DNA of 64,000 nucleotides from Myxococcota bacterium (GTDB lineage: Bacteria; Myxococcota_A; UBA9160; UBA6930). The stretch is taken from contig OZ245015.1 in NCBI GenBank assembly GCA_965223705.1, positions 3,680,001-3,744,000 of the forward strand, in the 5' to 3' direction. Below are positions 1 through 64,000 of this stretch, in pieces. The notes beneath the pieces were generated by a model. The model was not told where the DNA came from. It saw only the letters and a list, made by a program, of their open reading frames with translations, and ran no database searches. Position 1 is the stretch's first letter. Every line of letters begins with the position of its first letter. Made by a program: the position numbers and the translations under genes.

Positions 1-728
1 TCGGTTCCTACGATCCCGAAGAGCGTCACCACTCCGCCATCGGTATCGACGTTGATCGCCAAGGGCGACAGACCCGGTTCCCCCATCAGGAACATCTTGG
101 CCTTCGTGGTGATCCAGGCATCGGAAACCGCACGTTCAGCGCGCTCGGATGTCGTGGTCGCTTCGTCGTCGTACCAAACCTCTTCGTCGCCGAGCTCGTC
201 GGGGCTGAGGATTTCGCTCTCCACGCGACGCACACCGTCGACGCTGCGCGCGTCCTCCAAGGCACGACGGTGCGCACTCAAGGTGGTTGCCTCCCCGGAG
301 AGAACGACGATGCCGTCATTGACGGACTTCACAGCGATGTCGCTCTCCTTGAGGGCGTCATCCCGTTCGAGCACCGTTTCGAGCTGTTCCTGCAGCTCGT
401 CGTCCGCCGCCTCGATGGTATCCCGCGCCTCGCCCGGGACGACGGCGAGGAGGTTGCGCACCTCGCGCACGCCGCGAACTTCCATTGCTCGCTTTTCTGC
501 GACCGCCTTCTCGGTGTCGGTGGCCGTCTGACCGTGAAGGGTCACGCGGCCGTCGAACGTATCGACGTTGATGTCGAACGTCCCCACGGTCTCGTCGGTC
601 AGCAGGGCCATCTTCACCTTGGTCGTGATCCAAGCGTCTTCAGGCTGGTCTGCAAGAGCGGGTGCTGCCCACGTCATCAGCAGCGCGACCATCGCCGCGC
701 TGAAGAGCTTTCGCCGTAGATATCTCAT
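1..728 (-). CDS. Multi-BON-domain secreted protein (OsmY-like), runs off window start
   Basis: Not in ORF track; my translation MRYLRRKLFSAAMVALLMTWAAPALADQPEDAWITTKVKMALL...INVDTFDGRVTLHG; further DAWITTKAKMFL..INVDTDGGVVTLFG repeat near window start; signal peptide; RBS AAGGGAG. Confidence 0.88.
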   Translation of the reverse strand, partial: MRYLRRKLFSAAMVALLMTWAAPALADQPEDAWITTKVKMALLTDETVGTFDINVDTFDGRVTLHGQTATDTEKAVAEKRAMEVRGVREVRNLLAVVPGEARDTIEAADDELQEQLETVLERDDALKESDIAVKSVNDGIVVLSGEATTLSAHRRALEDARSVDGVRRVESEILSPDELGDEEVWYDDEATTTSERAERAVSDAWITTKAKMFLMGEPGLSPLAINVDTDGGVVTLFGIVGT

Positions 729-864
729 CGTATCTCCCTTAGTTCTTTTAAAGCCGTTCGCAGAATCGAGTTGATGCCAGTTCATCGCTGATGAACCTCC
801 TCTTCCGTTCGTGAAGTGTTTGTGAACCCTGAATGGCGCGAGGCGGATCTTCCGCCGCGCCCCG

Positions 865-1038
865 CTACGTCGGTGGTCGTCCGCGGACGGCGCGAGCCAC
901 GGCCGCGACGACCGTCAAGACCAGGAACACCACGAAGAGAATCCAAGCGATGTTCGCGGAGGCGCCGGCGAGCCCGGAAAACCCCAGCGTGCCCGCGACC
1001 AGTGCCAGGATCAAAAACGTCAGTGCCCAACCGAGCAT
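865..1038 (-). CDS. DUF1328 (YtjA-like) small membrane protein, 57 aa
   Basis: [49 protein letters not shown]. Confidence 0.9.
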
Positions 1039-1064
1039 GTCGAATCCTCCCCGACTACCGGTTG

Positions 1065-1080
1065 TGCACCAACCGTGCCA
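1065..1080 (-). promoter_or_regulatory. sigma54-type -24/-12 promoter for DUF1328 gene
   Basis: TGGCACGGTTGGTGCA (GG-N10-GC), just upstream of RBS. Confidence 0.6.
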
Positions 1081-1505
1081 AACGCGCGCACTGCTGGAGT
1101 ACGGATGAGCGCGATACACCACTCGTCGGTTGTAAAAACTGCACTGCAACCGCTCGCAAGGGATGGGATCACGTGAAGCCGTCGGGCTTGAGAATTTCCG
1201 ATAGGCCGTCACATGCTGCTTCCCGGCACCATCTTCTACGTGGGCGCCGCGGACACAGTTGTGAGAAGCGTCCAAACGGGGAGGGGTCCGTCGAATCTGA
1301 TTGCCCTGCTGGCGCTTCTCTTTGTCGGATTGCTGATGGTCGGCCGCGTCGCGCACCGGAAGTTGCACTCAGCGGGGAACGCGGAGGACAAAAAAGGGCC
1401 TCGAGTCCGCCTGAGAGTTAGTCCTGCCAGCGCAATTCCGCGAACTCGGCGTCAACTCGCACTCGGACGCTCCAGAGCGCGCAGACTGAACTCCGGCGGG
1501 GCCCT

Positions 1506-3017
1506 TTACGAGCAGCTGAGCCACATGACGACGGCACCGATCGCGACGATCGGCGCCGAAGCGACCGTGGCGCCTGTGATAAGCCGGCGGCGTCTGCCCC
1601 CCGCCACACCCAGGATTCGACGAACGATCTCTCGGAGCGACGTAGGCTTCTCCGGATCGAGAGCGTTCGCCGTGTCGCAGTCGAGCGTCGCTTGCTGTTC
1701 TGACAGGTCGAGTTGCTCGAGCGTTCGTTCACCACCCCGAAGTGCCTCGATGGCATCGATCAACGATCCCGTCTCTTCGAGCTGCTTTCGCACCGCTACC
1801 GGACTCGTTCCCAAGTGCTCGGCTAGAAGACGCTCCAGGAGAAGCGGACGGCCCGAGGTGGCTCCGACCCCGATGTCGAGCGCCAGGCCGAGTTCGCTGT
1901 CGAGGCCGAACGACCGGTTGCACAAGTTGGCCGAGCCCACCAAGACATGTTTTCCGTCGACGATCGCAAGCTTGGCGTGCACGAAGATAGAGTGCGGGTC
2001 AGATCCTTCTCGTCGCTGCGGCTCGTAGACCCGCAACCGGCGACTTGCAGCGGGATGTTTCGCCAGACGTTGGAGAAAGTGGGCCCGCTTGCTGCCCATG
2101 ACGAGCGTATCGAGCCAACCGTCAGAGGAGTTTGAGAGCACCAACACAATCTCCGGCCCACCTCTCTCGTCGAGTCGGGCCTCCAGCCAATCGACCAGTT
2201 CGGAAGCGGCGAAGTATTGGTTCTCCAAGTAGATCCAGTGCCGCGTCGATCGAACCGCCTCCCGATACCACGCTTCCGTCTCGCGAACCGGCTCATCCCG
2301 AGCCGAGGCCCCGATGGTCCGCACCACGGCACCGGGCACGTCCCATACGTCGGCAACGACATCGGCTGGCCAGAAATCGTCGCGCCGCGGGCGTACTGCC
2401 GGGAGCTCTTCGGTCGCTTGTCCCGCCCAGACCTCTCGCGCGTGACTCGCGACAGCGCGTGCCAGACCTCCGCTCACCACGACCTGCGCGTCGTGCCATG
2501 GCTCGTAGTGCGTGCCCCAAGGATCCGTTCGACCCTCCGATTCGGCCGGATGCTCTTCCCGGTCCCACCGGCCGGCCGTCAGATCGAGACCTCCGACAAA
2601 TGCGAGCTCGTCGTCAACGACGACGAGCTTCTGGTGGTGGCATGCCCCCGGTGAACCCGCATCGAAGTAGTGCACGCTGGCTCTATCACCCAGGCGACGG
2701 TGCAGGCGCTGTCGCGTGAACCATTGGCGATCGAGCCGGAGCGGCCAAGGAGCCTTCCACACTCCCAAGTAGACCCGGAGGTTCGGAGCTCGAGCGATCG
2801 CCGCCGCGAGCGCATGCTCGAGGGAGTGAGGGCCGTCGTCCGCATCGGGGGCCAAGGCGATCCGGCTGTCCATGTCCCAGCCGAGAATGAGAATACGTTC
2901 TTCCGCGTGGGCGAAGGCCCAGCGGAGCGCCGCAAAGTACGCAGCGGCGTCGATCAGAAAGGCCGCGCGATCCGCTTGTGCCCGTCGCCAGCATGTTTCG
3001 CCTTCAACGAGGTTCAT
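1506..3017 (-). CDS. Phospholipase D family protein
   Basis: Two HKD motifs: HHQKLVVVDD..GGLD and HAKLAIVD..GSAN; YLENQYF. Confidence 0.9.
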   Translation of the reverse strand: MNLVEGETCWRRAQADRAAFLIDAAAYFAALRWAFAHAEERILILGWDMDSRIALAPDADDGPHSLEHALAAAIARAPNLRVYLGVWKAPWPLRLDRQWFTRQRLHRRLGDRASVHYFDAGSPGACHHQKLVVVDDELAFVGGLDLTAGRWDREEHPAESEGRTDPWGTHYEPWHDAQVVVSGGLARAVASHAREVWAGQATEELPAVRPRRDDFWPADVVADVWDVPGAVVRTIGASARDEPVRETEAWYREAVRSTRHWIYLENQYFAASELVDWLEARLDERGGPEIVLVLSNSSDGWLDTLVMGSKRAHFLQRLAKHPAASRRLRVYEPQRREGSDPHSIFVHAKLAIVDGKHVLVGSANLCNRSFGLDSELGLALDIGVGATSGRPLLLERLLAEHLGTSPVAVRKQLEETGSLIDAIEALRGGERTLEQLDLSEQQATLDCDTANALDPEKPTSLREIVRRILGVAGGRRRRLITGATVASAPIVAIGAVVMWLSCS

Positions 3018-3099
3018 GCTGACCTCCGCTTCGAGCCGGCGTTCCTGAGTTAGGAGTCACACGCAATGCGAGGATGCGGTCGACGAGAACCTCCGCTTT

Positions 3100-3372
3100 C
3101 TAGGGGCAAGTCGATCGGTCGATCCAGCCAGGAACACCGCCGCAGGTGCGAAGCTTCCCAATCATATCGTAGTGCTCGAGTTTGCGGCGAATCGCGTCGG
3201 AGTCGTGCCGCTCCAACCACTCGTTGGCAACTTCGAGCCGAAGCGTCTGCTCCGGTGCCGGCTGGATCAAGAAAATGTGAAGGTCAAGATCCTCATCGAC
3301 GAAGATCTGGACAGTCGCTTCGTGGAACACCGCTAGCAAGTCTGTGACGTCCTGATGCTTGGCTTCGGTCAT
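3100..3372 (-). CDS. Hypothetical protein (~90 aa)
   Basis: ATG with GGAGG RBS; globular composition; fills intergenic gap. Confidence 0.55.
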   Translation of the reverse strand: MTEAKHQDVTDLLAVFHEATVQIFVDEDLDLHIFLIQPAPEQTLRLEVANEWLERHDSDAIRRKLEHYDMIGKLRTCGGVPGWIDRSTCP

Positions 3373-3442
3373 GTTCACGGCGCCTCCCCGCACTTTCTAG
3401 GACACCCCCACCGCGGGAGGGCGAAGCGATAGTCAGTTCCAG

Positions 3443-3877
3443 TCAAGTGCTCGCCGCGCCGCGATCGACCCGGTCACGCAAGGCGGCCTCGAGGATTCGC
3501 AGGTTGCGAAGGTTCGCCTTGAAACCGGCGTCGAATAGATCTCCCAGCAAGGGCACGCTTCCGACCGTCGCCTCGATCGCCGCATTCCCGAGCATCTTCG
3601 CGATCGGCCGCACTCCGATTCCGAGCCGGGACGCTTCGATGATCAGGTACAAGGTGACGGTGACGCCCATGAGGTCGCCCACCCCGGGAATGAGGCCGAG
3701 CACAGCGTCGTAACCGACTCGGAATCGCGTGCCGGGCACGCGCCAAGCGGCATCCATCCACCAGCTAATGCGTTGGATATACCCGAGCGCACGTTCGAGG
3801 CGAAGCTGCTCGAGGAACTTAGGATCGAGTTGCGAGACACCCCGAGGTTCCCCACTCGACGCGAGCTCGAAAATCAC
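3443..3877 (-). CDS. DUF4112 family membrane protein (start uncertain)
   Basis: MDAAWRVPGTRFRVGYDAVLGLIPGVGD...GSVPLLGDLFDAGFKANLRN. Confidence 0.88.
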   Translation of the reverse strand: MIFELASSGEPRGVSQLDPKFLEQLRLERALGYIQRISWWMDAAWRVPGTRFRVGYDAVLGLIPGVGDLMGVTVTLYLIIEASRLGIGVRPIAKMLGNAAIEATVGSVPLLGDLFDAGFKANLRNLRILEAALRDRVDRGAAST

Positions 3878-4167
3878 GGATCCCCCTCACCCGGCCTGGG
3901 ACGAAAAACGAGTCGGTAGAGGTAGCTCGTCATGTGCCTCCGCGGATTAGCACTCTGGCTGCGGAGTTACACAGCCCGTTGCAACGCCTACAAGGCGCGT
4001 GAGCACCCGCGTTGAGAAATTTCGCTTCGCCTCGATCAAACCGCAGGCGATCCTCGGCCCGGTCAGCTTCTTCCGGGGGATGGTTCGCGTCGTTCGGACG
4101 GGCGTGCACGACGACGGATATGCCTCGTGCGCTCGGTCCCAGCCTGACTCCTGTCATCGGAATTCTC

Positions 4168-5145
4168 CTAGAGTTTGAAGGACAGACTGACGGCGCCGAA
4201 AATCTGTTCTTTCTCTTGTGTTTCAAACTCCTCCGTGCGACCGACCACCGTCAGGGCGAGTTGAGCCCGCAGCAACTGAATGACGACGCCGACCTGTACG
4301 TCGAGCACGAAGGGACGACGATCGACTTCGAGGCTGTCCCGTATTGTGTTCCCATCGAGAAAGATGTTGTAGGCCACGGCTCGACCGGCGGCGCCCGCGA
4401 AGACGTACCACCCGAAGCCATCGCTCGGGTTGAAAAATCCTCCGCCGGCGAGGCTCGGACGGATACGCGGAGGTCCGTAGTCGTCGGCGAGGTCGTTTCC
4501 GAGGCGCAACGTGAGGCCCGCCGTCGCTTGGGTCAGGACGTTGCCGAGTGAGAACCCCGCGTTGGGGGTGATGTCAACGCCGAGACCTACAGCCTCCCAC
4601 TCCGCTAGAGCACGCCACTTTCGATCGAAGGTCACGACAACGCCCGCTTCGTGGCGTAGCTGGTTGTCCCATCCCTTCGGCTCGTCGGAGTGAATAAGCT
4701 CGTGAATGTTCGTTTGAGTCCACTCCCCGCCTGCGTCGGGACCCACCACGCCCCCCTGCAGCGAAAGTGTGTCGAGACTGTGTTCTCGCTCGACCAGGAT
4801 CGACAAGTCCGCGTACAACCACCCCGCGTATGGATGCTGATCGGGGAGCGGCGCTTCTTCTTCAATATCCTGCGGCGTGAACATGCTCTGCCCGATGGCG
4901 ATTCCGAAGCGCACGACATCCTCCTCTTCCGCAGCGAGGAGAAGACCCGCGAGCCCGTCGACGATGCCCCAGACACGATCGGGCCCGGTGAGGTAGCCGA
5001 GTCGGACGCCGCTGGTGTAGTTGCGATCGGTTCCACCGGCAACGGCGTCGTTTTCGACGGTGAGCGACAACGTGCCCAGGTCGGCTGCGAGAGAACTGGT
5101 GGAAAGCATGAGAGCGATAACGAACGAAGCGAGATGTTGTTTCAT
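4168..5145 (-). CDS. Lipid A deacylase LpxR family outer-membrane protein
   Basis: ENDAVAGGTDRNYTSG, GQSMFTP, PYAGWLY, GWDNQL, NIFLDGN; signal peptide. Confidence 0.88.
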   Translation of the reverse strand: MKQHLASFVIALMLSTSSLAADLGTLSLTVENDAVAGGTDRNYTSGVRLGYLTGPDRVWGIVDGLAGLLLAAEEEDVVRFGIAIGQSMFTPQDIEEEAPLPDQHPYAGWLYADLSILVEREHSLDTLSLQGGVVGPDAGGEWTQTNIHELIHSDEPKGWDNQLRHEAGVVVTFDRKWRALAEWEAVGLGVDITPNAGFSLGNVLTQATAGLTLRLGNDLADDYGPPRIRPSLAGGGFFNPSDGFGWYVFAGAAGRAVAYNIFLDGNTIRDSLEVDRRPFVLDVQVGVVIQLLRAQLALTVVGRTEEFETQEKEQIFGAVSLSFKL

Positions 5146-5187
5146 GGAAGCGACCGACTCCATCGTGTGGTTCTACGGCTCCCTCCG

Positions 5188-5226
5188 TGCATTTCCCGTG
5201 CCTGTCGGTCTGGCACGCAATCTGCA
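5188..5226. promoter_or_regulatory. Back-to-back divergent sigma54-type promoters
   Basis: Minus 5188-5203 AGGCACGGGAAATGCA; plus 5211-5226 TGGCACGCAATCTGCA; both GG-N10-GC. Confidence 0.55.
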
Positions 5227-5288
5227 ATCGCTCTCCGTCGAAAACCAAGCGGATCGCCTCCCGGCAACCCGCAAAGGAGATAGACGCG

Positions 5289-5894
5289 ATGAGAGTTGTA
5301 ATTTTTACTAGCCTGCTGGCAGCCTTGATAAGTACCGGCGCACTTTCCCAAGCCATTCCGGAATCGAAGACACTGGTCGGCGAGATCACGAAGATCGATC
5401 GCGGAACTCGTGAGGCTCATATGTTGACGGAGGCAGGAGAGATCGAGGTCGACTACACCGTTGTGACACGCTTCGGCAAGGAGAACAGAGGACTCACAGG
5501 ACGGGACTCCCTCGAGGTAGGTGATGCCGTCCGCGTGATCTTCGTCGGAGCCCCTGACTCGGTCAATTCCCGCGTCGAGTTCGTGGAGATCCTCGGGAAG
5601 AACGACCCGGCCTACCGCGATTTCGTCCAGAAGAAGGGCACGATCGACCGCTCGGAGCGAATCCGCGTTTCCGAAACAAGGATTCGAGGCACTGAGGCCC
5701 GCGCGGAGTCCGCTGCGCCGAGCCCGCGAACCGATGTCGTCGCGCAGAACCGACGGAACTCGGAGATAGGTCGCCAACAGAACGTCGCGCGCCTTCCGGA
5801 TACGGCGAGCCTGCTCCCGCTGTTCGTCGCCACGGGCCTGGGTTCTGCGGCTGTCGCTGGAACGCTTCGTACTTTGCGGCGACGACGCCGCTAG
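5289..5894 (+). CDS. Secreted protein with C-terminal LPxTA sortase-like sorting signal
   Basis: Signal peptide; C-terminus LPDTA + hydrophobic helix + RRRRR; RBS AAGGAG. Confidence 0.75.
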   Translation: MRVVIFTSLLAALISTGALSQAIPESKTLVGEITKIDRGTREAHMLTEAGEIEVDYTVVTRFGKENRGLTGRDSLEVGDAVRVIFVGAPDSVNSRVEFVEILGKNDPAYRDFVQKKGTIDRSERIRVSETRIRGTEARAESAAPSPRTDVVAQNRRNSEIGRQQNVARLPDTASLLPLFVATGLGSAAVAGTLRTLRRRRR

Positions 5895-5999
5895 CGGATC
5901 CGCTGTAAAGAACGGCACGCGCTGAAACACCGGCCGGCGGGACGTCGAACGTCTCGTGGGCCGGGATTCGCGCCGCAGTACTACGCCAAGGAGACGCCA

Positions 6000-6170
6000 A
6001 TGGACCTGCTCCGCATTCTCTTGTCGATTCTACTGCCGCCTGTTGGCGTGTTCCTTCAGGTCGGGCTGACGGGCCACTTCTGGCTCAACGTGCTGTTGAC
6101 GCTCCTGGGTTACGTGCCAGGGATCATCCACGCAATCTGGGTCATCCTCAACCGACCCGAGGTCTCCTAG
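6000..6170 (+). CDS. YqaE/Pmp3 family proteolipid, 56 aa
   Basis: Below ORF-track cutoff; MDLLRILLSILLPPVGVFLQVGLTGHFWLNVLLTLLGYVPGIIHAIWVIL; RBS AAGGAG. Confidence 0.92.
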   Translation: MDLLRILLSILLPPVGVFLQVGLTGHFWLNVLLTLLGYVPGIIHAIWVILNRPEVS

Positions 6171-6210
6171 CACCAGTTGCGACACTCGCGTGGCCCGACC
6201 CGCTGACGTG

Positions 6211-6948
6211 TCAACCGTCGGTGAGCGTCAGCAATACGTCCGCGTACCAGGCACAATTCAATCCGAGCGGCTCATCGAGTTCCGCATCCCGGATACCGAG
6301 GTCGATGCGAGCGGAATGTATCCCCAGCAGCACCCAAGGAAGAGATCCTCGACCGGCTCCGGAATGCATCACCACGGGCGCTCCGCTGATACCGCGATGG
6401 GTACGTCCGTCCGTGAGAAAGTATCCGTTGCCTTGGAATCGCAGCCCGAACGAGGACGCGACAATCGCGTGTCGCGCGACGGGCATCTGGTGAAGGGTAT
6501 CGCGAAAGCCGAGGGGAAAACCAACGACCAGTAACGACGCGCCGACTTCGACCCGCCCAAGGTCAGCCAAGAGGTGTTCGGGCGTGAACATGTCGTAGAC
6601 CAGCGGGTCTGGAAGCGCACCGCGATCAATTTCCAGAGCTGCGACGTCGATCATGCCGGAGGAGTCTTCGGTTTGGCGCCATAGGCTCGTGCCATCTCGA
6701 TACAGAGGAATCGAGAAGCTCTTCGTTTCAACGACGTTCTCGGGATTGTTGTGGAGATCGATCCGTACGGCGTCGGGGCGGTGATTGCTCGCCTCGTCAA
6801 TCAGGACATGGCGGCTGGTCACCAAGAACAATCGCTCGTCGCGCTTGAAGAAGAACCCCGTTCCATTCGTAAGCGTCGTGTCACCCAGAAAGGTGTCGAT
6901 ACGTACGATCGCGAGTAAAAGAGATTCGACGATTTGGGGTGCGTTCAT
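6211..6948 (-). CDS. Trypsin-like serine protease
   Basis: GTGFF, VTSRHV (His), DVAAL (Asp), GISGAPV (Ser). Confidence 0.85.
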   Translation of the reverse strand: MNAPQIVESLLLAIVRIDTFLGDTTLTNGTGFFFKRDERLFLVTSRHVLIDEASNHRPDAVRIDLHNNPENVVETKSFSIPLYRDGTSLWRQTEDSSGMIDVAALEIDRGALPDPLVYDMFTPEHLLADLGRVEVGASLLVVGFPLGFRDTLHQMPVARHAIVASSFGLRFQGNGYFLTDGRTHRGISGAPVVMHSGAGRGSLPWVLLGIHSARIDLGIRDAELDEPLGLNCAWYADVLLTLTDG

Positions 6949-7219
6949 GCGATGCCCCTAGCGCAATTCTCATGCCGATCAGGAATTCGCATGGTGGGCT
7001 TTCACACGACTTAGCATCAGGGCCTTCCCCGTGACTCCATTTGGGTGTGGGGTCCCGGCGACCGCGCGTAACGAGTCGCTTTTGAACCAACATTTTCTGC
7101 AGGAGATCATTGTCGGTGGGAGCGCCCACACTCGACACGGCTTGGCGCACGGTGGTCGAGTGGCCGAACTGTGAAACCGAGTCTCAGGTCGGTTGATAGC
7201 TATAGAGGGGCTCTGGAAT

Positions 7220-7312
7220 TTGTGAGTCCCGTGTGAGTCCCGGCTATTTTCGAGTTCGGAAAACCCAACAATTCCGGATACTTAGTGGTGGAGGCGGCGG
7301 GAATCGAATCCG
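7220..7312 (-). repeat. att-like repeat copy 1: tmRNA 3' fragment plus paired arm-type repeats
   Basis: 7220-7308 identical (89/89 by eye) to 29904-29992; contains TGTGAGTCCCGTGTGAGTCC and TGGTGGAGGCGGCGGGAATCGAA. Confidence 0.92.
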
Positions 7313-7386
7313 TCGCCTGTCTCGCCGGCGGTTGTTTCTCGCAGGCCGGAGTCAAGGCTCAGGCGCTTAGCCGGTCCGGAACACAC

Positions 7387-7403
7387 CTGGTAAACTTTCC
7401 CAT
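7387..7403. promoter_or_regulatory. Palindromic operator copy abutting DUF6502-like start; contains -10-like TAAACT
   Basis: CTGGTAAACTTTCCCAT, matching sites at 13462 and 13482; no RBS, suggesting a leaderless mRNA. Confidence 0.55.
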
Positions 7404-8264
7404 GTGGACGACCCGAACGAATCGAGATCCCCCGGGGCAGTCTCGCGAGCTCTCCTGAGCGCTGGGGCGCGCGTACTCCGCCCGCTTGTTCACCTGCTCA
7501 TCGCGAATCAGGTGACGTTTCCCGCGCTCGCCAAGATGTTGAAGGGTCTCTACGTGGAAGTCGCCCGAGAGGACTTTCGCCTCGACGACCGACCGATGAG
7601 TCAGAGTAGAGTTTCGATTCTTACAGGCGTACACCGCAAAGATGTCCGGAGCCTGTGGGCAGAGCCTTCTCCGTCATCCGCCGCACCTGAGAGCGTCTCG
7701 CTGGGCTCCCAAGTCGTGATCCTCTGGATGACCGATCCTCGCTTTACAACCGCCGACGGAAAACCCCGTCCGCTAGCACGATCCAAAGAGTCGACAGACG
7801 CGCCCGGCTTCGACGATCTCGTAACAGCCGTAACCCAAGACGTGTGGCCCCGCTCAATTCTCGACGAGTGGCTTCGCCTTGGCGTCGCAGAGATTGATGC
7901 GGATGGGAACGTTGTCTTGGCCCGCGACGCATACGTACCCGAGCGCGGCTTTGACGAGAAGGTGTTTTTTCTCGGGCGTAACGTTGGCGATCACTTGTCA
8001 GCTGCGTCCGCGAACGTTCTTGGACGAGCAGAGCCCTTTCTCGAGCGCGAAGTAAACTATTTGCAGCTCACTCCTACCTCTGTGCGCGAGCTTTCGTCTC
8101 TCGCACGCGAGATCGGTTCCGATGCCCTTGAGCAAATCAACAGAAAGGGACACGAGCTAAAGAAGCGCGACGCCGACGACTCATCGGCAGACCAGCGAAT
8201 CGCTTTTGGAGTTTATTTTTACTCCGAGCAAGCGCCCTCTGAAGACGACGAGGGTGAAGCGTGA
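7404..8264 (+). CDS. DUF6502-like protein, putative transcriptional regulator
   Basis: LRPLVHLLI, SQSRVSILTGVHRKDV (HTH-like), W.TDPRF....G.PRPL, FDDLV..V.QD..PRSILDEWLRLG, FLEREVNY, IAFGVYFY. Confidence 0.8.
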   Translation: MDDPNESRSPGAVSRALLSAGARVLRPLVHLLIANQVTFPALAKMLKGLYVEVAREDFRLDDRPMSQSRVSILTGVHRKDVRSLWAEPSPSSAAPESVSLGSQVVILWMTDPRFTTADGKPRPLARSKESTDAPGFDDLVTAVTQDVWPRSILDEWLRLGVAEIDADGNVVLARDAYVPERGFDEKVFFLGRNVGDHLSAASANVLGRAEPFLEREVNYLQLTPTSVRELSSLAREIGSDALEQINRKGHELKKRDADDSSADQRIAFGVYFYSEQAPSEDDEGEA

Positions 8265-9601
8265 CGACCCGATTGCCGAAGCCCGCGCTCTTGCTGGCCA
8301 TCGCGCTGATCGTGGTCGCAGCGCCTCAAGGAAGCCGCGCCGCGTGTCCGGACGTGCTCATTCAGGGCGATCCCGAAGGCATCGGTGGAACGGGTTACGG
8401 CGGTGACCAGGGCACCGGCGGAACGGGCTACGGAGGCGACGAAGGAATTGGTGGAACAGGACAGAGACCAGGGGATGAGGGTCCTGGGGGTACCGGCATC
8501 TTCGGAACGATCACGGGTTTTGGATCGATCTGCGTCAACGGCTTGCAGGTGGACTACGAACCTTCGACACCGGTAGCTGTCGACGGGCTTCCGGCCTCGG
8601 CCAATGCGCTCAAGGTCGGAGACACCGTGTGGGTTGAAGCGGACCGCCGTGGAAAGCAATTGCGCGCCCGAAAGATCCATGTGCAGTCTGTCCTTGTCGG
8701 TCCGGTTGATTCCACATCACCGGGCTCACGAGAGTTGCGCGTTATGGGAACCGCGGTTTCCCTGGGGCCGGGTACTGTGTTTGCAGATCGCGCGACTGGG
8801 CGATCTCTCACCCGTGCTGAAGTCTCTAACGCCACCGTAGCCGTGCGAGGACTCATGGGACCCTCCGGTGCTGTCGTCGCGAGTCGCGTCGAACGAGTTC
8901 CCTCTGAAACACCTGCTCGTGCGTTTGGCCGAATTTCGCGGCGAGGGAGTGTGAAAATCGGCGGGATCGAAGTGTCAGGGAGAGCGCCGATCCAGCCTAC
9001 AGGTGCTTTGGTCGTCGCGGAGGGGCGCTGGTCGCGAACGCAACGGCGAATTGATGTCACCGATGTTTCGGACGCTTGGTCGGGGTCGAAGAACGCGCGA
9101 GAACTGTCGCTCGAAGGCCTCGTGCTCGACAAGACAAGTGGAGCGATCGAACTCGCCTATGGAAACGTCACGGCTCAGCGCGCCGAAAGCCTTACCGGAA
9201 TTCGCGCAGGCGATCGCGTCGTCGTGCGAGCACGTCCCACAGGCCCGGGCCGCTTCGATGCACTTGAAGTTCGGCGAGTGAGGGTGAGTCCTGAGGGGAC
9301 GAGATTCCGGACAAGGGGATCTCGGGCCCGCGACGAAGAAATCGACTCGTCAGACGAACAGTCCGATGACCGATCCGGGCGCGGCCGGTCCGATCGCTCG
9401 GATCGAACGGAGCGTTCGGAGCGAGCAGATCGGGCCGAGCGATCCGAAAGGTCCGAACGCGCTGAAAGACCCGAGCGATCGGAACGGCCTGAGCGTCCAG
9501 AACGGGCAGAACGCCCTGAAAGACCGGAACGACCTGAACGGACCGAACGTCCTGAAAGACCGGAGCGTGCAGAACGACCTGAACGCGCTGGACGGGACTA
9601 G
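8261..9601 (+). CDS. Secreted DUF5666-like multi-domain protein with (E/D)RX repeat tail
   Basis: Signal peptide; GIGGTG repeats; GTITGFGSICVNG; repeated OB-like units; GTGA overlap with upstream stop. Confidence 0.8.
   Translation: MTTRLPKPALLLAIALIVVAAPQGSRAACPDVLIQGDPEGIGGTGYGGDQGTGGTGYGGDEGIGGTGQRPGDEGPGGTGIFGTITGFGSICVNGLQVDYEPSTPVAVDGLPASANALKVGDTVWVEADRRGKQLRARKIHVQSVLVGPVDSTSPGSRELRVMGTAVSLGPGTVFADRATGRSLTRAEVSNATVAVRGLMGPSGAVVASRVERVPSETPARAFGRISRRGSVKIGGIEVSGRAPIQPTGALVVAEGRWSRTQRRIDVTDVSDAWSGSKNARELSLEGLVLDKTSGAIELAYGNVTAQRAESLTGIRAGDRVVVRARPTGPGRFDALEVRRVRVSPEGTRFRTRGSRARDEEIDSSDEQSDDRSGRGRSDRSDRTERSERADRAERSERSERAERPERSERPERPERAERPERPERPERTERPERPERAERPERAGRD
9390..9598 (+). repeat. 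Degenerate 9-bp coding repeat, (E/D)R(S/A/P/T) x ~22
   Basis: DRSDRTERSERADRAERSERSERAERPERS...ERAGRD with varied synonymous codons. Confidence 0.9.
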
Positions 9602-11490
9602 TTCGCCCCGAGGAGCTCCAACTCTCGCTTCGCGTCAGCTGCCCCGGGATCCAATTTGAGCGCCCGACGAAAAGCGTCTCGCGCCTCGTCGTTACGACTT
9701 TGTTGGGCGAACAACCTTCCGAGATTGAACCAGGCGTCGGTGTCCCTAGGGTCTCGATCGACGACTCGACGGTACTCGTCCTCCGCTTCAACAAGGCGGC
9801 CTTGCTGAACCAAGACACGAGCGAGGTTGAAACTCGCATGGGGATGACGGGGCGCAACGGCGAGGACCTTTCGGTAGGTCTCTTCGGCTTCAGCCCAAAG
9901 GCCGCGACGAGCCAGGACCACACCCAAGTTGTGGCGCGCAGAAACGAACTCCTCATCTTCGACTAGCACGCGCTCGTAGTACCGCATGGCGTCTTCGTCA
10001 CGTCCGCGATTCTGAGCGATGGTACCGAGGATGTAGAGACTCTCTGCATCGGTCGCATCAATTTCAAGACTACGGAGCGCCGCGCGCTCGGCCTCGTCAT
10101 CTTTTCCAGCCCAAGCCAGCACCTTCGCCAGGTTTCTCAACGATCGTCCGTGCTCGGAAAGATCGATACTCGCAATTTCTTTCTCGGCGAGCTCTAGCGC
10201 GAGTCCGCGATCCCAGTTGGTATTCGCGGATACCCACCCTTTCTGTACCAGCGTCTCTACGATCTCGGCACCGAGAATCGCGTGAGTCTCTGGGTTGGGA
10301 TGCACGTGATCGAGAAAAGATTCCTCTCCGGGAATCTGATGACGATCCCGACGAAGCAGGCGCGGGAAGTCTACCGACCAGACGCTCGGTGCTTCAGCGA
10401 ACTCCCGGACGGCTTCCACAAACTCCGAGGGAGCACGTAACGGACAAACATCTTCGTCTCGTGCACCGACAAAGGCTGCTTCGGCACTCGACTCGTCTCC
10501 CGCGCGAAGCCGTCGCTCCCCGAGTTGGTACAACCAGTCGGCCCGCCGAGGATCAATCTCGAGCGCTTTCTCTAGTTCTGAGATTGCCATCTCATCGTCC
10601 GCGTTCAGTTCCCCGGATGAGACGTTCTTCGATGCTTCTGACTTGAACGGAGAGCAGCTTCTCAAGTTCGACGCCGGAACGACGGCCAACAGCTGAGCAT
10701 CCGATCTCCGAGTTTGGTCGGCGACGCGGCTCAGGTTGAAGCGAAAGTGTTCTAGGATCGCGGCTCGCTTCGCATCGTCCCTCTTGTAGGCATCGGGCCC
10801 GATGCTCGAGTCAAGCACCGTGACAACGTCGTCCCTCAGGCCACCTGATTCGGTGAAACCGCGAAGCCTCGAAGCGGCCCGGTGGAGCAACGAATACGTC
10901 CGCGCTCCACTCAGAACTTCGTCGGCGGACCGTATCCAGCGTGGTGAGTCACGCAGTTCCCGATAAGTTCTTTCCTCTAGAAATTCGTTGTGCCCGGTAT
11001 AGAGAACGACGAGGTCGGGTTCGTAATGCGCGATCTCATCCATGAGTCTCGCGACCCTATAGCTCGCGTAGCTGATCCCCCCGGCGTTCACGACCTCGAA
11101 CTTCGCTTCGGGTTCAACCAGGGAGAGAAAGCGGCGCAGCCAACCGCAGAACGAGGTCCCATCGTCGAACGGTCGCCCATACGTTGTTGAGCCGCCTAAG
11201 CAGAAAATGCGCCGGTTCTCGGCCGGCTTCACCACCCGGAAACGCTGAACGTTGAACCACCGTCGCTTGTTTGGGGCGGTGACGAACCAATCAGCGTTTC
11301 CGGACTCGCGGACAAAGACCGGCAAGCGGCTGCCCTCGAACCCGAGGTAGGGATCCTCCTGGGCTGTTCGCACCGGCGTGCCGAGAACGTACAAGATGGC
11401 TTCTACGAGCAGATAGAAGACGCAAATCACCCCCAGAGAAAACAGCAGTTTCTTGGGAACTGAAGGACCCGTCTCCGATCCGCGCGCCAT
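9598..11490 (-). CDS. SGNH/GDSL-like hydrolase domain + C-terminal TPR protein, N-terminal membrane anchor
   Basis: LGGSTTYG, NAGGISY, GHNE, DHVHP; several TPR repeats (NLGVVLA, FNLARVL, FNLGRLF). Confidence 0.8.
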   Translation of the reverse strand: MARGSETGPSVPKKLLFSLGVICVFYLLVEAILYVLGTPVRTAQEDPYLGFEGSRLPVFVRESGNADWFVTAPNKRRWFNVQRFRVVKPAENRRIFCLGGSTTYGRPFDDGTSFCGWLRRFLSLVEPEAKFEVVNAGGISYASYRVARLMDEIAHYEPDLVVLYTGHNEFLEERTYRELRDSPRWIRSADEVLSGARTYSLLHRAASRLRGFTESGGLRDDVVTVLDSSIGPDAYKRDDAKRAAILEHFRFNLSRVADQTRRSDAQLLAVVPASNLRSCSPFKSEASKNVSSGELNADDEMAISELEKALEIDPRRADWLYQLGERRLRAGDESSAEAAFVGARDEDVCPLRAPSEFVEAVREFAEAPSVWSVDFPRLLRRDRHQIPGEESFLDHVHPNPETHAILGAEIVETLVQKGWVSANTNWDRGLALELAEKEIASIDLSEHGRSLRNLAKVLAWAGKDDEAERAALRSLEIDATDAESLYILGTIAQNRGRDEDAMRYYERVLVEDEEFVSARHNLGVVLARRGLWAEAEETYRKVLAVAPRHPHASFNLARVLVQQGRLVEAEDEYRRVVDRDPRDTDAWFNLGRLFAQQSRNDEARDAFRRALKLDPGAADAKRELELLGAN

Positions 11491-11493
11491 ACC

Positions 11494-12294
11494 CTAGAAG
11501 TCGATCCCGATTGACACTCCCGCTCCCCAATCAGCGGCTCCCTCCGAGAGACCCGCGACTCCATACCCACTCAGGATGTAGCGGTCCGCGAATCGCCAGG
11601 AGAAATATGGAACAAGCTCGTGAGAATCGGAGGCTCCCGAGCTCGCTGCCTCGCGGTAGTCGTACACGAGACCAACTTGGGTGCGGCGCGCTAGGCGATA
11701 ACCGGCGCCAACCGACGCGAAGAACACGTCGTCGAGGTCAAAATCGGACGGATCCCCCAAGAAGCGGTAGCCCACCGTCGTGAAGGCGAGCACTTTGTCG
11801 AAATTCTTGGAGACGTCGACCTGTGCGGTGTAGTCGACCTCGCCTGTCCCGAGATCTCGATCTTCATCGGCCGTCGGGACCTTGACCTTGCCTGTCAGCT
11901 CGAGAATCGGCCAAGCGGAATCGGTTTCCGGATAGTGGATGTAGCTGCCCGAAAGCACGACATCGCCAAGACCTGAGTTGGTTTCTGTTCCGACCGCATC
12001 TTCATCAACGATGATATTTCCATCGGTCCCCGCTACGACGCCGCCCGGCCCGTCGATTCGGATGTACGGCACGGTGGCCTTAAAGAGAAAAGGTTCGGCA
12101 TCGTATCGGATGGTCACGGGTACGTAGAGAATGTCCGTGTCATCGCTTTGCCCGTAGTCGCCGCTGGTAAAGTTGACCCCGGAGCTGATCCGCAGGCGCC
12201 GCCGGTCGTCCGCGTCGTCCGCCCAGGATGCGCCGGCTAGAGATACAGCGACCCAAGGCAGCAGCACGGCAAGCGTATGGTTTGATTTCCACAT
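11494..12294 (-). CDS. Outer-membrane beta-barrel (MetA-pathway/transporter-like)
   Basis: Signal peptide; SGDYG, SGLGD, KVPTADEDRDLGTGE.DY; terminal Phe (GVSIGIDF). Confidence 0.75.
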   Translation of the reverse strand: MWKSNHTLAVLLPWVAVSLAGASWADDADDRRRLRISSGVNFTSGDYGQSDDTDILYVPVTIRYDAEPFLFKATVPYIRIDGPGGVVAGTDGNIIVDEDAVGTETNSGLGDVVLSGSYIHYPETDSAWPILELTGKVKVPTADEDRDLGTGEVDYTAQVDVSKNFDKVLAFTTVGYRFLGDPSDFDLDDVFFASVGAGYRLARRTQVGLVYDYREAASSGASDSHELVPYFSWRFADRYILSGYGVAGLSEGAADWGAGVSIGIDF

Positions 12295-12322
12295 GATTGT
12301 CCCCTCTGATTTGTAGAGTCAG

Positions 12323-12979
12323 TTAGTCCCGAGAAGCGCGATCCGCTCGTTCCGCACGCTCGGGCCGATCCGCTCGTTCCGCGCGCTCGGGTCGATCCGC
12401 CCGCTCCGCGCGCTCGGGTCGATCCGCCCGCTCCGCGCGCTCGGGCCGATCCGCTCGTTCCGCGCGCTCGGGTCGATCCGCCCGCTCCGCGCGCTCGGGT
12501 CGATCCACCCGCTCCGCACGATCTGCTCGGTCCGCTCGGTCGGCCCGGTCCGCTCGGTCCGCGCGATCGGGTCTCCCGTCTCGGCGCACCCGTTCACCAA
12601 GGAAGTTCCCATCTTGATCGAAGAACTGATCGACCCGAACCCGCGATCGAGAACCATCCGGATTTCGCTCACGAACTTCGTGCCGTTCCTGTGTAATTCC
12701 CGTCACCGGGTCGGTGCCGACTTGGAAGCGCTCCCGACGCCGGCTCCCGTCCGCGCCGCGGTCGCGGTCGTCATCAATGGTCCGTAGGTCGATCTCGGGA
12801 AAATCTCTCGCGTCCGCACCGTTCGGTCGATCGCGAAGGGGCTGACTGTCATCAATGCTTCCGTCGCCGCGAAGCTTAACGCCCTCCGGAGTCAAATCGT
12901 CCCTTGGACTCTGTGCTCCCGCAGTGGCTGCGAAGAACGATGCAAAGATCACGGCGAGTAAGTAGGTTCGGTAGTTCAT
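12323..12979 (-). CDS. Secreted low-complexity protein with (DRA)n/(RPERAERAD)6 tail
   Basis: Signal peptide (..ATAGA-QS); R/D/E-rich; RBS GAGGA. Confidence 0.8.
   Translation of the reverse strand: MNYRTYLLAVIFASFFAATAGAQSPRDDLTPEGVKLRGDGSIDDSQPLRDRPNGADARDFPEIDLRTIDDDRDRGADGSRRRERFQVGTDPVTGITQERHEVRERNPDGSRSRVRVDQFFDQDGNFLGERVRRDGRPDRADRADRADRADRADRAERVDRPERAERADRPERAERADRPERAERADRPERAERADRPERAERADRPERAERADRASRD
12341..12502. repeat. Six tandem 27-bp repeats (coding RPERAERAD on minus strand)
   Basis: ATCCGCYCGYTCCGCRCGCTCGGGYCG x6, followed by degenerate 9-mers. Confidence 0.95.
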
Positions 12980-13010
12980 CAGAAAATCCTCGATGCTAGA
13001 GGTAAAGGTG

Positions 13011-13035
13011 CCGCCGGCCCTCTCGGGGCCGGCGG
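13011..13035. terminator. GC hairpin between first two genes of the minus operon (weak terminator or mRNA stabiliser)
   Basis: CCGCCGGCCC-tctcg-GGGCCGGCGG perfect 10-bp stem; only a weak U-tract. Confidence 0.5.
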
Positions 13036-13041
13036 TCCCGG

Positions 13042-13446
13042 CTAGTCCTCAAAAAAAGTTCCTTTGAGAGGTCCCACGACGACGTCGTCGCCTGCATTCA
13101 CCGGCGGGAAGTTCGGCGGGAAAGGCAGGTCCCCGACCTCCTCGGCGGCTCGATCGTCGAGGTCGACTTCCCCGACTCCGAAGTTGTCGACCGCGACCAA
13201 GACGCCGGTGTCCACTCCGTTGACCAAGACAGCGAAGGCCTCGCCGGGCGTGAAGCCTTCGATTTCCACGGAAAACTTCCGTCGACCTTCGCGTACCTCC
13301 CAACGCGCTTTTCCACTCACGTCGCCCGCGTCAACGGTTGCCCGCATGCGGGTCTCTAGGCGCTCCCGGTCGTCGCCTCCGGCCGCTCCCAACGGAATCG
13401 AGAGCGCGAAAAATGTTGCAACCAGCGAAGTCCACCATCTCTTCAT
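13042..13446 (-). CDS. Secreted beta-rich hypothetical protein, 134 aa
   Basis: MKRWWTSLVATFFALSIPLGAAG signal; RBS AAGGAG; SGKARWEVREGRRKFSVEIE. Confidence 0.75.
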   Translation of the reverse strand: MKRWWTSLVATFFALSIPLGAAGGDDRERLETRMRATVDAGDVSGKARWEVREGRRKFSVEIEGFTPGEAFAVLVNGVDTGVLVAVDNFGVGEVDLDDRAAEEVGDLPFPPNFPPVNAGDDVVVGPLKGTFFED

Positions 13447-13461
13447 TGACCGATCTCCTTC

Positions 13462-13514
13462 ATGGGAATCTTTCCCATTACCTGGGATTATTTCCCATGT
13501 ATCGTCGATGTCAA
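13462..13514 (-). promoter_or_regulatory. sigma70-type promoter overlapped by two palindromic operators
   Basis: TTGACA (13514-13509)-N16-AATAAT (13492-13487); ATGGGAA-TCT-TTCCCAT 13462-13478; CTGGGATTATTTCCCAT 13482-13498. Confidence 0.72.
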
Positions 13515-13689
13515 TGGAAAAATGAGGTGAGAGAGCGCACAAAATGCCGGTTTTTTGCCGCACTGCGTGAGGAAGAGCGGTCCGCTAGCCGGAGGGAAGC
13601 GATCTAAGCCGCTGCGGGCTCAGCGGGTGGCCCCGCGGCAGTAGTATGGATGGGAGATTGACGAGGTCGGGGGCGTAACCGCTCGCGAC

Positions 13690-14154
13690 TTAGGGTTCGT
13701 TGCAGCCGAGCGCGCGCAATTGATCCCGCCAACCCGCGACGTCGAGGGGGCCAACGAGAGTTTTCCGCTCACCCCCTCGACACACGAGGTTCATGGGCAG
13801 TCCGCGACCGCCCACCTTTCGAAAGACTTCGCCTGTCGCGTCCCGGAGCATCCGAAGTTCGAGCTGCTCCCCCGCTAAAAACTCCTCGATAACGTCCGCT
13901 GCCTCGCCGACGTTGACGGTCAGGATCTGAACTGTGTTTCCACAGTTGCGGCGCGCTCGTTCCAGTGACAACAGATCCTCGCGGCACGACGGACACCAAG
14001 TCGCCCAGAAGTGCAGCAGCTCAGTGGTCTTTCCCCCGGAGGCACAGGCGACATGCGGCTCCCCGTGGAGTGTCGTCAGGGAGATGCCCCCATGCGACGC
14101 ACCGACTAACGAAGCTGCAAGGACGGCGAACGCAACACGCGGGCTAAAACGCAT
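13690..14154 (-). CDS. TlpA/ResA-like periplasmic thioredoxin
   Basis: HFWATWCPSC, VNVGE, GLP; signal-like N-terminus. Confidence 0.85.
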   Translation of the reverse strand: MRFSPRVAFAVLAASLVGASHGGISLTTLHGEPHVACASGGKTTELLHFWATWCPSCREDLLSLERARRNCGNTVQILTVNVGEAADVIEEFLAGEQLELRMLRDATGEVFRKVGGRGLPMNLVCRGGERKTLVGPLDVAGWRDQLRALGCNEP

Positions 14155-15190
14155 ACTGAAAACCTACCGACCAGATCGGATCTTCGTCCTGACGTCCGTA
14201 CAACGCGGAGTCGGTGACCGGTAGTTGAACTGCGGCACGAAGCAGCGGGCCGCGGTTCTTCTCAACCCACGGGATCCGGATCTTGATCGACGGCGTGGCG
14301 TAGAAGATCGACCCCCCACTGTCCCGATAACGGAGGCCTCGAAACTCGTCGAAATCTGCCCAGCGGTAGTTCATTTCCATTCCCAGGGTCAACCAGTCCA
14401 GCGAACGGTTGCCTAGGGCATGGCCTACGGGAAGCTCGAGTGCAAGGTTGGCCAGCACGATGTCGCCATACTCGTACTTCAGGCTTCCCTTCGTGTTCTC
14501 GCGATAGAAAATGCTCCCGTAGAGCGATACCCACTCGAGGCGATGGACCCCGCCGAGCCCGACGCCGAAGTCCCAGGACCCGGTCCCCAGTTGGAGATGC
14601 GGATCGGTCAACCCTCGCGTGCTACGGCTGCTCTTTCCCGTAGGTCCCTTCAAGAACAGCGTTCCCTCGAGCCATGTCGAGGGCAGAACGTCCCGGTTTC
14701 GCCAGAGCATATAGTTGGCGCTGACCGAGATATCTCCCAGGCCATCCAGATCAATGGTCTGGCGTTCGTCCCCTTCGAACTCGGTGATCTTGTTCATCAT
14801 GAAGGGAACGTCGAGCGTGAGTGTGAGACGATCAAAGGGTGACCAGCTTACGAAGAGGTCGAGACGCCGGCTGTCGTTCTTCTCTCGGTCATGCGTCTCT
14901 CCTTCCTCATCGCCATGCTCATCGTCGCCGTCCTCCTCGTGGCCGTGCCCGCCGGGCAGCACACCACTCTCCTTTTGCCAGCCTTTCAATTCAAGGTAGA
15001 CGGAGACGTCTCCCTCGGTGAGCGCGGTCGTTCCGTGACTCGAGAACCGGGCGTCTCCGGCTTGGCAGATCGAGCAAGCTTCGGAGCCTCGCGGTGAAAA
15101 TGAAATGATCAATACGAGTGCGGCCGCGAATAGCAGCCTACGTGTGGACATTGGTATCCCCAGCGTTGTGAGTTTTCGAAGCGAATCCAC
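14144..15190 (-). CDS. Outer-membrane transporter-like barrel with N-terminal CxxC and His/acid-rich loop (start uncertain, may be MSTRR)
   Basis: SEA-CSIC, GHGHEEDGDDEHGDEEGETHD, GLGD, PTG, QLGTGSWD, terminal YAF. Confidence 0.75.
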   Translation of the reverse strand: MDSLRKLTTLGIPMSTRRLLFAAALVLIISFSPRGSEACSICQAGDARFSSHGTTALTEGDVSVYLELKGWQKESGVLPGGHGHEEDGDDEHGDEEGETHDREKNDSRRLDLFVSWSPFDRLTLTLDVPFMMNKITEFEGDERQTIDLDGLGDISVSANYMLWRNRDVLPSTWLEGTLFLKGPTGKSSRSTRGLTDPHLQLGTGSWDFGVGLGGVHRLEWVSLYGSIFYRENTKGSLKYEYGDIVLANLALELPVGHALGNRSLDWLTLGMEMNYRWADFDEFRGLRYRDSGGSIFYATPSIKIRIPWVEKNRGPLLRAAVQLPVTDSALYGRQDEDPIWSVGFQYAF

Positions 15191-15211
15191 AAGGCGGACG
15201 GGTGCGAAAGC

Positions 15212-15529
15212 TCAGGCGGCTATCGGGACGGAATCCTCAGGTTCTGGGCTCAAGGAGGTCGGGCGGATGTCTGGCGCCGGCGGTGCCAGTTCGAACAGCT
15301 TAAGGGCTGCGATTTCGAGCCCGGGTCTCAACACCGGGTCGAAACCATTCGATGCACCGCTCGCGCGGGGGAGCCTGTCGCATCCGCAGGGACAGGACAC
15401 CTTGAAGTAGGTCCCATCCGACTCACTAGAAAACGAGTAACTGCCGGATATTGCGCAGGGTACCGCCGACGCGGCGACAAAGACGATCGCAGTCAACAGA
15501 ACAGTGATGAGGCGGGCTCTCGGCACCAT
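15212..15529 (-). CDS. Small exported Cys/Pro-rich protein (DUF2946-like leader ORF candidate)
   Basis: Hydrophobic N-terminus, CPCGC, Pro-rich C-terminus, directly upstream of barrel gene. Confidence 0.55.
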   Translation of the reverse strand: MVPRARLITVLLTAIVFVAASAVPCAISGSYSFSSESDGTYFKVSCPCGCDRLPRASGASNGFDPVLRPGLEIAALKLFELAPPAPDIRPTSLSPEPEDSVPIAA

Positions 15530-15619
15530 GCGCTTGGCATACTATCCCAAGGGCTTTCGCACCTAGCGCTAGCTGTCAGAGCGCTTGGAGTTTTTGGCCT
15601 TCACTGCACAGGTGGCTGT

Positions 15620-15783
15620 TTGTGAGTCCCGTGTGAGTCCAGGGCTTATTCGGACTCGAAAAACCCAAAGATTCCGGTTAGTTATTGGTGGAGGCGGCGG
15701 GAATCGAACCCGTCGCTTGAGAAATAATCTGTTTTGTTTTCGGTACCTTACGAGGCTGGAGTTGTGAGTCCGGTGTGAGTCCC
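15620..15783 (-). repeat. att-like repeat copy 2 with arm-type repeat pairs on both sides (attP-like junction)
   Basis: 15620-15708 colinear with copies 1/3 (14 mismatches in 89); 27-bp core 15686-15712 identical to ssrA 3' end; second TGTGAGTCCGGTGTGAGTCCC at 15763-15783. Confidence 0.9.
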
Positions 15784-16135
15784 AACGTTGAGCGGCGTCA
15801 CGAAATCGTCTCTCATCCTATACGCCGAGGACGATCCTCCAGAGACAAGGGCGTCTAGGATGAGCAAAACTGACGCACGCAACTTGGGGTTTGATTTCAG
15901 CCTCCCGGGCTCTCCGCAAACGAAGCTCGGCAGGGTCGCCTCCAGGTTAAACCTTATCCCCCAGCTCGACGCCATCGTCTCCGCGTCCCCTCGCTCAAGT
16001 ATCGAAGCAACAACGATGAACGCCTCGGGTAGAGTGCCCCGGCCGATCGTGCGAAGGAACCTCGAGAAGGCCTCTAGCGTCAATTGTGACGCTGGCAAGC
16101 TTTCCGCCAAACGAAGAACTCGGGACTCGTGACCC
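15748..16135 (-). pseudogene. C-terminal fragment of a large protein resembling Avs4-like STAND anti-phage ATPases
   Basis: FSRFLRTIG...LKSNPKLRASVLLILDALVSGGSSSAYRMRDDF resembles (from memory) Avs4 C-termini; no credible start or upstream domains. Confidence 0.45.
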
Positions 16136-16556
16136 TCGGCCACCGGTATTTCGGGGCCGGGGGAAGAGCACAAACAGCAGCGAAAACCTGCTCTTTGCCT
16201 TAAGTGTCCGACGAGGCGGTGGGTTGCTCGGCACAGGAGCATCTGAGTTGCGCACCTGAAACGCCTGCACTTACTGGCTCGCCAGGCGTCCGGTAAAAGG
16301 CGCTGCCCCCATGGTTCCGTTTTTAATGGAGGGGGTCTTCCGAAGGAGGCGACGGATCTGGTCCACCCCCCTTGAAAAGCAGAGGAGCTCCTGCGTTTCC
16401 AGGCCGACGCCGCAGGCTCCGGATTGCCACTGCGGGCATTATCGCAGAGATGGGTCCGCCCGCGATCAACTCGGGCGGTGCTTCGAGGGGCGGCATTCCC
16501 AGCGCAGTTCGATAGTTGTTGTGGAGATGGTGGAGCGCGGACTCACTGCGGCCGTT

Positions 16557-16650
16557 GAAGTGGTAGATCTCGCCGAAGGTGTCGTTCACGATTTTCCAAT
16601 TGAGCGGCATCTCGAGGGTCGATTCGCCGATTCGCTCCGCCCGATGAAAC
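16557..16650 (-). pseudogene. Short fragment of a Rieske oxygenase catalytic domain
   Basis: GESTLEMPLNWKIVNDTFGEIYHF matches NWK..DTF.E.YH iron-binding motif; flanks unrelated. Confidence 0.45.
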
Positions 16651-16760
16651 TCCCACTGCGAGAGCTATTTTGACAACGATAACTTCCGGGCAAGCTGCAC
16701 GTCCGGTTTTTGCGAGAACAGCATGGCTAAGAGGCGTCTTGAGCCCTCGGGAGACTATCT

Positions 16761-17909
16761 TTGAAACGTGAGATTTTTGATCAGGAACATCATCTCTTCC
16801 GCGAACAGGTGCGGCGCTTCGTTCGAGAAGAAGTTGAGCCGCTTCTCCCAGAATGGAACGAAGCGGGCATGAGCGACCGCGAGACGTGGAAGCGCGCGGG
16901 CGAACAGGGCCTGCTCGGTGTGAACTTGCCCGAAGCCTACGGGGGAGCCGACGCCGGCTTTCTCTACTCGGTCATCGTGATGGAGGAGCTGACTTACGCT
17001 CGCGCCCACGGCCTGGACACAGGCCTTCATGCCGACGTGTGCGTGCCCTATCTCAATTCCTTCGGCAGCGACGATCAGAAAGAGCGCTATCTAGCGGGCA
17101 CCATCTCCGGCGAGATTCTCATGGGCATCTGTATGACCGAACCGGGCACCGGTTCGGACCTCGCCAGTATACAGACCACCGCCCTTCGCGATGGCGACCA
17201 CTACGTGCTGAACGGTTCGAAGACCTTCATTTCGAACGGACAGATCGGTGATCTGTATGTCGTCGTTGCGAAGACCGATCCTTCCGCGACTCCCCGTCAC
17301 AAGGGAGTGAGTTTGCTGCTGGTAGAAGCGTCGACTCCGGGCTTCGTGCGCGGGCGCAAGCTCGACAAACTGGGCCTTCACGCGCAGGACACCAGCGAGA
17401 TCTTCTTTCAGGATTGCCGGGTCCCTGCGAAGAACATCTTAGGAGGCGAGGGCCAAGGGTTTGCCATGCTGATGGACAAGCTCCAACAGGAACGGTTGGT
17501 GGTCGCCGTTCGATCCATCGCTTCCTGTCGGCGCGCCCTCGATGACACCATCGAGTACGTGAAAGAGCGCAAAGCTTTTGGCAAACGCATCGCGGATTTT
17601 CAGAACACGCAGTTCAAGCTGGCCGAACTCTCTACGGAGGTTGAGATCGGACAGGTCTTCATCGATCGCTTGTGTGCCGCCCACGTGGCGGGAGACGACA
17701 TCGTCACCGAGGTCAGCGGCGCCAAGTATTGGGCCACGGACCTCCAGAAGAAAGTTGCGGCCGAGTGCCTGCAGCTCCACGGAGGCTACGGCTTTATGAC
17801 GGAGTATCCGATCTCGGGAGACTACGCAGATGCGGCTGTACAGTCGATCTACGCCGGAACGAACGAGATCATGAAAGTCATCATCGCGAAGCGGATCGGG
17901 CTCGGATAG
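16761..17909 (+). CDS. Acyl-CoA dehydrogenase (long-chain type)
   Basis: MTEPGTGSD, LNGSKTFISNG, RKAFG, QLHGGYG, IYAGTNEIMK. Confidence 0.95.
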   Translation: MKREIFDQEHHLFREQVRRFVREEVEPLLPEWNEAGMSDRETWKRAGEQGLLGVNLPEAYGGADAGFLYSVIVMEELTYARAHGLDTGLHADVCVPYLNSFGSDDQKERYLAGTISGEILMGICMTEPGTGSDLASIQTTALRDGDHYVLNGSKTFISNGQIGDLYVVVAKTDPSATPRHKGVSLLLVEASTPGFVRGRKLDKLGLHAQDTSEIFFQDCRVPAKNILGGEGQGFAMLMDKLQQERLVVAVRSIASCRRALDDTIEYVKERKAFGKRIADFQNTQFKLAELSTEVEIGQVFIDRLCAAHVAGDDIVTEVSGAKYWATDLQKKVAAECLQLHGGYGFMTEYPISGDYADAAVQSIYAGTNEIMKVIIAKRIGLG

Positions 17910-17927
17910 TTCTTCCGCGGGCGGCGT

Positions 17928-19091
17928 CTATTCCCAGAAAGTCCAACCCTTGCGCGTGGGCGACGCGCACGCGTTGTAGGCGTTCGGGTCGATCGGCTGC
18001 ATGAGTCCGGTCGTTGTCTCGCCTTCGCAGGTGACTCGGCACAGGTGCTCGTCGAGACCGACCAACGAGGCTCGGACCTCCGGGATGTTCACGTCGAAGA
18101 CATCGCCCTCGATGAGCTCTTCCTCGCCGGTATAGCCGCCCTGGTGGATTCCTTTGTCGGGAGTACCACCGTACATCCCACAGCGAAGGTAAGCCGTCTG
18201 GTTCCCGATGCGCTCGTATTCAAGCCGCTTCACCTCACCGGAGTCGAGTGTGTAGTCGACGAGTCCGGCGAGAAAGATCTTCGTGTCCTCCTCAAATCGG
18301 AAGCGTCGGTCGACCTCGACCACACGGCCCGCTCCCGGTCGCGAATCCCCGAAGTGGTAAAACGCTTTGTCGCCCCAGATCGTGAAGTTCTTGAAAGCCA
18401 CGAAGCTGTTGCCGGAGACCCCGACGTGCATCCGTCCACCGAGAGAAAGCTCGGGGCCTCCCACCCCTCGACCGATTCCCCAATGGCGATCGCGGGTGCC
18501 CCGCGCCGTACCCGATTTCAGCTCGACGCGTTCCCCTTCGATGTCGACCCACCCCTCGACCTCGCCAAAGCTCTCAAAGCCCGTGGTGACGTCGGGACGG
18601 CGGCCCTTCGGGAAGCCCCGATCGATCGGAAGCGTGGGCTCGCGGAACACTTGGCGCGTCGTGTCGGTGAAGTTGATCTCGAAGCTGATGCCCCATTCGT
18701 TCGGCTCGAGCACGTAACGCCAAAGACGCATCCCCTCGAGCACCCGAGGCGCGATCGGCCCCAACCGCATGTCCATCCGGTCCGCGCCAAGGCGGCGGAA
18801 AGCGCGCACGGTGCGGTGGACTCCCTTGTAATTGACGATGGCGTAGGCCTCGGCGCGGTCGAGGTTCGGGTAGAAGCTGCAGCCCGTCGCGACGAGAATC
18901 TCACCGCCGTCGTCGTGGCAGACCATCCAGTACCGCTCGTAGGCCCGCGGATCGCTTGTCATCATCACGCGGATCGGATCCGTGGTCTGATGAATCATGA
19001 AGTCGTCGATTGGCGAGAGTGGGAACTGCTCGGCGAAGTGCGGGTCGTCGCCAATCGTGAGCTTCGGCTGCTGCGAGCGGTCGGATGTCAT
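17928..19091 (-). CDS. Conserved hypothetical beta-rich protein
   Basis: DDFMIHQT, YERYW, YPN, RDRHWGIG motifs seen in proteins of aromatic/lipid catabolic clusters. Confidence 0.7.
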   Translation of the reverse strand: MTSDRSQQPKLTIGDDPHFAEQFPLSPIDDFMIHQTTDPIRVMMTSDPRAYERYWMVCHDDGGEILVATGCSFYPNLDRAEAYAIVNYKGVHRTVRAFRRLGADRMDMRLGPIAPRVLEGMRLWRYVLEPNEWGISFEINFTDTTRQVFREPTLPIDRGFPKGRRPDVTTGFESFGEVEGWVDIEGERVELKSGTARGTRDRHWGIGRGVGGPELSLGGRMHVGVSGNSFVAFKNFTIWGDKAFYHFGDSRPGAGRVVEVDRRFRFEEDTKIFLAGLVDYTLDSGEVKRLEYERIGNQTAYLRCGMYGGTPDKGIHQGGYTGEEELIEGDVFDVNIPEVRASLVGLDEHLCRVTCEGETTTGLMQPIDPNAYNACASPTRKGWTFWE

Positions 19092-19116
19092 TGCGGGTCC
19101 TCGTGGATAGGTTTCG

Positions 19117-19548
19117 TCATCGGCTGGTTCGGCCAGCGAAGGGATCGCGAGCGATCCTCTCTCGTAAATGGGCAGCGATTTCGGCGCGCGCCGCCGTCGA
19201 CTGGGGCGGCAGGGCTTGAATCACCTCGGCGAGTAGACCGCGCAGTTCCTTGTTGCGGTCGTGAGCGGCGCGCGCTGACAGCGGATCGATCGCGCTTTCG
19301 GGCGCGGCCCGAATGCGGGAAGCGATCTCCTCGGGCAGCTGATCGGCGAGCCTTTCCAAGAGCTCCGACGTCGCGGCATTGTCCCAGGTGAAGAAGGGCA
19401 ACATCTCCGCCCACGAACCGGCGATGCGCCGAAGTGTACCCGCGGCCGTGCGCAACCGATCCCCAGACGGGTCGTCCGCATGGCGCTCTAGTGTCCGATC
19501 GATCAATCGGGCAATTCCCTCGAGTTGCTCGTCGATGGTCGGGTGCAT
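19117..19548 (-). CDS. Small helical protein downstream of phosphotransferase (LvaB-like position)
   Basis: MHPTIDEQLEGIARLI..., RBS AAGGAG, co-oriented with kinase. Confidence 0.65.
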   Translation of the reverse strand: MHPTIDEQLEGIARLIDRTLERHADDPSGDRLRTAAGTLRRIAGSWAEMLPFFTWDNAATSELLERLADQLPEEIASRIRAAPESAIDPLSARAAHDRNKELRGLLAEVIQALPPQSTAARAEIAAHLRERIARDPFAGRTSR

Positions 19549-19559
19549 GCCGGATCTCC

Positions 19560-20552
19560 TTACGACTCCATCAGGTCGAGCCCGGCCAGCACACAGCCGT
19601 TGGTTAGCCGGTACATGATCTCGGTTCGGTCGGCGAGATAGGATCGGAGGCCGGTGACTTGCATAACCGCCGTCTTGAAGCACGCCATCGTGTTCCACCA
19701 GCGCACGGCCTCGAGGTCGACCTCGATGTTTGCGCGGGCAGCGTAACGTTCGAAGAGCTGCTCCCGCTCCCACGCGCCGGGAATGAGATGTTCGCGGGTG
19801 CGCAGAGGTTGAGTGATCCAACCGATGTCATCCAGCGGATCGCCCAGGTGCGTGAGCTCCCAGTCGAGCAGAAGAACGACTTCATCGTCTTCGTCGAGAA
19901 GAATGTTCCCCGCTTTGAAGTCGCCATGCACCAGGACCGTTCGCTGGGAACGCGGGGCGTTGGCGGCCAGCCAGTCGATCATGAGCTCGAGCTCGGGCAG
20001 CGGTTCGATCTGGTCCGCACGCAGGACGCCGATCCATTGGTCGAGGGAGGCCCGGGCCGCGTCGGGCCCGGGATCGGAAAGAACCGCATCGACCTCGAGG
20101 GCTTTCCAATCGACGCGGTGAATGTCGGCCAACAGGTCGCACAGTCGTTCGGCCAACGCGACGCGACGCTCGAGTGGCCATGCGCCGTTGATGGCGAAGT
20201 AATCGCAGTGGCCGGTTCCGCGCTCCATAATAAGGGAGGGTCGTCCGAGCTCGCTCCCGTCAGGATCGAGCCAGAGGGCCCGCGGCGCCGGAATGAAACT
20301 TGGCTCGATCGCCTGGAGAACCGCGAACTCGGTTCGACGGTCGCTTTCGAGCAGACCCCCTTCCGGGTCCCGTCGCGCGATGAGGGGTCGAGTGTGGGTC
20401 TGGCCGTTTTCAACCCAGCTGAGATCGAAGATCCAGTTCTCGCGGGACAAGCCCGTCGAGACTCGCTCCACCTCGCCAACGTTCAATTCCGATGCGTGCG
20501 GGAGTTGTCGAGCCAAGAAAGACACGAGCAACGACTCGACATCTGCAACCAA
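19560..20552 (-). CDS. APH-family phosphotransferase (ACAD10/11-kinase/LvaA-like)
   Basis: GLSRE, LVHGDFKAGN, LLDWEL.HLGDPLDD. Confidence 0.9.
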   Translation of the reverse strand: MVADVESLLVSFLARQLPHASELNVGEVERVSTGLSRENWIFDLSWVENGQTHTRPLIARRDPEGGLLESDRRTEFAVLQAIEPSFIPAPRALWLDPDGSELGRPSLIMERGTGHCDYFAINGAWPLERRVALAERLCDLLADIHRVDWKALEVDAVLSDPGPDAARASLDQWIGVLRADQIEPLPELELMIDWLAANAPRSQRTVLVHGDFKAGNILLDEDDEVVLLLDWELTHLGDPLDDIGWITQPLRTREHLIPGAWEREQLFERYAARANIEVDLEAVRWWNTMACFKTAVMQVTGLRSYLADRTEIMYRLTNGCVLAGLDLMES

Positions 20553-20587
20553 CCTTCGATCTCCAACGAGCGCGCGAGCGTAGTCAC

Positions 20588-21355
20588 CTAGGCGCGAGCG
20601 AGTTGACCCAGTTTCGACTTGAGGGTGCGTAAAGCGTTCTTGTTCGCACCCTTGATCGCTTCCATCGTGGGCGGTTTCTCGCTGATATCACCGAGCTCGG
20701 CGAGCGCGACGTGAACTTCGTCGTGGCCTTCGACTCGCTTCATCCTCTCCATCCAACCGCGGACCTTCGGATAGGGATCGAAGTCGTAGACGTTTGTGAA
20801 GCCGGGTTGCAGCTGACCGATCTCGACATACGCAGCGAAATCGGCCAAAGAAAGATCTTCCCCCGCCAGGTAAGAAGACTCGGCCAGCCAGCCGGTTTCC
20901 ATCCCTTGCAGTGCCCGTGTCAGAGTCGCTTCCGCGGCGCGCTGAGTCGACTCGGGAATATCGAGATCTTTTCGAATCTTGGGAGCAACGAGACCGATGG
21001 AGGCTTCCCGAACGCTGCGATGGTGGGCGTGCAAGTACCAATCCACCTTGGCTCGGCGCTCGAGATCCTCGGGATAGACGTCCGCCCACCCGTACTTGCG
21101 ACTCAGGTATCCCATGATCGCGTGCGCCTCGGCGAGGACGAAGCCGGTGTCCGGCTCTTCGATCATGGGAATCGTCCCTGCAGGATTCTTCGCGAGATAC
21201 TTCGGGTTCCGGCTTCCGGACTCTCCCTCCGAGCCCGGGTTGATCAAAATCATTTCGAACGGGGTTCGCTTGTACAGCATCAGCCACATCACAGCCCGCA
21301 CGGGTTGCGAGAACGGGACGCCATACGACAAGAGAGGTCGTGCGTTGGAAGTCAT
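20588..21355 (-). CDS. Glutathione S-transferase, theta-like
   Basis: SQPVRAV, NPAGTIP, LAEAHAI, SLAD. Confidence 0.9.
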   Translation of the reverse strand: MTSNARPLLSYGVPFSQPVRAVMWLMLYKRTPFEMILINPGSEGESGSRNPKYLAKNPAGTIPMIEEPDTGFVLAEAHAIMGYLSRKYGWADVYPEDLERRAKVDWYLHAHHRSVREASIGLVAPKIRKDLDIPESTQRAAEATLTRALQGMETGWLAESSYLAGEDLSLADFAAYVEIGQLQPGFTNVYDFDPYPKVRGWMERMKRVEGHDEVHVALAELGDISEKPPTMEAIKGANKNALRTLKSKLGQLARA

Positions 21356-21451
21356 CGGTACTAGAGCCCGGGACAGAATAACTCGCGATGCCCTAGAGAA
21401 ACCCTAGATCGGGTACTTTTCCACCACCACTCGCGAAAAGAAGGAAATCGA

Positions 21452-22540
21452 ATGGAACTCGGCTATTTCATGATGCCGCTGCACCATGCGGAGAGCATCT
21501 ACCACGACACCCTCCAAGAAGATATCGAAGCGGTGGTGTATGCGGATGAGCTCGGATTCAGCGAAGCCTGGGTAGGCGAACATTACTCGGCCGCTGTCGA
21601 ACAGATCACCTCCCCGCTCCTCTTCCACGCGAACCTGATCGCGAGGACGAAGCAGATCAAGCTGGCGACGGGCGTCATTTGCTTGCCGCAATACCACCCC
21701 GCCGTGGTCGCCGGGCAAGCCGCGATGTTTGATCACCTGAGCGAGGGCCGCTTCATCATGGGTGTCGGTCCCGGTGGCCTCCCTTCGGATTTCGAGCTGT
21801 TTGGCGTGTTGAAGAAGGATCGTATGGCGATGGCTGAGGAATCCATCCGACAGATCCTCGCGCTGTGGTCGCAGGAGCCGCCCTACGAGATCTCGGGGGA
21901 ACACTGGAACATTGAGATGAGCCAGTGGACGCAGCACGACATCAAACTCGGTTACCTCCCGCGTCCCTACCAACAACCTCACCCGCCTATTGCTATTTCA
22001 GCGGTGAGTCCTGCTTCTGGATCGCTGCGCTACGCGGGGACCCAGGGGTTCATGCCCGTTTCGGCGAACTTCATTGCCGACTGGGTGCTGGAGACGCACT
22101 GGCCCGCCTACGCGGAGGGGGCCGAGAGCGCCGGTCTTACCCCGGACCCGAAGGATTGGCATGTCGCGCGAAGCATCTATGTCGCAGAAACGGATGCCGA
22201 GGCCGAGCAGTTCGTGGACCAAAGCGGTGGGGCGTACGCCTACTACTACGAATATCTGTTCAAGATCTTCGACCGCTCGAAATATCGAGGCCCTTTCGTC
22301 GCGCACCGCGATGACGATCCCGAGACTCTAGACCCCGAAACAATGCGTGAGGCTTGTGTCATCCACGGCAGCCCCGAAACCGTTGCCGAGAAGGTTCTTC
22401 AAATGCGCGATCGCATCGGCGACTTCGGCACCCTCCTCTATGCTGCACACGACTGGCAGGACAAGGACGCAATGAAGCGATCGATGCGTCTCATGGCTGA
22501 AGAGGTGATGCCGAACATCAACCGCCAGCTGCAGCCCTAG
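21452..22540 (+). CDS. LLM-class flavin-dependent monooxygenase
   Basis: ADELGFSEAWVGEH, GVGPGGLPSD, PYQQPHPP. Confidence 0.92.
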   Translation: MELGYFMMPLHHAESIYHDTLQEDIEAVVYADELGFSEAWVGEHYSAAVEQITSPLLFHANLIARTKQIKLATGVICLPQYHPAVVAGQAAMFDHLSEGRFIMGVGPGGLPSDFELFGVLKKDRMAMAEESIRQILALWSQEPPYEISGEHWNIEMSQWTQHDIKLGYLPRPYQQPHPPIAISAVSPASGSLRYAGTQGFMPVSANFIADWVLETHWPAYAEGAESAGLTPDPKDWHVARSIYVAETDAEAEQFVDQSGGAYAYYYEYLFKIFDRSKYRGPFVAHRDDDPETLDPETMREACVIHGSPETVAEKVLQMRDRIGDFGTLLYAAHDWQDKDAMKRSMRLMAEEVMPNINRQLQP

Positions 22541-24138
22541 CGGAGCTCGAACCCCTCGTAGCCCTTCGCGGCGACGTCGGCAAAGATCTCGCGGTAGAGC
22601 GGCACACCTCCCGCAAAGAGCAGGAAGCGACCGCGGACGTTCTCGTCGTTGTTGGTTCCGAAAAACCACGAGTCCTGCATCTCCTCGATGAGTAGACCCT
22701 TCAGGGAGTCGTAGCAGCGCTGGGTCCAGGCTTCTTCCGCTTCGGCCGTGGTGACGATGCTGTTGTAGCCGTTCTCGCGCACGTAGCGGATACAGTCGAC
22801 AATCCACTCGACGTTGTTCTCAACGCAACGCGTGATGTTGCAGAACGTCGCCGGGTTGTGGGGACCCATGACAGCGAACATGTTGGGAAAGCCCGAGAAC
22901 TGAACGCCCAGGTTGGTCTTGGGCCCATCGGACCAGTGTTCGCGAAGCGAACGCCCTCCTTCGCCGTAAATGTCCATCCGCATCAGCTCGCCGGTGAGGG
23001 CTTGGAAGCCGGTGGCATAAATGATGATGTCGAGGTCGTGGTGCTCGTCTCCCGTCTGGATTCCGGTAGGCGTGATCTTTGAGATCGGTGTCGCGCGCAG
23101 GTCGATGAGCGCCACGTTGTCGCGGTTGAACTGCTCGTAATAGTCCCGCTCTCCCGGGCAGCGCTTGGTGCCGAAGGTGTGGCTCTTGGGAATGAGCTTC
23201 TCAGCGATCTCCGGGTCGTCGACCCGTTCTCGGATCTTCTCGGCCAGAAACTCCGAGACCTCTCCCGCGACTTCAGCGGAGGTGAACGTGTCGGTGTAGT
23301 TGCCGAGCCACAGCGCGAACCCGCCGCGGTCGTAGAGCTCCTGGTAGCGCGCCATGCGTTCGGCTTTGGGCACGCCTTCGCTGGGGATGGAGTCATCTCC
23401 GTGGATGAAACCCGCGAAGGTGCGCTTGCACACATCGAAGATCTCATGCGCCCGCTCTTTCAGTTCGCGCTGTTCCTCCGGATCGATCGGGCGGTTGCGC
23501 AGCGGCGTGCACCAGTTGGCCGTGCGCTGGAACACCGTGAGGTGTTCCGCTTCTTTAGCGACCTCCTGGATGACCTGAACGGCCGTGGGGCCACTCCCGA
23601 TGACGCCGACCCGCTTTCCGGTGAAATCGATCGGCTCCTTGGGCCACCGCGCCGTGTGGAGCGACAACCCTTCGAAGCTTTCAACCCCCTCGTAGTCGGG
23701 GAGCTGGTGAGCCGACAGCAACCCCGTAGCTGCAATCACGAAGTGTGCCCGCGCGCGCTGACCGTCTTCGGTCTCGATCTCCCATTGCTTCTCTGCCTCG
23801 TCGTAAGTCACGGTGCGAACGCGAGCGTTGAGTTCGATATCGCGCTTCAGATCCAACTTGTCGGCGACAAAGTGGAGGTAGCGCTCGATCTCGGGCTGTG
23901 CAGCAAAGTGCTCGCTCCACTCCCATTCATCGAGGAGTTCCTGCGAGAACGAGTACTGGTAGCTGTAACTCTCGGAATCGAATCGGGCACCCGGGTAGCG
24001 GTTCCAATACCAGGTGCCTCCGATTCCGGTTCCCGCCTCGAAGACTCGAGCTGAGAGGCCGAGCTCGCGCAGGCAGTGGAGCGAGTAGAGGCCGGAAACC
24101 CCGGCACCGATTACGATCGCGTCATACGTCTGTGTCAT
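22537..24138 (-). CDS. Type I Baeyer-Villiger monooxygenase
   Basis: GAGVSG, GGTWYWNRYPG, FEGLSLHTARWP, GSGPTA. Confidence 0.95.
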   Translation of the reverse strand: MTQTYDAIVIGAGVSGLYSLHCLRELGLSARVFEAGTGIGGTWYWNRYPGARFDSESYSYQYSFSQELLDEWEWSEHFAAQPEIERYLHFVADKLDLKRDIELNARVRTVTYDEAEKQWEIETEDGQRARAHFVIAATGLLSAHQLPDYEGVESFEGLSLHTARWPKEPIDFTGKRVGVIGSGPTAVQVIQEVAKEAEHLTVFQRTANWCTPLRNRPIDPEEQRELKERAHEIFDVCKRTFAGFIHGDDSIPSEGVPKAERMARYQELYDRGGFALWLGNYTDTFTSAEVAGEVSEFLAEKIRERVDDPEIAEKLIPKSHTFGTKRCPGERDYYEQFNRDNVALIDLRATPISKITPTGIQTGDEHHDLDIIIYATGFQALTGELMRMDIYGEGGRSLREHWSDGPKTNLGVQFSGFPNMFAVMGPHNPATFCNITRCVENNVEWIVDCIRYVRENGYNSIVTTAEAEEAWTQRCYDSLKGLLIEEMQDSWFFGTNNDENVRGRFLLFAGGVPLYREIFADVAAKGYEGFELR

Positions 24139-24451
24139 TGAATGCGTCCTTCTGATTGAGTCGCGAGAGGCCGCCTTTGGCCGGTCGTGCGGAGGTGCGC
24201 CATTCGGCGGGGGCCTCTCCAACTTCGAGACGAAGCTCCAGCGCGGATTGCCCGATCCGCTCCGAGCGAATCACCAAGTGGTTCTGCTCTTCGTCCACAC
24301 TGACAACAAAATTCAGCGCTAAGCGAATCTCGGCGTCTCCCGGACGACGCGCCTGATCGATGCCCGCGCGGACGAGCACCTCGTCCAGGATCGCTTCGCC
24401 GAGATCCTGATAAGCGATGACCGGATCGTCCACGGTTTCGGTCTTCTTCAC
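24122..24451 (-). CDS. Hypothetical protein
   Basis: GTGA-coupled to upstream kinase and overlapping BVMO start. Confidence 0.5.
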   Translation of the reverse strand: MKKTETVDDPVIAYQDLGEAILDEVLVRAGIDQARRPGDAEIRLALNFVVSVDEEQNHLVIRSERIGQSALELRLEVGEAPAEWRTSARPAKGGLSRLNQKDAFNDTDV

Positions 24452-25629
24452 GACGACTCCGATAACGCGTCGAGGTCGTCGATCGCAACGGTGATCCGCC
24501 GAATCATCTCCATCGAAATCGACTCGGGTTGCATGTCAGGCAGCGTGGGCGGTGGGCACAAGGTGGGTGTCCACATCAGCAGCGCGGCAAAGGTTTGTCG
24601 GCGGTACCCATCCCACGCGGTGGCTGTGTCAATGGTCTTGCCCGAAACCTCTCCCAAGCGCGCACAGTAGTGTTCGATGAGCTTCTCTTCCCAGGCGCGC
24701 CGGTCCTCGACGGTGAGGGTTGTGCTCAAAGCGTAGGCAAGGTCCCGCGCCCAATGGCCCCGGCAGACCCGCGCCCAGTCGCTGAGCCCCATGCGACCGT
24801 CTTCGGTGACGTACCAATTGCCCAAATGCACGTCGGAGTGGATCACCGTTCTTGGGTGGTCGTCGTGCATTCGAAGCGATTCCACCGCGGCGGGCCAGAT
24901 CCGGGATTTTCGTGCGGTCACCCCGGCGGGGACCACGTCGGCCGCCCGTTCCATCGCTCGGTCGTGTCCGTCCTCGATTCGGTTTCTCGCTGCGGCGTGA
25001 AAAAAGTCTTCGTAGGTTCGCAGGAACCCGACGTCGTACGCGTGCGACGGGTTCAAGAACGTTCCGTGCAACGTCGCCAACGTATCCACCACCTGAGTGG
25101 CCTGGTCTTGGTCGATGGTCCAGTTGACGACTTCGCAGAAGTCGGCGCCCCGAGTGGTGGTCAGGTCTTCCATCAGATGGAACGACCGACCCGTGCGTAC
25201 GTCGCGCGCCGTGTAGAGACAGCGGGGCGCCTCGATGGGGAGAGCCGGTCGGAGATCGGTCAAAAAGCGGCCCTCCGAGGGCGCCGACTTTCCTGCGGAC
25301 AGTCGCATCGGAAGTGTTGGGGTCGCTTTCGCGAACAATCGATCGGGGAGTCCTGCGGAACGCCCGGCTTCGTTCCAGGTCACCGAGAGGATGCGGCGCG
25401 CGCTCGAGCCGTTGTCACCGCCCACGACCTCGACGCGTTCGACCTCGGCGCCCGGGGTCCCCGCGCCCACGACGTTTGTCAGCCACTCCGGCGTGACCGC
25501 CTCGCCGTGCCAGGGGACATCGCTCGGAACGCTCGGGCTCGGCCGCCGGATGTTGTCCGAGATCGCGTATGCGGCGATGCGTGCTCGGCTCGGCAGGGTC
25601 GACGCGTCGATGACCGTGGCGCTCGTCAT
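24448..25629 (-). CDS. Phosphotransferase (ecdysteroid/choline kinase-like)
   Basis: HSDVHLGNWY, LSDW, RDLAY. Confidence 0.85.
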   Translation of the reverse strand: MTSATVIDASTLPSRARIAAYAISDNIRRPSPSVPSDVPWHGEAVTPEWLTNVVGAGTPGAEVERVEVVGGDNGSSARRILSVTWNEAGRSAGLPDRLFAKATPTLPMRLSAGKSAPSEGRFLTDLRPALPIEAPRCLYTARDVRTGRSFHLMEDLTTTRGADFCEVVNWTIDQDQATQVVDTLATLHGTFLNPSHAYDVGFLRTYEDFFHAAARNRIEDGHDRAMERAADVVPAGVTARKSRIWPAAVESLRMHDDHPRTVIHSDVHLGNWYVTEDGRMGLSDWARVCRGHWARDLAYALSTTLTVEDRRAWEEKLIEHYCARLGEVSGKTIDTATAWDGYRRQTFAALLMWTPTLCPPPTLPDMQPESISMEMIRRITVAIDDLDALSESS

Positions 25630-25633
25630 GGTC

Positions 25634-26227
25634 CTAGTGCCCCTTCGTTCGGCCCGGCGACAGCTCCCGGTTGCCGCGCACCACGCGCAACTCGCCGCTT
25701 CGAGACAGCCGTTGATATCCTCGGGTCAGACCGCGCAGATATTCCGCGCCGCCGTCGAGGCTCTGGGGTGTCATGCCTTCTACAAGCTTCTCGACGTAAC
25801 CGACGCCGCGCGCGGTGGTTTCGCGTAGAAAGCGTCGCCCAGACGCGGTTAACGACACCAACCTCTCGCGCCCGGAATCGGGGTCTTCTTCGATGGCGAC
25901 GTATTCGAGAGGCGGCCGGTGCATTTCGCGCAGGGCCTTTGAGACCGCCGACGGCGAGATCTCAAACCAGGTCTGGAGCGCGCGCTCGATCTCTTTGCGG
26001 CGCATCACCTGGCCGTCTTGTCCCTCGGACCGGATCAGCCACAGGATCGCGACTTGCTTACGCGACAAAACCCCGCCTGAGAGCACCTCTTCCAGAGCCG
26101 TGCCCATCTGGTAGTGAACCGGGTAGAAGAACTCGAGAAGATCGGCGGGCGTAGTCGGACGCGACGCGGCGCGATCTGCGCTGGTGGGCAATGGGGGGCC
26201 TCCTTCGCTCTCGAAGATTTTACTCAA
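25634..26227 (-). CDS. MarR-family regulator
   Basis: wHTH signature ..DPDSGRERLVSLTASGR. Confidence 0.8.
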   Translation of the reverse strand: MSKIFESEGGPPLPTSADRAASRPTTPADLLEFFYPVHYQMGTALEEVLSGGVLSRKQVAILWLIRSEGQDGQVMRRKEIERALQTWFEISPSAVSKALREMHRPPLEYVAIEEDPDSGRERLVSLTASGRRFLRETTARGVGYVEKLVEGMTPQSLDGGAEYLRGLTRGYQRLSRSGELRVVRGNRELSPGRTKGH

Positions 26228-26295
26228 CTATTGCCTTTGCTCAATAATTTGCCGTGGTGGTCGCTCAGCGGCAGCAAGGCCCGTTTCTCGAAGGT

Positions 26296-27363
26296 TCAAC
26301 GAGCGCCTTGGAACGCCTTCGTAACGAAGGGCGAAGTCATCGCCCTCACCAGCGCGCTGTAGTTCAGCTGAAACCTCGCCTCTGTGCCGGGCGCGCGGTG
26401 GGTGGAGCCGGTGTCCGTGATCAGGTGATCGCTACTCGCTCCGAGAATCTCGATCCCTGATGGGGGGCGGAGACCCTCGGGGTCCGTATCTTGCCGACCG
26501 ATTGCAAAGATTGTCTGCGAGATCGTGCCGGCGCGACTTGGAGAGGAAGTCTCTCCAAACGCGTTCTGAGCGGTTTCCCCCCATGGTGCAGAGGGCTTGC
26601 GTTTGGATTCAATGACTTCGGCGACGAGCTCGAAGGCGTCCGTGTGAAGCGCCTCGATGGGCTTCCGGTCGAGGGGATCGCAACCGAGTAGAATCGATTC
26701 GCCCAATCGGAGATTGTTCACACGTCCGGTATCCGGACAATCGAGCGCCCACGAGAGGCCGCTCGAGTTGCCTCCGGAGACCGTCTCAAGAACGATCCCG
26801 AACTTGTCATCCACCGAGTCGGCCAACTCGGACAGGACCGCCATGTTGGTTGGGCTCGGACAGACCCCGTTTCGGCAAGCGAGATTGGCTCCGATCCCCT
26901 TTAGTACGATGTTGGGGAGCCCGATCGTCTTCTGCACAGTACTCACCAGATCGCCGGGAAGGATTCCTTCCCTGAGGTCTCCCAGCTCAACCATCAGCAA
27001 GATCCCGTGGGTTCGGTCGGCTCTCTCCGCCGCATGCGAGAGCAGTCCGATGATTTCGATCTCTGTGTTGAAGCTTATGTCCGAACTCATCACGACGCGG
27101 TCCACCTGACTTCGCATCGGAGAACGAATCAGCGTCATCGGAATCTCTCGCTGCGCGACGCGCATCGCTTCGATGTTGGCGATGCGTGAGTCTCCGAGAT
27201 CGGTGACACCAGCGCGAAGGAAAGCGCTGGCAATTTCCGGAGATCCGAGGGTGGCTTTTGTTACACCGGTAACCGAGATGCCGCGCGTCGCTAGACGCGT
27301 CACCAGTGCGCTGGCGTTGTCTTCAATTTTTCCGAGATCGATCTCGAGGCGCGGAGCGGGCAC
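26296..27363 (-). CDS. PLP-dependent alanine/ornithine racemase family protein
   Basis: GVTKA (PLP Lys), DSRIANI, GDLREG, SGGNS, LRLGE, SSDH. Confidence 0.9.
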   Translation of the reverse strand: MPAPRLEIDLGKIEDNASALVTRLATRGISVTGVTKATLGSPEIASAFLRAGVTDLGDSRIANIEAMRVAQREIPMTLIRSPMRSQVDRVVMSSDISFNTEIEIIGLLSHAAERADRTHGILLMVELGDLREGILPGDLVSTVQKTIGLPNIVLKGIGANLACRNGVCPSPTNMAVLSELADSVDDKFGIVLETVSGGNSSGLSWALDCPDTGRVNNLRLGESILLGCDPLDRKPIEALHTDAFELVAEVIESKRKPSAPWGETAQNAFGETSSPSRAGTISQTIFAIGRQDTDPEGLRPPSGIEILGASSDHLITDTGSTHRAPGTEARFQLNYSALVRAMTSPFVTKAFQGAR

Positions 27364-27374
27364 CCGGCGCCGAC

Positions 27375-28556
27375 TCAGCTCTTCTTCAGTCGGGGAAATG
27401 CGGAAAGAACCATCTCCACAAGCCGGTCCGTCGGCCGGGTCAGCGCGTCGGTCACGGGTATGCCCAGCTCGCGTTCATACTGCTCGATCGATGTCGAGAC
27501 GTCAGCCTGGCTCATGTTTTCGTGGTTGATCGTGAGGCCGATCACCCGCGTCGCGGCGAAGGTCTCGATCAGGTTGATCTCGGTTTTGGGGATGGGCATT
27601 GGCATTCGTTCGAAATCACAGCGATGAGAGCGACGTGGTGCGTGTTGCAAAACGACGCCGTCGGGAGTGCTTCCCCTGAGTATGAACGACGTCGTAGAGT
27701 AAGCGGGGTGGCTGAGTGCTCCCTGCCCTTCGATGATCATGACGTCCGGGCTCTCTCTTTCGAACGCGTCAACGATCGTCGCCTCCAGTTCACCGGCGCA
27801 AAACTGAGAGGGCACAGCGTCGAGGGCGAGACCGTAGCGAGCCCCTTGCATCAACCCGGTTTGTCCGGTCCCCACCATCACGGCCCGCAAGCCCTGTTCA
27901 TTTAGCGCTTGCGTCAGAATCGAGGCGGTCGTGCGTTTTCCGATCGCACAATCGGTCCCGAGCACGGCGATACGAGGACAGGTAACGCGAGAGATATGGC
28001 CGCTGAATGTTCGAAGATCTTTCTTGGCGCGAGGTTTCCGAACGTCCAGCATCTCGACGTCGCTCACCACGCTCGCCCTCACGAACTCCGGGTCGTCATT
28101 CAGAAACTCGTGAAGACCGTTGACGATATTCATACCTAGGCTTATGGCCTCGAGCACGATTCGGCGCTCCTGCTGAGACAGCATGCCGCTCGCAGGTGCC
28201 ATACCGAAGATGAAGTAGTCGGGCACGCCTCCGGCGTGCTCCAGCGAGTGCGCGAGGTTTCGGCAGATCGGAATCGCGTTCGGCTTTTTGTCGAGCACCT
28301 CGCCAGAGTCCAAACCGGTTTGTTCGCTGTCGATCACCGACAGAATTTTGTACTTCTCGGAGTGACGAACGAGCCCGTTCGCTGTTTTCCCGTCGATCGC
28401 TCCGAAGTTCCCCTCGCAGTAAACAATGGCCGTTTCAGACCGCGTCGGTTTTCGACGCATAGGGGGCGTTTCGGGATTCGTGTCTGCCAGACCGCGCAGT
28501 TGTGCAGACTCGCTGGGGGAGCGGGCGCTCCGAGGGAATAGACGGATTACGGACAA
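27375..28556 (-). CDS. DUF1611 family P-loop protein (DgcN-like)
   Basis: GKTANGL, GTDCAIGKRTT, TGQTG, EGQG; probable TTG start at 28556 after AGGAG. Confidence 0.9.
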   Translation of the reverse strand: MSVIRLFPRSARSPSESAQLRGLADTNPETPPMRRKPTRSETAIVYCEGNFGAIDGKTANGLVRHSEKYKILSVIDSEQTGLDSGEVLDKKPNAIPICRNLAHSLEHAGGVPDYFIFGMAPASGMLSQQERRIVLEAISLGMNIVNGLHEFLNDDPEFVRASVVSDVEMLDVRKPRAKKDLRTFSGHISRVTCPRIAVLGTDCAIGKRTTASILTQALNEQGLRAVMVGTGQTGLMQGARYGLALDAVPSQFCAGELEATIVDAFERESPDVMIIEGQGALSHPAYSTTSFILRGSTPDGVVLQHAPRRSHRCDFERMPMPIPKTEINLIETFAATRVIGLTINHENMSQADVSTSIEQYERELGIPVTDALTRPTDRLVEMVLSAFPRLKKS

Positions 28557-28582
28557 TGAATCTCCTGGTGGAATCTCGACAC

Positions 28583-28996
28583 TCATGACGAGTTTCGTGA
28601 GCGGAGGAAGGCCAAGTACTTAAGGAGCTCTTCCTCCTCTTCGGCGGTGAGGTCGTCAATCGCGAACGCGGCGAGCCTCCTGCGCCGTCCACCCGTTTTC
28701 TCGGGCTGAAGCAGATACCCTGCTTTTTCCATCAGCGTTTCGTAAGGCACGCCATAAACGCCGGACAGACTGTGCAGGACATGCGGAGAGGGCTTCCTGA
28801 TCCTGCCGTTTTCAAGTTGGCTCAGATACGCGTTCGAAACGGCCATCCCCGTCGCTTCTTCAACTTCTCGCAACGAAAGGCCTTTGGCTTTCCGCAGATC
28901 TGCCAGGGTCGTCCCGAGCTCGCTGGGATGACCCACGAAACCGGAGGCACGTCGCCCGGATTTCTTGTTTTGACTTCCCTCTGCCCGCTTCGCCAC
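28583..28996 (-). CDS. XRE-family HTH regulator (start uncertain)
   Basis: LRKAKGLSLREVEEATG..VSNAYLSQLENG..KPSP; tail LTAEEEEELLKYLAFLRS. Confidence 0.88.
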   Translation of the reverse strand: MAKRAEGSQNKKSGRRASGFVGHPSELGTTLADLRKAKGLSLREVEEATGMAVSNAYLSQLENGRIRKPSPHVLHSLSGVYGVPYETLMEKAGYLLQPEKTGGRRRRLAAFAIDDLTAEEEEELLKYLAFLRSRNSS

Positions 28997-29031
28997 GCGC
29001 CCCGCCCCTACTCTGACAACTTCGCACAAAC

Positions 29032-29092
29032 TGCTTGGCATATCAAGCAATATGCATGACAGCATTTCATATTTATCATTGCGTGGTATAAT
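29032..29092. promoter_or_regulatory. AT-rich control region: palindrome plus extended -10 facing away from XRE gene
   Basis: TGCTTG-N6-CAAGCA 29032-29049; TGGTATAAT 29084-29092 on plus strand. Confidence 0.5.
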
Positions 29093-29347
29093 TAGCAGAA
29101 TGAAAACAAGGGCGAACCGCCCCCACAACCCCCGGCCGACTCAGGGCTTACGAGAGTAATTGCCGATGCACGACGCGTTTAGCAGTAGCATGCGGCGATT
29201 GTCGGTGTGGCTTCGCGCAGCGATAGCGCGACGTCGCACAGCCGCCGAACGCGCGCGCTTTTGGAGTGAAGTGCGCAGCGGAGAATGTGAAGCGAAATCC
29301 CGGTCCCGTGCCCTCGACGGGCCCGACACCGCGGAAGCCCCGCCCCC

Positions 29348-29490
29348 CTAGTGCGTCGCCTCCCACGTCTCCCAATAAGTTCGCTCGCGTCCGGGGATGC
29401 GCTTTCCGGGCTTGAAGTCATCGTCTGCGAAGTAGGCGACCGGCAGCAGCGCTCCCTGAGTGATGTGATCCGGGATATTGAGGAGACCCG
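29348..29490 (-). pseudogene. Nitroreductase C-terminal fragment
   Basis: LLNIPDHITQGALLPVAYFADDDFKPGKRIP..ERTYWETW; N-terminal part missing. Confidence 0.55.
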
Positions 29491-29604
29491 CAATGCCCAA
29501 GGAACTGATGCTTTTCGCATTCGATATGAATTGCCCCAATCGATGGGGCGGGCCAGCGCATGATGGCGTCGCCGTGGCGCTTGAGGTCCGCTAGGTCGAA
29601 GACA

Positions 29605-29855
29605 GCGACGCCAATAAAGTGCGAGCGACCCTTCCAGTCGACACGGGTTTGATCAACCAGGCGCTCATAGGCCTCATGAACAAGTGCGGTGGGTTGAAGG
29701 GTGTGATGCGCTCGCTCGCCGTTCAGGGAACCCTTCGCCAGCCGGCGAAGCTCGTCATAGACGGCGGGGAGTAAATACTCTGGGATGTTCGGCTCGCTCC
29801 CCACTGAGCTGAGTGTTGCCAGAGTCTCCGTGATTTGGGATCGGAGCTCGTCCAC
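29605..29855 (-). pseudogene. Truncated ECF sigma factor (TIGR02999-like), region 2 only
   Basis: LLPAVYDELRRLA...HTLQPTALVHEAYERLVDQ..WKGRSHFIGVA then unrelated sequence. Confidence 0.8.
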
Positions 29856-29903
29856 TGACGTACCATGCGACGAGGAGAGCCGAAGAGCAACCGTCCCCCG
29901 AGG

Positions 29904-29996
29904 TTGTGAGTCCCGTGTGAGTCCCGGCTATTTTCGAGTTCGGAAAACCCAACAATTCCGGATACTTAGTGGTGGAGGCGGCGGGAATCGAACCCG
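29904..29996 (-). repeat. att-like repeat copy 3 (ssrA 3' end plus downstream arm)
   Basis: Identical to 7220-7308 over 89 bp. Confidence 0.92.
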
Positions 29997-30336
29997 CGTC
30001 CGCATGGCTTCGGACTGCCGCGTCTACGTGCGTAGGTTTCGCTCGATCTCGATCACACCAGTCGCGATGCCAGGAGAAGTGCGATCCAGGTCGACGTGTG
30101 TCTCGCCCCCGGATGCGGCCGACCAACGGCCGGGGGCACAGTCTCCTGAATGACGCCCGCGGTCCCCTAGGAGACGTCAGGGACGGGCGTCGCTGGCTTA
30201 GCTTCTAACTAAGCAGCGAGTGCGTAGTTGTCGTCGGCAGTTATCAGCTACCAACATGCCACCTGTTTAACGAGGGTTGTGACGACCTCGGCACGCAGCG
30301 ATAGCCTTCGACCACCCGTCGAAGCCGATCGCCCCC
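29970..30336 (-). ncRNA. ssrA: tmRNA; tag peptide ADDNYALAA* at 30238-30209
   Basis: 5' GGGGGCGATCGGCTTCGAC; 3' GCGGGTTCGATTCCCGCCGCCTCCACCA; ATAACT-GCC resume context; ~367 nt; TAGACT -10 upstream. Confidence 0.97.
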
Positions 30337-30471
30337 ATACCTAAAAGTCTATGTACGGCGGGGGGTTATGCAACCCGCAGCTCCCCCTTGGGGATGAATG
30401 CCTCCTTTACGGGAGCGAGTCGGCCCCCATAGAATGGAGATGCCTCCCACCTCCCAATCGGAAGGAGCCCG

Positions 30472-31602
30472 ATGTCCCTCGTCGTCGACGCCGATGGTCA
30501 CGTCCTGGAGCCCCGCAACACCTGGCTCGACTACATCGAGCCGCGCTTTCGCGACCGCGCGATTCGCATCGAGCGCGATGCAAACGACGAGGAAAACCTG
30601 CTCATCGACGGGAAACCCCTCGAAGTGGTGCGCGGGCGGTTGGCGGCGCTCGGCGGCATCGAGATGGACCCGAGCGATGCACTTACGACGGGCAAGTACG
30701 CCTACGAGGACGGCTGTCCGAAAGGCAGCTTCGATCCGGCGGCGCGACTCGAGGTGATGGATGCGGAGGGGATCGACGTCGCGCTCCTCTACCCGACGAT
30801 CGGCATCTGCTGGGAGGGGCACACCCAGGACGCCGCGTTGGCTCACGCGTACACCGAGGCGTACAACCGCTGGATCGTCGATTTCTGCAGCCATGACCCG
30901 AAGCGCCTGGTTCCGATCGCGCACATCAACTTGCTCGACGGTGAGCTCGCGGTCGCCGAGCTCGAGCGCGCACACGCCGCGGGGTGTCGCGGCATCTATC
31001 TCTCGCCCGACATGTTCGCGAGAGCCCGCAAGCGCTTCGACGATGAATCGCTCGATCGCTTCTGGGCCACGGCGCAAGAGATGGAACTTCCAGTGGGCTT
31101 TCACGTCGTGGTCCGCGATCAACCGACGACGAGCTACTTCGATCCTTTCGAAGCGGACAGTCCGCGCTTCGGTCTCTTCAACTTTGCCTTCCTCGCTATC
31201 GATGTGATGGCGGGCTTTACGGAGCTTCTTTCGCTGGGCGTGCTCGAGAAGTTCCCGCGCCTCAAGATCTCGGTGCTCGAGACGGGAGCGAACTGGATCT
31301 CCGCTTGGCTCGACCGCCTCGATCACAAGTTCGAAGTCATGCACGCATCGACGATCTTGACGATGAAACCGTCGGACTATTTCCGGCGGCAATGCCTGGT
31401 CTCCGCCGACCCCGACGAATCGCTCACCGCGGACGTCGTCCGCCACGTGGGCGCGGAGTACTTCATCTGGGCGTCGGACTACCCGCACATCGACGCGTCG
31501 ATGGGCGTCGTGAAGGAGCTCCGCGAGCGCATCGCGCCGCTCCCCGAGGACATGCAGCGGCTCGTGCTGGGCGACAACGCGGTGCGCTTCTACGTCCTGT
31601 AG
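30472..31602 (+). CDS. Amidohydrolase family 2 protein
   Basis: DADGH, MDAEGID..LYPT, AYNRW, GFH, LETG, WASDYPH. Confidence 0.92.
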   Translation: MSLVVDADGHVLEPRNTWLDYIEPRFRDRAIRIERDANDEENLLIDGKPLEVVRGRLAALGGIEMDPSDALTTGKYAYEDGCPKGSFDPAARLEVMDAEGIDVALLYPTIGICWEGHTQDAALAHAYTEAYNRWIVDFCSHDPKRLVPIAHINLLDGELAVAELERAHAAGCRGIYLSPDMFARARKRFDDESLDRFWATAQEMELPVGFHVVVRDQPTTSYFDPFEADSPRFGLFNFAFLAIDVMAGFTELLSLGVLEKFPRLKISVLETGANWISAWLDRLDHKFEVMHASTILTMKPSDYFRRQCLVSADPDESLTADVVRHVGAEYFIWASDYPHIDASMGVVKELRERIAPLPEDMQRLVLGDNAVRFYVL

Positions 31603-31657
31603 GCTCGCGTCGCCTCCGAGAACGTGAGACAATCTCGGCACATAAAGCGAGGTGGCC

Positions 31658-32446
31658 ATGACACTGAAGTGGACACAGGAAACGGTCCGGGTCGGAGATG
31701 CCGACCTCGTCGTCGAACGCGCGGGTAGCGGCGCCCCCCTGCTGCTCCTCCACGAAGAGCTGGGGTGCCCGGGCACGACGCGCTGGCAGGAAGAGATGGC
31801 CAAGAGCCACACGCTCCTGCAGGTGCACCACCCGGGCTTCAGCCGAACCGAGCGCGTCCCGTGGATCGAATCGATGCGCGACCTGGCTTGCTTCTACGCG
31901 TGGTACCTCCGCGGCCAGGGCCTCGCGCCGGTCGACGTCCTCGGCTTCTCCTTCGGCGGGTGGGTTGCCGCCGAGATGGCGGTCAACGATCCGTCGCTGT
32001 TTTCGCGCATGGCCCTGGTCGGGGCCGCGGGCATCCAGCCCCCGGCCGGCGAGATCTTCGATCTCTTCATGGTCACGGCCGACGACTACCTGCGAAAGAC
32101 CGTAATCGAACCGACTGCGACGGAAGAGTTCGGCGCGCTCTACGGGATCGAGCAGAGCCCGGAGCAGTACGAGGCTTTCGAAGACGCGCGCGCAGAGACC
32201 GCGCGGCTCGCCTGGAAGCCGTACATGTTCAACCGCAGCCTGCCGAACCTGCTCGAAGCCGTGACCGATCTTCCGACGCTTCTCATCTGGGGAGAACAAG
32301 ACGCGATCGTCCCGCGGAGCGTCGGCGAGGCGTACCGAGCCGCCATCGCCGGATCGGAGCTCGAAGTCATTCCGAACGCCGGGCACCGCCCCGAAATCGA
32401 GAATTCCGAAGCCTTCTTGAGCGCCCTCAAGAGCTTCCTGGCCTAG
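31658..32446 (+). CDS. Alpha/beta hydrolase
   Basis: GFSFGG, WGEQD, AGHRP. Confidence 0.9.
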   Translation: MTLKWTQETVRVGDADLVVERAGSGAPLLLLHEELGCPGTTRWQEEMAKSHTLLQVHHPGFSRTERVPWIESMRDLACFYAWYLRGQGLAPVDVLGFSFGGWVAAEMAVNDPSLFSRMALVGAAGIQPPAGEIFDLFMVTADDYLRKTVIEPTATEEFGALYGIEQSPEQYEAFEDARAETARLAWKPYMFNRSLPNLLEAVTDLPTLLIWGEQDAIVPRSVGEAYRAAIAGSELEVIPNAGHRPEIENSEAFLSALKSFLA

Positions 32447-32467
32447 TCGCCGAGAAAGGGAACCAAC

Positions 32468-33787
32468 ATGTTTATCTCCTGGTTTACCGAACGCGCCTAT
32501 CACTACGAAGACGCTGAGAAGAATCGCGTTCTCGAGAACGAGGTCCTCCGCAAGCAGAGCTTCTTCGGAACGCCGAACGAGTTCTTCGACCGCAAACACG
32601 CGTCGGACATGCTGAACATGTATATCGACGAGAAGGTTTGGTCCGAGCAGGAGCTCGACGGCTTCGACGGCGTGATGTTGAACGAGCACCACGCGACGCC
32701 CTTCTGCCTGGGCTCCGTGATGGACGTCGAAGCCTCGATCCTGGCCAAGATGACCCATCGCTACCGGATTGCGCTCCTCGGCAACCCGATCCCCACCGTG
32801 CACAGCCCCATTCGCTTGGCCGAAGAGCTCGCGATGATCGACTTGATCTCCGGGGGCCGCCTCATTCCCGGCTGGGTGCGCGGCGCGGGCTGTGAACAAA
32901 TCGCGAACGGCGCGAACCCGGCCTACAACCGGGAGCTCTTCGAGGAAGGCCACGATCTCATCATCAAGGCCTGGACCGACGACGGTCCGTTCCGCTGGGA
33001 GGGCAAGCACTATCACTACCGCCACGTGAACCCGTGGGCGAAGCCGCTCCAAGAGCCGCATCCGCCGATCTGGATCCCGGGCCTGGTGAGCCCCGACACC
33101 GCGAGGTGGTGCGCCGAGAAGAAGTACCCCTACGTGGCGCTCGCCACCTACCCCGAACCCACCGCGGAGCTGTGGAACATCTACGCGGAACAAGCGGCAA
33201 AGGGTGGCTGGCAAGCCGGCTCCGAAAACTTCGGTTACTTGCAGCCGATCTTCGTGGGAGAGACGCAGGAGAAAGCCGAGGAAATGGGCAAGCGCTTCCT
33301 CTTCGGCGGTCACTTCGCGCACTTCGCACGGCCCGAGTGGATGTTCCCGCCCGGCTACAACTCGAAGGAGGCGACGGCGCGCCTGGCGCGACAGTTCGCG
33401 AACCCGAATCTCCCGGGTCGCACCATGGGCGCCGACTGGGCCGACGAAAAAGACGTCGAGAAGATCCGTAAGCGCATCTACGACCGATTCGACGCCGCCC
33501 AGGAAGACGGCCAGATGATCGCCGGCACGCCGGAATACGTCATTCCCCGCGTGAAGAAGGTGATGGACGTGTTGCGCCCCGGCATCTTCTCTTTCTGGAT
33601 CGACGGTCCGGTCCCGCCGGCGGAGCGAAGGACGTGTTTGCGGCTGCTGTCGGAGGAAGTCATTCCCGCGCTGCGCGAATACGGGAAAGAGCTCGGCTTG
33701 CGCTCGCCCTTCGACAAGGCGCCGGGGAGCACGCCGCTGAATTCCAGTGGTATCCCGGAGCCCGTCGCCTTCGCCGAGCAGTACTAA
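32468..33787 (+). CDS. LLM-class flavin-dependent oxidoreductase
   Basis: GFDGVMLNEHH, PIRLAEELAMID.ISGGR, PLQEPHPPIW. Confidence 0.92.
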   Translation: MFISWFTERAYHYEDAEKNRVLENEVLRKQSFFGTPNEFFDRKHASDMLNMYIDEKVWSEQELDGFDGVMLNEHHATPFCLGSVMDVEASILAKMTHRYRIALLGNPIPTVHSPIRLAEELAMIDLISGGRLIPGWVRGAGCEQIANGANPAYNRELFEEGHDLIIKAWTDDGPFRWEGKHYHYRHVNPWAKPLQEPHPPIWIPGLVSPDTARWCAEKKYPYVALATYPEPTAELWNIYAEQAAKGGWQAGSENFGYLQPIFVGETQEKAEEMGKRFLFGGHFAHFARPEWMFPPGYNSKEATARLARQFANPNLPGRTMGADWADEKDVEKIRKRIYDRFDAAQEDGQMIAGTPEYVIPRVKKVMDVLRPGIFSFWIDGPVPPAERRTCLRLLSEEVIPALREYGKELGLRSPFDKAPGSTPLNSSGIPEPVAFAEQY

Positions 33788-33799
33788 GCGCGCACCGCC

Positions 33800-34510
33800 G
33801 TGCAAATCTCGGGGCCCGAAGGGCAACCGACGTGCGACGAGTTCGAGCTGCTCACGTCGTTGCTTCCGCTCGACGGTGCAGAGGTGTTGGAGCTCGGCTG
33901 CGGAGCCGCGGAGAAAACCCGGGCCATCGCGGAGAAGACAGGGGTCGCGCGCGTCGTCGCGGCCGAGGTCGACGCGATCCAGCACGCGAAAAACCTCGAG
34001 CGGACGGATCTACCGACCGTCGAGTTCGCGGCTTTTGGGGCGGAAGCGATCGAAGCACCGGATGACACGTTCGATATCGTGCTCCTGTTCAAGTCGCTAC
34101 ATCACGTGCCCGTCGCCTCTATGGACGCGGCTTTGCGGGAGATCGCCCGCGTTCTGAGACCCGGCGGTCTCGCCTACATCTCCGAGCCGGTCTTCGCGGG
34201 AGACTTCAACGAAGTAATTCGGCTCTTCCATGACGAGTCGACCGTGCGAAGCGCGGCGTTTGCGGCGGAAGTCAAAGCGGTCGAAGACGGTGCCCTCGAA
34301 CTCGAAGAGCAGCGGTTCTTTTACACGCGCATGCGCATGGAGAGCTTCGAGCATTTCGAAGAATCCATGATTGGCGCGACTCATACCGAGCACCGCGTGT
34401 CTCCAGAAGTTCTCTTAGAAGTGCGCAAGCGATTTGAAAGGAACGCGGGTCCCGAGGGCTACGTCTTCCACGTTCCCATTCGGGTCGACCTGATGCGGAA
34501 GCCCAGGTGA
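33800..34510 (+). CDS. Class I SAM-dependent methyltransferase
   Basis: VLELGCG, FDIV, SLHHV, LRPGG. Confidence 0.9.
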   Translation: MQISGPEGQPTCDEFELLTSLLPLDGAEVLELGCGAAEKTRAIAEKTGVARVVAAEVDAIQHAKNLERTDLPTVEFAAFGAEAIEAPDDTFDIVLLFKSLHHVPVASMDAALREIARVLRPGGLAYISEPVFAGDFNEVIRLFHDESTVRSAAFAAEVKAVEDGALELEEQRFFYTRMRMESFEHFEESMIGATHTEHRVSPEVLLEVRKRFERNAGPEGYVFHVPIRVDLMRKPR

Positions 34511-34528
34511 AAGGATATTGAGACCCGC

Positions 34529-35680
34529 TTACGTGTTCTCAGCCGCGGTCTGAAGCCAACCCTCCCACTCTTCCGGAAACGCGGCTTCGAGATCGCGCCG
34601 CACCTCTCCATCCCGAAGCGCTTCGATCGCGAGATGTGCCGCGGCCACCGCTCCGATCGCGTTTTTGATCGGCAGAGCCGGCATTTCATGGTGGCTTGCG
34701 ACGGCCTCGACCAACGTGGACGGCAGCCCCCACAGCTCGAGCAGCGACGCTCCGACGCTCGCGTGGTCGGCGCCGAACACGCGGGCTTCGTCGTTCCGGC
34801 TGTTCGCCAACCGAATCTCTTTGATGTTGTCCGACCCGTTGGCGGCGAGGGCCAGCCAACCCACGTCGTGAAGAATACCGCCGGCGAAAGCGGTCAAGAA
34901 CTCGCCGCGCTCGGCCTGAACGCACTCGCGTGCGAGTGCGGCGGCGACTTGCCCGACGGCCCTGCTGTGTCGCGTGATCTCTGCGGCCAAGGCTTTGGTC
35001 TCCATCGATCCCCCCGCGGCCGCCAGCTGAAGGCCGTCGCAGAGAGCAATCGACTTGATCGCCTTGGTACCGAGGAACGCCACCGCATCGCGAACCGCGA
35101 CGATCGTTTGCGGCACCCCGAAGTAGGCCGAATTGACGATCTGCAGAAGCTTCGCGCTGAGAGAGGGGTCGATTTCGACGGCGTCAGCGACCGCTTTGAA
35201 GACATCCTCGGCCGCGAACTCCGCCTGGGTCACCGCCTGGTACGACGCCCCGGTCGACGGAAGTGACGAGATCGCGCCGATGTGGTTTCGAACGCGTCCC
35301 TCGCCCAAACGGCTGAGCGCTCGTTCGAACGCTTCCAAGGTCGCGAACAGAACCTCGCGCGGGCACGGCTTCATCAACCAACGGTGAGCCGAAACCACAC
35401 CGCGATGCGCTTCGTCGGAATCGTCCATACCGGTCAGCACGACGCGCAGCATGTGGGGATGCTCTCGCTGCAACCGTTCGAGAAGGTCGGAGCCGCTCAT
35501 CCCAGCCATGCGAATTTCGGAGATGATGATGTCAAACACCGGCTCGGACGCGATCTTCGAGAGGGCCTCATTCGCGTTTGCCGCGAGGTCGAGCTCCCAT
35601 TGCCCTCGCTTTCGACGAAAGGCGAGTCGGTAGCCTTCGCGGACCTGCGCTTCGTCGTCCACCACGAGGACCCGCATCAT
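34529..35680 (-). CDS. REC-HDOD response regulator (receiver Asp replaced by Glu)
   Basis: VLVVDDE; IISEIRM; LPS, DPSLSAKLLQIVNSAYFG, GILHDVG, HA.VG..L..WGLP. Confidence 0.92.
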   Translation of the reverse strand: MMRVLVVDDEAQVREGYRLAFRRKRGQWELDLAANANEALSKIASEPVFDIIISEIRMAGMSGSDLLERLQREHPHMLRVVLTGMDDSDEAHRGVVSAHRWLMKPCPREVLFATLEAFERALSRLGEGRVRNHIGAISSLPSTGASYQAVTQAEFAAEDVFKAVADAVEIDPSLSAKLLQIVNSAYFGVPQTIVAVRDAVAFLGTKAIKSIALCDGLQLAAAGGSMETKALAAEITRHSRAVGQVAAALARECVQAERGEFLTAFAGGILHDVGWLALAANGSDNIKEIRLANSRNDEARVFGADHASVGASLLELWGLPSTLVEAVASHHEMPALPIKNAIGAVAAAHLAIEALRDGEVRRDLEAAFPEEWEGWLQTAAENT

Positions 35681-37605
35681 GGAGCGTCCTCGAGAGGAAG
35701 CGCGATATAGAACGTCGTCCCCTTCCCTGTATCGGTTTCGAACCAGAGACGTCCGCCGTGTTGCTCGACCACGCAGTTGTAGGCGATCGCCAGCCCTTGC
35801 CCGGAGCCTTTACCCACGGTTTTCGTCGTGAAGAACGGATCGAAGACACGGTCCCGCACGTCTTCGGGGATACCGCAGCCGTCGTCGGACACCGACACGA
35901 TCACTTCGCCGTCCCTGCGTCGGGTCTCCACGCGAATGACTCCCGTCTCGCCGGTCCCTGCCCGGTCGACTTCGATCGCGTGCGCTGCGTTGACGACCAG
36001 GTTGAGAAAAACCTGATTGAGATCACTCAAATGGCAAGGAACCCCGGGAATCTCGCCGAGCGAAAGTTCTAGTTCGGCGATGTACTTGTACTCGCCGCGC
36101 GCGACCGTGAGCGTCGTATCGATGGCATGGTTGAGATCCGAAACGACTTTTTCTTTGCTTCCCGGGTGGGCGAAGTCTTTCATCGCTCGAACGATCGACG
36201 CGACTCGCGAGAGGCCGTCGAGGCTTCGCTTGATCGCTTCGGGGCCTTCGCTCAGTACAAACTCGAGGTCGGCTTCTTCCTCGACTTCGACGAGCGACTT
36301 CGTCGCTTCCGCTGCAAGGCCTTGAGACGCCACCGTGTCTTTGTAGGAGTTGAGGACACCGACGAGATCGGTAAAGGCCTCTTCCAAGAATGTGACGCTG
36401 TCGCTCACGAACTGGACGGGAGTATTGATCTCGTGGGCGATTCCCGCGGCGAGCTGACCAACCGACTCGAGTTTTTGCGCTTGTCGCAACTCGATTTCGA
36501 GGTTCCGCTGCGCGCTGATATCGCGTGCGACGACCGTAAAGCTCTGCGGCGCTTCCCGGCCCGCCGTCGAAGACACCGCGAGCAGGCACGGAAAAGAGTC
36601 ACCGTCACCTCTCAGCCCTTGAACCTCGAACGACCCTTCTGCGAGCGGATCGTCCCCCTCGATCGTGGCGAGCAGCGTGTCGACGGGCGCACCGATCAGC
36701 TCGTCGTGACTGCGACGAAAATCGGTTTCCGCAGCCCGGTTCGCCGTGGCGACCCGCCGATCGCCGTCGAAGGTCAGGATCGATGACGGAGCTGTCGAAA
36801 GGATGCTCTCGAGCTCGGTGCTCAGCGCTTTCGCGATGGCCTCCGCTTCGCGGGCCGCTCGGCTCTCCGCCCGTATTTGGCCGACGTAGCTCGCCAGCGT
36901 CTCGTTGAGGCTTCGGAGTTCGCTCACGCGGACGTCGTCTGCCGGCGGAGGCGGTTCACCGCGCCGCGCCGCGTCCGTCAGGCGTTCGATCGGGGTTACG
37001 AGGCGACGGGACAGCCACAGCCAGATCCCCGACAACACCGCGGCGTAGACGAGGGAGCTCGCGATCGCTTGGTGAAGGCTTCTTCGGCGCTGATCGACCA
37101 CTCGCTGCGTCAAGTTCTCGAAGCGGTCGGAGCTGTTTTCCCGCGCGGACTCCAACCATGCGACGAAATCACCGGTGAGTTCGTCCGAGCGAACCCGCAG
37201 GATCTCGCCGCGTTCGCGCAGCATGGGCTCGGACAAGAAAGCGTACTCACGGCTCGTTTCGTCGGCCGACGAGACGAGTTCAGAAACCCGCGCGGCGTCT
37301 TCACCGGTGATCGTCTGCGCCTCGGCGAGTCGAGCGATGAGATCGGTGGTTGAAATCGCTTGTTGGTTCGCGCCTTCCCAGTAGTAGGCGCCCCCGTGGC
37401 CGTAGAGCAAATCCAGGGAAACCAACCACTGCGCGACAAGCGCCTCGAGGAACTCGAAATCGCGCTCGGCGAGCGCCGCCTGGGTGGCGTCTTGGGCGAG
37501 GCGATCGACCCGCTGGTACCCGCGATCCGCGGCGTAGAAGACCGTGAAGCCCAGGATTGCCGTGGCGAGGACGGCCCCGGCAACGTGCTGGCCAATCCGG
37601 GACAT
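35677..37605 (-). CDS. Membrane sensor histidine kinase (HAMP-PAS-HisKA-HATPase)
   Basis: Two TM segments; GIAHEINTP; NLVVNA; DDGCGI; FFTTK; GQGL. Confidence 0.93.
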   Translation of the reverse strand: MSRIGQHVAGAVLATAILGFTVFYAADRGYQRVDRLAQDATQAALAERDFEFLEALVAQWLVSLDLLYGHGGAYYWEGANQQAISTTDLIARLAEAQTITGEDAARVSELVSSADETSREYAFLSEPMLRERGEILRVRSDELTGDFVAWLESARENSSDRFENLTQRVVDQRRRSLHQAIASSLVYAAVLSGIWLWLSRRLVTPIERLTDAARRGEPPPPADDVRVSELRSLNETLASYVGQIRAESRAAREAEAIAKALSTELESILSTAPSSILTFDGDRRVATANRAAETDFRRSHDELIGAPVDTLLATIEGDDPLAEGSFEVQGLRGDGDSFPCLLAVSSTAGREAPQSFTVVARDISAQRNLEIELRQAQKLESVGQLAAGIAHEINTPVQFVSDSVTFLEEAFTDLVGVLNSYKDTVASQGLAAEATKSLVEVEEEADLEFVLSEGPEAIKRSLDGLSRVASIVRAMKDFAHPGSKEKVVSDLNHAIDTTLTVARGEYKYIAELELSLGEIPGVPCHLSDLNQVFLNLVVNAAHAIEVDRAGTGETGVIRVETRRRDGEVIVSVSDDGCGIPEDVRDRVFDPFFTTKTVGKGSGQGLAIAYNCVVEQHGGRLWFETDTGKGTTFYIALPLEDAP

Positions 37606-38252
37606 TACGGAGCGTCGGCGGCGTTGGGATCTGCGTTTGCGGGGGTCGCGGCCAAGGAACCGAGGGTCTCTCCCCATGCGGCCTCGGTGACCGCGATGGT
37701 TTTGATTCCCGAGCGGGCGACCGCTTCGATGAGTCCGAGCGTATCCTGTGGGAACCCCATAGATTCGCCGCGAAACGCGAGATCCTCCGGCTCGAACCAC
37801 CGGATGAGATCGGCCAGCGTCCGCCCGCGGAATTTCGCCCGAGTGTCGTCGCTTTCGATGACCGTGCGTCGTCGACTGCGACATTTCTGGACTCGGTAGT
37901 CGAGGATGCTGAGATCCCGCTCGAGACCCCACGCGACCTCGACGAGTCCCCAACGGCTTCGCTCGGATCGGACGTGCACGAATCCGAGCGGTTCCCCCGC
38001 TCGGGTCGCGACATAGAGCGTGTGCTTCCCCAGCTCTGCCCGGTGAAGCGGAAACGGAACAGCCTCCTCGACGCGGGCGGCGACATCCCGGTCGATTTTC
38101 CGAACGATCGACTGGTAGCCGTTCGCATCCGGGAACATGTCGTAGATCAGCTTCACCGGATCGCGTAGTGCGCAGTAGGCTTGGGCTTCGGCGATCTCCG
38201 CGTGGAACGAAATCGCGACCAGCAGCATCAGCGTGAATCTCGTCGGGCCCAC
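37605..38252 (-). CDS. Exported hypothetical protein, possible FMN-binding-like fold
   Basis: GTG after GGAGGG; signal peptide; AYCALRDP; two Cys; stop overlaps kinase start. Confidence 0.7.
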   Translation of the reverse strand: MGPTRFTLMLLVAISFHAEIAEAQAYCALRDPVKLIYDMFPDANGYQSIVRKIDRDVAARVEEAVPFPLHRAELGKHTLYVATRAGEPLGFVHVRSERSRWGLVEVAWGLERDLSILDYRVQKCRSRRRTVIESDDTRAKFRGRTLADLIRWFEPEDLAFRGESMGFPQDTLGLIEAVARSGIKTIAVTEAAWGETLGSLAATPANADPNAADAP

Positions 38253-38260
38253 GACCCCTC

Positions 38261-39364
38261 CTAGTATCGGTACCGCAGCTGAAACGCCCACAACGTGTCT
38301 CGCTCGCCGTCTCCGAACGTGGTGAACTGTTGTGAGATCTGAGTGCTCACACTCCAGTGTCGGTCCGGTGCGAACCGAATCCCGAAGGCGCCGGAAGTCT
38401 GGTCCTCCCAACCGGAATCCCAGTCCCGCTCGTGGGCCTTGAGCTGGAGGTACGCCACGGTGCGATCGTCCGATGCGTGCCAGTCGAGTTCGAGCAGGAG
38501 GAGGCGTACGCCCTGGCCCCGGTCGTCGCCGAGCGAAGCTTCGCCGAGCAGCGTGAAGCGCGAAAACTCGTAGTGGGCATCGATCCCGAAACGAGTTCGC
38601 CGCAGGATGTGCTCGATATCGGCCTCGCTTCCTGGGTCTGCGAGACCTCGCTTCCACAGTCCGACTGCGCGCTCATTCGAGACGCGTCCATGAAAGCCGG
38701 ATAGGCCCACCGCGAAGCGACGTTCGGAGGAAGTTCCGACCCGCCCGGCGACGATGCCCGAAGCTTCGCCGTGACGCTGATCGGTGTTGCCGCGCTGCCA
38801 GCCGACTTCGTATTCGAGCCATGGCAATACGCCGTTCACCGAGGCGCCCCAGTCCGCTTTCATTCCGAGATTCTCTGGGCTGGTGTAGTCGCGAAGGGTT
38901 CCGTTCGTGTTGATGGAGTGCTCGAGACCGAAGGGAACCTCGTACCGGCCGACCCGAAAATTGAGGCGACCGCCGGTGAGTCCGGTGTAGTTGAAATTGA
39001 AGATGCGATAGACGAACTCCCAGTCGTCTTCGTCCTCAAAAAAGGGAGGATGAGCGGGCTGATTGTGAATCCGCGTCAAATAGCCCTGGAGCGTCAGAGT
39101 TCCGATGTCCTGCTCGCGCGAGCTCACGACCTTGTGGGCGTCGAAGCCCAAGAAAGACTCGAGTGCGGTCTCTCTGCGCTCGTCGGAATAGACGAAGCGC
39201 TGACTCGCATCGAGTGTGAATCGAAGGTTCTCGAAACGATCGATCTGACGATCGAGGAGCGGCACTCGCAAGCTCGGCCAGTCCACCTCTGCCCGCGACG
39301 GGTTGGGTATCCCACCGATCAGGAGCAAGAGCGCGAAGCTCCATACGCACACGGGGTTTGCCAT
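38261..39364 (-). CDS. Outer-membrane porin-like beta-barrel
   Basis: Signal peptide; GRYEVPFGLE; alternating strands; terminal QLRYRY. Confidence 0.75.
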   Translation of the reverse strand: MANPVCVWSFALLLLIGGIPNPSRAEVDWPSLRVPLLDRQIDRFENLRFTLDASQRFVYSDERRETALESFLGFDAHKVVSSREQDIGTLTLQGYLTRIHNQPAHPPFFEDEDDWEFVYRIFNFNYTGLTGGRLNFRVGRYEVPFGLEHSINTNGTLRDYTSPENLGMKADWGASVNGVLPWLEYEVGWQRGNTDQRHGEASGIVAGRVGTSSERRFAVGLSGFHGRVSNERAVGLWKRGLADPGSEADIEHILRRTRFGIDAHYEFSRFTLLGEASLGDDRGQGVRLLLLELDWHASDDRTVAYLQLKAHERDWDSGWEDQTSGAFGIRFAPDRHWSVSTQISQQFTTFGDGERDTLWAFQLRYRY

Positions 39365-39426
39365 GAGACTGGAGTCGGACCATTCCCACTGGAACTAAAG
39401 CCTGGGCGCGTTGCCAGCTCCGTGAT

Positions 39427-40563
39427 TTATGAAGGCTTTTCGCCACAGGGCACGGGAAACGGTTTCCCGGGTTTCGCGAAGAGGTAGCCCTGGAGATAGT
39501 CGCACCCGAGCGCTCGTATCGTCGCGCGCTCCGCATCGGTCTCGATGCCCTCAGCGACGGTCTGAATGCCGAGCTCGTTGCACAACCGGCAGATGGATTC
39601 GATCAAGCGGCCCTTTGTCGAGCCGGCCTCGACCCCCCGAATCAACTCCATGTCGAATTTCACGAAGTCGGGCTCCAGGGCCGCGAAGCTCGATAGCCCG
39701 GCGTAGCCCGCTCCGAGATCGTCGATGGCGAGCCGGAAGCCCAGCGAGCGGATCCGGGCCACCTTCTCATCGAAGTCGACGATCGTGCCGAGCGTTTCTC
39801 GTTCGGTGAGCTCGAGCACGATTCGATCGCGGTGTGAAGCTTCCTCGAGGAGAGCGAAGAACTCGGCGTGCTCGAGCGAACGCGGATGTACGTTCACAAA
39901 AAGCGACCGGCCGTCGGGGAGATCCTCGGTCAATGCGGAGACACAAGCCCAGACGCGTTCGTCGATCTGATCGATCCCGCCGAGACCTTCTCCGAGTGCG
40001 AGGAGCTCGAGGGGAGACATGCCTTCGACTCGCATGAGGGCTTCGTACGCGAAGGACCGACCGGTCTCGCTCGAGAACACAATCGGTTGCGCCGCCAGCC
40101 ACAAGCCCGAAAGGGCGAGCTCGAACCGGTCTGCGTCGCCGTCGTCTGCGGTCGCGCGACTCGGTTGTTCGAGGTCGCGACGGCTGATGAATCGAGCCGC
40201 TTCATCGATGACGTCGCGCAGTTCTTCCGCGCCGCAGGGCTTCATGAGAAAGCGGAAGATCTCCGCCTTGTTGATCGCGTTCGCGACGGCCGCCATGTCG
40301 GCTTGGCCGGTCAGGATGACGCGGACGGTCTCAGGCCATTCCTCGCGAACCCGCGCCAACAGTTCGGAGCCTTGGAGCCCGGGCATCCGCTCGTCCGACA
40401 CCACCATGTCGAAACGTCCGGCGGCGAGTTTCTCGAGGGCTTCTTCTCCGCTGTCGGCGATCTCCACGGTATGGGGCGACCGGCGAAGCAGCGCTCGGAT
40501 GCTGCGCGTTACCTCGGGTTCGTCGTCGACGAAGAGCAGTCGCAGGGGACGGACATCGGTCAT
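39427..40563 (-). CDS. REC-EAL c-di-GMP phosphodiesterase
   Basis: VDDE, VVSDERMPG; YEALMR, VNV, ELTE, IDDLGAGY, VKFD, AEGIE, LQGY. Confidence 0.93.
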   Translation of the reverse strand: MTDVRPLRLLFVDDEPEVTRSIRALLRRSPHTVEIADSGEEALEKLAAGRFDMVVSDERMPGLQGSELLARVREEWPETVRVILTGQADMAAVANAINKAEIFRFLMKPCGAEELRDVIDEAARFISRRDLEQPSRATADDGDADRFELALSGLWLAAQPIVFSSETGRSFAYEALMRVEGMSPLELLALGEGLGGIDQIDERVWACVSALTEDLPDGRSLFVNVHPRSLEHAEFFALLEEASHRDRIVLELTERETLGTIVDFDEKVARIRSLGFRLAIDDLGAGYAGLSSFAALEPDFVKFDMELIRGVEAGSTKGRLIESICRLCNELGIQTVAEGIETDAERATIRALGCDYLQGYLFAKPGKPFPVPCGEKPS

Positions 40564-40727
40564 CGACCCCGGTTATCGGATTCGGAGCGGGAGTGCTGGA
40601 TCGGGCTTTTCCTGTCGCCCCGCGGGCCGGGGTTTCGTTCACCGAGGTGAATCCCGACGGCAATTGGTGGCGTAACACTACGATAGGAGCCCGTGTTTGA
40701 GCGCTCCTCACAGGAAGGAATTCGTCC

Positions 40728-41291
40728 ATGCGCCCCCTCGCTCTTCTCTCGTCGTTCGCCTTGACGCTCGCTCTCACTGCAGCTTCCGGCGCCGCCACCA
40801 TTGTTGGCAGCGCCACCTTGACGGGTGACCAGGAGGTCCCCCCGGTGGCGACGGCCGCATCGGGAACCCTGAGCTTCACCCTCGACGACACCACGCTGTT
40901 GATGGATCTCACCGGATCCGTGCAAGGTCTCTCGGTCGCGGATATCACATTCCCGAGCGGCCCTCTCGCGTTCGGGACGTTCGGGCCGCTCCACATTCAT
41001 GCCGGAGCTGCCGGCACAAACGGGGGCATCGTGGTCCCGTTCAGCGAGGCGAGCTTCTTCACGGACACCGCCACGGGATTCGACGTCTCGGCGATGGGGA
41101 TTCCCGTAGACGCGAGCGTGATCCCGCAGCTCCTGTCCGGTGACACGTACTTCAACCTCCACACACCGCCGAACGACGGGGGCGAGATCCGCGGCCAGAT
41201 CAGCGCGGCGATCCCCGAGCCGTCGAGTGCCCTGCTGTTTGGCTTGGCGATTGGGCTAGCAGCGCTGCATACGCGCGGCCGCGCGATGTAG
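40728..41291 (+). CDS. CHRD-domain protein with PEP-CTERM sorting signal
   Basis: LTGDQEVPPV, HIHAG, YFNLHT..GGEIRGQI; IPEPSS + TM + basic residues. Confidence 0.92.
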   Translation: MRPLALLSSFALTLALTAASGAATIVGSATLTGDQEVPPVATAASGTLSFTLDDTTLLMDLTGSVQGLSVADITFPSGPLAFGTFGPLHIHAGAAGTNGGIVVPFSEASFFTDTATGFDVSAMGIPVDASVIPQLLSGDTYFNLHTPPNDGGEIRGQISAAIPEPSSALLFGLAIGLAALHTRGRAM

Positions 41292-41395
41292 GATCGCCAG
41301 AACGGAGATCCCCCGAGGGGCATGGAGCGACGTGTGGTGTTCGAAAGACCACACTTTCACAAGTTCTCTATGCTTCTTCCCTCGGAGTCTCCGCC

Positions 41396-43153
41396 ATGCC
41401 GAACCGCTGCCTATCTCTGTTGATCGCCTGCGCGATGGCCGCCTCGTTCCCGGCTTGGGCCGACGATCGCTCGGAATCCGGCGTGCAGCTGGGAAGGAAC
41501 GACGTTTCGCCTTCCCGCCGTATCGAGCCGCGAACTCGGGACCACCGCCCGCGAGGCGACCGCTGGAGAAGGCACCCGGCGTCCGTACGCAGCATCGACG
41601 GCAGTGGAAACCATCGCGACCACCATGAGCGCAACGCCGCACATACCCCGCTCATCCGAATGGTTCCGGCCGATTACGCCGACGGCGTCTCGGCCATGTC
41701 CGGCCCTGACCGGCCCAGCGCCCGCGAAGTCAGCAACCGGGTGCACGCCCAAACCGCGCTCGTCGCGAACCCGTATGGAACCAGCGACTACCTGTGGCAA
41801 TGGGGGCAATTCCTCGACCACGACATCGATCTGACGGAAGGCAGCGACCCGCCCGAGTTCGCGGGGATCCCCGTCCCGGTCGGCGATCCCTTCTTCGACC
41901 CCGACTGGACGGGCTCACAAGTGATCCCGTTCAACCGCTCGATCCACGACCTGGAAACGGGTACGAACCCTGAGAACCCTCGCGAGCAGATCAACGAGAT
42001 CACGGGATGGATCGACGGCTCGAACGTCTACGGCTCCGACAGCGTGCGCGCTTCCGCGTTGCGAGCCAACGACGGTACGGGCCGTCTTGCGACGGGCCCC
42101 GGGAATCTCCTCCCCGACAGTGACGGTACGTTGCCGAACGCCACGGGAGGCTCCAGCCAGGTGATGTTTCTGGCGGGGGATGTGCGCGCCAACGAGCAGG
42201 TGGGCCTCACGGCACTTCACACGCTGTTCGTTCGCGAGCACAATCGCCTCGCCGACCGGATCCGCCGGCGCCACCGGCGACTTTCGGGTGATGAGGTCTA
42301 CGAACGCGCCCGGCGAATCGTGGGCGCGCTGATGCAGGCCATCACGTACAACGAGTTCTTGCCGGCCCTCCTGGGCCCTCGGGCCATTCCGCCATACCGA
42401 GGCTACGACCGATGGGTCGACGCGCGTATCGCCAATGAGTTCTCGACGGCGGGCTACCGGTTCGGCCACAGCGCACTCTCGCCGCGACTTCTACGTCTCG
42501 ATCGCAAGCTCCGTGAAACGGTCGACGGGCACGTCGCGTTGCGCGACGCGTTTTTCAATCCCGACCGCGTGCGCGACGAAGGAGGTATCGAACCGATTCT
42601 CCGCGGCCTCGCCTACCAGCGTCACCAGCGAATCGATGCGTTCATCGTCGACGACGTTCGCAACTTCCTGTTCGGTCCGCCGGGGCACGGGGGCTTCGAT
42701 CTCGCGGCTTTGAACGTGCAGCGCGGCCGAGATCACGGTCTCGGTTCCTTCAACGCGGCCCGCACGGCGTACGGGCTCGCACCCGTGAGCGACTTCTCCG
42801 ACATCAGCTCGGATCCGGAAATCCGCGCGCGGCTCGCGGATACGTACGAAAACGTCGACGACGTCGACGCTTGGGTCGGCTGTCTATCGGAAGACCCGAT
42901 GCCTCATGCGCAGGTCGGAGAACTCGCTTACGAGATCCTCGTCGACCAGTTCACGGCCCTGCGCGACGGCGACCGCTTCTGGTACGAACGCACGCTTCGA
43001 GGCCGAGACCTCGAGGAGGTTCGGGGCACCCGACTGTCCGATGTCATCCGGCGCAATACCACGATCGGCCGCGAGATTCCGGGCGATGTCTTCCGAGTGA
43101 AGGATCACCGACGAGCGCCGAAACGCCGCCTCAGCTGGTGGTGGCGTCGCTAG
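41396..43153 (+). CDS. Secreted heme peroxidase (animal peroxidase-cyclooxygenase family)
   Basis: WGQFLDHD, DGSNVYG, GDVRANE, REHN, YRFGHS, QRGRDHG, GDRFWYE. Confidence 0.95.
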   Translation: MPNRCLSLLIACAMAASFPAWADDRSESGVQLGRNDVSPSRRIEPRTRDHRPRGDRWRRHPASVRSIDGSGNHRDHHERNAAHTPLIRMVPADYADGVSAMSGPDRPSAREVSNRVHAQTALVANPYGTSDYLWQWGQFLDHDIDLTEGSDPPEFAGIPVPVGDPFFDPDWTGSQVIPFNRSIHDLETGTNPENPREQINEITGWIDGSNVYGSDSVRASALRANDGTGRLATGPGNLLPDSDGTLPNATGGSSQVMFLAGDVRANEQVGLTALHTLFVREHNRLADRIRRRHRRLSGDEVYERARRIVGALMQAITYNEFLPALLGPRAIPPYRGYDRWVDARIANEFSTAGYRFGHSALSPRLLRLDRKLRETVDGHVALRDAFFNPDRVRDEGGIEPILRGLAYQRHQRIDAFIVDDVRNFLFGPPGHGGFDLAALNVQRGRDHGLGSFNAARTAYGLAPVSDFSDISSDPEIRARLADTYENVDDVDAWVGCLSEDPMPHAQVGELAYEILVDQFTALRDGDRFWYERTLRGRDLEEVRGTRLSDVIRRNTTIGREIPGDVFRVKDHRRAPKRRLSWWWRR

Positions 43154-44819
43154 CCCCGGTTCGGGTGGAGCGGATCTGCTGGATCGTCGTCGCGGGCGAT
43201 AGCGCCTCGGGATCGACGATGACCTCGATGAGCGCGGGTCGCCGACTCTCTGCGCACTGCAACGCGCGCGGAAGCGCCGCAGCGAATTCGGCGTTCGTTT
43301 CCGCGCGTAGCCCCAACGCCCCGTAGCTCTCCGCGAGCTTCGCGAAATCCGGGTTCGAAAGATCCGTCGCGTGAACGCGCTCGGGGTAACGGCGTTCTTG
43401 ATGCATACGGATCGTCCCGTACATCCCGTTGTTCGCGACGATCACCACGACTCCCAGCTCGTAACGCGCGGCGGTCGATAGCTCTTGCCCCGTCATCAAG
43501 AAGCAGCCGTCGCCGGCAAAGCACACGACGCGGCGATCGGGGTGCCTCAGTGCGGCCGAGATCGCCGCCGGAAGCCCGTAGCCCATCGATCCCGAAGTCG
43601 GCGCCAGCTGCGTGCGGTAACCGCGATACGGGTAGTAACGGTTGACCCACGCGGCGTAGTTTCCGGCCCCGTTCGTCACGATGTCGTTCTCCCCCAGCGC
43701 GTCACCCACGCGCGCGACGACATGCTCGAGTTGCAAGGCTCCGGGAGTTGCGATCGGCGCCTGCGCGGCGCGGAACTCCGCGGCCGCTTCGCGGGTCCAC
43801 GCAGCCCACTCCGCCGCCGCTGGGGTCGCAAGTGCAGCGACCGCTTTCGCAAACGCCGGGCTCGACGAGTGGATGCCGAGATCGGGGCGATACATGCGAC
43901 CGATTTCGTCACCCGAAGCGTGGACGTGGACAAACGTCATTTGCGGGTTGGGGATCTTGACGTGGCTGTAGTCGCTCGAAGTGATCTCGCCGAGCCGCGC
44001 GCCGAGACAGATCAGCAGATCGCACTCGCGGATACGGGCCGCGGTTTTGGCATGGATGCCGATACCGGCGTGACCACAATAGTTGGGATGCCGGTTGTCG
44101 AAGTAGTCCTGGCACCGGAACGACGTACACACGGGAACGTGGTTCCGCTCGGAGAAGCGCGCCAGATCCCTCGCCGCGTCGGCGTTCCAACCCCCACCGC
44201 CCGCGATCAGCATCGGTTTTTTCGCGGCATTCAAGAGATCGCGAAACGTCTCGAGATCCTCGTCCGACACCTTGGCCAGGGCCGGCCTCGCGGGTTTGGA
44301 ATCCTCGACCTCTGCCGTGCCCGTGAGAACGTCTTCTGGAAACGCCAGCACAACCGGGCCGGGTCTGCCCGCGACGGCGACGTGAAACGCGCGACTTACG
44401 TACTCCGGAATGCGCGACGTATCGTCGACTTGCGCGACCCATTTGGCCATCTCGCCGAACACACGCCGGTAGTCCATCTCTTGAAAGGCCTCGCGATCGA
44501 GAGCACCTCGCGCGACTTGGCCGACGATCAAGATCATCGGCGTGGAGTCTTGGAACGCGACGTGTACACCCGAAGCGGCGTTGGTGGCCCCCGGCCCACG
44601 GGTCACCATGCAGACGCCGGGGCGCCCGGTCAGCTTCCCCGCGGCTTCCGCCATCATGGCGGCGCCGCCTTCTTGTCGGCACACGATGGTTTGGATCTCG
44701 GAAACGTCGCGGAGCCCATCGAGAGCCGCGAGAAAGCTCTCGCCCGGCACACAAAAGACGCGATCGCAGCCCTGGATACGAAGTTGGTCCGCGAGGATCT
44801 GACCGCCGTGTCGCGTCAC
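43131..44819 (-). CDS. ThDP-dependent enzyme (acetolactate synthase large subunit-like)
   Basis: PGESFL, RQEGGA, TRGPGATN, GSMGY, GDG..NN. Confidence 0.92.
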   Translation of the reverse strand: MTRHGGQILADQLRIQGCDRVFCVPGESFLAALDGLRDVSEIQTIVCRQEGGAAMMAEAAGKLTGRPGVCMVTRGPGATNAASGVHVAFQDSTPMILIVGQVARGALDREAFQEMDYRRVFGEMAKWVAQVDDTSRIPEYVSRAFHVAVAGRPGPVVLAFPEDVLTGTAEVEDSKPARPALAKVSDEDLETFRDLLNAAKKPMLIAGGGGWNADAARDLARFSERNHVPVCTSFRCQDYFDNRHPNYCGHAGIGIHAKTAARIRECDLLICLGARLGEITSSDYSHVKIPNPQMTFVHVHASGDEIGRMYRPDLGIHSSSPAFAKAVAALATPAAAEWAAWTREAAAEFRAAQAPIATPGALQLEHVVARVGDALGENDIVTNGAGNYAAWVNRYYPYRGYRTQLAPTSGSMGYGLPAAISAALRHPDRRVVCFAGDGCFLMTGQELSTAARYELGVVVIVANNGMYGTIRMHQERRYPERVHATDLSNPDFAKLAESYGALGLRAETNAEFAAALPRALQCAESRRPALIEVIVDPEALSPATTIQQIRSTRTGASDATTS

Positions 44820-45487
44820 GATTTCGCACGCGGTCGGATCAAGCTCATGCCGTCGCCGATATAGATCATGACGACGTCGACGCGTGGATCCGCCAGAACG
44901 TGTTCGTTGAACGCGCGGATCGCCGTCAAGTTCTCGTCGTCCTCCTCCGACGGTGGTTTCGCCACCGACCCGCTCCAAAGAACGTTGTCGACGCAGATGA
45001 GGCCCGTCGGCGCGACCCGCTCGAGGACGAGTTCGTAGTACGTGCGGTAGTTCGGTTTGTCGGCGTCGATGAACGCGAAGTCGATCGCCTCCTCGGCGGG
45101 CAGCGCCGCGAGGGTCTCCGCGGCGGGGCCGATCCGCAGATCGATGCGATCGGCGACGCCCGCGCGCTCCCAGTACGGCCGCCCGATGCGGGTCCATTCG
45201 TCGGACACATCGCAACAGAGCAGCCGTCCGCCCGGCGGGAGACCGCGCGCGATCGCGAGCGCGGAAAGACCGGTGAAGGTGCCGACCTCTACGGCGAATC
45301 GGGCGCGGGTGAGCGCGACGAGTTGAGTCAACAGGGCGGATTGCTCGGCGGCGACCTGCATTCGGGAGACGCCTCCCAGCGCGCGGGTCTCGTCGATGAG
45401 CGCCTGAGCTATTTCGTCGGGTGCCTGGCTGTGGGCTGTGGCGTAGTCGTAGGTCGCGTCGCCGATCGATTTGCGTACGGTGGTCAT
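44816..45487 (-). CDS. O-methyltransferase (caffeoyl-CoA/COMT-like)
   Basis: EVGTFTGLS, FIDADK, DNVLWSG. Confidence 0.92.
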   Translation of the reverse strand: MTTVRKSIGDATYDYATAHSQAPDEIAQALIDETRALGGVSRMQVAAEQSALLTQLVALTRARFAVEVGTFTGLSALAIARGLPPGGRLLCCDVSDEWTRIGRPYWERAGVADRIDLRIGPAAETLAALPAEEAIDFAFIDADKPNYRTYYELVLERVAPTGLICVDNVLWSGSVAKPPSEEDDENLTAIRAFNEHVLADPRVDVVMIYIGDGMSLIRPRAKS

Positions 45488-45541
45488 GGGGCGGAGACTA
45501 GCGAAGCGCCGAGAAGCCCTCGGCACCTCGGGGAGGGCTCC

Positions 45542-46687
45542 ATGCGAACGAAAGACGTCGCGGTCATCGGACTCGGCGGAATGGGAACGGCTGCCGCTTT
45601 TCACTGCGCGCGACGGGGCGCCTCGGTGGTGGGCTTCGAGCAGTTCGGTGAGGCGCACGCGCTCGGCTCGAGTCACGGTGATTCCCGCGTCATCCGCGAG
45701 GCCTATTTCGAAGACCCGGCGTACGTGCCGCTGCTGCGCCGCGCCTACGACTTGTGGGCCGAGGCCTCGGAAGCGTCGGGCGAGTCACTCATCACGCTGT
45801 GCGGGGGCTTGATGATCGGCCGCGAAGGCGATGCGGTGGTCGCGGGCAGTATTTCGAGCGCCCGCCAGTGGGACATCGCGCACGAGATCCTCGACGCGCG
45901 GGAGATCCGTCGGCGATGGCCCCAGATGACGCCGACGGACGATCAGATCGCGCTCTTCGAGCATCGCAGCGGTTTCGTTCCGCCGGAGAAGTCGGTGAGA
46001 GCTCATTGCGCATTGGCGCGGCAGGCCGGAGCGGACCTCTTTTTCGATACTCCCGTAGCGAACCTCCGCGAGACCGCGGACGCCGTCGAGATCGAGGTCG
46101 CCGAAGAGCGCTGGTCCGTCGGCCGCGTCATCGTCACCGCCGGGCCCTGGGCCGGGCAGCTCATGCCGCGCTGGTCCGAGGCACTTTCCGTCAAGCGCGT
46201 CGGCATGTTCTGGTTTCGCCCCGAAGATTGGGATCGGTATACCGTCGGCGAATTTCCCGTCCACGTGTGGGACGATGCGGAGCGACTGCGACTCTACGGC
46301 TTCCCGGCGCACGGGGATCCGCACGGCGGCGTCAAGGTCGCGTTCTTCAGGGCCGGCGACGTATGCACTCCCGAAAGTGTCGATCGGGAGGTTCGGCCCG
46401 ACGAGATCGAGGCCATGCGCTCCCATTTGCGCGATCGCGTGCCGGGGCTCGCTGGTGAATGCGTCAAAGCGACGATCTGCCTCTACACCGACACCCCGGA
46501 CGAGCACTTTATCATCGGAGCGCATCCGGAGAACGACCGCTTGGTACTCGCCGCCGGCTTCTCCGGGCACGGTTTCAAGTTCGTCCCGGTCGTTGGAGAA
46601 ATCTGTGCCGACCTGGCACTCGAGGGAGAGACCGCTCACCCCGTGGATCTGTTCTCACCGACGCGCCCGTCTCTCGCTTCGCGCTAG
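45542..46687 (+). CDS. Monomeric sarcosine oxidase / N-methyltryptophan oxidase family
   Basis: GLGGMG, GSSHGDSR, CLYT, GFSGHGFKF. Confidence 0.93.
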   Translation: MRTKDVAVIGLGGMGTAAAFHCARRGASVVGFEQFGEAHALGSSHGDSRVIREAYFEDPAYVPLLRRAYDLWAEASEASGESLITLCGGLMIGREGDAVVAGSISSARQWDIAHEILDAREIRRRWPQMTPTDDQIALFEHRSGFVPPEKSVRAHCALARQAGADLFFDTPVANLRETADAVEIEVAEERWSVGRVIVTAGPWAGQLMPRWSEALSVKRVGMFWFRPEDWDRYTVGEFPVHVWDDAERLRLYGFPAHGDPHGGVKVAFFRAGDVCTPESVDREVRPDEIEAMRSHLRDRVPGLAGECVKATICLYTDTPDEHFIIGAHPENDRLVLAAGFSGHGFKFVPVVGEICADLALEGETAHPVDLFSPTRPSLASR

Positions 46688-46723
46688 GCTGGGGATGAGC
46701 TTTCACCGAGAACTGAGGTCACC

Positions 46724-47185
46724 ATGCGATCCTGCGCACCCCTAGCTCTGGCACTGTTGCTGGCCGCAACCTCGGTTTGGGCCGAAGAATGGACGCCCGA
46801 ACCGCTTCGCTACGCGCGGGTCGCCCTCGACGAAAACGATCGATCGTATTTCGCCGACGTCCGCGAAACGTTGGAAGTCAAGAATTTCGCGCCTCCGGCC
46901 GGGCCCCTCGGCGTGGCCGCGCTGCGGGATGCGAAGTCACTCACCTTCACGAGCGCGGATGCCGCGTGGGTCGGCGACTGGCATCCGACCCCGCGCGTTC
47001 AGTACGTGCTCGTGATGAAGGGCGAAGTCGAGATCACGGTTGAAACCGGCGAGTCGCGTCGCTTCGGCCCCGGCTCCGTCGTCCTGCTCGAAGACGTGCG
47101 AGGGAAGGGGCACGACTCGCGGGTGGTCAGCGACACGCCGGCTCTCTTCGCGATGATCGCGGTCCCGCAAGAAGACGCGAACTAG
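46724..47185 (+). CDS. Exported cupin-domain protein
   Basis: Signal peptide; WHPTP..Q, LLED..GKGH. Confidence 0.8.
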   Translation: MRSCAPLALALLLAATSVWAEEWTPEPLRYARVALDENDRSYFADVRETLEVKNFAPPAGPLGVAALRDAKSLTFTSADAAWVGDWHPTPRVQYVLVMKGEVEITVETGESRRFGPGSVVLLEDVRGKGHDSRVVSDTPALFAMIAVPQEDAN

Positions 47186-48609
47186 CGGGGGAGATCGGGC
47201 CAGCGATGGGCCCACGGCTGGGCCACTTCGAGCTGTGCCGAGAGCCGCAGCAACTTGGCTTCATCTCCGAAACGCCCCATCAACTGCACGCCGATCGGTA
47301 GGCCCGCGTCGTTCCAACAAAGCGGAAGAGAAATCGCGGGCTGACCGGTCACGTTCGCGATGGCGGTAAAGCGCGGAATGTCCTCCATCCGCTTCGTCGC
47401 TTGCCGCGGCGCTTCGGGATCGTGATCGAAGTAGCCGAGGGGCACCGGCGGTTGCGTCATCGTGGGCGTGAGCCACACGTCATAGCGCTCGAAGAACGGC
47501 GCCACTTCGCGAGCGAACCGCTGCATGTCGTCGAGGGCGAGCAGGAAGTCCGACGGACGCGTCCGAGAATCGAGCTCGTACATCTTCCAGGTGTGGGGCT
47601 CGAACGAATCGCGCTCGGGGGTCCGCCCGGTCCGCTTCGACCAATCGCGAATCATCCAGGCGAGCATCCCCAGCCAGATCGTCGTGAAGAAACGACTGAA
47701 GTGTTCGCCGTCGGCATCGGGCTTCGCGATCTCGACCTGGTGACCCAGCGATTCGCAAAGACTCGCGGTCTCCTCCGCGGCGCGTCGGCAATCGGGATGG
47801 ACGTCGGCGGGCGTGATGGGTTCGGTACTCATCGCGATGCGAAGCGATCCCGGATCGGCGCCGACCTCGTCGGCGAAGGGCCTCACCGGCGGCGGCGGGT
47901 AGTGTGGCGCCCCGAGATCTGGACCCGCCGTGACGTCGAGGACCAGCGCGCTGTCGCGCACCGTCCGCGTCACCACGTGTTCGCTGAGAAGACCCGCACC
48001 GCCGACGTCGCCGTAGTCGGGCCCCAGCGGATTGCGGCCGCGGGTCCCTTTGAGTCCGACCAGCCCACAGACCGATGCCGGGATTCGCGTCGACCCGCCC
48101 CCGTCGTTCGCGTGGGCGAGCGCGACCATGCCGGCCGCGACTGCGGCGCCCGAACCGCCCGACGATCCGCCGGGCGACCGCGTCGTATCCCACGGGTTGC
48201 GCGTCGGGCCGTAAAAGGTGGGCTCCGTCGTCGGCTTGGAAGCGAACTCTGGAGAGTTCGTCCGCCCGATGGGGATAAAGCCCGCCCGCTTGTAGCGGGC
48301 GACCAATTCGCTGTCACGCGGCGAGACAAAGCCCTCGAGAAAGCGCGATCCTTCCGTGATAGGCCAACCTTCGTGTTCGGCGAGCACGTCCTTGAGGAGC
48401 ATCGGCACACCGGAGAAGGGTTCGTCTCCCCGGAGGTTCTTCACCGCGGCGCGGGCGTGGTCGAACATCGGGTGCACGACGGCGTTGAGCGCGGGATTGA
48501 GCTTTTCCACGGCCGCGATCGCGGCGTCGACGAGCTCCGGAGCCGAGACCTCACCCCTTCGCACCAGCTCCGCCTGCTCGACGACGCTTTTTCGCATCAA
48601 TTCGTCCAC
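47182..48609 (-). CDS. Amidase signature family enzyme
   Basis: [25 protein letters not shown]. Confidence 0.93.
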
Positions 48610-48646
48610 GGATCGCTCCTGTCTCCCCCGCTCGCCATTCTACGCG

Positions 48647-49861
48647 TCAGCGAGCGGGGGCGGCGAGGTTCTTCGTGCCGGCGCGAACGGCGCCTCGAAG
48701 GACGACGACGGAGGCGCCGGCGATGACCATCGCACCGACAATAGCCGCGGCGAAGCCGCCGGTTCGATCGATCAGCCAGCCGGCCGCGACCGGCCCGATG
48801 AGACCGCCAAAGCCGCACCCCGTGTACAAGGCCCCCAGCGTGGTGCCGAGGCCATCCGTGCCGAAGAGGTAAGCGGCGGCCGCGGGCGTGAGGGCGACGT
48901 AACCGCCGTATGCCAGACCGAGGAGGAGCGCGAAGCCGGCGAGGAGCACGTACCGGTCACCCCCGAACAGCCAGAGCGCGAAGCAACCGCCGAGGACGAC
49001 GAAGCAGCCCTGGTAGAGCGTGAGCAACCCGAAGCGATCGGCGAACGCGCCGAGACACAAACGACCCGCTAAGGACCCGAATCCCAGGAAACTCATCAAG
49101 GCCGCCGCCTCCCCGCTCCCGATGCCGTTTGAGACCGCATAGGGCGCGAGAAACACGATGGGCACGTAGAGCGCGAGTGTCATCAAGAGCGAGCCGCCGT
49201 ACATGGAACGAAACGACGGCATCCGCCAGAGCGCCGCCAATCGCACCGGGGCAGCCTCCGCGGTCCCGGGCGCCCGCGCGACCAAGGCGGCCGCAGTCAG
49301 TAGGCCGACGAGCGCAACGATCGCGGCCCATTCGTAAGTCCCTCGCCAACCAATGGTCTCGATGAAATGGTTTGCGACAGGCGGTCCGATCAAGGTGCCG
49401 ACCCCGATGCCCGACACCGCGATGCCCAGCGCTAGCGCGCGGTAGCGTTCGAACCAACCGGAGACCTGCGAAACCATGGGCACGTAGCAGCACGCCACGC
49501 CCACACCGAGCCCTACCCCGTACGTGGCGTAGCCCCAGTGAATCGCCTCGACGCGGGACGTCAGCCACAAACCGAGAACCATCGACGCGCAACCGAACAA
49601 CACGACCGGTCGGGGTCCGAACCGATCGCTGGCGCGGCCCGCCGGCAAACTCAACATGAACAGAAAGAAGATCGTGAGACCGAACATGAGCGACGTGGCC
49701 CCGTTCCCGGTGCCGAACTCGAGAGCCATCGCCCGTAGAAAGGTTGTGAAGCTGTAGGTGATGCTGAAGAGCGTGGTCGTCGCGATGAACGTCGCCGCAA
49801 CCACGCCCCACCCGCGAAGCGAGTCGACTGTGTGCACCGGGGCCTGCCTTTCCGGGAACAC
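48647..49861 (-). CDS. MFS transporter (MCT/OFA-like)
   Basis: ~12 hydrophobic segments; GRASDRFGPR; WF..R.LALG. Confidence 0.9.
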   Translation of the reverse strand: MFPERQAPVHTVDSLRGWGVVAATFIATTTLFSITYSFTTFLRAMALEFGTGNGATSLMFGLTIFFLFMLSLPAGRASDRFGPRPVVLFGCASMVLGLWLTSRVEAIHWGYATYGVGLGVGVACCYVPMVSQVSGWFERYRALALGIAVSGIGVGTLIGPPVANHFIETIGWRGTYEWAAIVALVGLLTAAALVARAPGTAEAAPVRLAALWRMPSFRSMYGGSLLMTLALYVPIVFLAPYAVSNGIGSGEAAALMSFLGFGSLAGRLCLGAFADRFGLLTLYQGCFVVLGGCFALWLFGGDRYVLLAGFALLLGLAYGGYVALTPAAAAYLFGTDGLGTTLGALYTGCGFGGLIGPVAAGWLIDRTGGFAAAIVGAMVIAGASVVVLRGAVRAGTKNLAAPAR

Positions 49862-49902
49862 CCCGGTCCTCGATGGTACAGTACCGTCCCGGAGAAGGCG
49901 GA

Positions 49903-51198
49903 ATGTCCGAAGCGGAAGACAACTCTCTTCTAGGCGACGCCCAGGACACGGACGAGCTCGTCGATCGTGTCGAGCGAAAGAAGCCGTACGAGCGCTACGT
50001 CGAGGCGAAGCTCGGACTGCGCAATCACTGGTACGCCGTTTTCTTCGGGAGTGAGCTCGAAGAAGGCCAGGTGCGCGGCGAAATGGTCTGCGGCGAACGC
50101 ATCGTCTTCAAGCGAGTCGGCGGGGACCTCTACGCCCTCGAAGACCGCTGTCCGCACCGAGGCGCTTCGTTCACCGCACGCCCCGAATGCTACAGCGAGA
50201 ACACGCTGACCTGCTGGCTTCACGGCTTCACCTTCGATGTGCGCGACGGAGCCCTCGTCGAAATTCTGACGGAACCCGGCAGCAAACTCGTCGGCAAACT
50301 CAAACACAAGACCTATCCCGTCCGTGAAATCAACGGCGTGGTGTTCCTCTTCATCGGCGACATGGATCCTCCGCCGCCGGTGGAACAGGACATCCAACCG
50401 AAGTTCCTCCGCCCGGGGCTCGTCTGCCAACCGGTCGCGCGGAACAAGTCCCGCGCGAACTGGCGCCTCGCAACCGAAAACGGTTACGACGCCGCGCACC
50501 TCTACGCCCACCGCAATGCCGGGCTCTTCGAGCAGATCGATATCCCGGTTCCACTCTCCACATTCCCGAGTCGCAAAGACCAGGTGACGGAAGTCAACGG
50601 GGAAGAAGGCCCGTGGGGCATCGTCAAATTTGACGACATCAACATCTGGCACGCCGAAGTCGACGGCCATCCCGTGACGGCGCCCAACGTGTCGCCCGGC
50701 GAAACTCACGAGAACTGGGATATCGAAGTCGGGCTCTTCATGCCCTGTGGCCTGGAAGTCGACTACTTCCCCGCTCCGGGCGTGCTGCACTTCGAGTGGT
50801 ACACGCCGATCGACGAGGACCACCATCTCTACATCATCGCTCACGCCGCCGTGTGCGACGGCCCCGATGAGGAAGTGGCGTTTCGAGCGCGCTGCACGGA
50901 AGAGCTCGCGCCGTTGGTGTGGCGCGGCGAAGGCGACCCGGACTCCCCGGTTGGCGACGGCTCCGGCTGGGGCTTCAACAACTTCGACGATTGGGGGCGT
51001 GAGCAGATGCACCACGTCTACCACTACGAAGACTTCTGGCACCGCGAGCGCTTGTTCCGACCGGACTACATCGTGGTGCGCTGGCGCATGCTGGTCGCCC
51101 AGCGCATGCGCGGAATCCAGACCTGGGGTACCTGGGCGCCGACCCGCGGCTGGTCGCCGGACGGCCGGGGCTACGACCCGAAGTTTGGACCCAAGTAA
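49903..51198 (+). CDS. Rieske non-heme iron oxygenase, CarAa/OxoO-like
   Basis: EAKLGLRNHWY, CPH..CWLH, NWRLATENGYDAAHLYAH. Confidence 0.92.
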   Translation: MSEAEDNSLLGDAQDTDELVDRVERKKPYERYVEAKLGLRNHWYAVFFGSELEEGQVRGEMVCGERIVFKRVGGDLYALEDRCPHRGASFTARPECYSENTLTCWLHGFTFDVRDGALVEILTEPGSKLVGKLKHKTYPVREINGVVFLFIGDMDPPPPVEQDIQPKFLRPGLVCQPVARNKSRANWRLATENGYDAAHLYAHRNAGLFEQIDIPVPLSTFPSRKDQVTEVNGEEGPWGIVKFDDINIWHAEVDGHPVTAPNVSPGETHENWDIEVGLFMPCGLEVDYFPAPGVLHFEWYTPIDEDHHLYIIAHAAVCDGPDEEVAFRARCTEELAPLVWRGEGDPDSPVGDGSGWGFNNFDDWGREQMHHVYHYEDFWHRERLFRPDYIVVRWRMLVAQRMRGIQTWGTWAPTRGWSPDGRGYDPKFGPK

Positions 51199-51211
51199 CA
51201 CGAGGAACGCG

Positions 51212-52078
51212 ATGACGACCCTTTGGAACACACTGCAAGGCGTCCCCTTCAGGCAGTACTTCGTCGAGGCCGGCGGGGTCTCGACCCGCGTGATCGAAGC
51301 CGGCGAGGGACCGGCCCTCATTTTCCTGCACGGGACCGGCGGCCACGCCGAGGCCTACGCGCGCAATCTCGAAGCCCACGCGAAACATTTCCGAGTCCTC
51401 GCGATCGACATGGTGGGCCACGGTTACTCCGCGATGCCCGATGTCGATTACGGACCGCAGGTGTACATCGACTTTCTTCGCGACTTTGCCGACGTGATCG
51501 GTGAAGAGAAGATCTACGTATCCGGCGAATCCCTGGGAGCGCAAGTCGCCGCCTGGTTCGCGATCCAACACCCCGACCGCGTGCATAAGATCGTCATGAA
51601 CACGGGCATGCTCCTCCCACCCGATGAACTCGGCCGCCAAGACTTCAAAGAGTTTCTCGAACTCACGAAGAAAGCGACCGGCGCGCCGACGCGAGACGCC
51701 ATTCGCGAACGGTTGCGTTGGCTCGTGCACGAAGACCACAGCGTGACGGACGAACTGGTGGAAGTGCGCTTTCAAATCTATACGCAGCCCGGCCGCGCCG
51801 AGAACATCGGTAAAATCGGCAAAGCGAGCCTCGCCACCTTGATGGACGACGCCGTTGCAGCGGAGTGGACGCACGGTGGCCTGCTGAAGCAGATCGCGTG
51901 CCCCGTGCTGGTTTTGTGGACCCAGCACAATCCCGGCCAACGCTTGCCCGTCGCAGAAGAAGGGGCGGCGCTCATTCCGAACGCGGAGCTCACCGTGTTC
52001 CCGAACTCGGCCCACTGGCCGCAATGGGAAGAGCCCGAGCGGTTCAACGACGAACACCTGGCGTACCTGCTGAAGTAG
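51212..52078 (+). CDS. Alpha/beta hydrolase, meta-cleavage product hydrolase-like
   Basis: LHGTGG, GESLG, AHWPQWE. Confidence 0.85.
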   Translation: MTTLWNTLQGVPFRQYFVEAGGVSTRVIEAGEGPALIFLHGTGGHAEAYARNLEAHAKHFRVLAIDMVGHGYSAMPDVDYGPQVYIDFLRDFADVIGEEKIYVSGESLGAQVAAWFAIQHPDRVHKIVMNTGMLLPPDELGRQDFKEFLELTKKATGAPTRDAIRERLRWLVHEDHSVTDELVEVRFQIYTQPGRAENIGKIGKASLATLMDDAVAAEWTHGGLLKQIACPVLVLWTQHNPGQRLPVAEEGAALIPNAELTVFPNSAHWPQWEEPERFNDEHLAYLLK

Positions 52079-52084
52079 TCGCTC

Positions 52085-53317
52085 GTGGACTCGCGAATCA
52101 ACCGGGAGCGACTCTGGGCGAGCCTGATGGAGATGGCCCGAATCGGAGCCACCTCTTCGGGCGGATGCAACCGCCAGGCGTTGACGGACGAGGATCGCGC
52201 GGGACGGGACCTCTTCTGTAGATGGGCGAAGGAAGCCGGCGCTTCGATTCGCGTCGACACGATGGGGAATATCTTCGCGTCGCGCTCAGGTCGACGCGAC
52301 CTGGCACCGGTGTTGATGGGCTCGCACCTGGATACCCAACCGACCGGCGGAAAGTTCGACGGTGTCTACGGTGTACTCGCAGGCCTCGAAGTCTTGCGGA
52401 CTCTGAACGACGGCCGGCTCGAAACCGACGGCCCACTAGAAGTGGTCGTTTGGACCAACGAAGAAGGGGCGAGATTCTCGCCCGCGATGGTCGGTTCCGG
52501 TGTCTGGGCGGGCGCTCTGGTCGAGGAGGACGCATACACAGCAACGGATTCCGCCGGCGCATCGTTTCGAGGCGAGCTCGAACGCATCGGCTATCGCGGT
52601 TCGGTACCCGCGAAACCGTTTCCGATTCACGGCGCTTTCGAAGTGCACATCGAGCAAGGACCCGTCCTCGAGCATCGCGGCGATCGCATTGGCGTCGTTG
52701 TGGGCGTACAGGGGATGCGCTGGTACGACCTCACCATCGACGGCGTTTCCTGTCATGCCGGGACCACGCCGATGGCGGCACGGAACGATCCCGCCAAAAC
52801 TCTCTTCGTCGCCCTCAGCCGCTTCTTCGAAGCTCTTAACGGGTTTGGAGAAGAAGCGAGAGCCACCGTGGGCGTCCTGCGTTCCGAGCCTGCGAGCCGC
52901 AATACGGTTCCGCACCGCGTCGCAACGAGCGTCGATTTACGCCACCCGGAGCCCGCGCACCTCGATCGCCTCGAGGACACGCTCCGGGGAGAACTCGCCG
53001 CCGTCTGCGAAGCCGATGGGACGCACTTCTCCCTTTCAAAAAACTGGGATTCCCCGCCAGTCGTTTTCGACGCGGGATGCGTCGATGCGGTGCGCCGCGC
53101 GGTGACCCACCTGGGCTACGCCCACCACGCGATGGTGAGCGGAGCCGGCCACGATTCCGTTTACGTTTCGCGCGTCGCCCCCACGGCGATGATCTTCGTG
53201 CCGTGCCTCGGCGGCTTGAGCCACAACGAAGCGGAGAGTGCTGACCCCGAAGACCTCGAAGCAGGTGCGAACGTGCTGCTCCACGCGGTGCTCGCGCGCG
53301 ATGAGGCGAGAGACTAA
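52085..53317 (+). CDS. N-carbamoyl-amino-acid/beta-ureidopropionase-like Zn amidohydrolase (M20)
   Basis: GSHLDTQPTGGKFDG, NEEG, HIEQG, HAGTTP, SGAGHD, SHNE. Confidence 0.93.
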   Translation: MDSRINRERLWASLMEMARIGATSSGGCNRQALTDEDRAGRDLFCRWAKEAGASIRVDTMGNIFASRSGRRDLAPVLMGSHLDTQPTGGKFDGVYGVLAGLEVLRTLNDGRLETDGPLEVVVWTNEEGARFSPAMVGSGVWAGALVEEDAYTATDSAGASFRGELERIGYRGSVPAKPFPIHGAFEVHIEQGPVLEHRGDRIGVVVGVQGMRWYDLTIDGVSCHAGTTPMAARNDPAKTLFVALSRFFEALNGFGEEARATVGVLRSEPASRNTVPHRVATSVDLRHPEPAHLDRLEDTLRGELAAVCEADGTHFSLSKNWDSPPVVFDAGCVDAVRRAVTHLGYAHHAMVSGAGHDSVYVSRVAPTAMIFVPCLGGLSHNEAESADPEDLEAGANVLLHAVLARDEARD

Positions 53318-54063
53318 CCGCCGCCGTCGAGCGGAAGAGCGACTCCGTTGACGTAGGTCGCGTGCGGCGAGCAGAGCCACAGGACGGCGTTCGCGACTTC
53401 GTCTTCCGTGCAGATCCGGCCGATCGCCAACGCTTCGCCAAAGCCTTCTTTCGCGGAAGCGTCGCCCCCGACCATGCGGTCGAGCATCGGCGCGTCGACG
53501 GCGCCGGGACACACGGCGTTTACGCGGACGCCCGCCGCGGCGACTTCGAGTGCGGCAGCACGCGTGAGTCCCACGATGCCGTGCGCCGCCGCACAATAGG
53601 AGGCGAAGTTCGGAAAGCCGATCAGGCCGAAGCTTCCCGCCATGTTGACGATGGCGCCCCCTCCCTGCTCCCGCATCGTGCGAATCTGCGCCCGCATCCC
53701 GCGCCACACGCCACTCAGTTTGAGGTCGATCATTCGCGACCAGTCTTCGTCGCGGATCGCCTCGACCGGCCCGGGGTTGCCTTCCCAGCCCGCGTTGTTG
53801 AACGCACAGTCGAGCCGCCCGAATCGAGCCATGGTTTCGGCGACCGCAGCGTCCACCGTGCTCGCTTCCCGCACGTCGGTGCGAGCAAAAAAACCCGCCA
53901 CACCGATGGCGTCGAGCTCGCGCACGACCTCCTCCGCGTGCTCGGCATTGCGTCCCGCGACCGCGACGCGCGCGCCCGCGCGTCCGAAACGCAATGCGAC
54001 GGTACGACCGATGCCGGATGTTCCGCCGATGACGAGCGCGGTTTTTCCTTCGAAGTCACCCAT
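53314..54063 (-). CDS. Short-chain dehydrogenase/reductase (atypical active site)
   Basis: GGTSGIG, NNAG, VNAVCPG, LDGG; YCAAA instead of YxxxK. Confidence 0.9.
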   Translation of the reverse strand: MGDFEGKTALVIGGTSGIGRTVALRFGRAGARVAVAGRNAEHAEEVVRELDAIGVAGFFARTDVREASTVDAAVAETMARFGRLDCAFNNAGWEGNPGPVEAIRDEDWSRMIDLKLSGVWRGMRAQIRTMREQGGGAIVNMAGSFGLIGFPNFASYCAAAHGIVGLTRAAALEVAAAGVRVNAVCPGAVDAPMLDRMVGGDASAKEGFGEALAIGRICTEDEVANAVLWLCSPHATYVNGVALPLDGGG

Positions 54064-54083
54064 TTAGCGGCGGTCGAAGGCGC

Positions 54084-55346
54084 TCAACGCGGGAAGTAGC
54101 CGCGGGCATGATCGCGGGTCTGGACGCCGCGCGCGTGTTTCGTCACGAACTTGCGCCACATCGTGAGTTCGAGATCGGGTCGGTAGAGTCGTTCGCGGAG
54201 CCAACCGTCTTCCTCGGCGTAAAACTTCTGGAGCTCCTTGCGCGCGAACGCGTCGTCGATCGTGAAGTCCTCCACGGTCGGCCCTTCCCACTCTTCTTTC
54301 GCTCGTCCGTTCATCCACGCGTCCGCCTCGCGGGCGTCGGTTGTCTTGAGGACGCCGAACTGGAAGTACATGTGCGACCCCGCGTCGCGCGGCACATAGG
54401 CCTCGTAGTGGATCGACGGCTTCGCGGGCCACGGATCGACCTTCAACATGCACGGCATCCACAACCCCACTTCGCAGTTGTGCGCGTACGATGCGATCTC
54501 GTCGAGCTCTTCGGACGTCTTGCCCTCCGCCGCCGGCAGAACCACCGATACCGACGTGCCGTCGCGCATCGGGATGCTCGCTTCTTGGACGATGTGGGTC
54601 TCGGCGGCTTTTCTCGTAAACCCTTTCGGGCCGTCGTCGGCGTCGAAATACTGCGTCGTGCGCAGCACGCTTTCTTTGTTGGATACCCACCCGAACGACA
54701 TCGGTATGCCGCTCTTCTCGCTGAAAGGCGACCAGTTGTGGATGAACTGATGCCCGGGGTCGTACCCGTTTTCGCACGCCAACCGCCAGTTCGCTTCGAT
54801 GACGTAGGGCTCGGCAGCGTACACCACGGCGTCGTCGTCGAGGAAACCCGGGGCGACGTCATACGCGAGGGGCAGCGGTTCGATATCCCCGACGAACAGA
54901 AACACCACGTCCTTCTGCTCTTCAAGCGGATAACTCTTGATGCGGAGCTTCCCGATAAGCGGCGAGTTCGGCTCGTTCAAGATCGTGCGGAGCTCACCGT
55001 CATCGAGATTGAACGTCAGCGTGTGATACCAGCACGTCAGTGTCTCTTGCGTGTAGCACAGGGGACGCGCCGAGAATCGCACGCCACGATGCGGACATCG
55101 GTCTTCTAGCGCGTAGAGGGCGCCGTCTTGGCGCGTCAACAGGATGTCTTCACCCAGCAAGGTGATCGCTTTGAACCCACCCTCTGGGATGTCCTTCGAC
55201 AGCGCCGCGGGATACCAGTGGTTGCGCAGACCGAGCTCAGCATCGATCCAAACGCCCCAGGGCTTCTTCGTGCGTTCCGTCTTCGCCTTCTCTTGATCGA
55301 CCCAGTCGGCGGTTTCTTCGAGCAGCGTCTTTTCGATGTCACCCAT
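54084..55346 (-). CDS. Second CarAa/OxoO-like Rieske oxygenase
   Basis: DAELGLRNHWYP, CPH..CWYH, NWRLACENGYDPGHQFIH. Confidence 0.92.
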   Translation of the reverse strand: MGDIEKTLLEETADWVDQEKAKTERTKKPWGVWIDAELGLRNHWYPAALSKDIPEGGFKAITLLGEDILLTRQDGALYALEDRCPHRGVRFSARPLCYTQETLTCWYHTLTFNLDDGELRTILNEPNSPLIGKLRIKSYPLEEQKDVVFLFVGDIEPLPLAYDVAPGFLDDDAVVYAAEPYVIEANWRLACENGYDPGHQFIHNWSPFSEKSGIPMSFGWVSNKESVLRTTQYFDADDGPKGFTRKAAETHIVQEASIPMRDGTSVSVVLPAAEGKTSEELDEIASYAHNCEVGLWMPCMLKVDPWPAKPSIHYEAYVPRDAGSHMYFQFGVLKTTDAREADAWMNGRAKEEWEGPTVEDFTIDDAFARKELQKFYAEEDGWLRERLYRPDLELTMWRKFVTKHARGVQTRDHARGYFPR

Positions 55347-55417
55347 GGCGGACTCCGATACGGACACGGTGTGTGCCTTAGAGAGTGGTAGTCTACCGGG
55401 AACGGAGTCCACGAGTC

Positions 55418-56767
55418 ATGAACCCTTCCCCGCCGCGGGAATTTGCAGTCGAATCGCTGCCCCTTCGCGACGATCAGCGCGCCTGGTATCAGCACGCTTG
55501 CGACAGGCTCGACGAGCGCCGGCTGACAGAGTTCTTGGTCGAGCTGACGAGTATCCACAGTCCGACGGGGGCCGAGCGAGCCGCGAGCGAGTACGTCGTG
55601 ACGTCGCTCGCCACGAGCGGCATCGAAACCACACTGCAAGCGATGGGGCCCGAGCGCGCGAACGCGGTCGGTCGCATCCGGGGAACGGGGGGTGGCGCCA
55701 ACCTCCTTCTCTACGAACCCATCGATACCCACATGGAGGGGAAGCCGGAGGAGGATCTTCCCTGGGCCGGACCGACACTGCGGGCGGACATGCTTCCACG
55801 GGGCTTCGTGAAGGACGGACTCGTCGTGGGCCTCGGCGCTTCGAATCCGAAAGCCATGGTCGCAACGATGACCGAAGTCGCGCGGGCCGTTCTCGATGCG
55901 GACATCCCCCTGGTCGGCAACCTGACCCTGGGATTCGCCGGGGGCGGCATGCCTTGGAGTCATTCGAGGCGCGCCGACGCCGGCCTCTCCGATGGTGTCA
56001 CCCACTTGATTCGCCACGGGGTGAGCCCCGATTTCGCCCTCGTCATGAAGCCGTGGAACGCGGTCTACTACGAAGAAGCGGGGCTTTGTTGGTTTCGCGT
56101 CGCGGTCAAGGGAACGTACGGTTACGCGGGTGTTCCCCACGGAACGCCGGGCTGGGACAGCTCCGTCGTTCCCGCTGCGAAGGTCATCCTCGAACTTCAA
56201 GAGTGGCTTCCGCGCTACGTGGCGCGCAACACGTCGGGCCAGATCGAACCGTGGGGTTGGATCTCAAGCGTCCGAGGCGGCTGGCCCGACAAGCCGGCGT
56301 TTCCGAGCGCCCTCACAGAAATCTATCTCGACCTGCGCATCACACCGCGGACGCCTCCCCAAGAAGTCGAACGGCAATTCGGTGAAGCGATCGACGCGAT
56401 TCTCGCGAAAAACCCCGAGATCGAACTCGAATGGGAAATGACCGCGGCAACTCCGAGCGGGAGCACCGACCCGGCGAACTGGATCGTGCAATCCGCGATG
56501 CGTGGCTGGGAAGAAGTGGAAGGCAAACCGCACGGCGCAGCGCCGCTGATGGCGGGCCAGACCGACGGCGCAGCCCTCCGACATTTGGGGATTCCAACGG
56601 CGCGGGTCGGCTGGCCCTGGCCCTACGAAGGCGGCCCGGCGGAACTCGCCGAAGGGCTCGGCGGGATGGGGGTGACCTACGTCCCGGATCTCCTCACGTG
56701 CGCGCGAAAGATCCTTTACGTCGTCGTCGATACGTTGACTCGCACGCGTGCAGAGCTCGGCCTCTAG
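55418..56767 (+). CDS. M20/ArgE-fold protein with degenerate metal ligands
   Basis: SPTGAE, NAVGR, GLGASNPK, DLRI, GQTD fit ArgE/DapE scaffold. Confidence 0.75.
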   Translation: MNPSPPREFAVESLPLRDDQRAWYQHACDRLDERRLTEFLVELTSIHSPTGAERAASEYVVTSLATSGIETTLQAMGPERANAVGRIRGTGGGANLLLYEPIDTHMEGKPEEDLPWAGPTLRADMLPRGFVKDGLVVGLGASNPKAMVATMTEVARAVLDADIPLVGNLTLGFAGGGMPWSHSRRADAGLSDGVTHLIRHGVSPDFALVMKPWNAVYYEEAGLCWFRVAVKGTYGYAGVPHGTPGWDSSVVPAAKVILELQEWLPRYVARNTSGQIEPWGWISSVRGGWPDKPAFPSALTEIYLDLRITPRTPPQEVERQFGEAIDAILAKNPEIELEWEMTAATPSGSTDPANWIVQSAMRGWEEVEGKPHGAAPLMAGQTDGAALRHLGIPTARVGWPWPYEGGPAELAEGLGGMGVTYVPDLLTCARKILYVVVDTLTRTRAELGL

Positions 56768-57645
56768 ACGGGGTTATGTCCCCAGAGCTTTGGCGCGGTG
56801 TAGTGCCGCACTTGCCACGTCGCCTCGTCGATTTCGAGGCCCCCGTAGCCGTACTCGAAGGCGAACCCCGACGGCGTCTGCAAATAGAACGACGTCATCA
56901 GGTCGTTGCTGTGACGACCGAGGCTCAATACGAGGGGCACCCCGCTCTCGTTGCAGAGATCGTACGCCCGTCCCACATCGTCCATCGAATTGAGCTCCAC
57001 CATGAGGTGATGGAGCACTCCCGGCGGCGCGCCGAGCCCGGGACCGACAATCGCGAACGAGTGCTCGCGGGGATTGCAGTGCAAGAAGACGATGCGACCG
57101 CCGCCGAACTCCATGTACTCGCTCACCCGGAACCCCAAATGCTCGGTGTAGAACGCGGCGAGCGCGTCCGGGTCCTCCGCCGTGACGACGGCGTGTCCCA
57201 TTCCCAGGCTGCCGGTTTTGAAGCCCGAAATCGGGCGGCCCGCGCTGAAAGGGGAACCATCGATCGTCGGGCCATGGTAGATCTCGCCGGGGAATCCCTC
57301 GGGATCCCGAAACTTCGCAAGATCGATCACCCGGCGCTGCTCTTTTTCTTCCGCGGTCCCGGGAGTGATCTCGACGCCTGCCTCGGCGAGGCGGCTCACC
57401 TGGGTGTCGAAACTTCGCGCGTCGGGAACTTCCCAGCCGATGAAATCCGGCCCGTCGGTCGCCCCCGCCGTGAGTACGAGCCGGTGTGTGCGGTCGTCCA
57501 TGCGGAGGTACAACTCGTCGTCGGTTCGGCCCGGTCGCGCCTCCATACCGAATACCGAAGTCGCGAGGCGCTCCCATGCCCCGAGATCGGAAACCGTCAG
57601 CCCGACATAACCCAGTTGCGTGACACCGGAATCGATTGCCTTCAT
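56764..57645 (-). CDS. Type I extradiol dioxygenase (BphC-like)
   Basis: QLGYVG, GMGH, FLHCNPREHS, LHHLM, LGRHSND..SFY..PSGF.FEYG. Confidence 0.95.
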   Translation of the reverse strand: MKAIDSGVTQLGYVGLTVSDLGAWERLATSVFGMEARPGRTDDELYLRMDDRTHRLVLTAGATDGPDFIGWEVPDARSFDTQVSRLAEAGVEITPGTAEEKEQRRVIDLAKFRDPEGFPGEIYHGPTIDGSPFSAGRPISGFKTGSLGMGHAVVTAEDPDALAAFYTEHLGFRVSEYMEFGGGRIVFLHCNPREHSFAIVGPGLGAPPGVLHHLMVELNSMDDVGRAYDLCNESGVPLVLSLGRHSNDLMTSFYLQTPSGFAFEYGYGGLEIDEATWQVRHYTAPKLWGHNPV

Positions 57646-57683
57646 GCTGCCAGCATATCACCGTCCCCGAGGCGAGGAGAGTG

Positions 57684-58967
57684 ATGACCGATGAGGCCTT
57701 GATTCGAGTCGGAGCAGTGGCATGCGCGCGAGCCATCGCGTCGGGCGCCGCCACGTCGGAAGCCCTGGTGGAAGCGTGCCTCGAGCGAATCGAAGCGCGC
57801 GATCCGAAGGTCCGGGCCTGGGTGCACCTCGACCCCGAGAGAGCGCGCGCCGAGGCGCGCCGCCGCGATCGCGAGCGTCCTCGGGGTACGCTTCACGGCG
57901 TCCCCATCGGCGTGAAGGACATCATCGATACGCACGACTTCCCGACCGAGCGGGGTTCTGCGCTGTTTCAAGGACGGCGGCCGCGGGTCGACGCCGCCTG
58001 CGTCGCGCGTCTGCGCGACGCGGGTGCGATCGTTCTCGGGAAAACCGTGACGACGGAATTCGCGTTCTTCGCTCCCGGTCCGACGACCCATCCGTTAAAT
58101 CCCGAGCACACGCCAGGCGGTTCGTCGAGTGGATCAGCAGCCGCCGTCGCCGACTTCCAGGTACCGGCCGCGTTGGGCACTCAGACAGCCGGTTCCATCA
58201 TTCGGCCCGCGAGTTTCTGCGGGGTCATCGGATTCAAACCGAGCTACGGACGGTTCCCGATCCAAGGCGTACTTCCTCTCGCGCCGTCGCTCGACACCGT
58301 GGGCTTCTTCTGCCGGGAACTCGAGGACGTTCCGCTGGTCGCGTCCGTGCTCGCACCCTGGGGCCCGGGCCCGAGCCGCGCGGTGTCGCCCCGCGTCGCG
58401 TGGCTGGCGACCTCCCACTGGTCCGAGGGTGAACCCGCCATGCGCCGCGCACTCGAAGCGTTCGTCGAGTCGCTACGGGGTCGTGGGGTTTACGTCCTTC
58501 CGTTCGAGGCGCGGGCGCTCGAGGGCCTTGCGGAGCTCCAGAACCACCGTCTGGCCTCGGAAGCACTCGAAGTACTGGGGCCCGTTGTCGCGATGGATCC
58601 GACGAAGGTGCGCCCACAGACCCGGGAACTTCTCGAAACGGGGGCCCGCGTGCCCAAAAACTTCTCGTCGCAGCTCAACCGTGCCCTCGCGCGAGCGCGC
58701 GCCTTTCTAGAAAGCGAGGTCTTCTCGCAAGCGGACGTCATCCTTACCCCGGCCGCACCGGGAGAAGCGCCGCGTGGCATCACAGCCACGGGGGATCCGC
58801 TCTTCAATCGGATTTGGACGTTGCTCGGACTTCCATGTCTGACGCTGCCCGCCGGCGTGGGGCCGAACGGCCTTCCCATCGGCGCTCAGCTGGTCGGACG
58901 TTTCGGCGGGGACGAAGCGCTCGCCATTCACGCGATCAAGCTCTCGGGGCTGCGAGGGGGCACCTAA
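57684..58967 (+). CDS. Amidase signature family enzyme
   Basis: GVPIGVKD, GGSSSGS, QTAGSIIRPAS. Confidence 0.93.
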   Translation: MTDEALIRVGAVACARAIASGAATSEALVEACLERIEARDPKVRAWVHLDPERARAEARRRDRERPRGTLHGVPIGVKDIIDTHDFPTERGSALFQGRRPRVDAACVARLRDAGAIVLGKTVTTEFAFFAPGPTTHPLNPEHTPGGSSSGSAAAVADFQVPAALGTQTAGSIIRPASFCGVIGFKPSYGRFPIQGVLPLAPSLDTVGFFCRELEDVPLVASVLAPWGPGPSRAVSPRVAWLATSHWSEGEPAMRRALEAFVESLRGRGVYVLPFEARALEGLAELQNHRLASEALEVLGPVVAMDPTKVRPQTRELLETGARVPKNFSSQLNRALARARAFLESEVFSQADVILTPAAPGEAPRGITATGDPLFNRIWTLLGLPCLTLPAGVGPNGLPIGAQLVGRFGGDEALAIHAIKLSGLRGGT

Positions 58968-59030
58968 CACCGCGGCGTGGATGATAGGATGAGGCCGCCG
59001 AGTCGAACCCAACGCGAACGGGAGCGTTTC

Positions 59031-61112
59031 ATGCACTATCGCATCGCCGTGGATACCGGCGGGACCTTCACCGATGTCGTGGTCGCGGACGCCGACGGGC
59101 GTCTGACCATCGGCAAATCCCTGACGACCCCCGATCGGACGTTCGAGGGTTTTCGCTCGGCGCTCGAGAACGCCGGCAACGCGCTCGACGAAACGGCGAC
59201 GACGCTCCTCCGCGACACTTCGGTTCTCGTCTATGGCACGACCCGCTCCACGAACTCTCTCGTCGAAGGGAAAGCGGCGAAGACAGCGCTGCTCACCACC
59301 GAAGGGTTCCCCGACACGCTCCTCTATCGTCAGGGGGGAAAGCGGGATCCTTTGCGGTTGGCGATGGAGTTCCCCCCTCCTTACGTGCCTCGGCGCCTGA
59401 CGTTTGAGATCCCCGAGCGCGTGAACGCGGAAGGCGGCGTCGAACGCGCTCTCGACGAGAGCCGAGCCAGGGAAATCATTTCGAGCCTCGAACCGAAGGG
59501 CATCGAGGCCGTCGCGGTCAGCTTGCTGTGGTCCATCGTCAACCCGGCACACGAGCGACGTCTCGGCGAATTGATCGAAGAGCTCCTACCCGACGTTCCG
59601 TACACGCTTTCCCACGAGCTCAATCCCATTATTCGCGAATACCCGCGGACTTCGTCCGCTGCGATCGACGCGTCGCTCAAACCGCTGATGCAGCGCCACC
59701 TCGAGGAATTCGAATCGGATCTTCGAGGTGCGGGTTACTCCGGCGAAATCTTGGTCAGCACCTGCTCCGGCGGTGTCATGCACGTCGACGCCGTCGTCGA
59801 AAAGCCGATCTACACCGTGAAATCGGGGCCGGCGATGGGTCCGCTCGCCGGGATCGCGTACGCGACAGCGGAAGGGCAAGGGGACGACGTCATCATCGTC
59901 GACACCGGTGGGACGACCTTCGACGTCAGCATGGTCCGCGCCGGCCAGGTGAAGTACACGCGTGAAACCTGGCTCGTGGGGGAATGGATCGGGCACAACT
60001 TGGGGCTCTCCTCCGTCGACGTGCGAAGCGTGGGAGCCGGCGGAGGCTCGATCGCCTGGATCGATCCCGGCGGACTCCTGCGCGTCGGGCCGAAGAGCGC
60101 GGGGGCCGACCCGGGCCCGGCGTGTTACGGGCGCGGGGGACTCGAACCGACGGTGACGGACGCCGCGGTGGTCCTCGGCTACATCGATCCAGAACATTTT
60201 CTCGGCGGACGCATGGCGCTCGACGCGACGGCGGCCACCGCGGTGCTCAAGCCACTCGCCTCCGCGCTCGAACTGCCCCTCGATGAAACGGCGTATGCAG
60301 TGATCGCTCTGGCCGGTGAGCAGATGATCAAAGCCATTCAAGAGATCACCGTGCAGGACGGTGTGAACCCCGCCGAAAGTGTCATTGTGGCCGGTGGCGG
60401 CGCCGCGGGGCTCAACATCTTGCCGATCGCCGAGGCGCTCGGATGCCGAAAGGTGTTGCTGCCGCGCACGGCCGGCGCGCTCAGCGCCTGTGGCGGCCAG
60501 TATTCAGACATCGTCTCGGAATTCAGCGGAAGCCAATACGCGCACTCCGACCATTTCGACTTCGACGGCGTGGACCGGGTGCTTTCCGACATCAAGACGC
60601 GGATGGAGGCATTCGCCGACGATCTGCGGAAGAGAGGCATCGATCGCTTCCGCCGCGAGTGGTTCGTCGAGGCGCGCTACCTCAACCAGCAGTGGGAAAT
60701 GGAAATCCCCATGTCGTTCGACTCGTTCTCCGACGAAGAAGACGTGCGTCGTCTCGTCGACACGTTCCACGACGTGCATTTCCGTCGGTACGCCGTGCAG
60801 GAGGAAGACGGCGCCATCGAGTGCGTCAACTGGAAGGGGCGGATCACAGCCGTCCTCGATCGCCCCACCCTACCTTCCCTGGCTCGGCGCGACGGCGTTC
60901 CCACCCCGGACCGAACCGCAAAGGCGTTTTTCGGGGAGGCGGATCGCGTGGAGGCCCCGGTGTTCTTGGGCAAAACCCTCTGGCCGGGCGCCCATCTCGT
61001 GGGCCCCGCCATCATCGAGGAGCCCACGACCACGATCGTGCTCTACCCCGGAACGGAGGCGGACGTCACGGAAGGCCACAACTACTTGCTCGACACGGGG
61101 GCGTCCTCATGA
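59031..61112 (+). CDS. Hydantoinase/oxoprolinase subunit A
   Basis: DTGGTFTD, SGPA, DTGGTTFD, GAGGGS, SAGADPGP. Confidence 0.95.
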   Translation: MHYRIAVDTGGTFTDVVVADADGRLTIGKSLTTPDRTFEGFRSALENAGNALDETATTLLRDTSVLVYGTTRSTNSLVEGKAAKTALLTTEGFPDTLLYRQGGKRDPLRLAMEFPPPYVPRRLTFEIPERVNAEGGVERALDESRAREIISSLEPKGIEAVAVSLLWSIVNPAHERRLGELIEELLPDVPYTLSHELNPIIREYPRTSSAAIDASLKPLMQRHLEEFESDLRGAGYSGEILVSTCSGGVMHVDAVVEKPIYTVKSGPAMGPLAGIAYATAEGQGDDVIIVDTGGTTFDVSMVRAGQVKYTRETWLVGEWIGHNLGLSSVDVRSVGAGGGSIAWIDPGGLLRVGPKSAGADPGPACYGRGGLEPTVTDAAVVLGYIDPEHFLGGRMALDATAATAVLKPLASALELPLDETAYAVIALAGEQMIKAIQEITVQDGVNPAESVIVAGGGAAGLNILPIAEALGCRKVLLPRTAGALSACGGQYSDIVSEFSGSQYAHSDHFDFDGVDRVLSDIKTRMEAFADDLRKRGIDRFRREWFVEARYLNQQWEMEIPMSFDSFSDEEDVRRLVDTFHDVHFRRYAVQEEDGAIECVNWKGRITAVLDRPTLPSLARRDGVPTPDRTAKAFFGEADRVEAPVFLGKTLWPGAHLVGPAIIEEPTTTIVLYPGTEADVTEGHNYLLDTGASS

Positions 61113-62896
61113 GCAGCGACAACTCGGAACGCTTCAGCCCGGTGCTCCTCGCGATCATGGCGAACCGCATGGACGCCATCTGCCGCGAAATGACGAACAC
61201 GATGCTCCTCGCCGCGCGATCGTCGGTCATCGGGATGGCGCGCGATTTTTCGTGCGCGGTGATCACATCGGATGACGAAGTGTTGGCCGTAGCGGAAGGC
61301 TTTCCCATTCACGTCTGGGGGATGAATCTGCAGACGAAATCCATGCGCGAGCTGCATCCCGATCTCGCGGAAGGCGATGCGTACCTCCACAACGACCCGT
61401 ACCTCGGCAACACGCACCCGGCGGATCACACGTTGATCGTGCCCGTGTTCTACGAGGGCGAGCACTTCTTCAATGCCGCAGTGAAGGCCCACCAAGCCGA
61501 TATCGGAAACAGCCTACCCACGACGTACATGGCGCAAGCCGGGGACGTGTACGAAGAAGGCGCGCTCATTTTCCCCGCCGTCAAAGTCCAGAGCGACTAC
61601 CGGGATATCGACGACATCATCCGGATGTGCGAACGGCGTATCCGCGTGCCCGAACAGTGGCGCGGCGACTACATGGCGGCGGTCGGCGCCGCCCGCATCG
61701 GCGAGCGAAGCCTCAAAAGCTTCGTCGAGAAATACGGTCGCGACACGGTCCGCACCTTCGTCCGCGAGTGGTTCGACTACTCCGAGCGGCGCTGCATCGA
61801 AGCGATCAAACGGCTTCCCAAAGGACAGATGGAAGAGCACCAAGCCCACGACCCCATCGAGCCCTGGGTTCCAGAGGGGATTCCGGTCAACGTCAAGATC
61901 GACATCGACCCCGAGGAAGCCGTGGTCACCGTGGACCTGCGAGACAACATCGATTGTATCGACGCCGGATTGAACCTCACCGAGAGCACGGCGACGATGG
62001 CGGCGGCGCAGGGGGTGTTGACGTGTCTCGGAGAAGATCTGCCGCCGAACTCCGGGACGCTGCGCAGAATTCGCGTGCTGCTCCGCGAGAACTGCATCGT
62101 CGGCATCCCGAAGTTCCCCCACAGCTGTTCCGTCGCCACCACGAATTTGACCGACGTCATCGTCAACGTGACGCAGTCTGCGTTTGCCGACCTCGAAGAA
62201 GGTCTCGGATTCGCGCACGGGAACTACTGCAACTCCGCCGCGGCGGGTGTCGCTTCGGGAACGGACTGGCGCAGGGGCGGCGAAGTCTACATCAATCAGA
62301 TGTTCATGATGGGCGGCGGTGGTCCGGCATCCGCCGAGCACGACGGGATGCATTACTTGTTCATTCCCGTGGCTGCCGGCCTGCTGTACCGCGATAGCGT
62401 TGAAATCAACGAGCAGCGCTTCCCCGTCCTGGTTCAACGCATGAAGATCACCACCGACTCGATGGGGCACGGTCGCCGACGGGGGGGGCCGGCGTCCGAA
62501 GTGGTGATGGGGCCGCGCAAAGACAGCATGAAGATCCTCCACGTCTGCAACGGCTTGGTGAGTTCTCCCAAGGGGGTTCGCGGCGGAACTGCGTCGAAGC
62601 TCGGCGGGAACGTCCGGATCGCGAAGGACGGATCGCGTCACAAGTATCCCGCGGTCATGGTCTGTGATCTCGACGAGGGCGACCTGCTCGAAGCGCGAGA
62701 TCAAGGTGGCGGCGGGTACGGCGTACCCACGGAGCGCGAGCCGGAACGCGTGCTCAACGACGTGGCCGAGCGCTACATCAGCGAAGAAATCGCGCGCTCG
62801 GTGTACGGGGTTGTCATCGCAGGCAAGACCGAGGACGACAGCCTGCGGGTCGACCTCGAGGCGACGGACGCGCTGCGGAGCGAGCTCCGCACTTAA
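61109..62896 (+). CDS. Hydantoinase/oxoprolinase subunit B
   Basis: ATGA overlap with subunit A; NDPYLGNTHPAD, HQADIG, GGGGYG. Confidence 0.95.
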   Translation: MSSDNSERFSPVLLAIMANRMDAICREMTNTMLLAARSSVIGMARDFSCAVITSDDEVLAVAEGFPIHVWGMNLQTKSMRELHPDLAEGDAYLHNDPYLGNTHPADHTLIVPVFYEGEHFFNAAVKAHQADIGNSLPTTYMAQAGDVYEEGALIFPAVKVQSDYRDIDDIIRMCERRIRVPEQWRGDYMAAVGAARIGERSLKSFVEKYGRDTVRTFVREWFDYSERRCIEAIKRLPKGQMEEHQAHDPIEPWVPEGIPVNVKIDIDPEEAVVTVDLRDNIDCIDAGLNLTESTATMAAAQGVLTCLGEDLPPNSGTLRRIRVLLRENCIVGIPKFPHSCSVATTNLTDVIVNVTQSAFADLEEGLGFAHGNYCNSAAAGVASGTDWRRGGEVYINQMFMMGGGGPASAEHDGMHYLFIPVAAGLLYRDSVEINEQRFPVLVQRMKITTDSMGHGRRRGGPASEVVMGPRKDSMKILHVCNGLVSSPKGVRGGTASKLGGNVRIAKDGSRHKYPAVMVCDLDEGDLLEARDQGGGGYGVPTEREPERVLNDVAERYISEEIARSVYGVVIAGKTEDDSLRVDLEATDALRSELRT

Positions 62897-64000
62897 CGAG
62901 CGTTCGCTTCCTCCTCCCGGCCTCCAAAGAGCATCGTGACGTTGGTCCGGCGGTTCTCGTATCCCGCACGGAAACGCAGCTCTCCGCTCTCGTGAACGAG
63001 ACTCGAATCGAAGAGTACGCATCGATTGCATCGGTAGGGAATTTCGATCGGGCGGACGCCGGCGCGGGCGACCAGGGAATCGAGCTCGTCTTCCGCACGG
63101 TTGTATCGATCGAAATTCCAGTCCGGTGGCGCGGATACCGGGTACACCCGCAGCCCGCTGCGCTCGGCGTCGCGACACGCGGAGTCGGGCGTGATCCAGA
63201 AGTTCACGTTCACGGCGGCTTGGTCCGCGTGCTTTCGGGTTCCGAAACCTTCCGTCGCGTATTTGAAGGCCCACATCTGCGACAGCGCGTTGCCGCGAAG
63301 AATGTTTGGCAGGCGGAGGCGCAGCTCTCGCTCGAGTTGAAACAGAACAGGATGGTCGAAGCCTTCGTTCCAATACGCGCCCAGATAGCCGCCGGCGACC
63401 TTGCAATCGAACCAGACCGTTGCCTCGAGACAAAAGCGTCGAACGGCTTGCAGCGCGTCGTGAGACAAGAAGTCATCGATCACGACGATGGGCGATGAAT
63501 CGGTCCTGTAGCGGGCTTCGATCTCCGCATCGTCGAAACCCTCGCCGAGCACTTGGGCCGGCGTGGGCTCATCGGCAGGCAAATAGACCAATCGGTTGAA
63601 GCTTCGACCGATACGCGCTTTTTCTTGGGGCGTGAGCGCGCGGGGTTCCGACGGTCGATCGTGTCTGCCGAACTCTGCGAGCACAGCCTCATAGCCATCC
63701 ATCTGTGCCGAGAAGTCGGCAGGGAGAAGCGACCGATCCTGCAAGTAGCGGAACTGCTCGAGGTCGTGCTCGAGTTTCGCCCGGGAGGCGGCCTCGAACG
63801 TCGTATTTTGGCTCGCGTCGAAGGTCCCGAGTTCTGAGGGCGCGAACCACTCGGAAGCGCGCAATCGCCGAAGAGCCGTCCTGAAGGCCGCCACGGCTTC
63901 GACGATCTGACCGTTCTGTTTTAGCGCCGTGCCGAGGTTCGCGTAGGCCGGCGCGAAACGGGGATCGATCGCGATCGCGGCGCGGAAGCACGGGATGGCG
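62893..64000 (-). CDS. TPR protein with C-terminal 2OG-Fe(II) oxygenase-like domain (5' end outside window)
   Basis: AIDPRFAPAYANLGTAL TPR at window end; WAFKY, HAD, NVNFW, LVHES, RRTNVT. Confidence 0.8.
   Translation of the reverse strand, partial: AIPCFRAAIAIDPRFAPAYANLGTALKQNGQIVEAVAAFRTALRRLRASEWFAPSELGTFDASQNTTFEAASRAKLEHDLEQFRYLQDRSLLPADFSAQMDGYEAVLAEFGRHDRPSEPRALTPQEKARIGRSFNRLVYLPADEPTPAQVLGEGFDDAEIEARYRTDSSPIVVIDDFLSHDALQAVRRFCLEATVWFDCKVAGGYLGAYWNEGFDHPVLFQLERELRLRLPNILRGNALSQMWAFKYATEGFGTRKHADQAAVNVNFWITPDSACRDAERSGLRVYPVSAPPDWNFDRYNRAEDELDSLVARAGVRPIEIPYRCNRCVLFDSSLVHESGELRFRAGYENRRTNVTMLFGGREEEANAR

Follow-up and report, generated by a model that had tools for sequence, protein, structure and literature searches.

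The question raised by this locus is what a DUF6502 protein does and whether the palindromes that lie around its gene are its operator. In the window, by which we mean the whole stretch of 64,000 nucleotides that was analysed, a sequence-only reading had placed three palindromes, one directly before the DUF6502 gene and two, 20 bp apart, over the -10/start region of a TTGACA-N16-AATAAT promoter, and it had taken DUF6502 to be an autoregulated repressor with a C-terminal sensing domain and a six-gene envelope regulon. When re-read from the letters, the palindromes were found at the positions that this reading had given them, and the spacing of the upper two and their cover of the promoter were borne out by the coordinates (Table 1). 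In a scan of 6800-14400 this promoter was the sole promoter-like site. The DUF6502 gene does lack a ribosome-binding site, as it begins with a GTG at 7404 that has no Shine-Dalgarno sequence upstream. In the palindrome before it a G-to-T change gives TG-N-TAAACT (7388-7396), which may be read as an extended -10 box, and if so the palindrome would serve as promoter and operator and the mRNA would be near-leaderless. Transcripts are predicted to begin near 7402-7404 here and near 13480 at the upper promoter. Among 80 clade-B loci (for the clades see below) 18, that of the window included, have this TGGTA-type variant before the DUF6502 gene.

Table 1. Features of the DUF6502 locus, with positions in the window
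Feature	Position	Strand	Remarks
DUF6502-proximal operator site	7387-7403	none	directly before DUF6502 start; TGGTA-type variant
DUF6502 regulator, 286 aa	7404-8264	plus	PF20112 E 1e-35; AF2 pLDDT 84.6; fold searches
HTH of DUF6502	about 7515-7682	plus	AF2 model, fold searches
Winged-helix/flap-like domain of DUF6502	about 7683-7943	plus	AF2 model, fold searches
Hood-like domain of DUF6502	about 7956-8228	plus	predicted model, fold searches
Exported DUF5666 protein	8261-9601	plus	PF18914 E 2e-15; start overlaps DUF6502 stop
Four GxGGTG repeats, residues 40-79	8378-8497	plus	directly after signal peptide; candidate peptide ligand
Membrane-anchored SGNH/GDSL-like + TPR protein	9598-11490	minus	last operon gene; same place in L163, L164, L165
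Outer-membrane beta-barrel, Phenol_MetA_deg-like	11494-12294	minus	Atlas feature matches 0.99; PF13557 on 13-67% of cluster members
Exported protein, Arg/Ala/Asp/Glu repeat tail	12323-12979	minus	no Pfam match; homologues in L037, L163, L164
Exported 134-aa protein	13042-13446	minus	first operon gene; ATG 13446, AAGGAGA before; no Pfam match
Operator site	13462-13478	none	centre about +10 of minus-strand promoter, adjoins ribosome-binding site; matrix score 20.5
Operator site	13482-13498	none	centre at -10 box; matrix score 22.5
Sigma-70-type promoter TTGACA-16-AATAAT	13487-13514	minus	11/12 matches

Within the window alone the palindrome is not beyond chance (3 matches with up to two mismatches; mean 1.69; 3 reached in 20 of 100 shuffles), and genome-wide there was no excess of one-mismatch matches either, with 11 at the 3-base spacer and 6-16 at other spacers. 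The perfect matches were two at the 3-base spacer, each at a DUF6502 locus, and none at spacers 0-2 and 4-8. The family consensus of the operator is the 17-bp GTGGGAAWWTTCCCAC. When a matrix of 120 sites, all from other genomes, was scanned over the 4.54 Mb genome, the top five positions were the three window sites and two beside a second DUF6502 copy, the latter two being the best of the genome; the scores of the five were 33.7 to 18.2, the sixth was 15.6, and a reversed-matrix control gave at most 11.7, but at a 50% GC background the site at 7388 falls to rank 6. Of 101 related genomes DUF6502 is present in 40, and the exact 15-bp motif was found in 24 of these 40 and in 1 of the 61 without it (G057, with one match), compared to 2 of 101 for the reversed control, the search patterns having come in part from these relatives' own loci, and kin not being independent. 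Enrichment of the motif upstream of DUF6502 homologues, a check that had been set beforehand, was found in 63 of 71 metagenome loci within 250 bp upstream, compared to 0 of 71 inside the gene, 0 of 63 downstream and a shuffled mean of 0.9. The cross-genome tests raise the palindrome far above chance, and on this pattern of occurrence DUF6502 very probably has its operator in these palindromes. The palindrome, where it lies and the fact that it goes with the gene support the earlier proposal of an autoregulated repressor of TGGGAA-N3-TTCCCA, and from them we infer binding and repression; that the protein binds the palindrome we regard with high confidence.

The length of the site differs between the two clades into which the DUF6502 tree divides with a support of 1.0. 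In clade A the 16-bp site was found in 27 of 39 and the 15-bp site in 0 of 39, whereas in the 72 of clade B the 15-bp site alone was found in 49, the 16-bp site alone in 2, both in 6, and neither, as judged within 300 bp, in 15. The clade-A core is one base longer than that of clade B, GGG-N8-CCC versus GGG-N7-CCC. Of 14 genomes that carry a clade-A-type gene 12 have the 16-bp pattern, compared to 0 of the 87 others. The 15-bp pattern matched only 4 of 29 in the gamma-class set because this set is clade A with the 16-bp site.

As to the protein itself, the gene was correctly assigned to DUF6502 (PF20112 at 123 bits compared to a gathering cut-off of 27, model positions 2-267), and the HTH that had been read into its N-terminal part is found at residues 38-93 of the predicted model. 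Of the supposed C-terminal sensing domain, the domain stands in that it resembles in the model the hood of HetR, and for the sensing the next gene codes for a candidate ligand. The predicted domain order is HTH, flap-like domain and hood as in HetR, and the hood-only model (pLDDT 93.8) matches the alpha-beta-alpha-beta hood of the HetR family, the strands appearing in this monomer model as extended chain predicted with confidence. N204 and R215 are conserved residues of the hood. HetR is represented by the structures PDB 4J00, 4IZZ, 4HRI, 4YRV and 3QOD, and by the hood-peptide complex 4YNL. With the DUF6502 model, Foldseek gave HetR chains at ranks 1-5 (best E 0.05), the VIA comparison gave HetR at rank 1 (Z 7.5, 220 aligned, residues 18-276 against 13-298, full-length rmsd 10.5 A) and a wide search with the whole model gave it at rank 6 (Z 6.5). 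With the hood-only model, HetR hoods were at ranks 1 and 2 of 48,161 chains, the best match being 4YNL_B (Z 6.2, rmsd 3.2, 76 of 76 residues aligned) and the next chain having a Z of 4.7. These scores are middling, all structural Z values being below 8, and Foldseek on the hood alone gave no match at E up to 0.001 and placed the HetR hood 8th of 10 (E 8.7). When the DUF6502 protein and profiles A1, A2 and A3 were searched against the PDB no HetR chain was listed at E up to 10, no HetR family was among the 25 of 53 Pfam families that were listed, and an ESM Atlas search without PF20112 gave no usable match. Four divergent family matches (L155-L158) were taken as possible HetR intermediates and were checked for sites and tblastn matches. 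Sequence matches of DUF6502 to L10 and to a designed helix were weak and were taken as chance. Taken together, we consider it fairly likely that DUF6502 and HetR share a common ancestry.

The N-terminus of the DUF5666 protein looks by eye like a signal peptide, and the protein ends in an Arg/Glu/Pro repeat tail. The motif G[ILVM]GG[TS]G was found in the next gene after DUF6502 in 103 of 130 loci, compared to 0-1 of 130 in controls. Among DUF5666 paralogues it was present in 9 of 10 downstream of the regulator but in 1 of 10 upstream, there as a poly-Gly linker. It is retained in seven partners that have no Pfam match and is also kept in clade-A partners, and it was absent from the DUF5666-type frames at 16 of 16 loci that have no DUF6502 in the stretch, some of these frames being marginal matches and one being N-terminally cut. 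In the partners it follows the signal peptide or the lipoprotein cysteine, and many clade-B partners carry several tandem copies, with up to 10 counted. The literal PatS motif RG(S/T)GR gave 21 ORF matches in the loci, none of them directly after the partner signal peptide in the contexts listed, and on this ground a literal PatS motif is rejected. A complex prediction with two DUF6502 copies and an internal 35-residue piece of the partner, scored for the peptide partner, gave weak support at 0.57, while the best of three controls scored 0.00, but this score lies in a band that is more often wrong than right and could be inflated by likeness to the solved HetR-PatS complex. The mark for such predictions was reached by 116 of 157 solved pairs and 2 of 215 mismatched pairs, and among those reaching it with scores of 0.60 or less were 18 of the 157 solved pairs and both of the 2 mismatches. 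The runs agreed in at least 64% of contacts, with a partner pLDDT of at least 49.

The likeliest course of control, to which we would give about an even chance, is that GxGGTG units are released from the exported partner, come back into the cytoplasm and bind the hood, whereupon the repressor leaves the DNA. A strong contender, though somewhat short of even, is that the repressor and the operator are right while GxGGTG serves as a tag for processing, secretion or assembly that some other component recognises, such as the outer-membrane barrel, with the hood sensing something else or nothing. The place of the motif in the partners, which would be outside the cytoplasm, fits this, as do the weak complex score and the fact that glycine-rich motifs are common in linkers; no protease or importer for the peptide was identified, and the barrel is a frequent neighbour, with tblastn matches in 48 loci, some of which are two fetches of one place. 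However, the barrel matched no clade-A locus by tblastn, the flanks being mostly 1.5 kb, and yet clade-A partners retain the motif, and a tag also accords poorly with its near absence from the homologous upstream copies, its absence where DUF6502 is missing and its persistence in partners without a DUF5666 match. It is unlikely that the motif binds the hood on the un-exported precursor, as a co-repressor or an export monitor, which would tie expression to export capacity with no diffusible signal. The partner always directly follows the regulator, no import route would be needed, and the predicted complex used an internal piece and not a free hexapeptide; however, signal-less cytosolic PatX did not bind HetR in two-hybrid tests, export being required (PMC12756182), and the tandem copies would suit a precursor that is processed into pieces.

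That DUF6502 is a repressor acting on a palindromic operator, with a HetR-like build, seems to us well founded, and its effect is likely to be repression rather than activation. Of the 58 clade-B loci with a site, 35 have it in a TTGAC-type promoter, compared to 1 of 58 in the control; the site centres lie at -22 in 26 cases and at +10 to +15 in 19, and the promoter spacers are the normal 16-18 bp. Since the sites overlap sigma-70-type promoters, repression is likely, and a conserved palindrome at its own and at target promoters, overlapping core promoter elements, is the arrangement of an autoregulated repressor. It is rather improbable that DUF6502, like HetR, binds the site as an activator or with a dual role. 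The commonest centre is where MerR-type activators bind, but the spacers are not of the long MerR type, many sites lie downstream of the start, and those of the window cover the -10 box and the start. HetR itself is mainly an activator (PMC4649674). That another, global regulator binds the palindrome, or that it is a mere promoter feature, is very improbable, for although in some copies the A/T-rich centre also serves as a -10 box and G057 has its one match, the motif is nearly absent without DUF6502, is confined to DUF6502 loci in this genome and has a spacer length that follows the clade of the protein.

The six-gene regulon claimed for the window stands in part. There are sites at both ends, and this layout recurs in three other loci (L163, L164 and L165), but the number six is not fixed: the 134-aa gene had no tblastn match among the collected DUF6502 loci, and the second DUF6502 locus holds the two best sites. 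In the repressor reading, a dimeric DUF6502 (HTH, flap-like winged helix and hood) would bind GTGGGAAWWTTCCCAC and would shut its own near-leaderless promoter, hence the DUF5666 partner too, and also the convergent operon of exported proteins, outer-membrane barrel and TPR/SGNH protein. GxGGTG units would be excised downstream of the partner's signal peptide after export, and the excised peptide would re-enter the cytoplasm and add a beta-strand to the hood, in the way that PatS and PatX bind HetR. The repressor would thereby be released, giving a self-amplifying peptide switch for the envelope module.

RRNPP-type peptide regulators of Gram-positive bacteria (e.g. PrgX) have a TPR sensing fold. 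The logic proposed for DUF6502 is like theirs in that a peptide of an exported precursor returns and alters the co-encoded regulator, but the TPR fold was not among the matches listed for the DUF6502 model and the hosts of DUF6502 have an outer membrane. Like HetR, DUF6502 has about 290 aa and the same predicted order of domains, and its associated palindrome has GGG...CCC arms with a site at its own promoter. PatX, an inhibitor of HetR, is exported and cleaved in the periplasm to a hexapeptide that HetR binds (PMC12756182), and the partner of DUF6502 resembles it in being exported and in carrying a short motif with a G[S/T]G core. HetR binds ggg-n5-ccc (PMC4649674), whereas the DUF6502-associated sites are GGG-N7-CCC or GGG-N8-CCC and are placed for repression, and sequence similarity is below detection (identity of 8-14% in the structural alignments). 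HetR, an intertwined homodimer known with PatS, PatX and HetN, is inhibited by RG(S/T)GR peptides that bind its hood. PatS has two arginines needed by HetR (PMC4649674), whereas GxGGTG is without arginines and is often in tandem and fused to DUF5666 domains. HetR acts in cell differentiation of filamentous cyanobacteria, whereas DUF6502 has non-cyanobacterial hosts and a local envelope regulon.

The hosts include named alpha-, beta- and gammaproteobacteria and Myxococcota/Deltaproteobacteria MAGs, and the gene is present in 71 of 301 genomes from a sample of the class to which a Burkholderiaceae MAG belongs (one of the 71, G364, is unpublished); a genome-contig scan with a single DUF6502 protein gave 5 loci. 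NCBI annotates the DUF6502-DUF5666 pair on plasmids of Rhizobium, Methylocystis, Azospirillum and Pseudoroseomonas, and in the laboratory strain Rhizobium 3841 the pair RL_RS33240/RL_RS33235 is accompanied by a perfect site before RL_RS33230. As the sequence-only reading had stated, DUF6502 is uncharacterised: our search of the main text of papers, mostly outside subscription journals, found no function, operator or ligand in print. It found no HetR homologue outside cyanobacteria and no HetR-like protein in proteobacteria, only unrelated matches for PF20112, GIGGTG and the operator string, and none for the presumed Rhizobium tags pRL120057-59; DUF5666 appeared in some papers as a table row that gives no function.

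The flap and hood of HetR have been reported as new folds (PMC4649674), and the patX-hetR module is said to be exclusive to filamentous cyanobacteria (PMC12756182). The predicted fold and the partner gene suggest that DUF6502 is a non-cyanobacterial counterpart of peptide-controlled HetR, and a large family with HetR's predicted build would bear on the origin of HetR. Operator, targets and a candidate ligand of six residues can each be read from the sequence. More tentatively, and with somewhat less than an even chance, DUF6502 may be the wider family from which HetR comes and, with its exported GxGGTG partner, a widespread HetR/PatX-type peptide switch of Gram-negative bacteria, in which the precursor is exported, cut into hexapeptides and re-imported, and the repressor is released. 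If true, this would be a case of peptide autoinduction in bacteria other than cyanobacteria and Gram-positives, related to the Turing-pattern module of cyanobacteria.

The three palindromes of the sequence-only reading were all at the positions claimed for them, and its TTGACA-16-AATAAT promoter was recovered as the sole promoter in a scan of 6800-14400; one upper palindrome is centred on the -10 box and the other lies at about +10. In the lower palindrome TG-N-TAAACT, 7 bases ahead of the DUF6502 GTG start, is probably an extended -10 box. In the window alone the 3 matches were within chance (20/100 shuffles), and one-mismatch matches across the genome showed no enrichment over other spacers. 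The perfect 15-bp core occurs twice in the genome. One lies in the window; the second DUF6502 copy is preceded by another gene, and the other core lies ahead of that gene, about 750 bp upstream of the copy. When the genome was scanned with a score matrix built from 120 sites of other genomes, ranks 1-5 were the five sites of the two DUF6502 loci, which scored 33.7 to 18.2 compared to 15.6 for the next match and at most 11.7 for the control (65% GC background); with a 50% GC background the 7388 site fell to rank 6. The two DUF6502 paralogues probably cross-regulate.

Features of the window and of its contig, G000:C1 (signal peptides of window proteins judged by eye)
Feature	Position	Strand	Remark
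Lower palindrome	7387-7403		the 7388 site of the matrix scan
Upper palindromes	13462-13478; 13482-13498		
DUF6502 gene	7404-8264	+	
DUF5666 gene	8261-9601	+	follows DUF6502
134-aa exported protein; 218-aa exported repeat protein; beta-barrel; SGNH/TPR protein		-	convergent on DUF6502/DUF5666
Short out-of-frame reading	7402-7461		opens at ATG two bases 5' of GTG start
G+C-rich inverted repeat	13011-13035		between genes 1 and 2 of minus-strand operon; by eye, absent from terminator-scan list
Arg/Glu/Asp/Pro repeat tails	9390-9600; 12323-12560		near-identical ends of two regulon proteins
Thioredoxin-like gene, second MetA-pathway-like barrel, small exported Cys-containing protein	13690-15529		same att-bounded segment, no operator match
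tmRNA gene	29970-30336	-	
tmRNA 3'-end copies	7219-7319; 15619-15719; 29904-29996; G000:C1 3,614,687-3,635,320		several with same flank
Second DUF6502-DUF5666 locus	G000:C1:367969-370650 (L006:7970-10656)		two best-scoring sites; exported 169-aa protein on one side, divergent PQQ-type dehydrogenase gene on the other
Next-best matrix matches	G000:C1:4423495; G000:C1:1980252		15.6 and 14.3, above control maximum; possible distant regulon members

DUF6502 was present in 40 of 101 related genomes, and the exact pattern TGGKAWWHWTTCCCA was found in 24 of these 40 compared to 1 of the 61 others, with the reversed control in 2/101; no P value is attached to these counts because the pattern was partly drawn from loci of the same genomes and kin are not independent. 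Enrichment of the motif upstream of DUF6502 homologues, which had been proposed as a check, was borne out in a separate metagenome set (the best 80 of 508 loci, 71 of them with 250 bp upstream and the rest too short or cut), where 63 of the 71 genes had a site in the upstream 250 bp and the controls gave 0/71 in the gene, 0/63 downstream and 0.9 in shuffles. In the remaining sets the counts were 13/31, 3/5 and 4/29, and these are low because DUF6502 can lie inside an operon with the site at the first gene (L006, the second locus, and L168) and because the family has two clades. These clades had a support of 1.0 in a tree of 119 proteins from which those >85% identical had been removed. Of the 39 clade-A genes, 27 had a core with one extra base and none had the 15-bp core, whereas in clade B, to which the window gene belongs, 49 of the 72 genes with enough flank had only the 15-bp core, 2 only the 16-bp core, 6 both and 15 none. 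A clade-A-type gene is present in 14 of the 101 genomes (three were assigned through near-identity with proteins in the tree, and G073, whose gene is partial, by genus), and the 12 genomes in which the 16-bp pattern was found all belong to these 14. That another regulator binds the palindrome is hard to reconcile with a site length that tracks the DUF6502 clade.

Of the 58 clade-B loci that have a site, 35 have it within a promoter of the TTGAC-16/18 type that serves the divergent gene, compared to 1 locus when the -35 box was read backwards, and site centres in clade-B promoters were at -22 (26 cases) or at +10 to +15 (19 cases). These are blocking positions, and the DUF6502 dimer would most likely keep both promoters off; activation by DUF6502 is a less likely alternative. 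L163, L164 and L165 share the window's convergent arrangement, in which each end carries a site, and L162 has it in shuffled form, which indicates that the sites follow the promoters. A beta-barrel is the commonest further member of DUF6502 loci and the 134-aa gene had no match in the loci compared, so the regulon is flexible; the six genes proposed as an envelope regulon are not a fixed set. The out-of-frame ATG is at the same place in L040, the nearest homologue, and may adjust how a leaderless mRNA is translated. Tails of the Arg/Glu/Asp/Pro type are frequent among clade-B partners, the exported proteins encoded directly after DUF6502.

The DUF6502 cassette and three further genes lie between two tmRNA 3'-end copies, and seven more partial copies occur further along the contig, an arrangement that resembles cassettes inserted in tandem at the tmRNA. 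No integrase was found among the three largest minus-strand ORFs that were examined ahead of the tmRNA.

The HTH suggested by the earlier reading is supported by an HTH at residues 38-93 of the predicted structure (pLDDT 84.6), followed by a winged helix at about 94-180. With the full model, the cyanobacterial regulator HetR took the first five Foldseek rows at weak E-values (0.05-0.15), came first when VIA-align was run over the Foldseek candidates (Z 7.5, 220 residues, rmsd 10.5 A) and was sixth in the wide search (Z 6.5, 204 residues), where it was the sole listed row to span the whole protein. PMC4649674 describes HetR as having three domains, with an alpha-beta-alpha-beta hood. When the C-terminal domain was folded alone (residues 176-278, pLDDT 93.8), HetR hood chains were ranks 1 and 2 of 48,161 (Z 6.2 and 6.0, rmsd 3.2), the next match being single helices at Z 4.7; Foldseek placed the hood 8th of 10 (E 8.7). 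Across both clades the hood keeps N204 (100%) and R215 (97%), which would fit a pocket. As predicted, DUF6502 would look and work like HetR, but it should not be filed as HetR because the sequence searches gave no HetR match, every Z is <8 and the operator spacing is different.

The HetR hood takes PatS6 as an added strand and DNA is then released, according to PMC4649674, and PMC12756182 describes PatX as exported and cut in the periplasm, its hexapeptide binding HetR at 88 nM. In the DUF6502 family, G[ILVM]GG[TS]G is encoded on the same strand within 700 bases after 103 of the 130 genes scanned (15 more were too short), compared to 0, 1 and 1 in three controls. Several of the other 27 loci have no partner there, and most of those with an exported partner show G[T/S]G-core variants by eye. 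The motif directly follows the signal peptide in 1-10 copies. At 10 loci with DUF5666 on both sides of DUF6502 and both N-termini present, GxxG[TS]G was in 9/10 downstream copies and in 1/10 upstream copies, the latter a poly-Gly linker; the DUF5666 fold does not need the motif. Among 18 loci with DUF5666 matches not seen beside DUF6502, the motif was absent from those frames in 16 and present in 2, one with a DUF6502 fragment where its contig stops and the other a short contig (1.6 kb) whose genome carries DUF6502. No Pfam family matched seven of the partners that bear the motif, and DUF6502 is the one constant neighbour of the motif. Peptide variants (GMSGTG; G[E/T]xGTG) follow sub-branches of the regulator tree with matching hood-residue changes (L021-L024; L129, L135, L142, L146) and are possibly specificity groups, for which shared ancestry may also account.

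When the DUF6502 dimer was predicted in complex with residues 36-70 of the partner, the support was weak (0.57, best control 0.00), with a contact agreement of at least 64% and a partner pLDDT of 49 or more. The mark was reached by 116/157 solved and 2/215 mismatched pairs, but at scores of 0.60 or under by only 18/157 solved pairs and both mismatches. That the partner peptide binds the DUF6502 hood is a prediction with about an even chance. The motif could instead have a non-ligand role, or the precursor could monitor export. Partner signals are twin-arginine-like in some loci and Sec or lipoprotein in others (L151, L152, L007; by eye), so the motif is independent of export route. If the peptide is the ligand, an increase in the GxGGTG peptide that the exported partner releases would free the dimer from DNA and the module would amplify itself. 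Our literature search, which covered the main text of papers outside subscription journals, found none naming DUF6502. The observed palindromes are real and very probably the DUF6502 operator, and the DUF6502 system would be a variant of the HetR/peptide kind with a candidate peptide.
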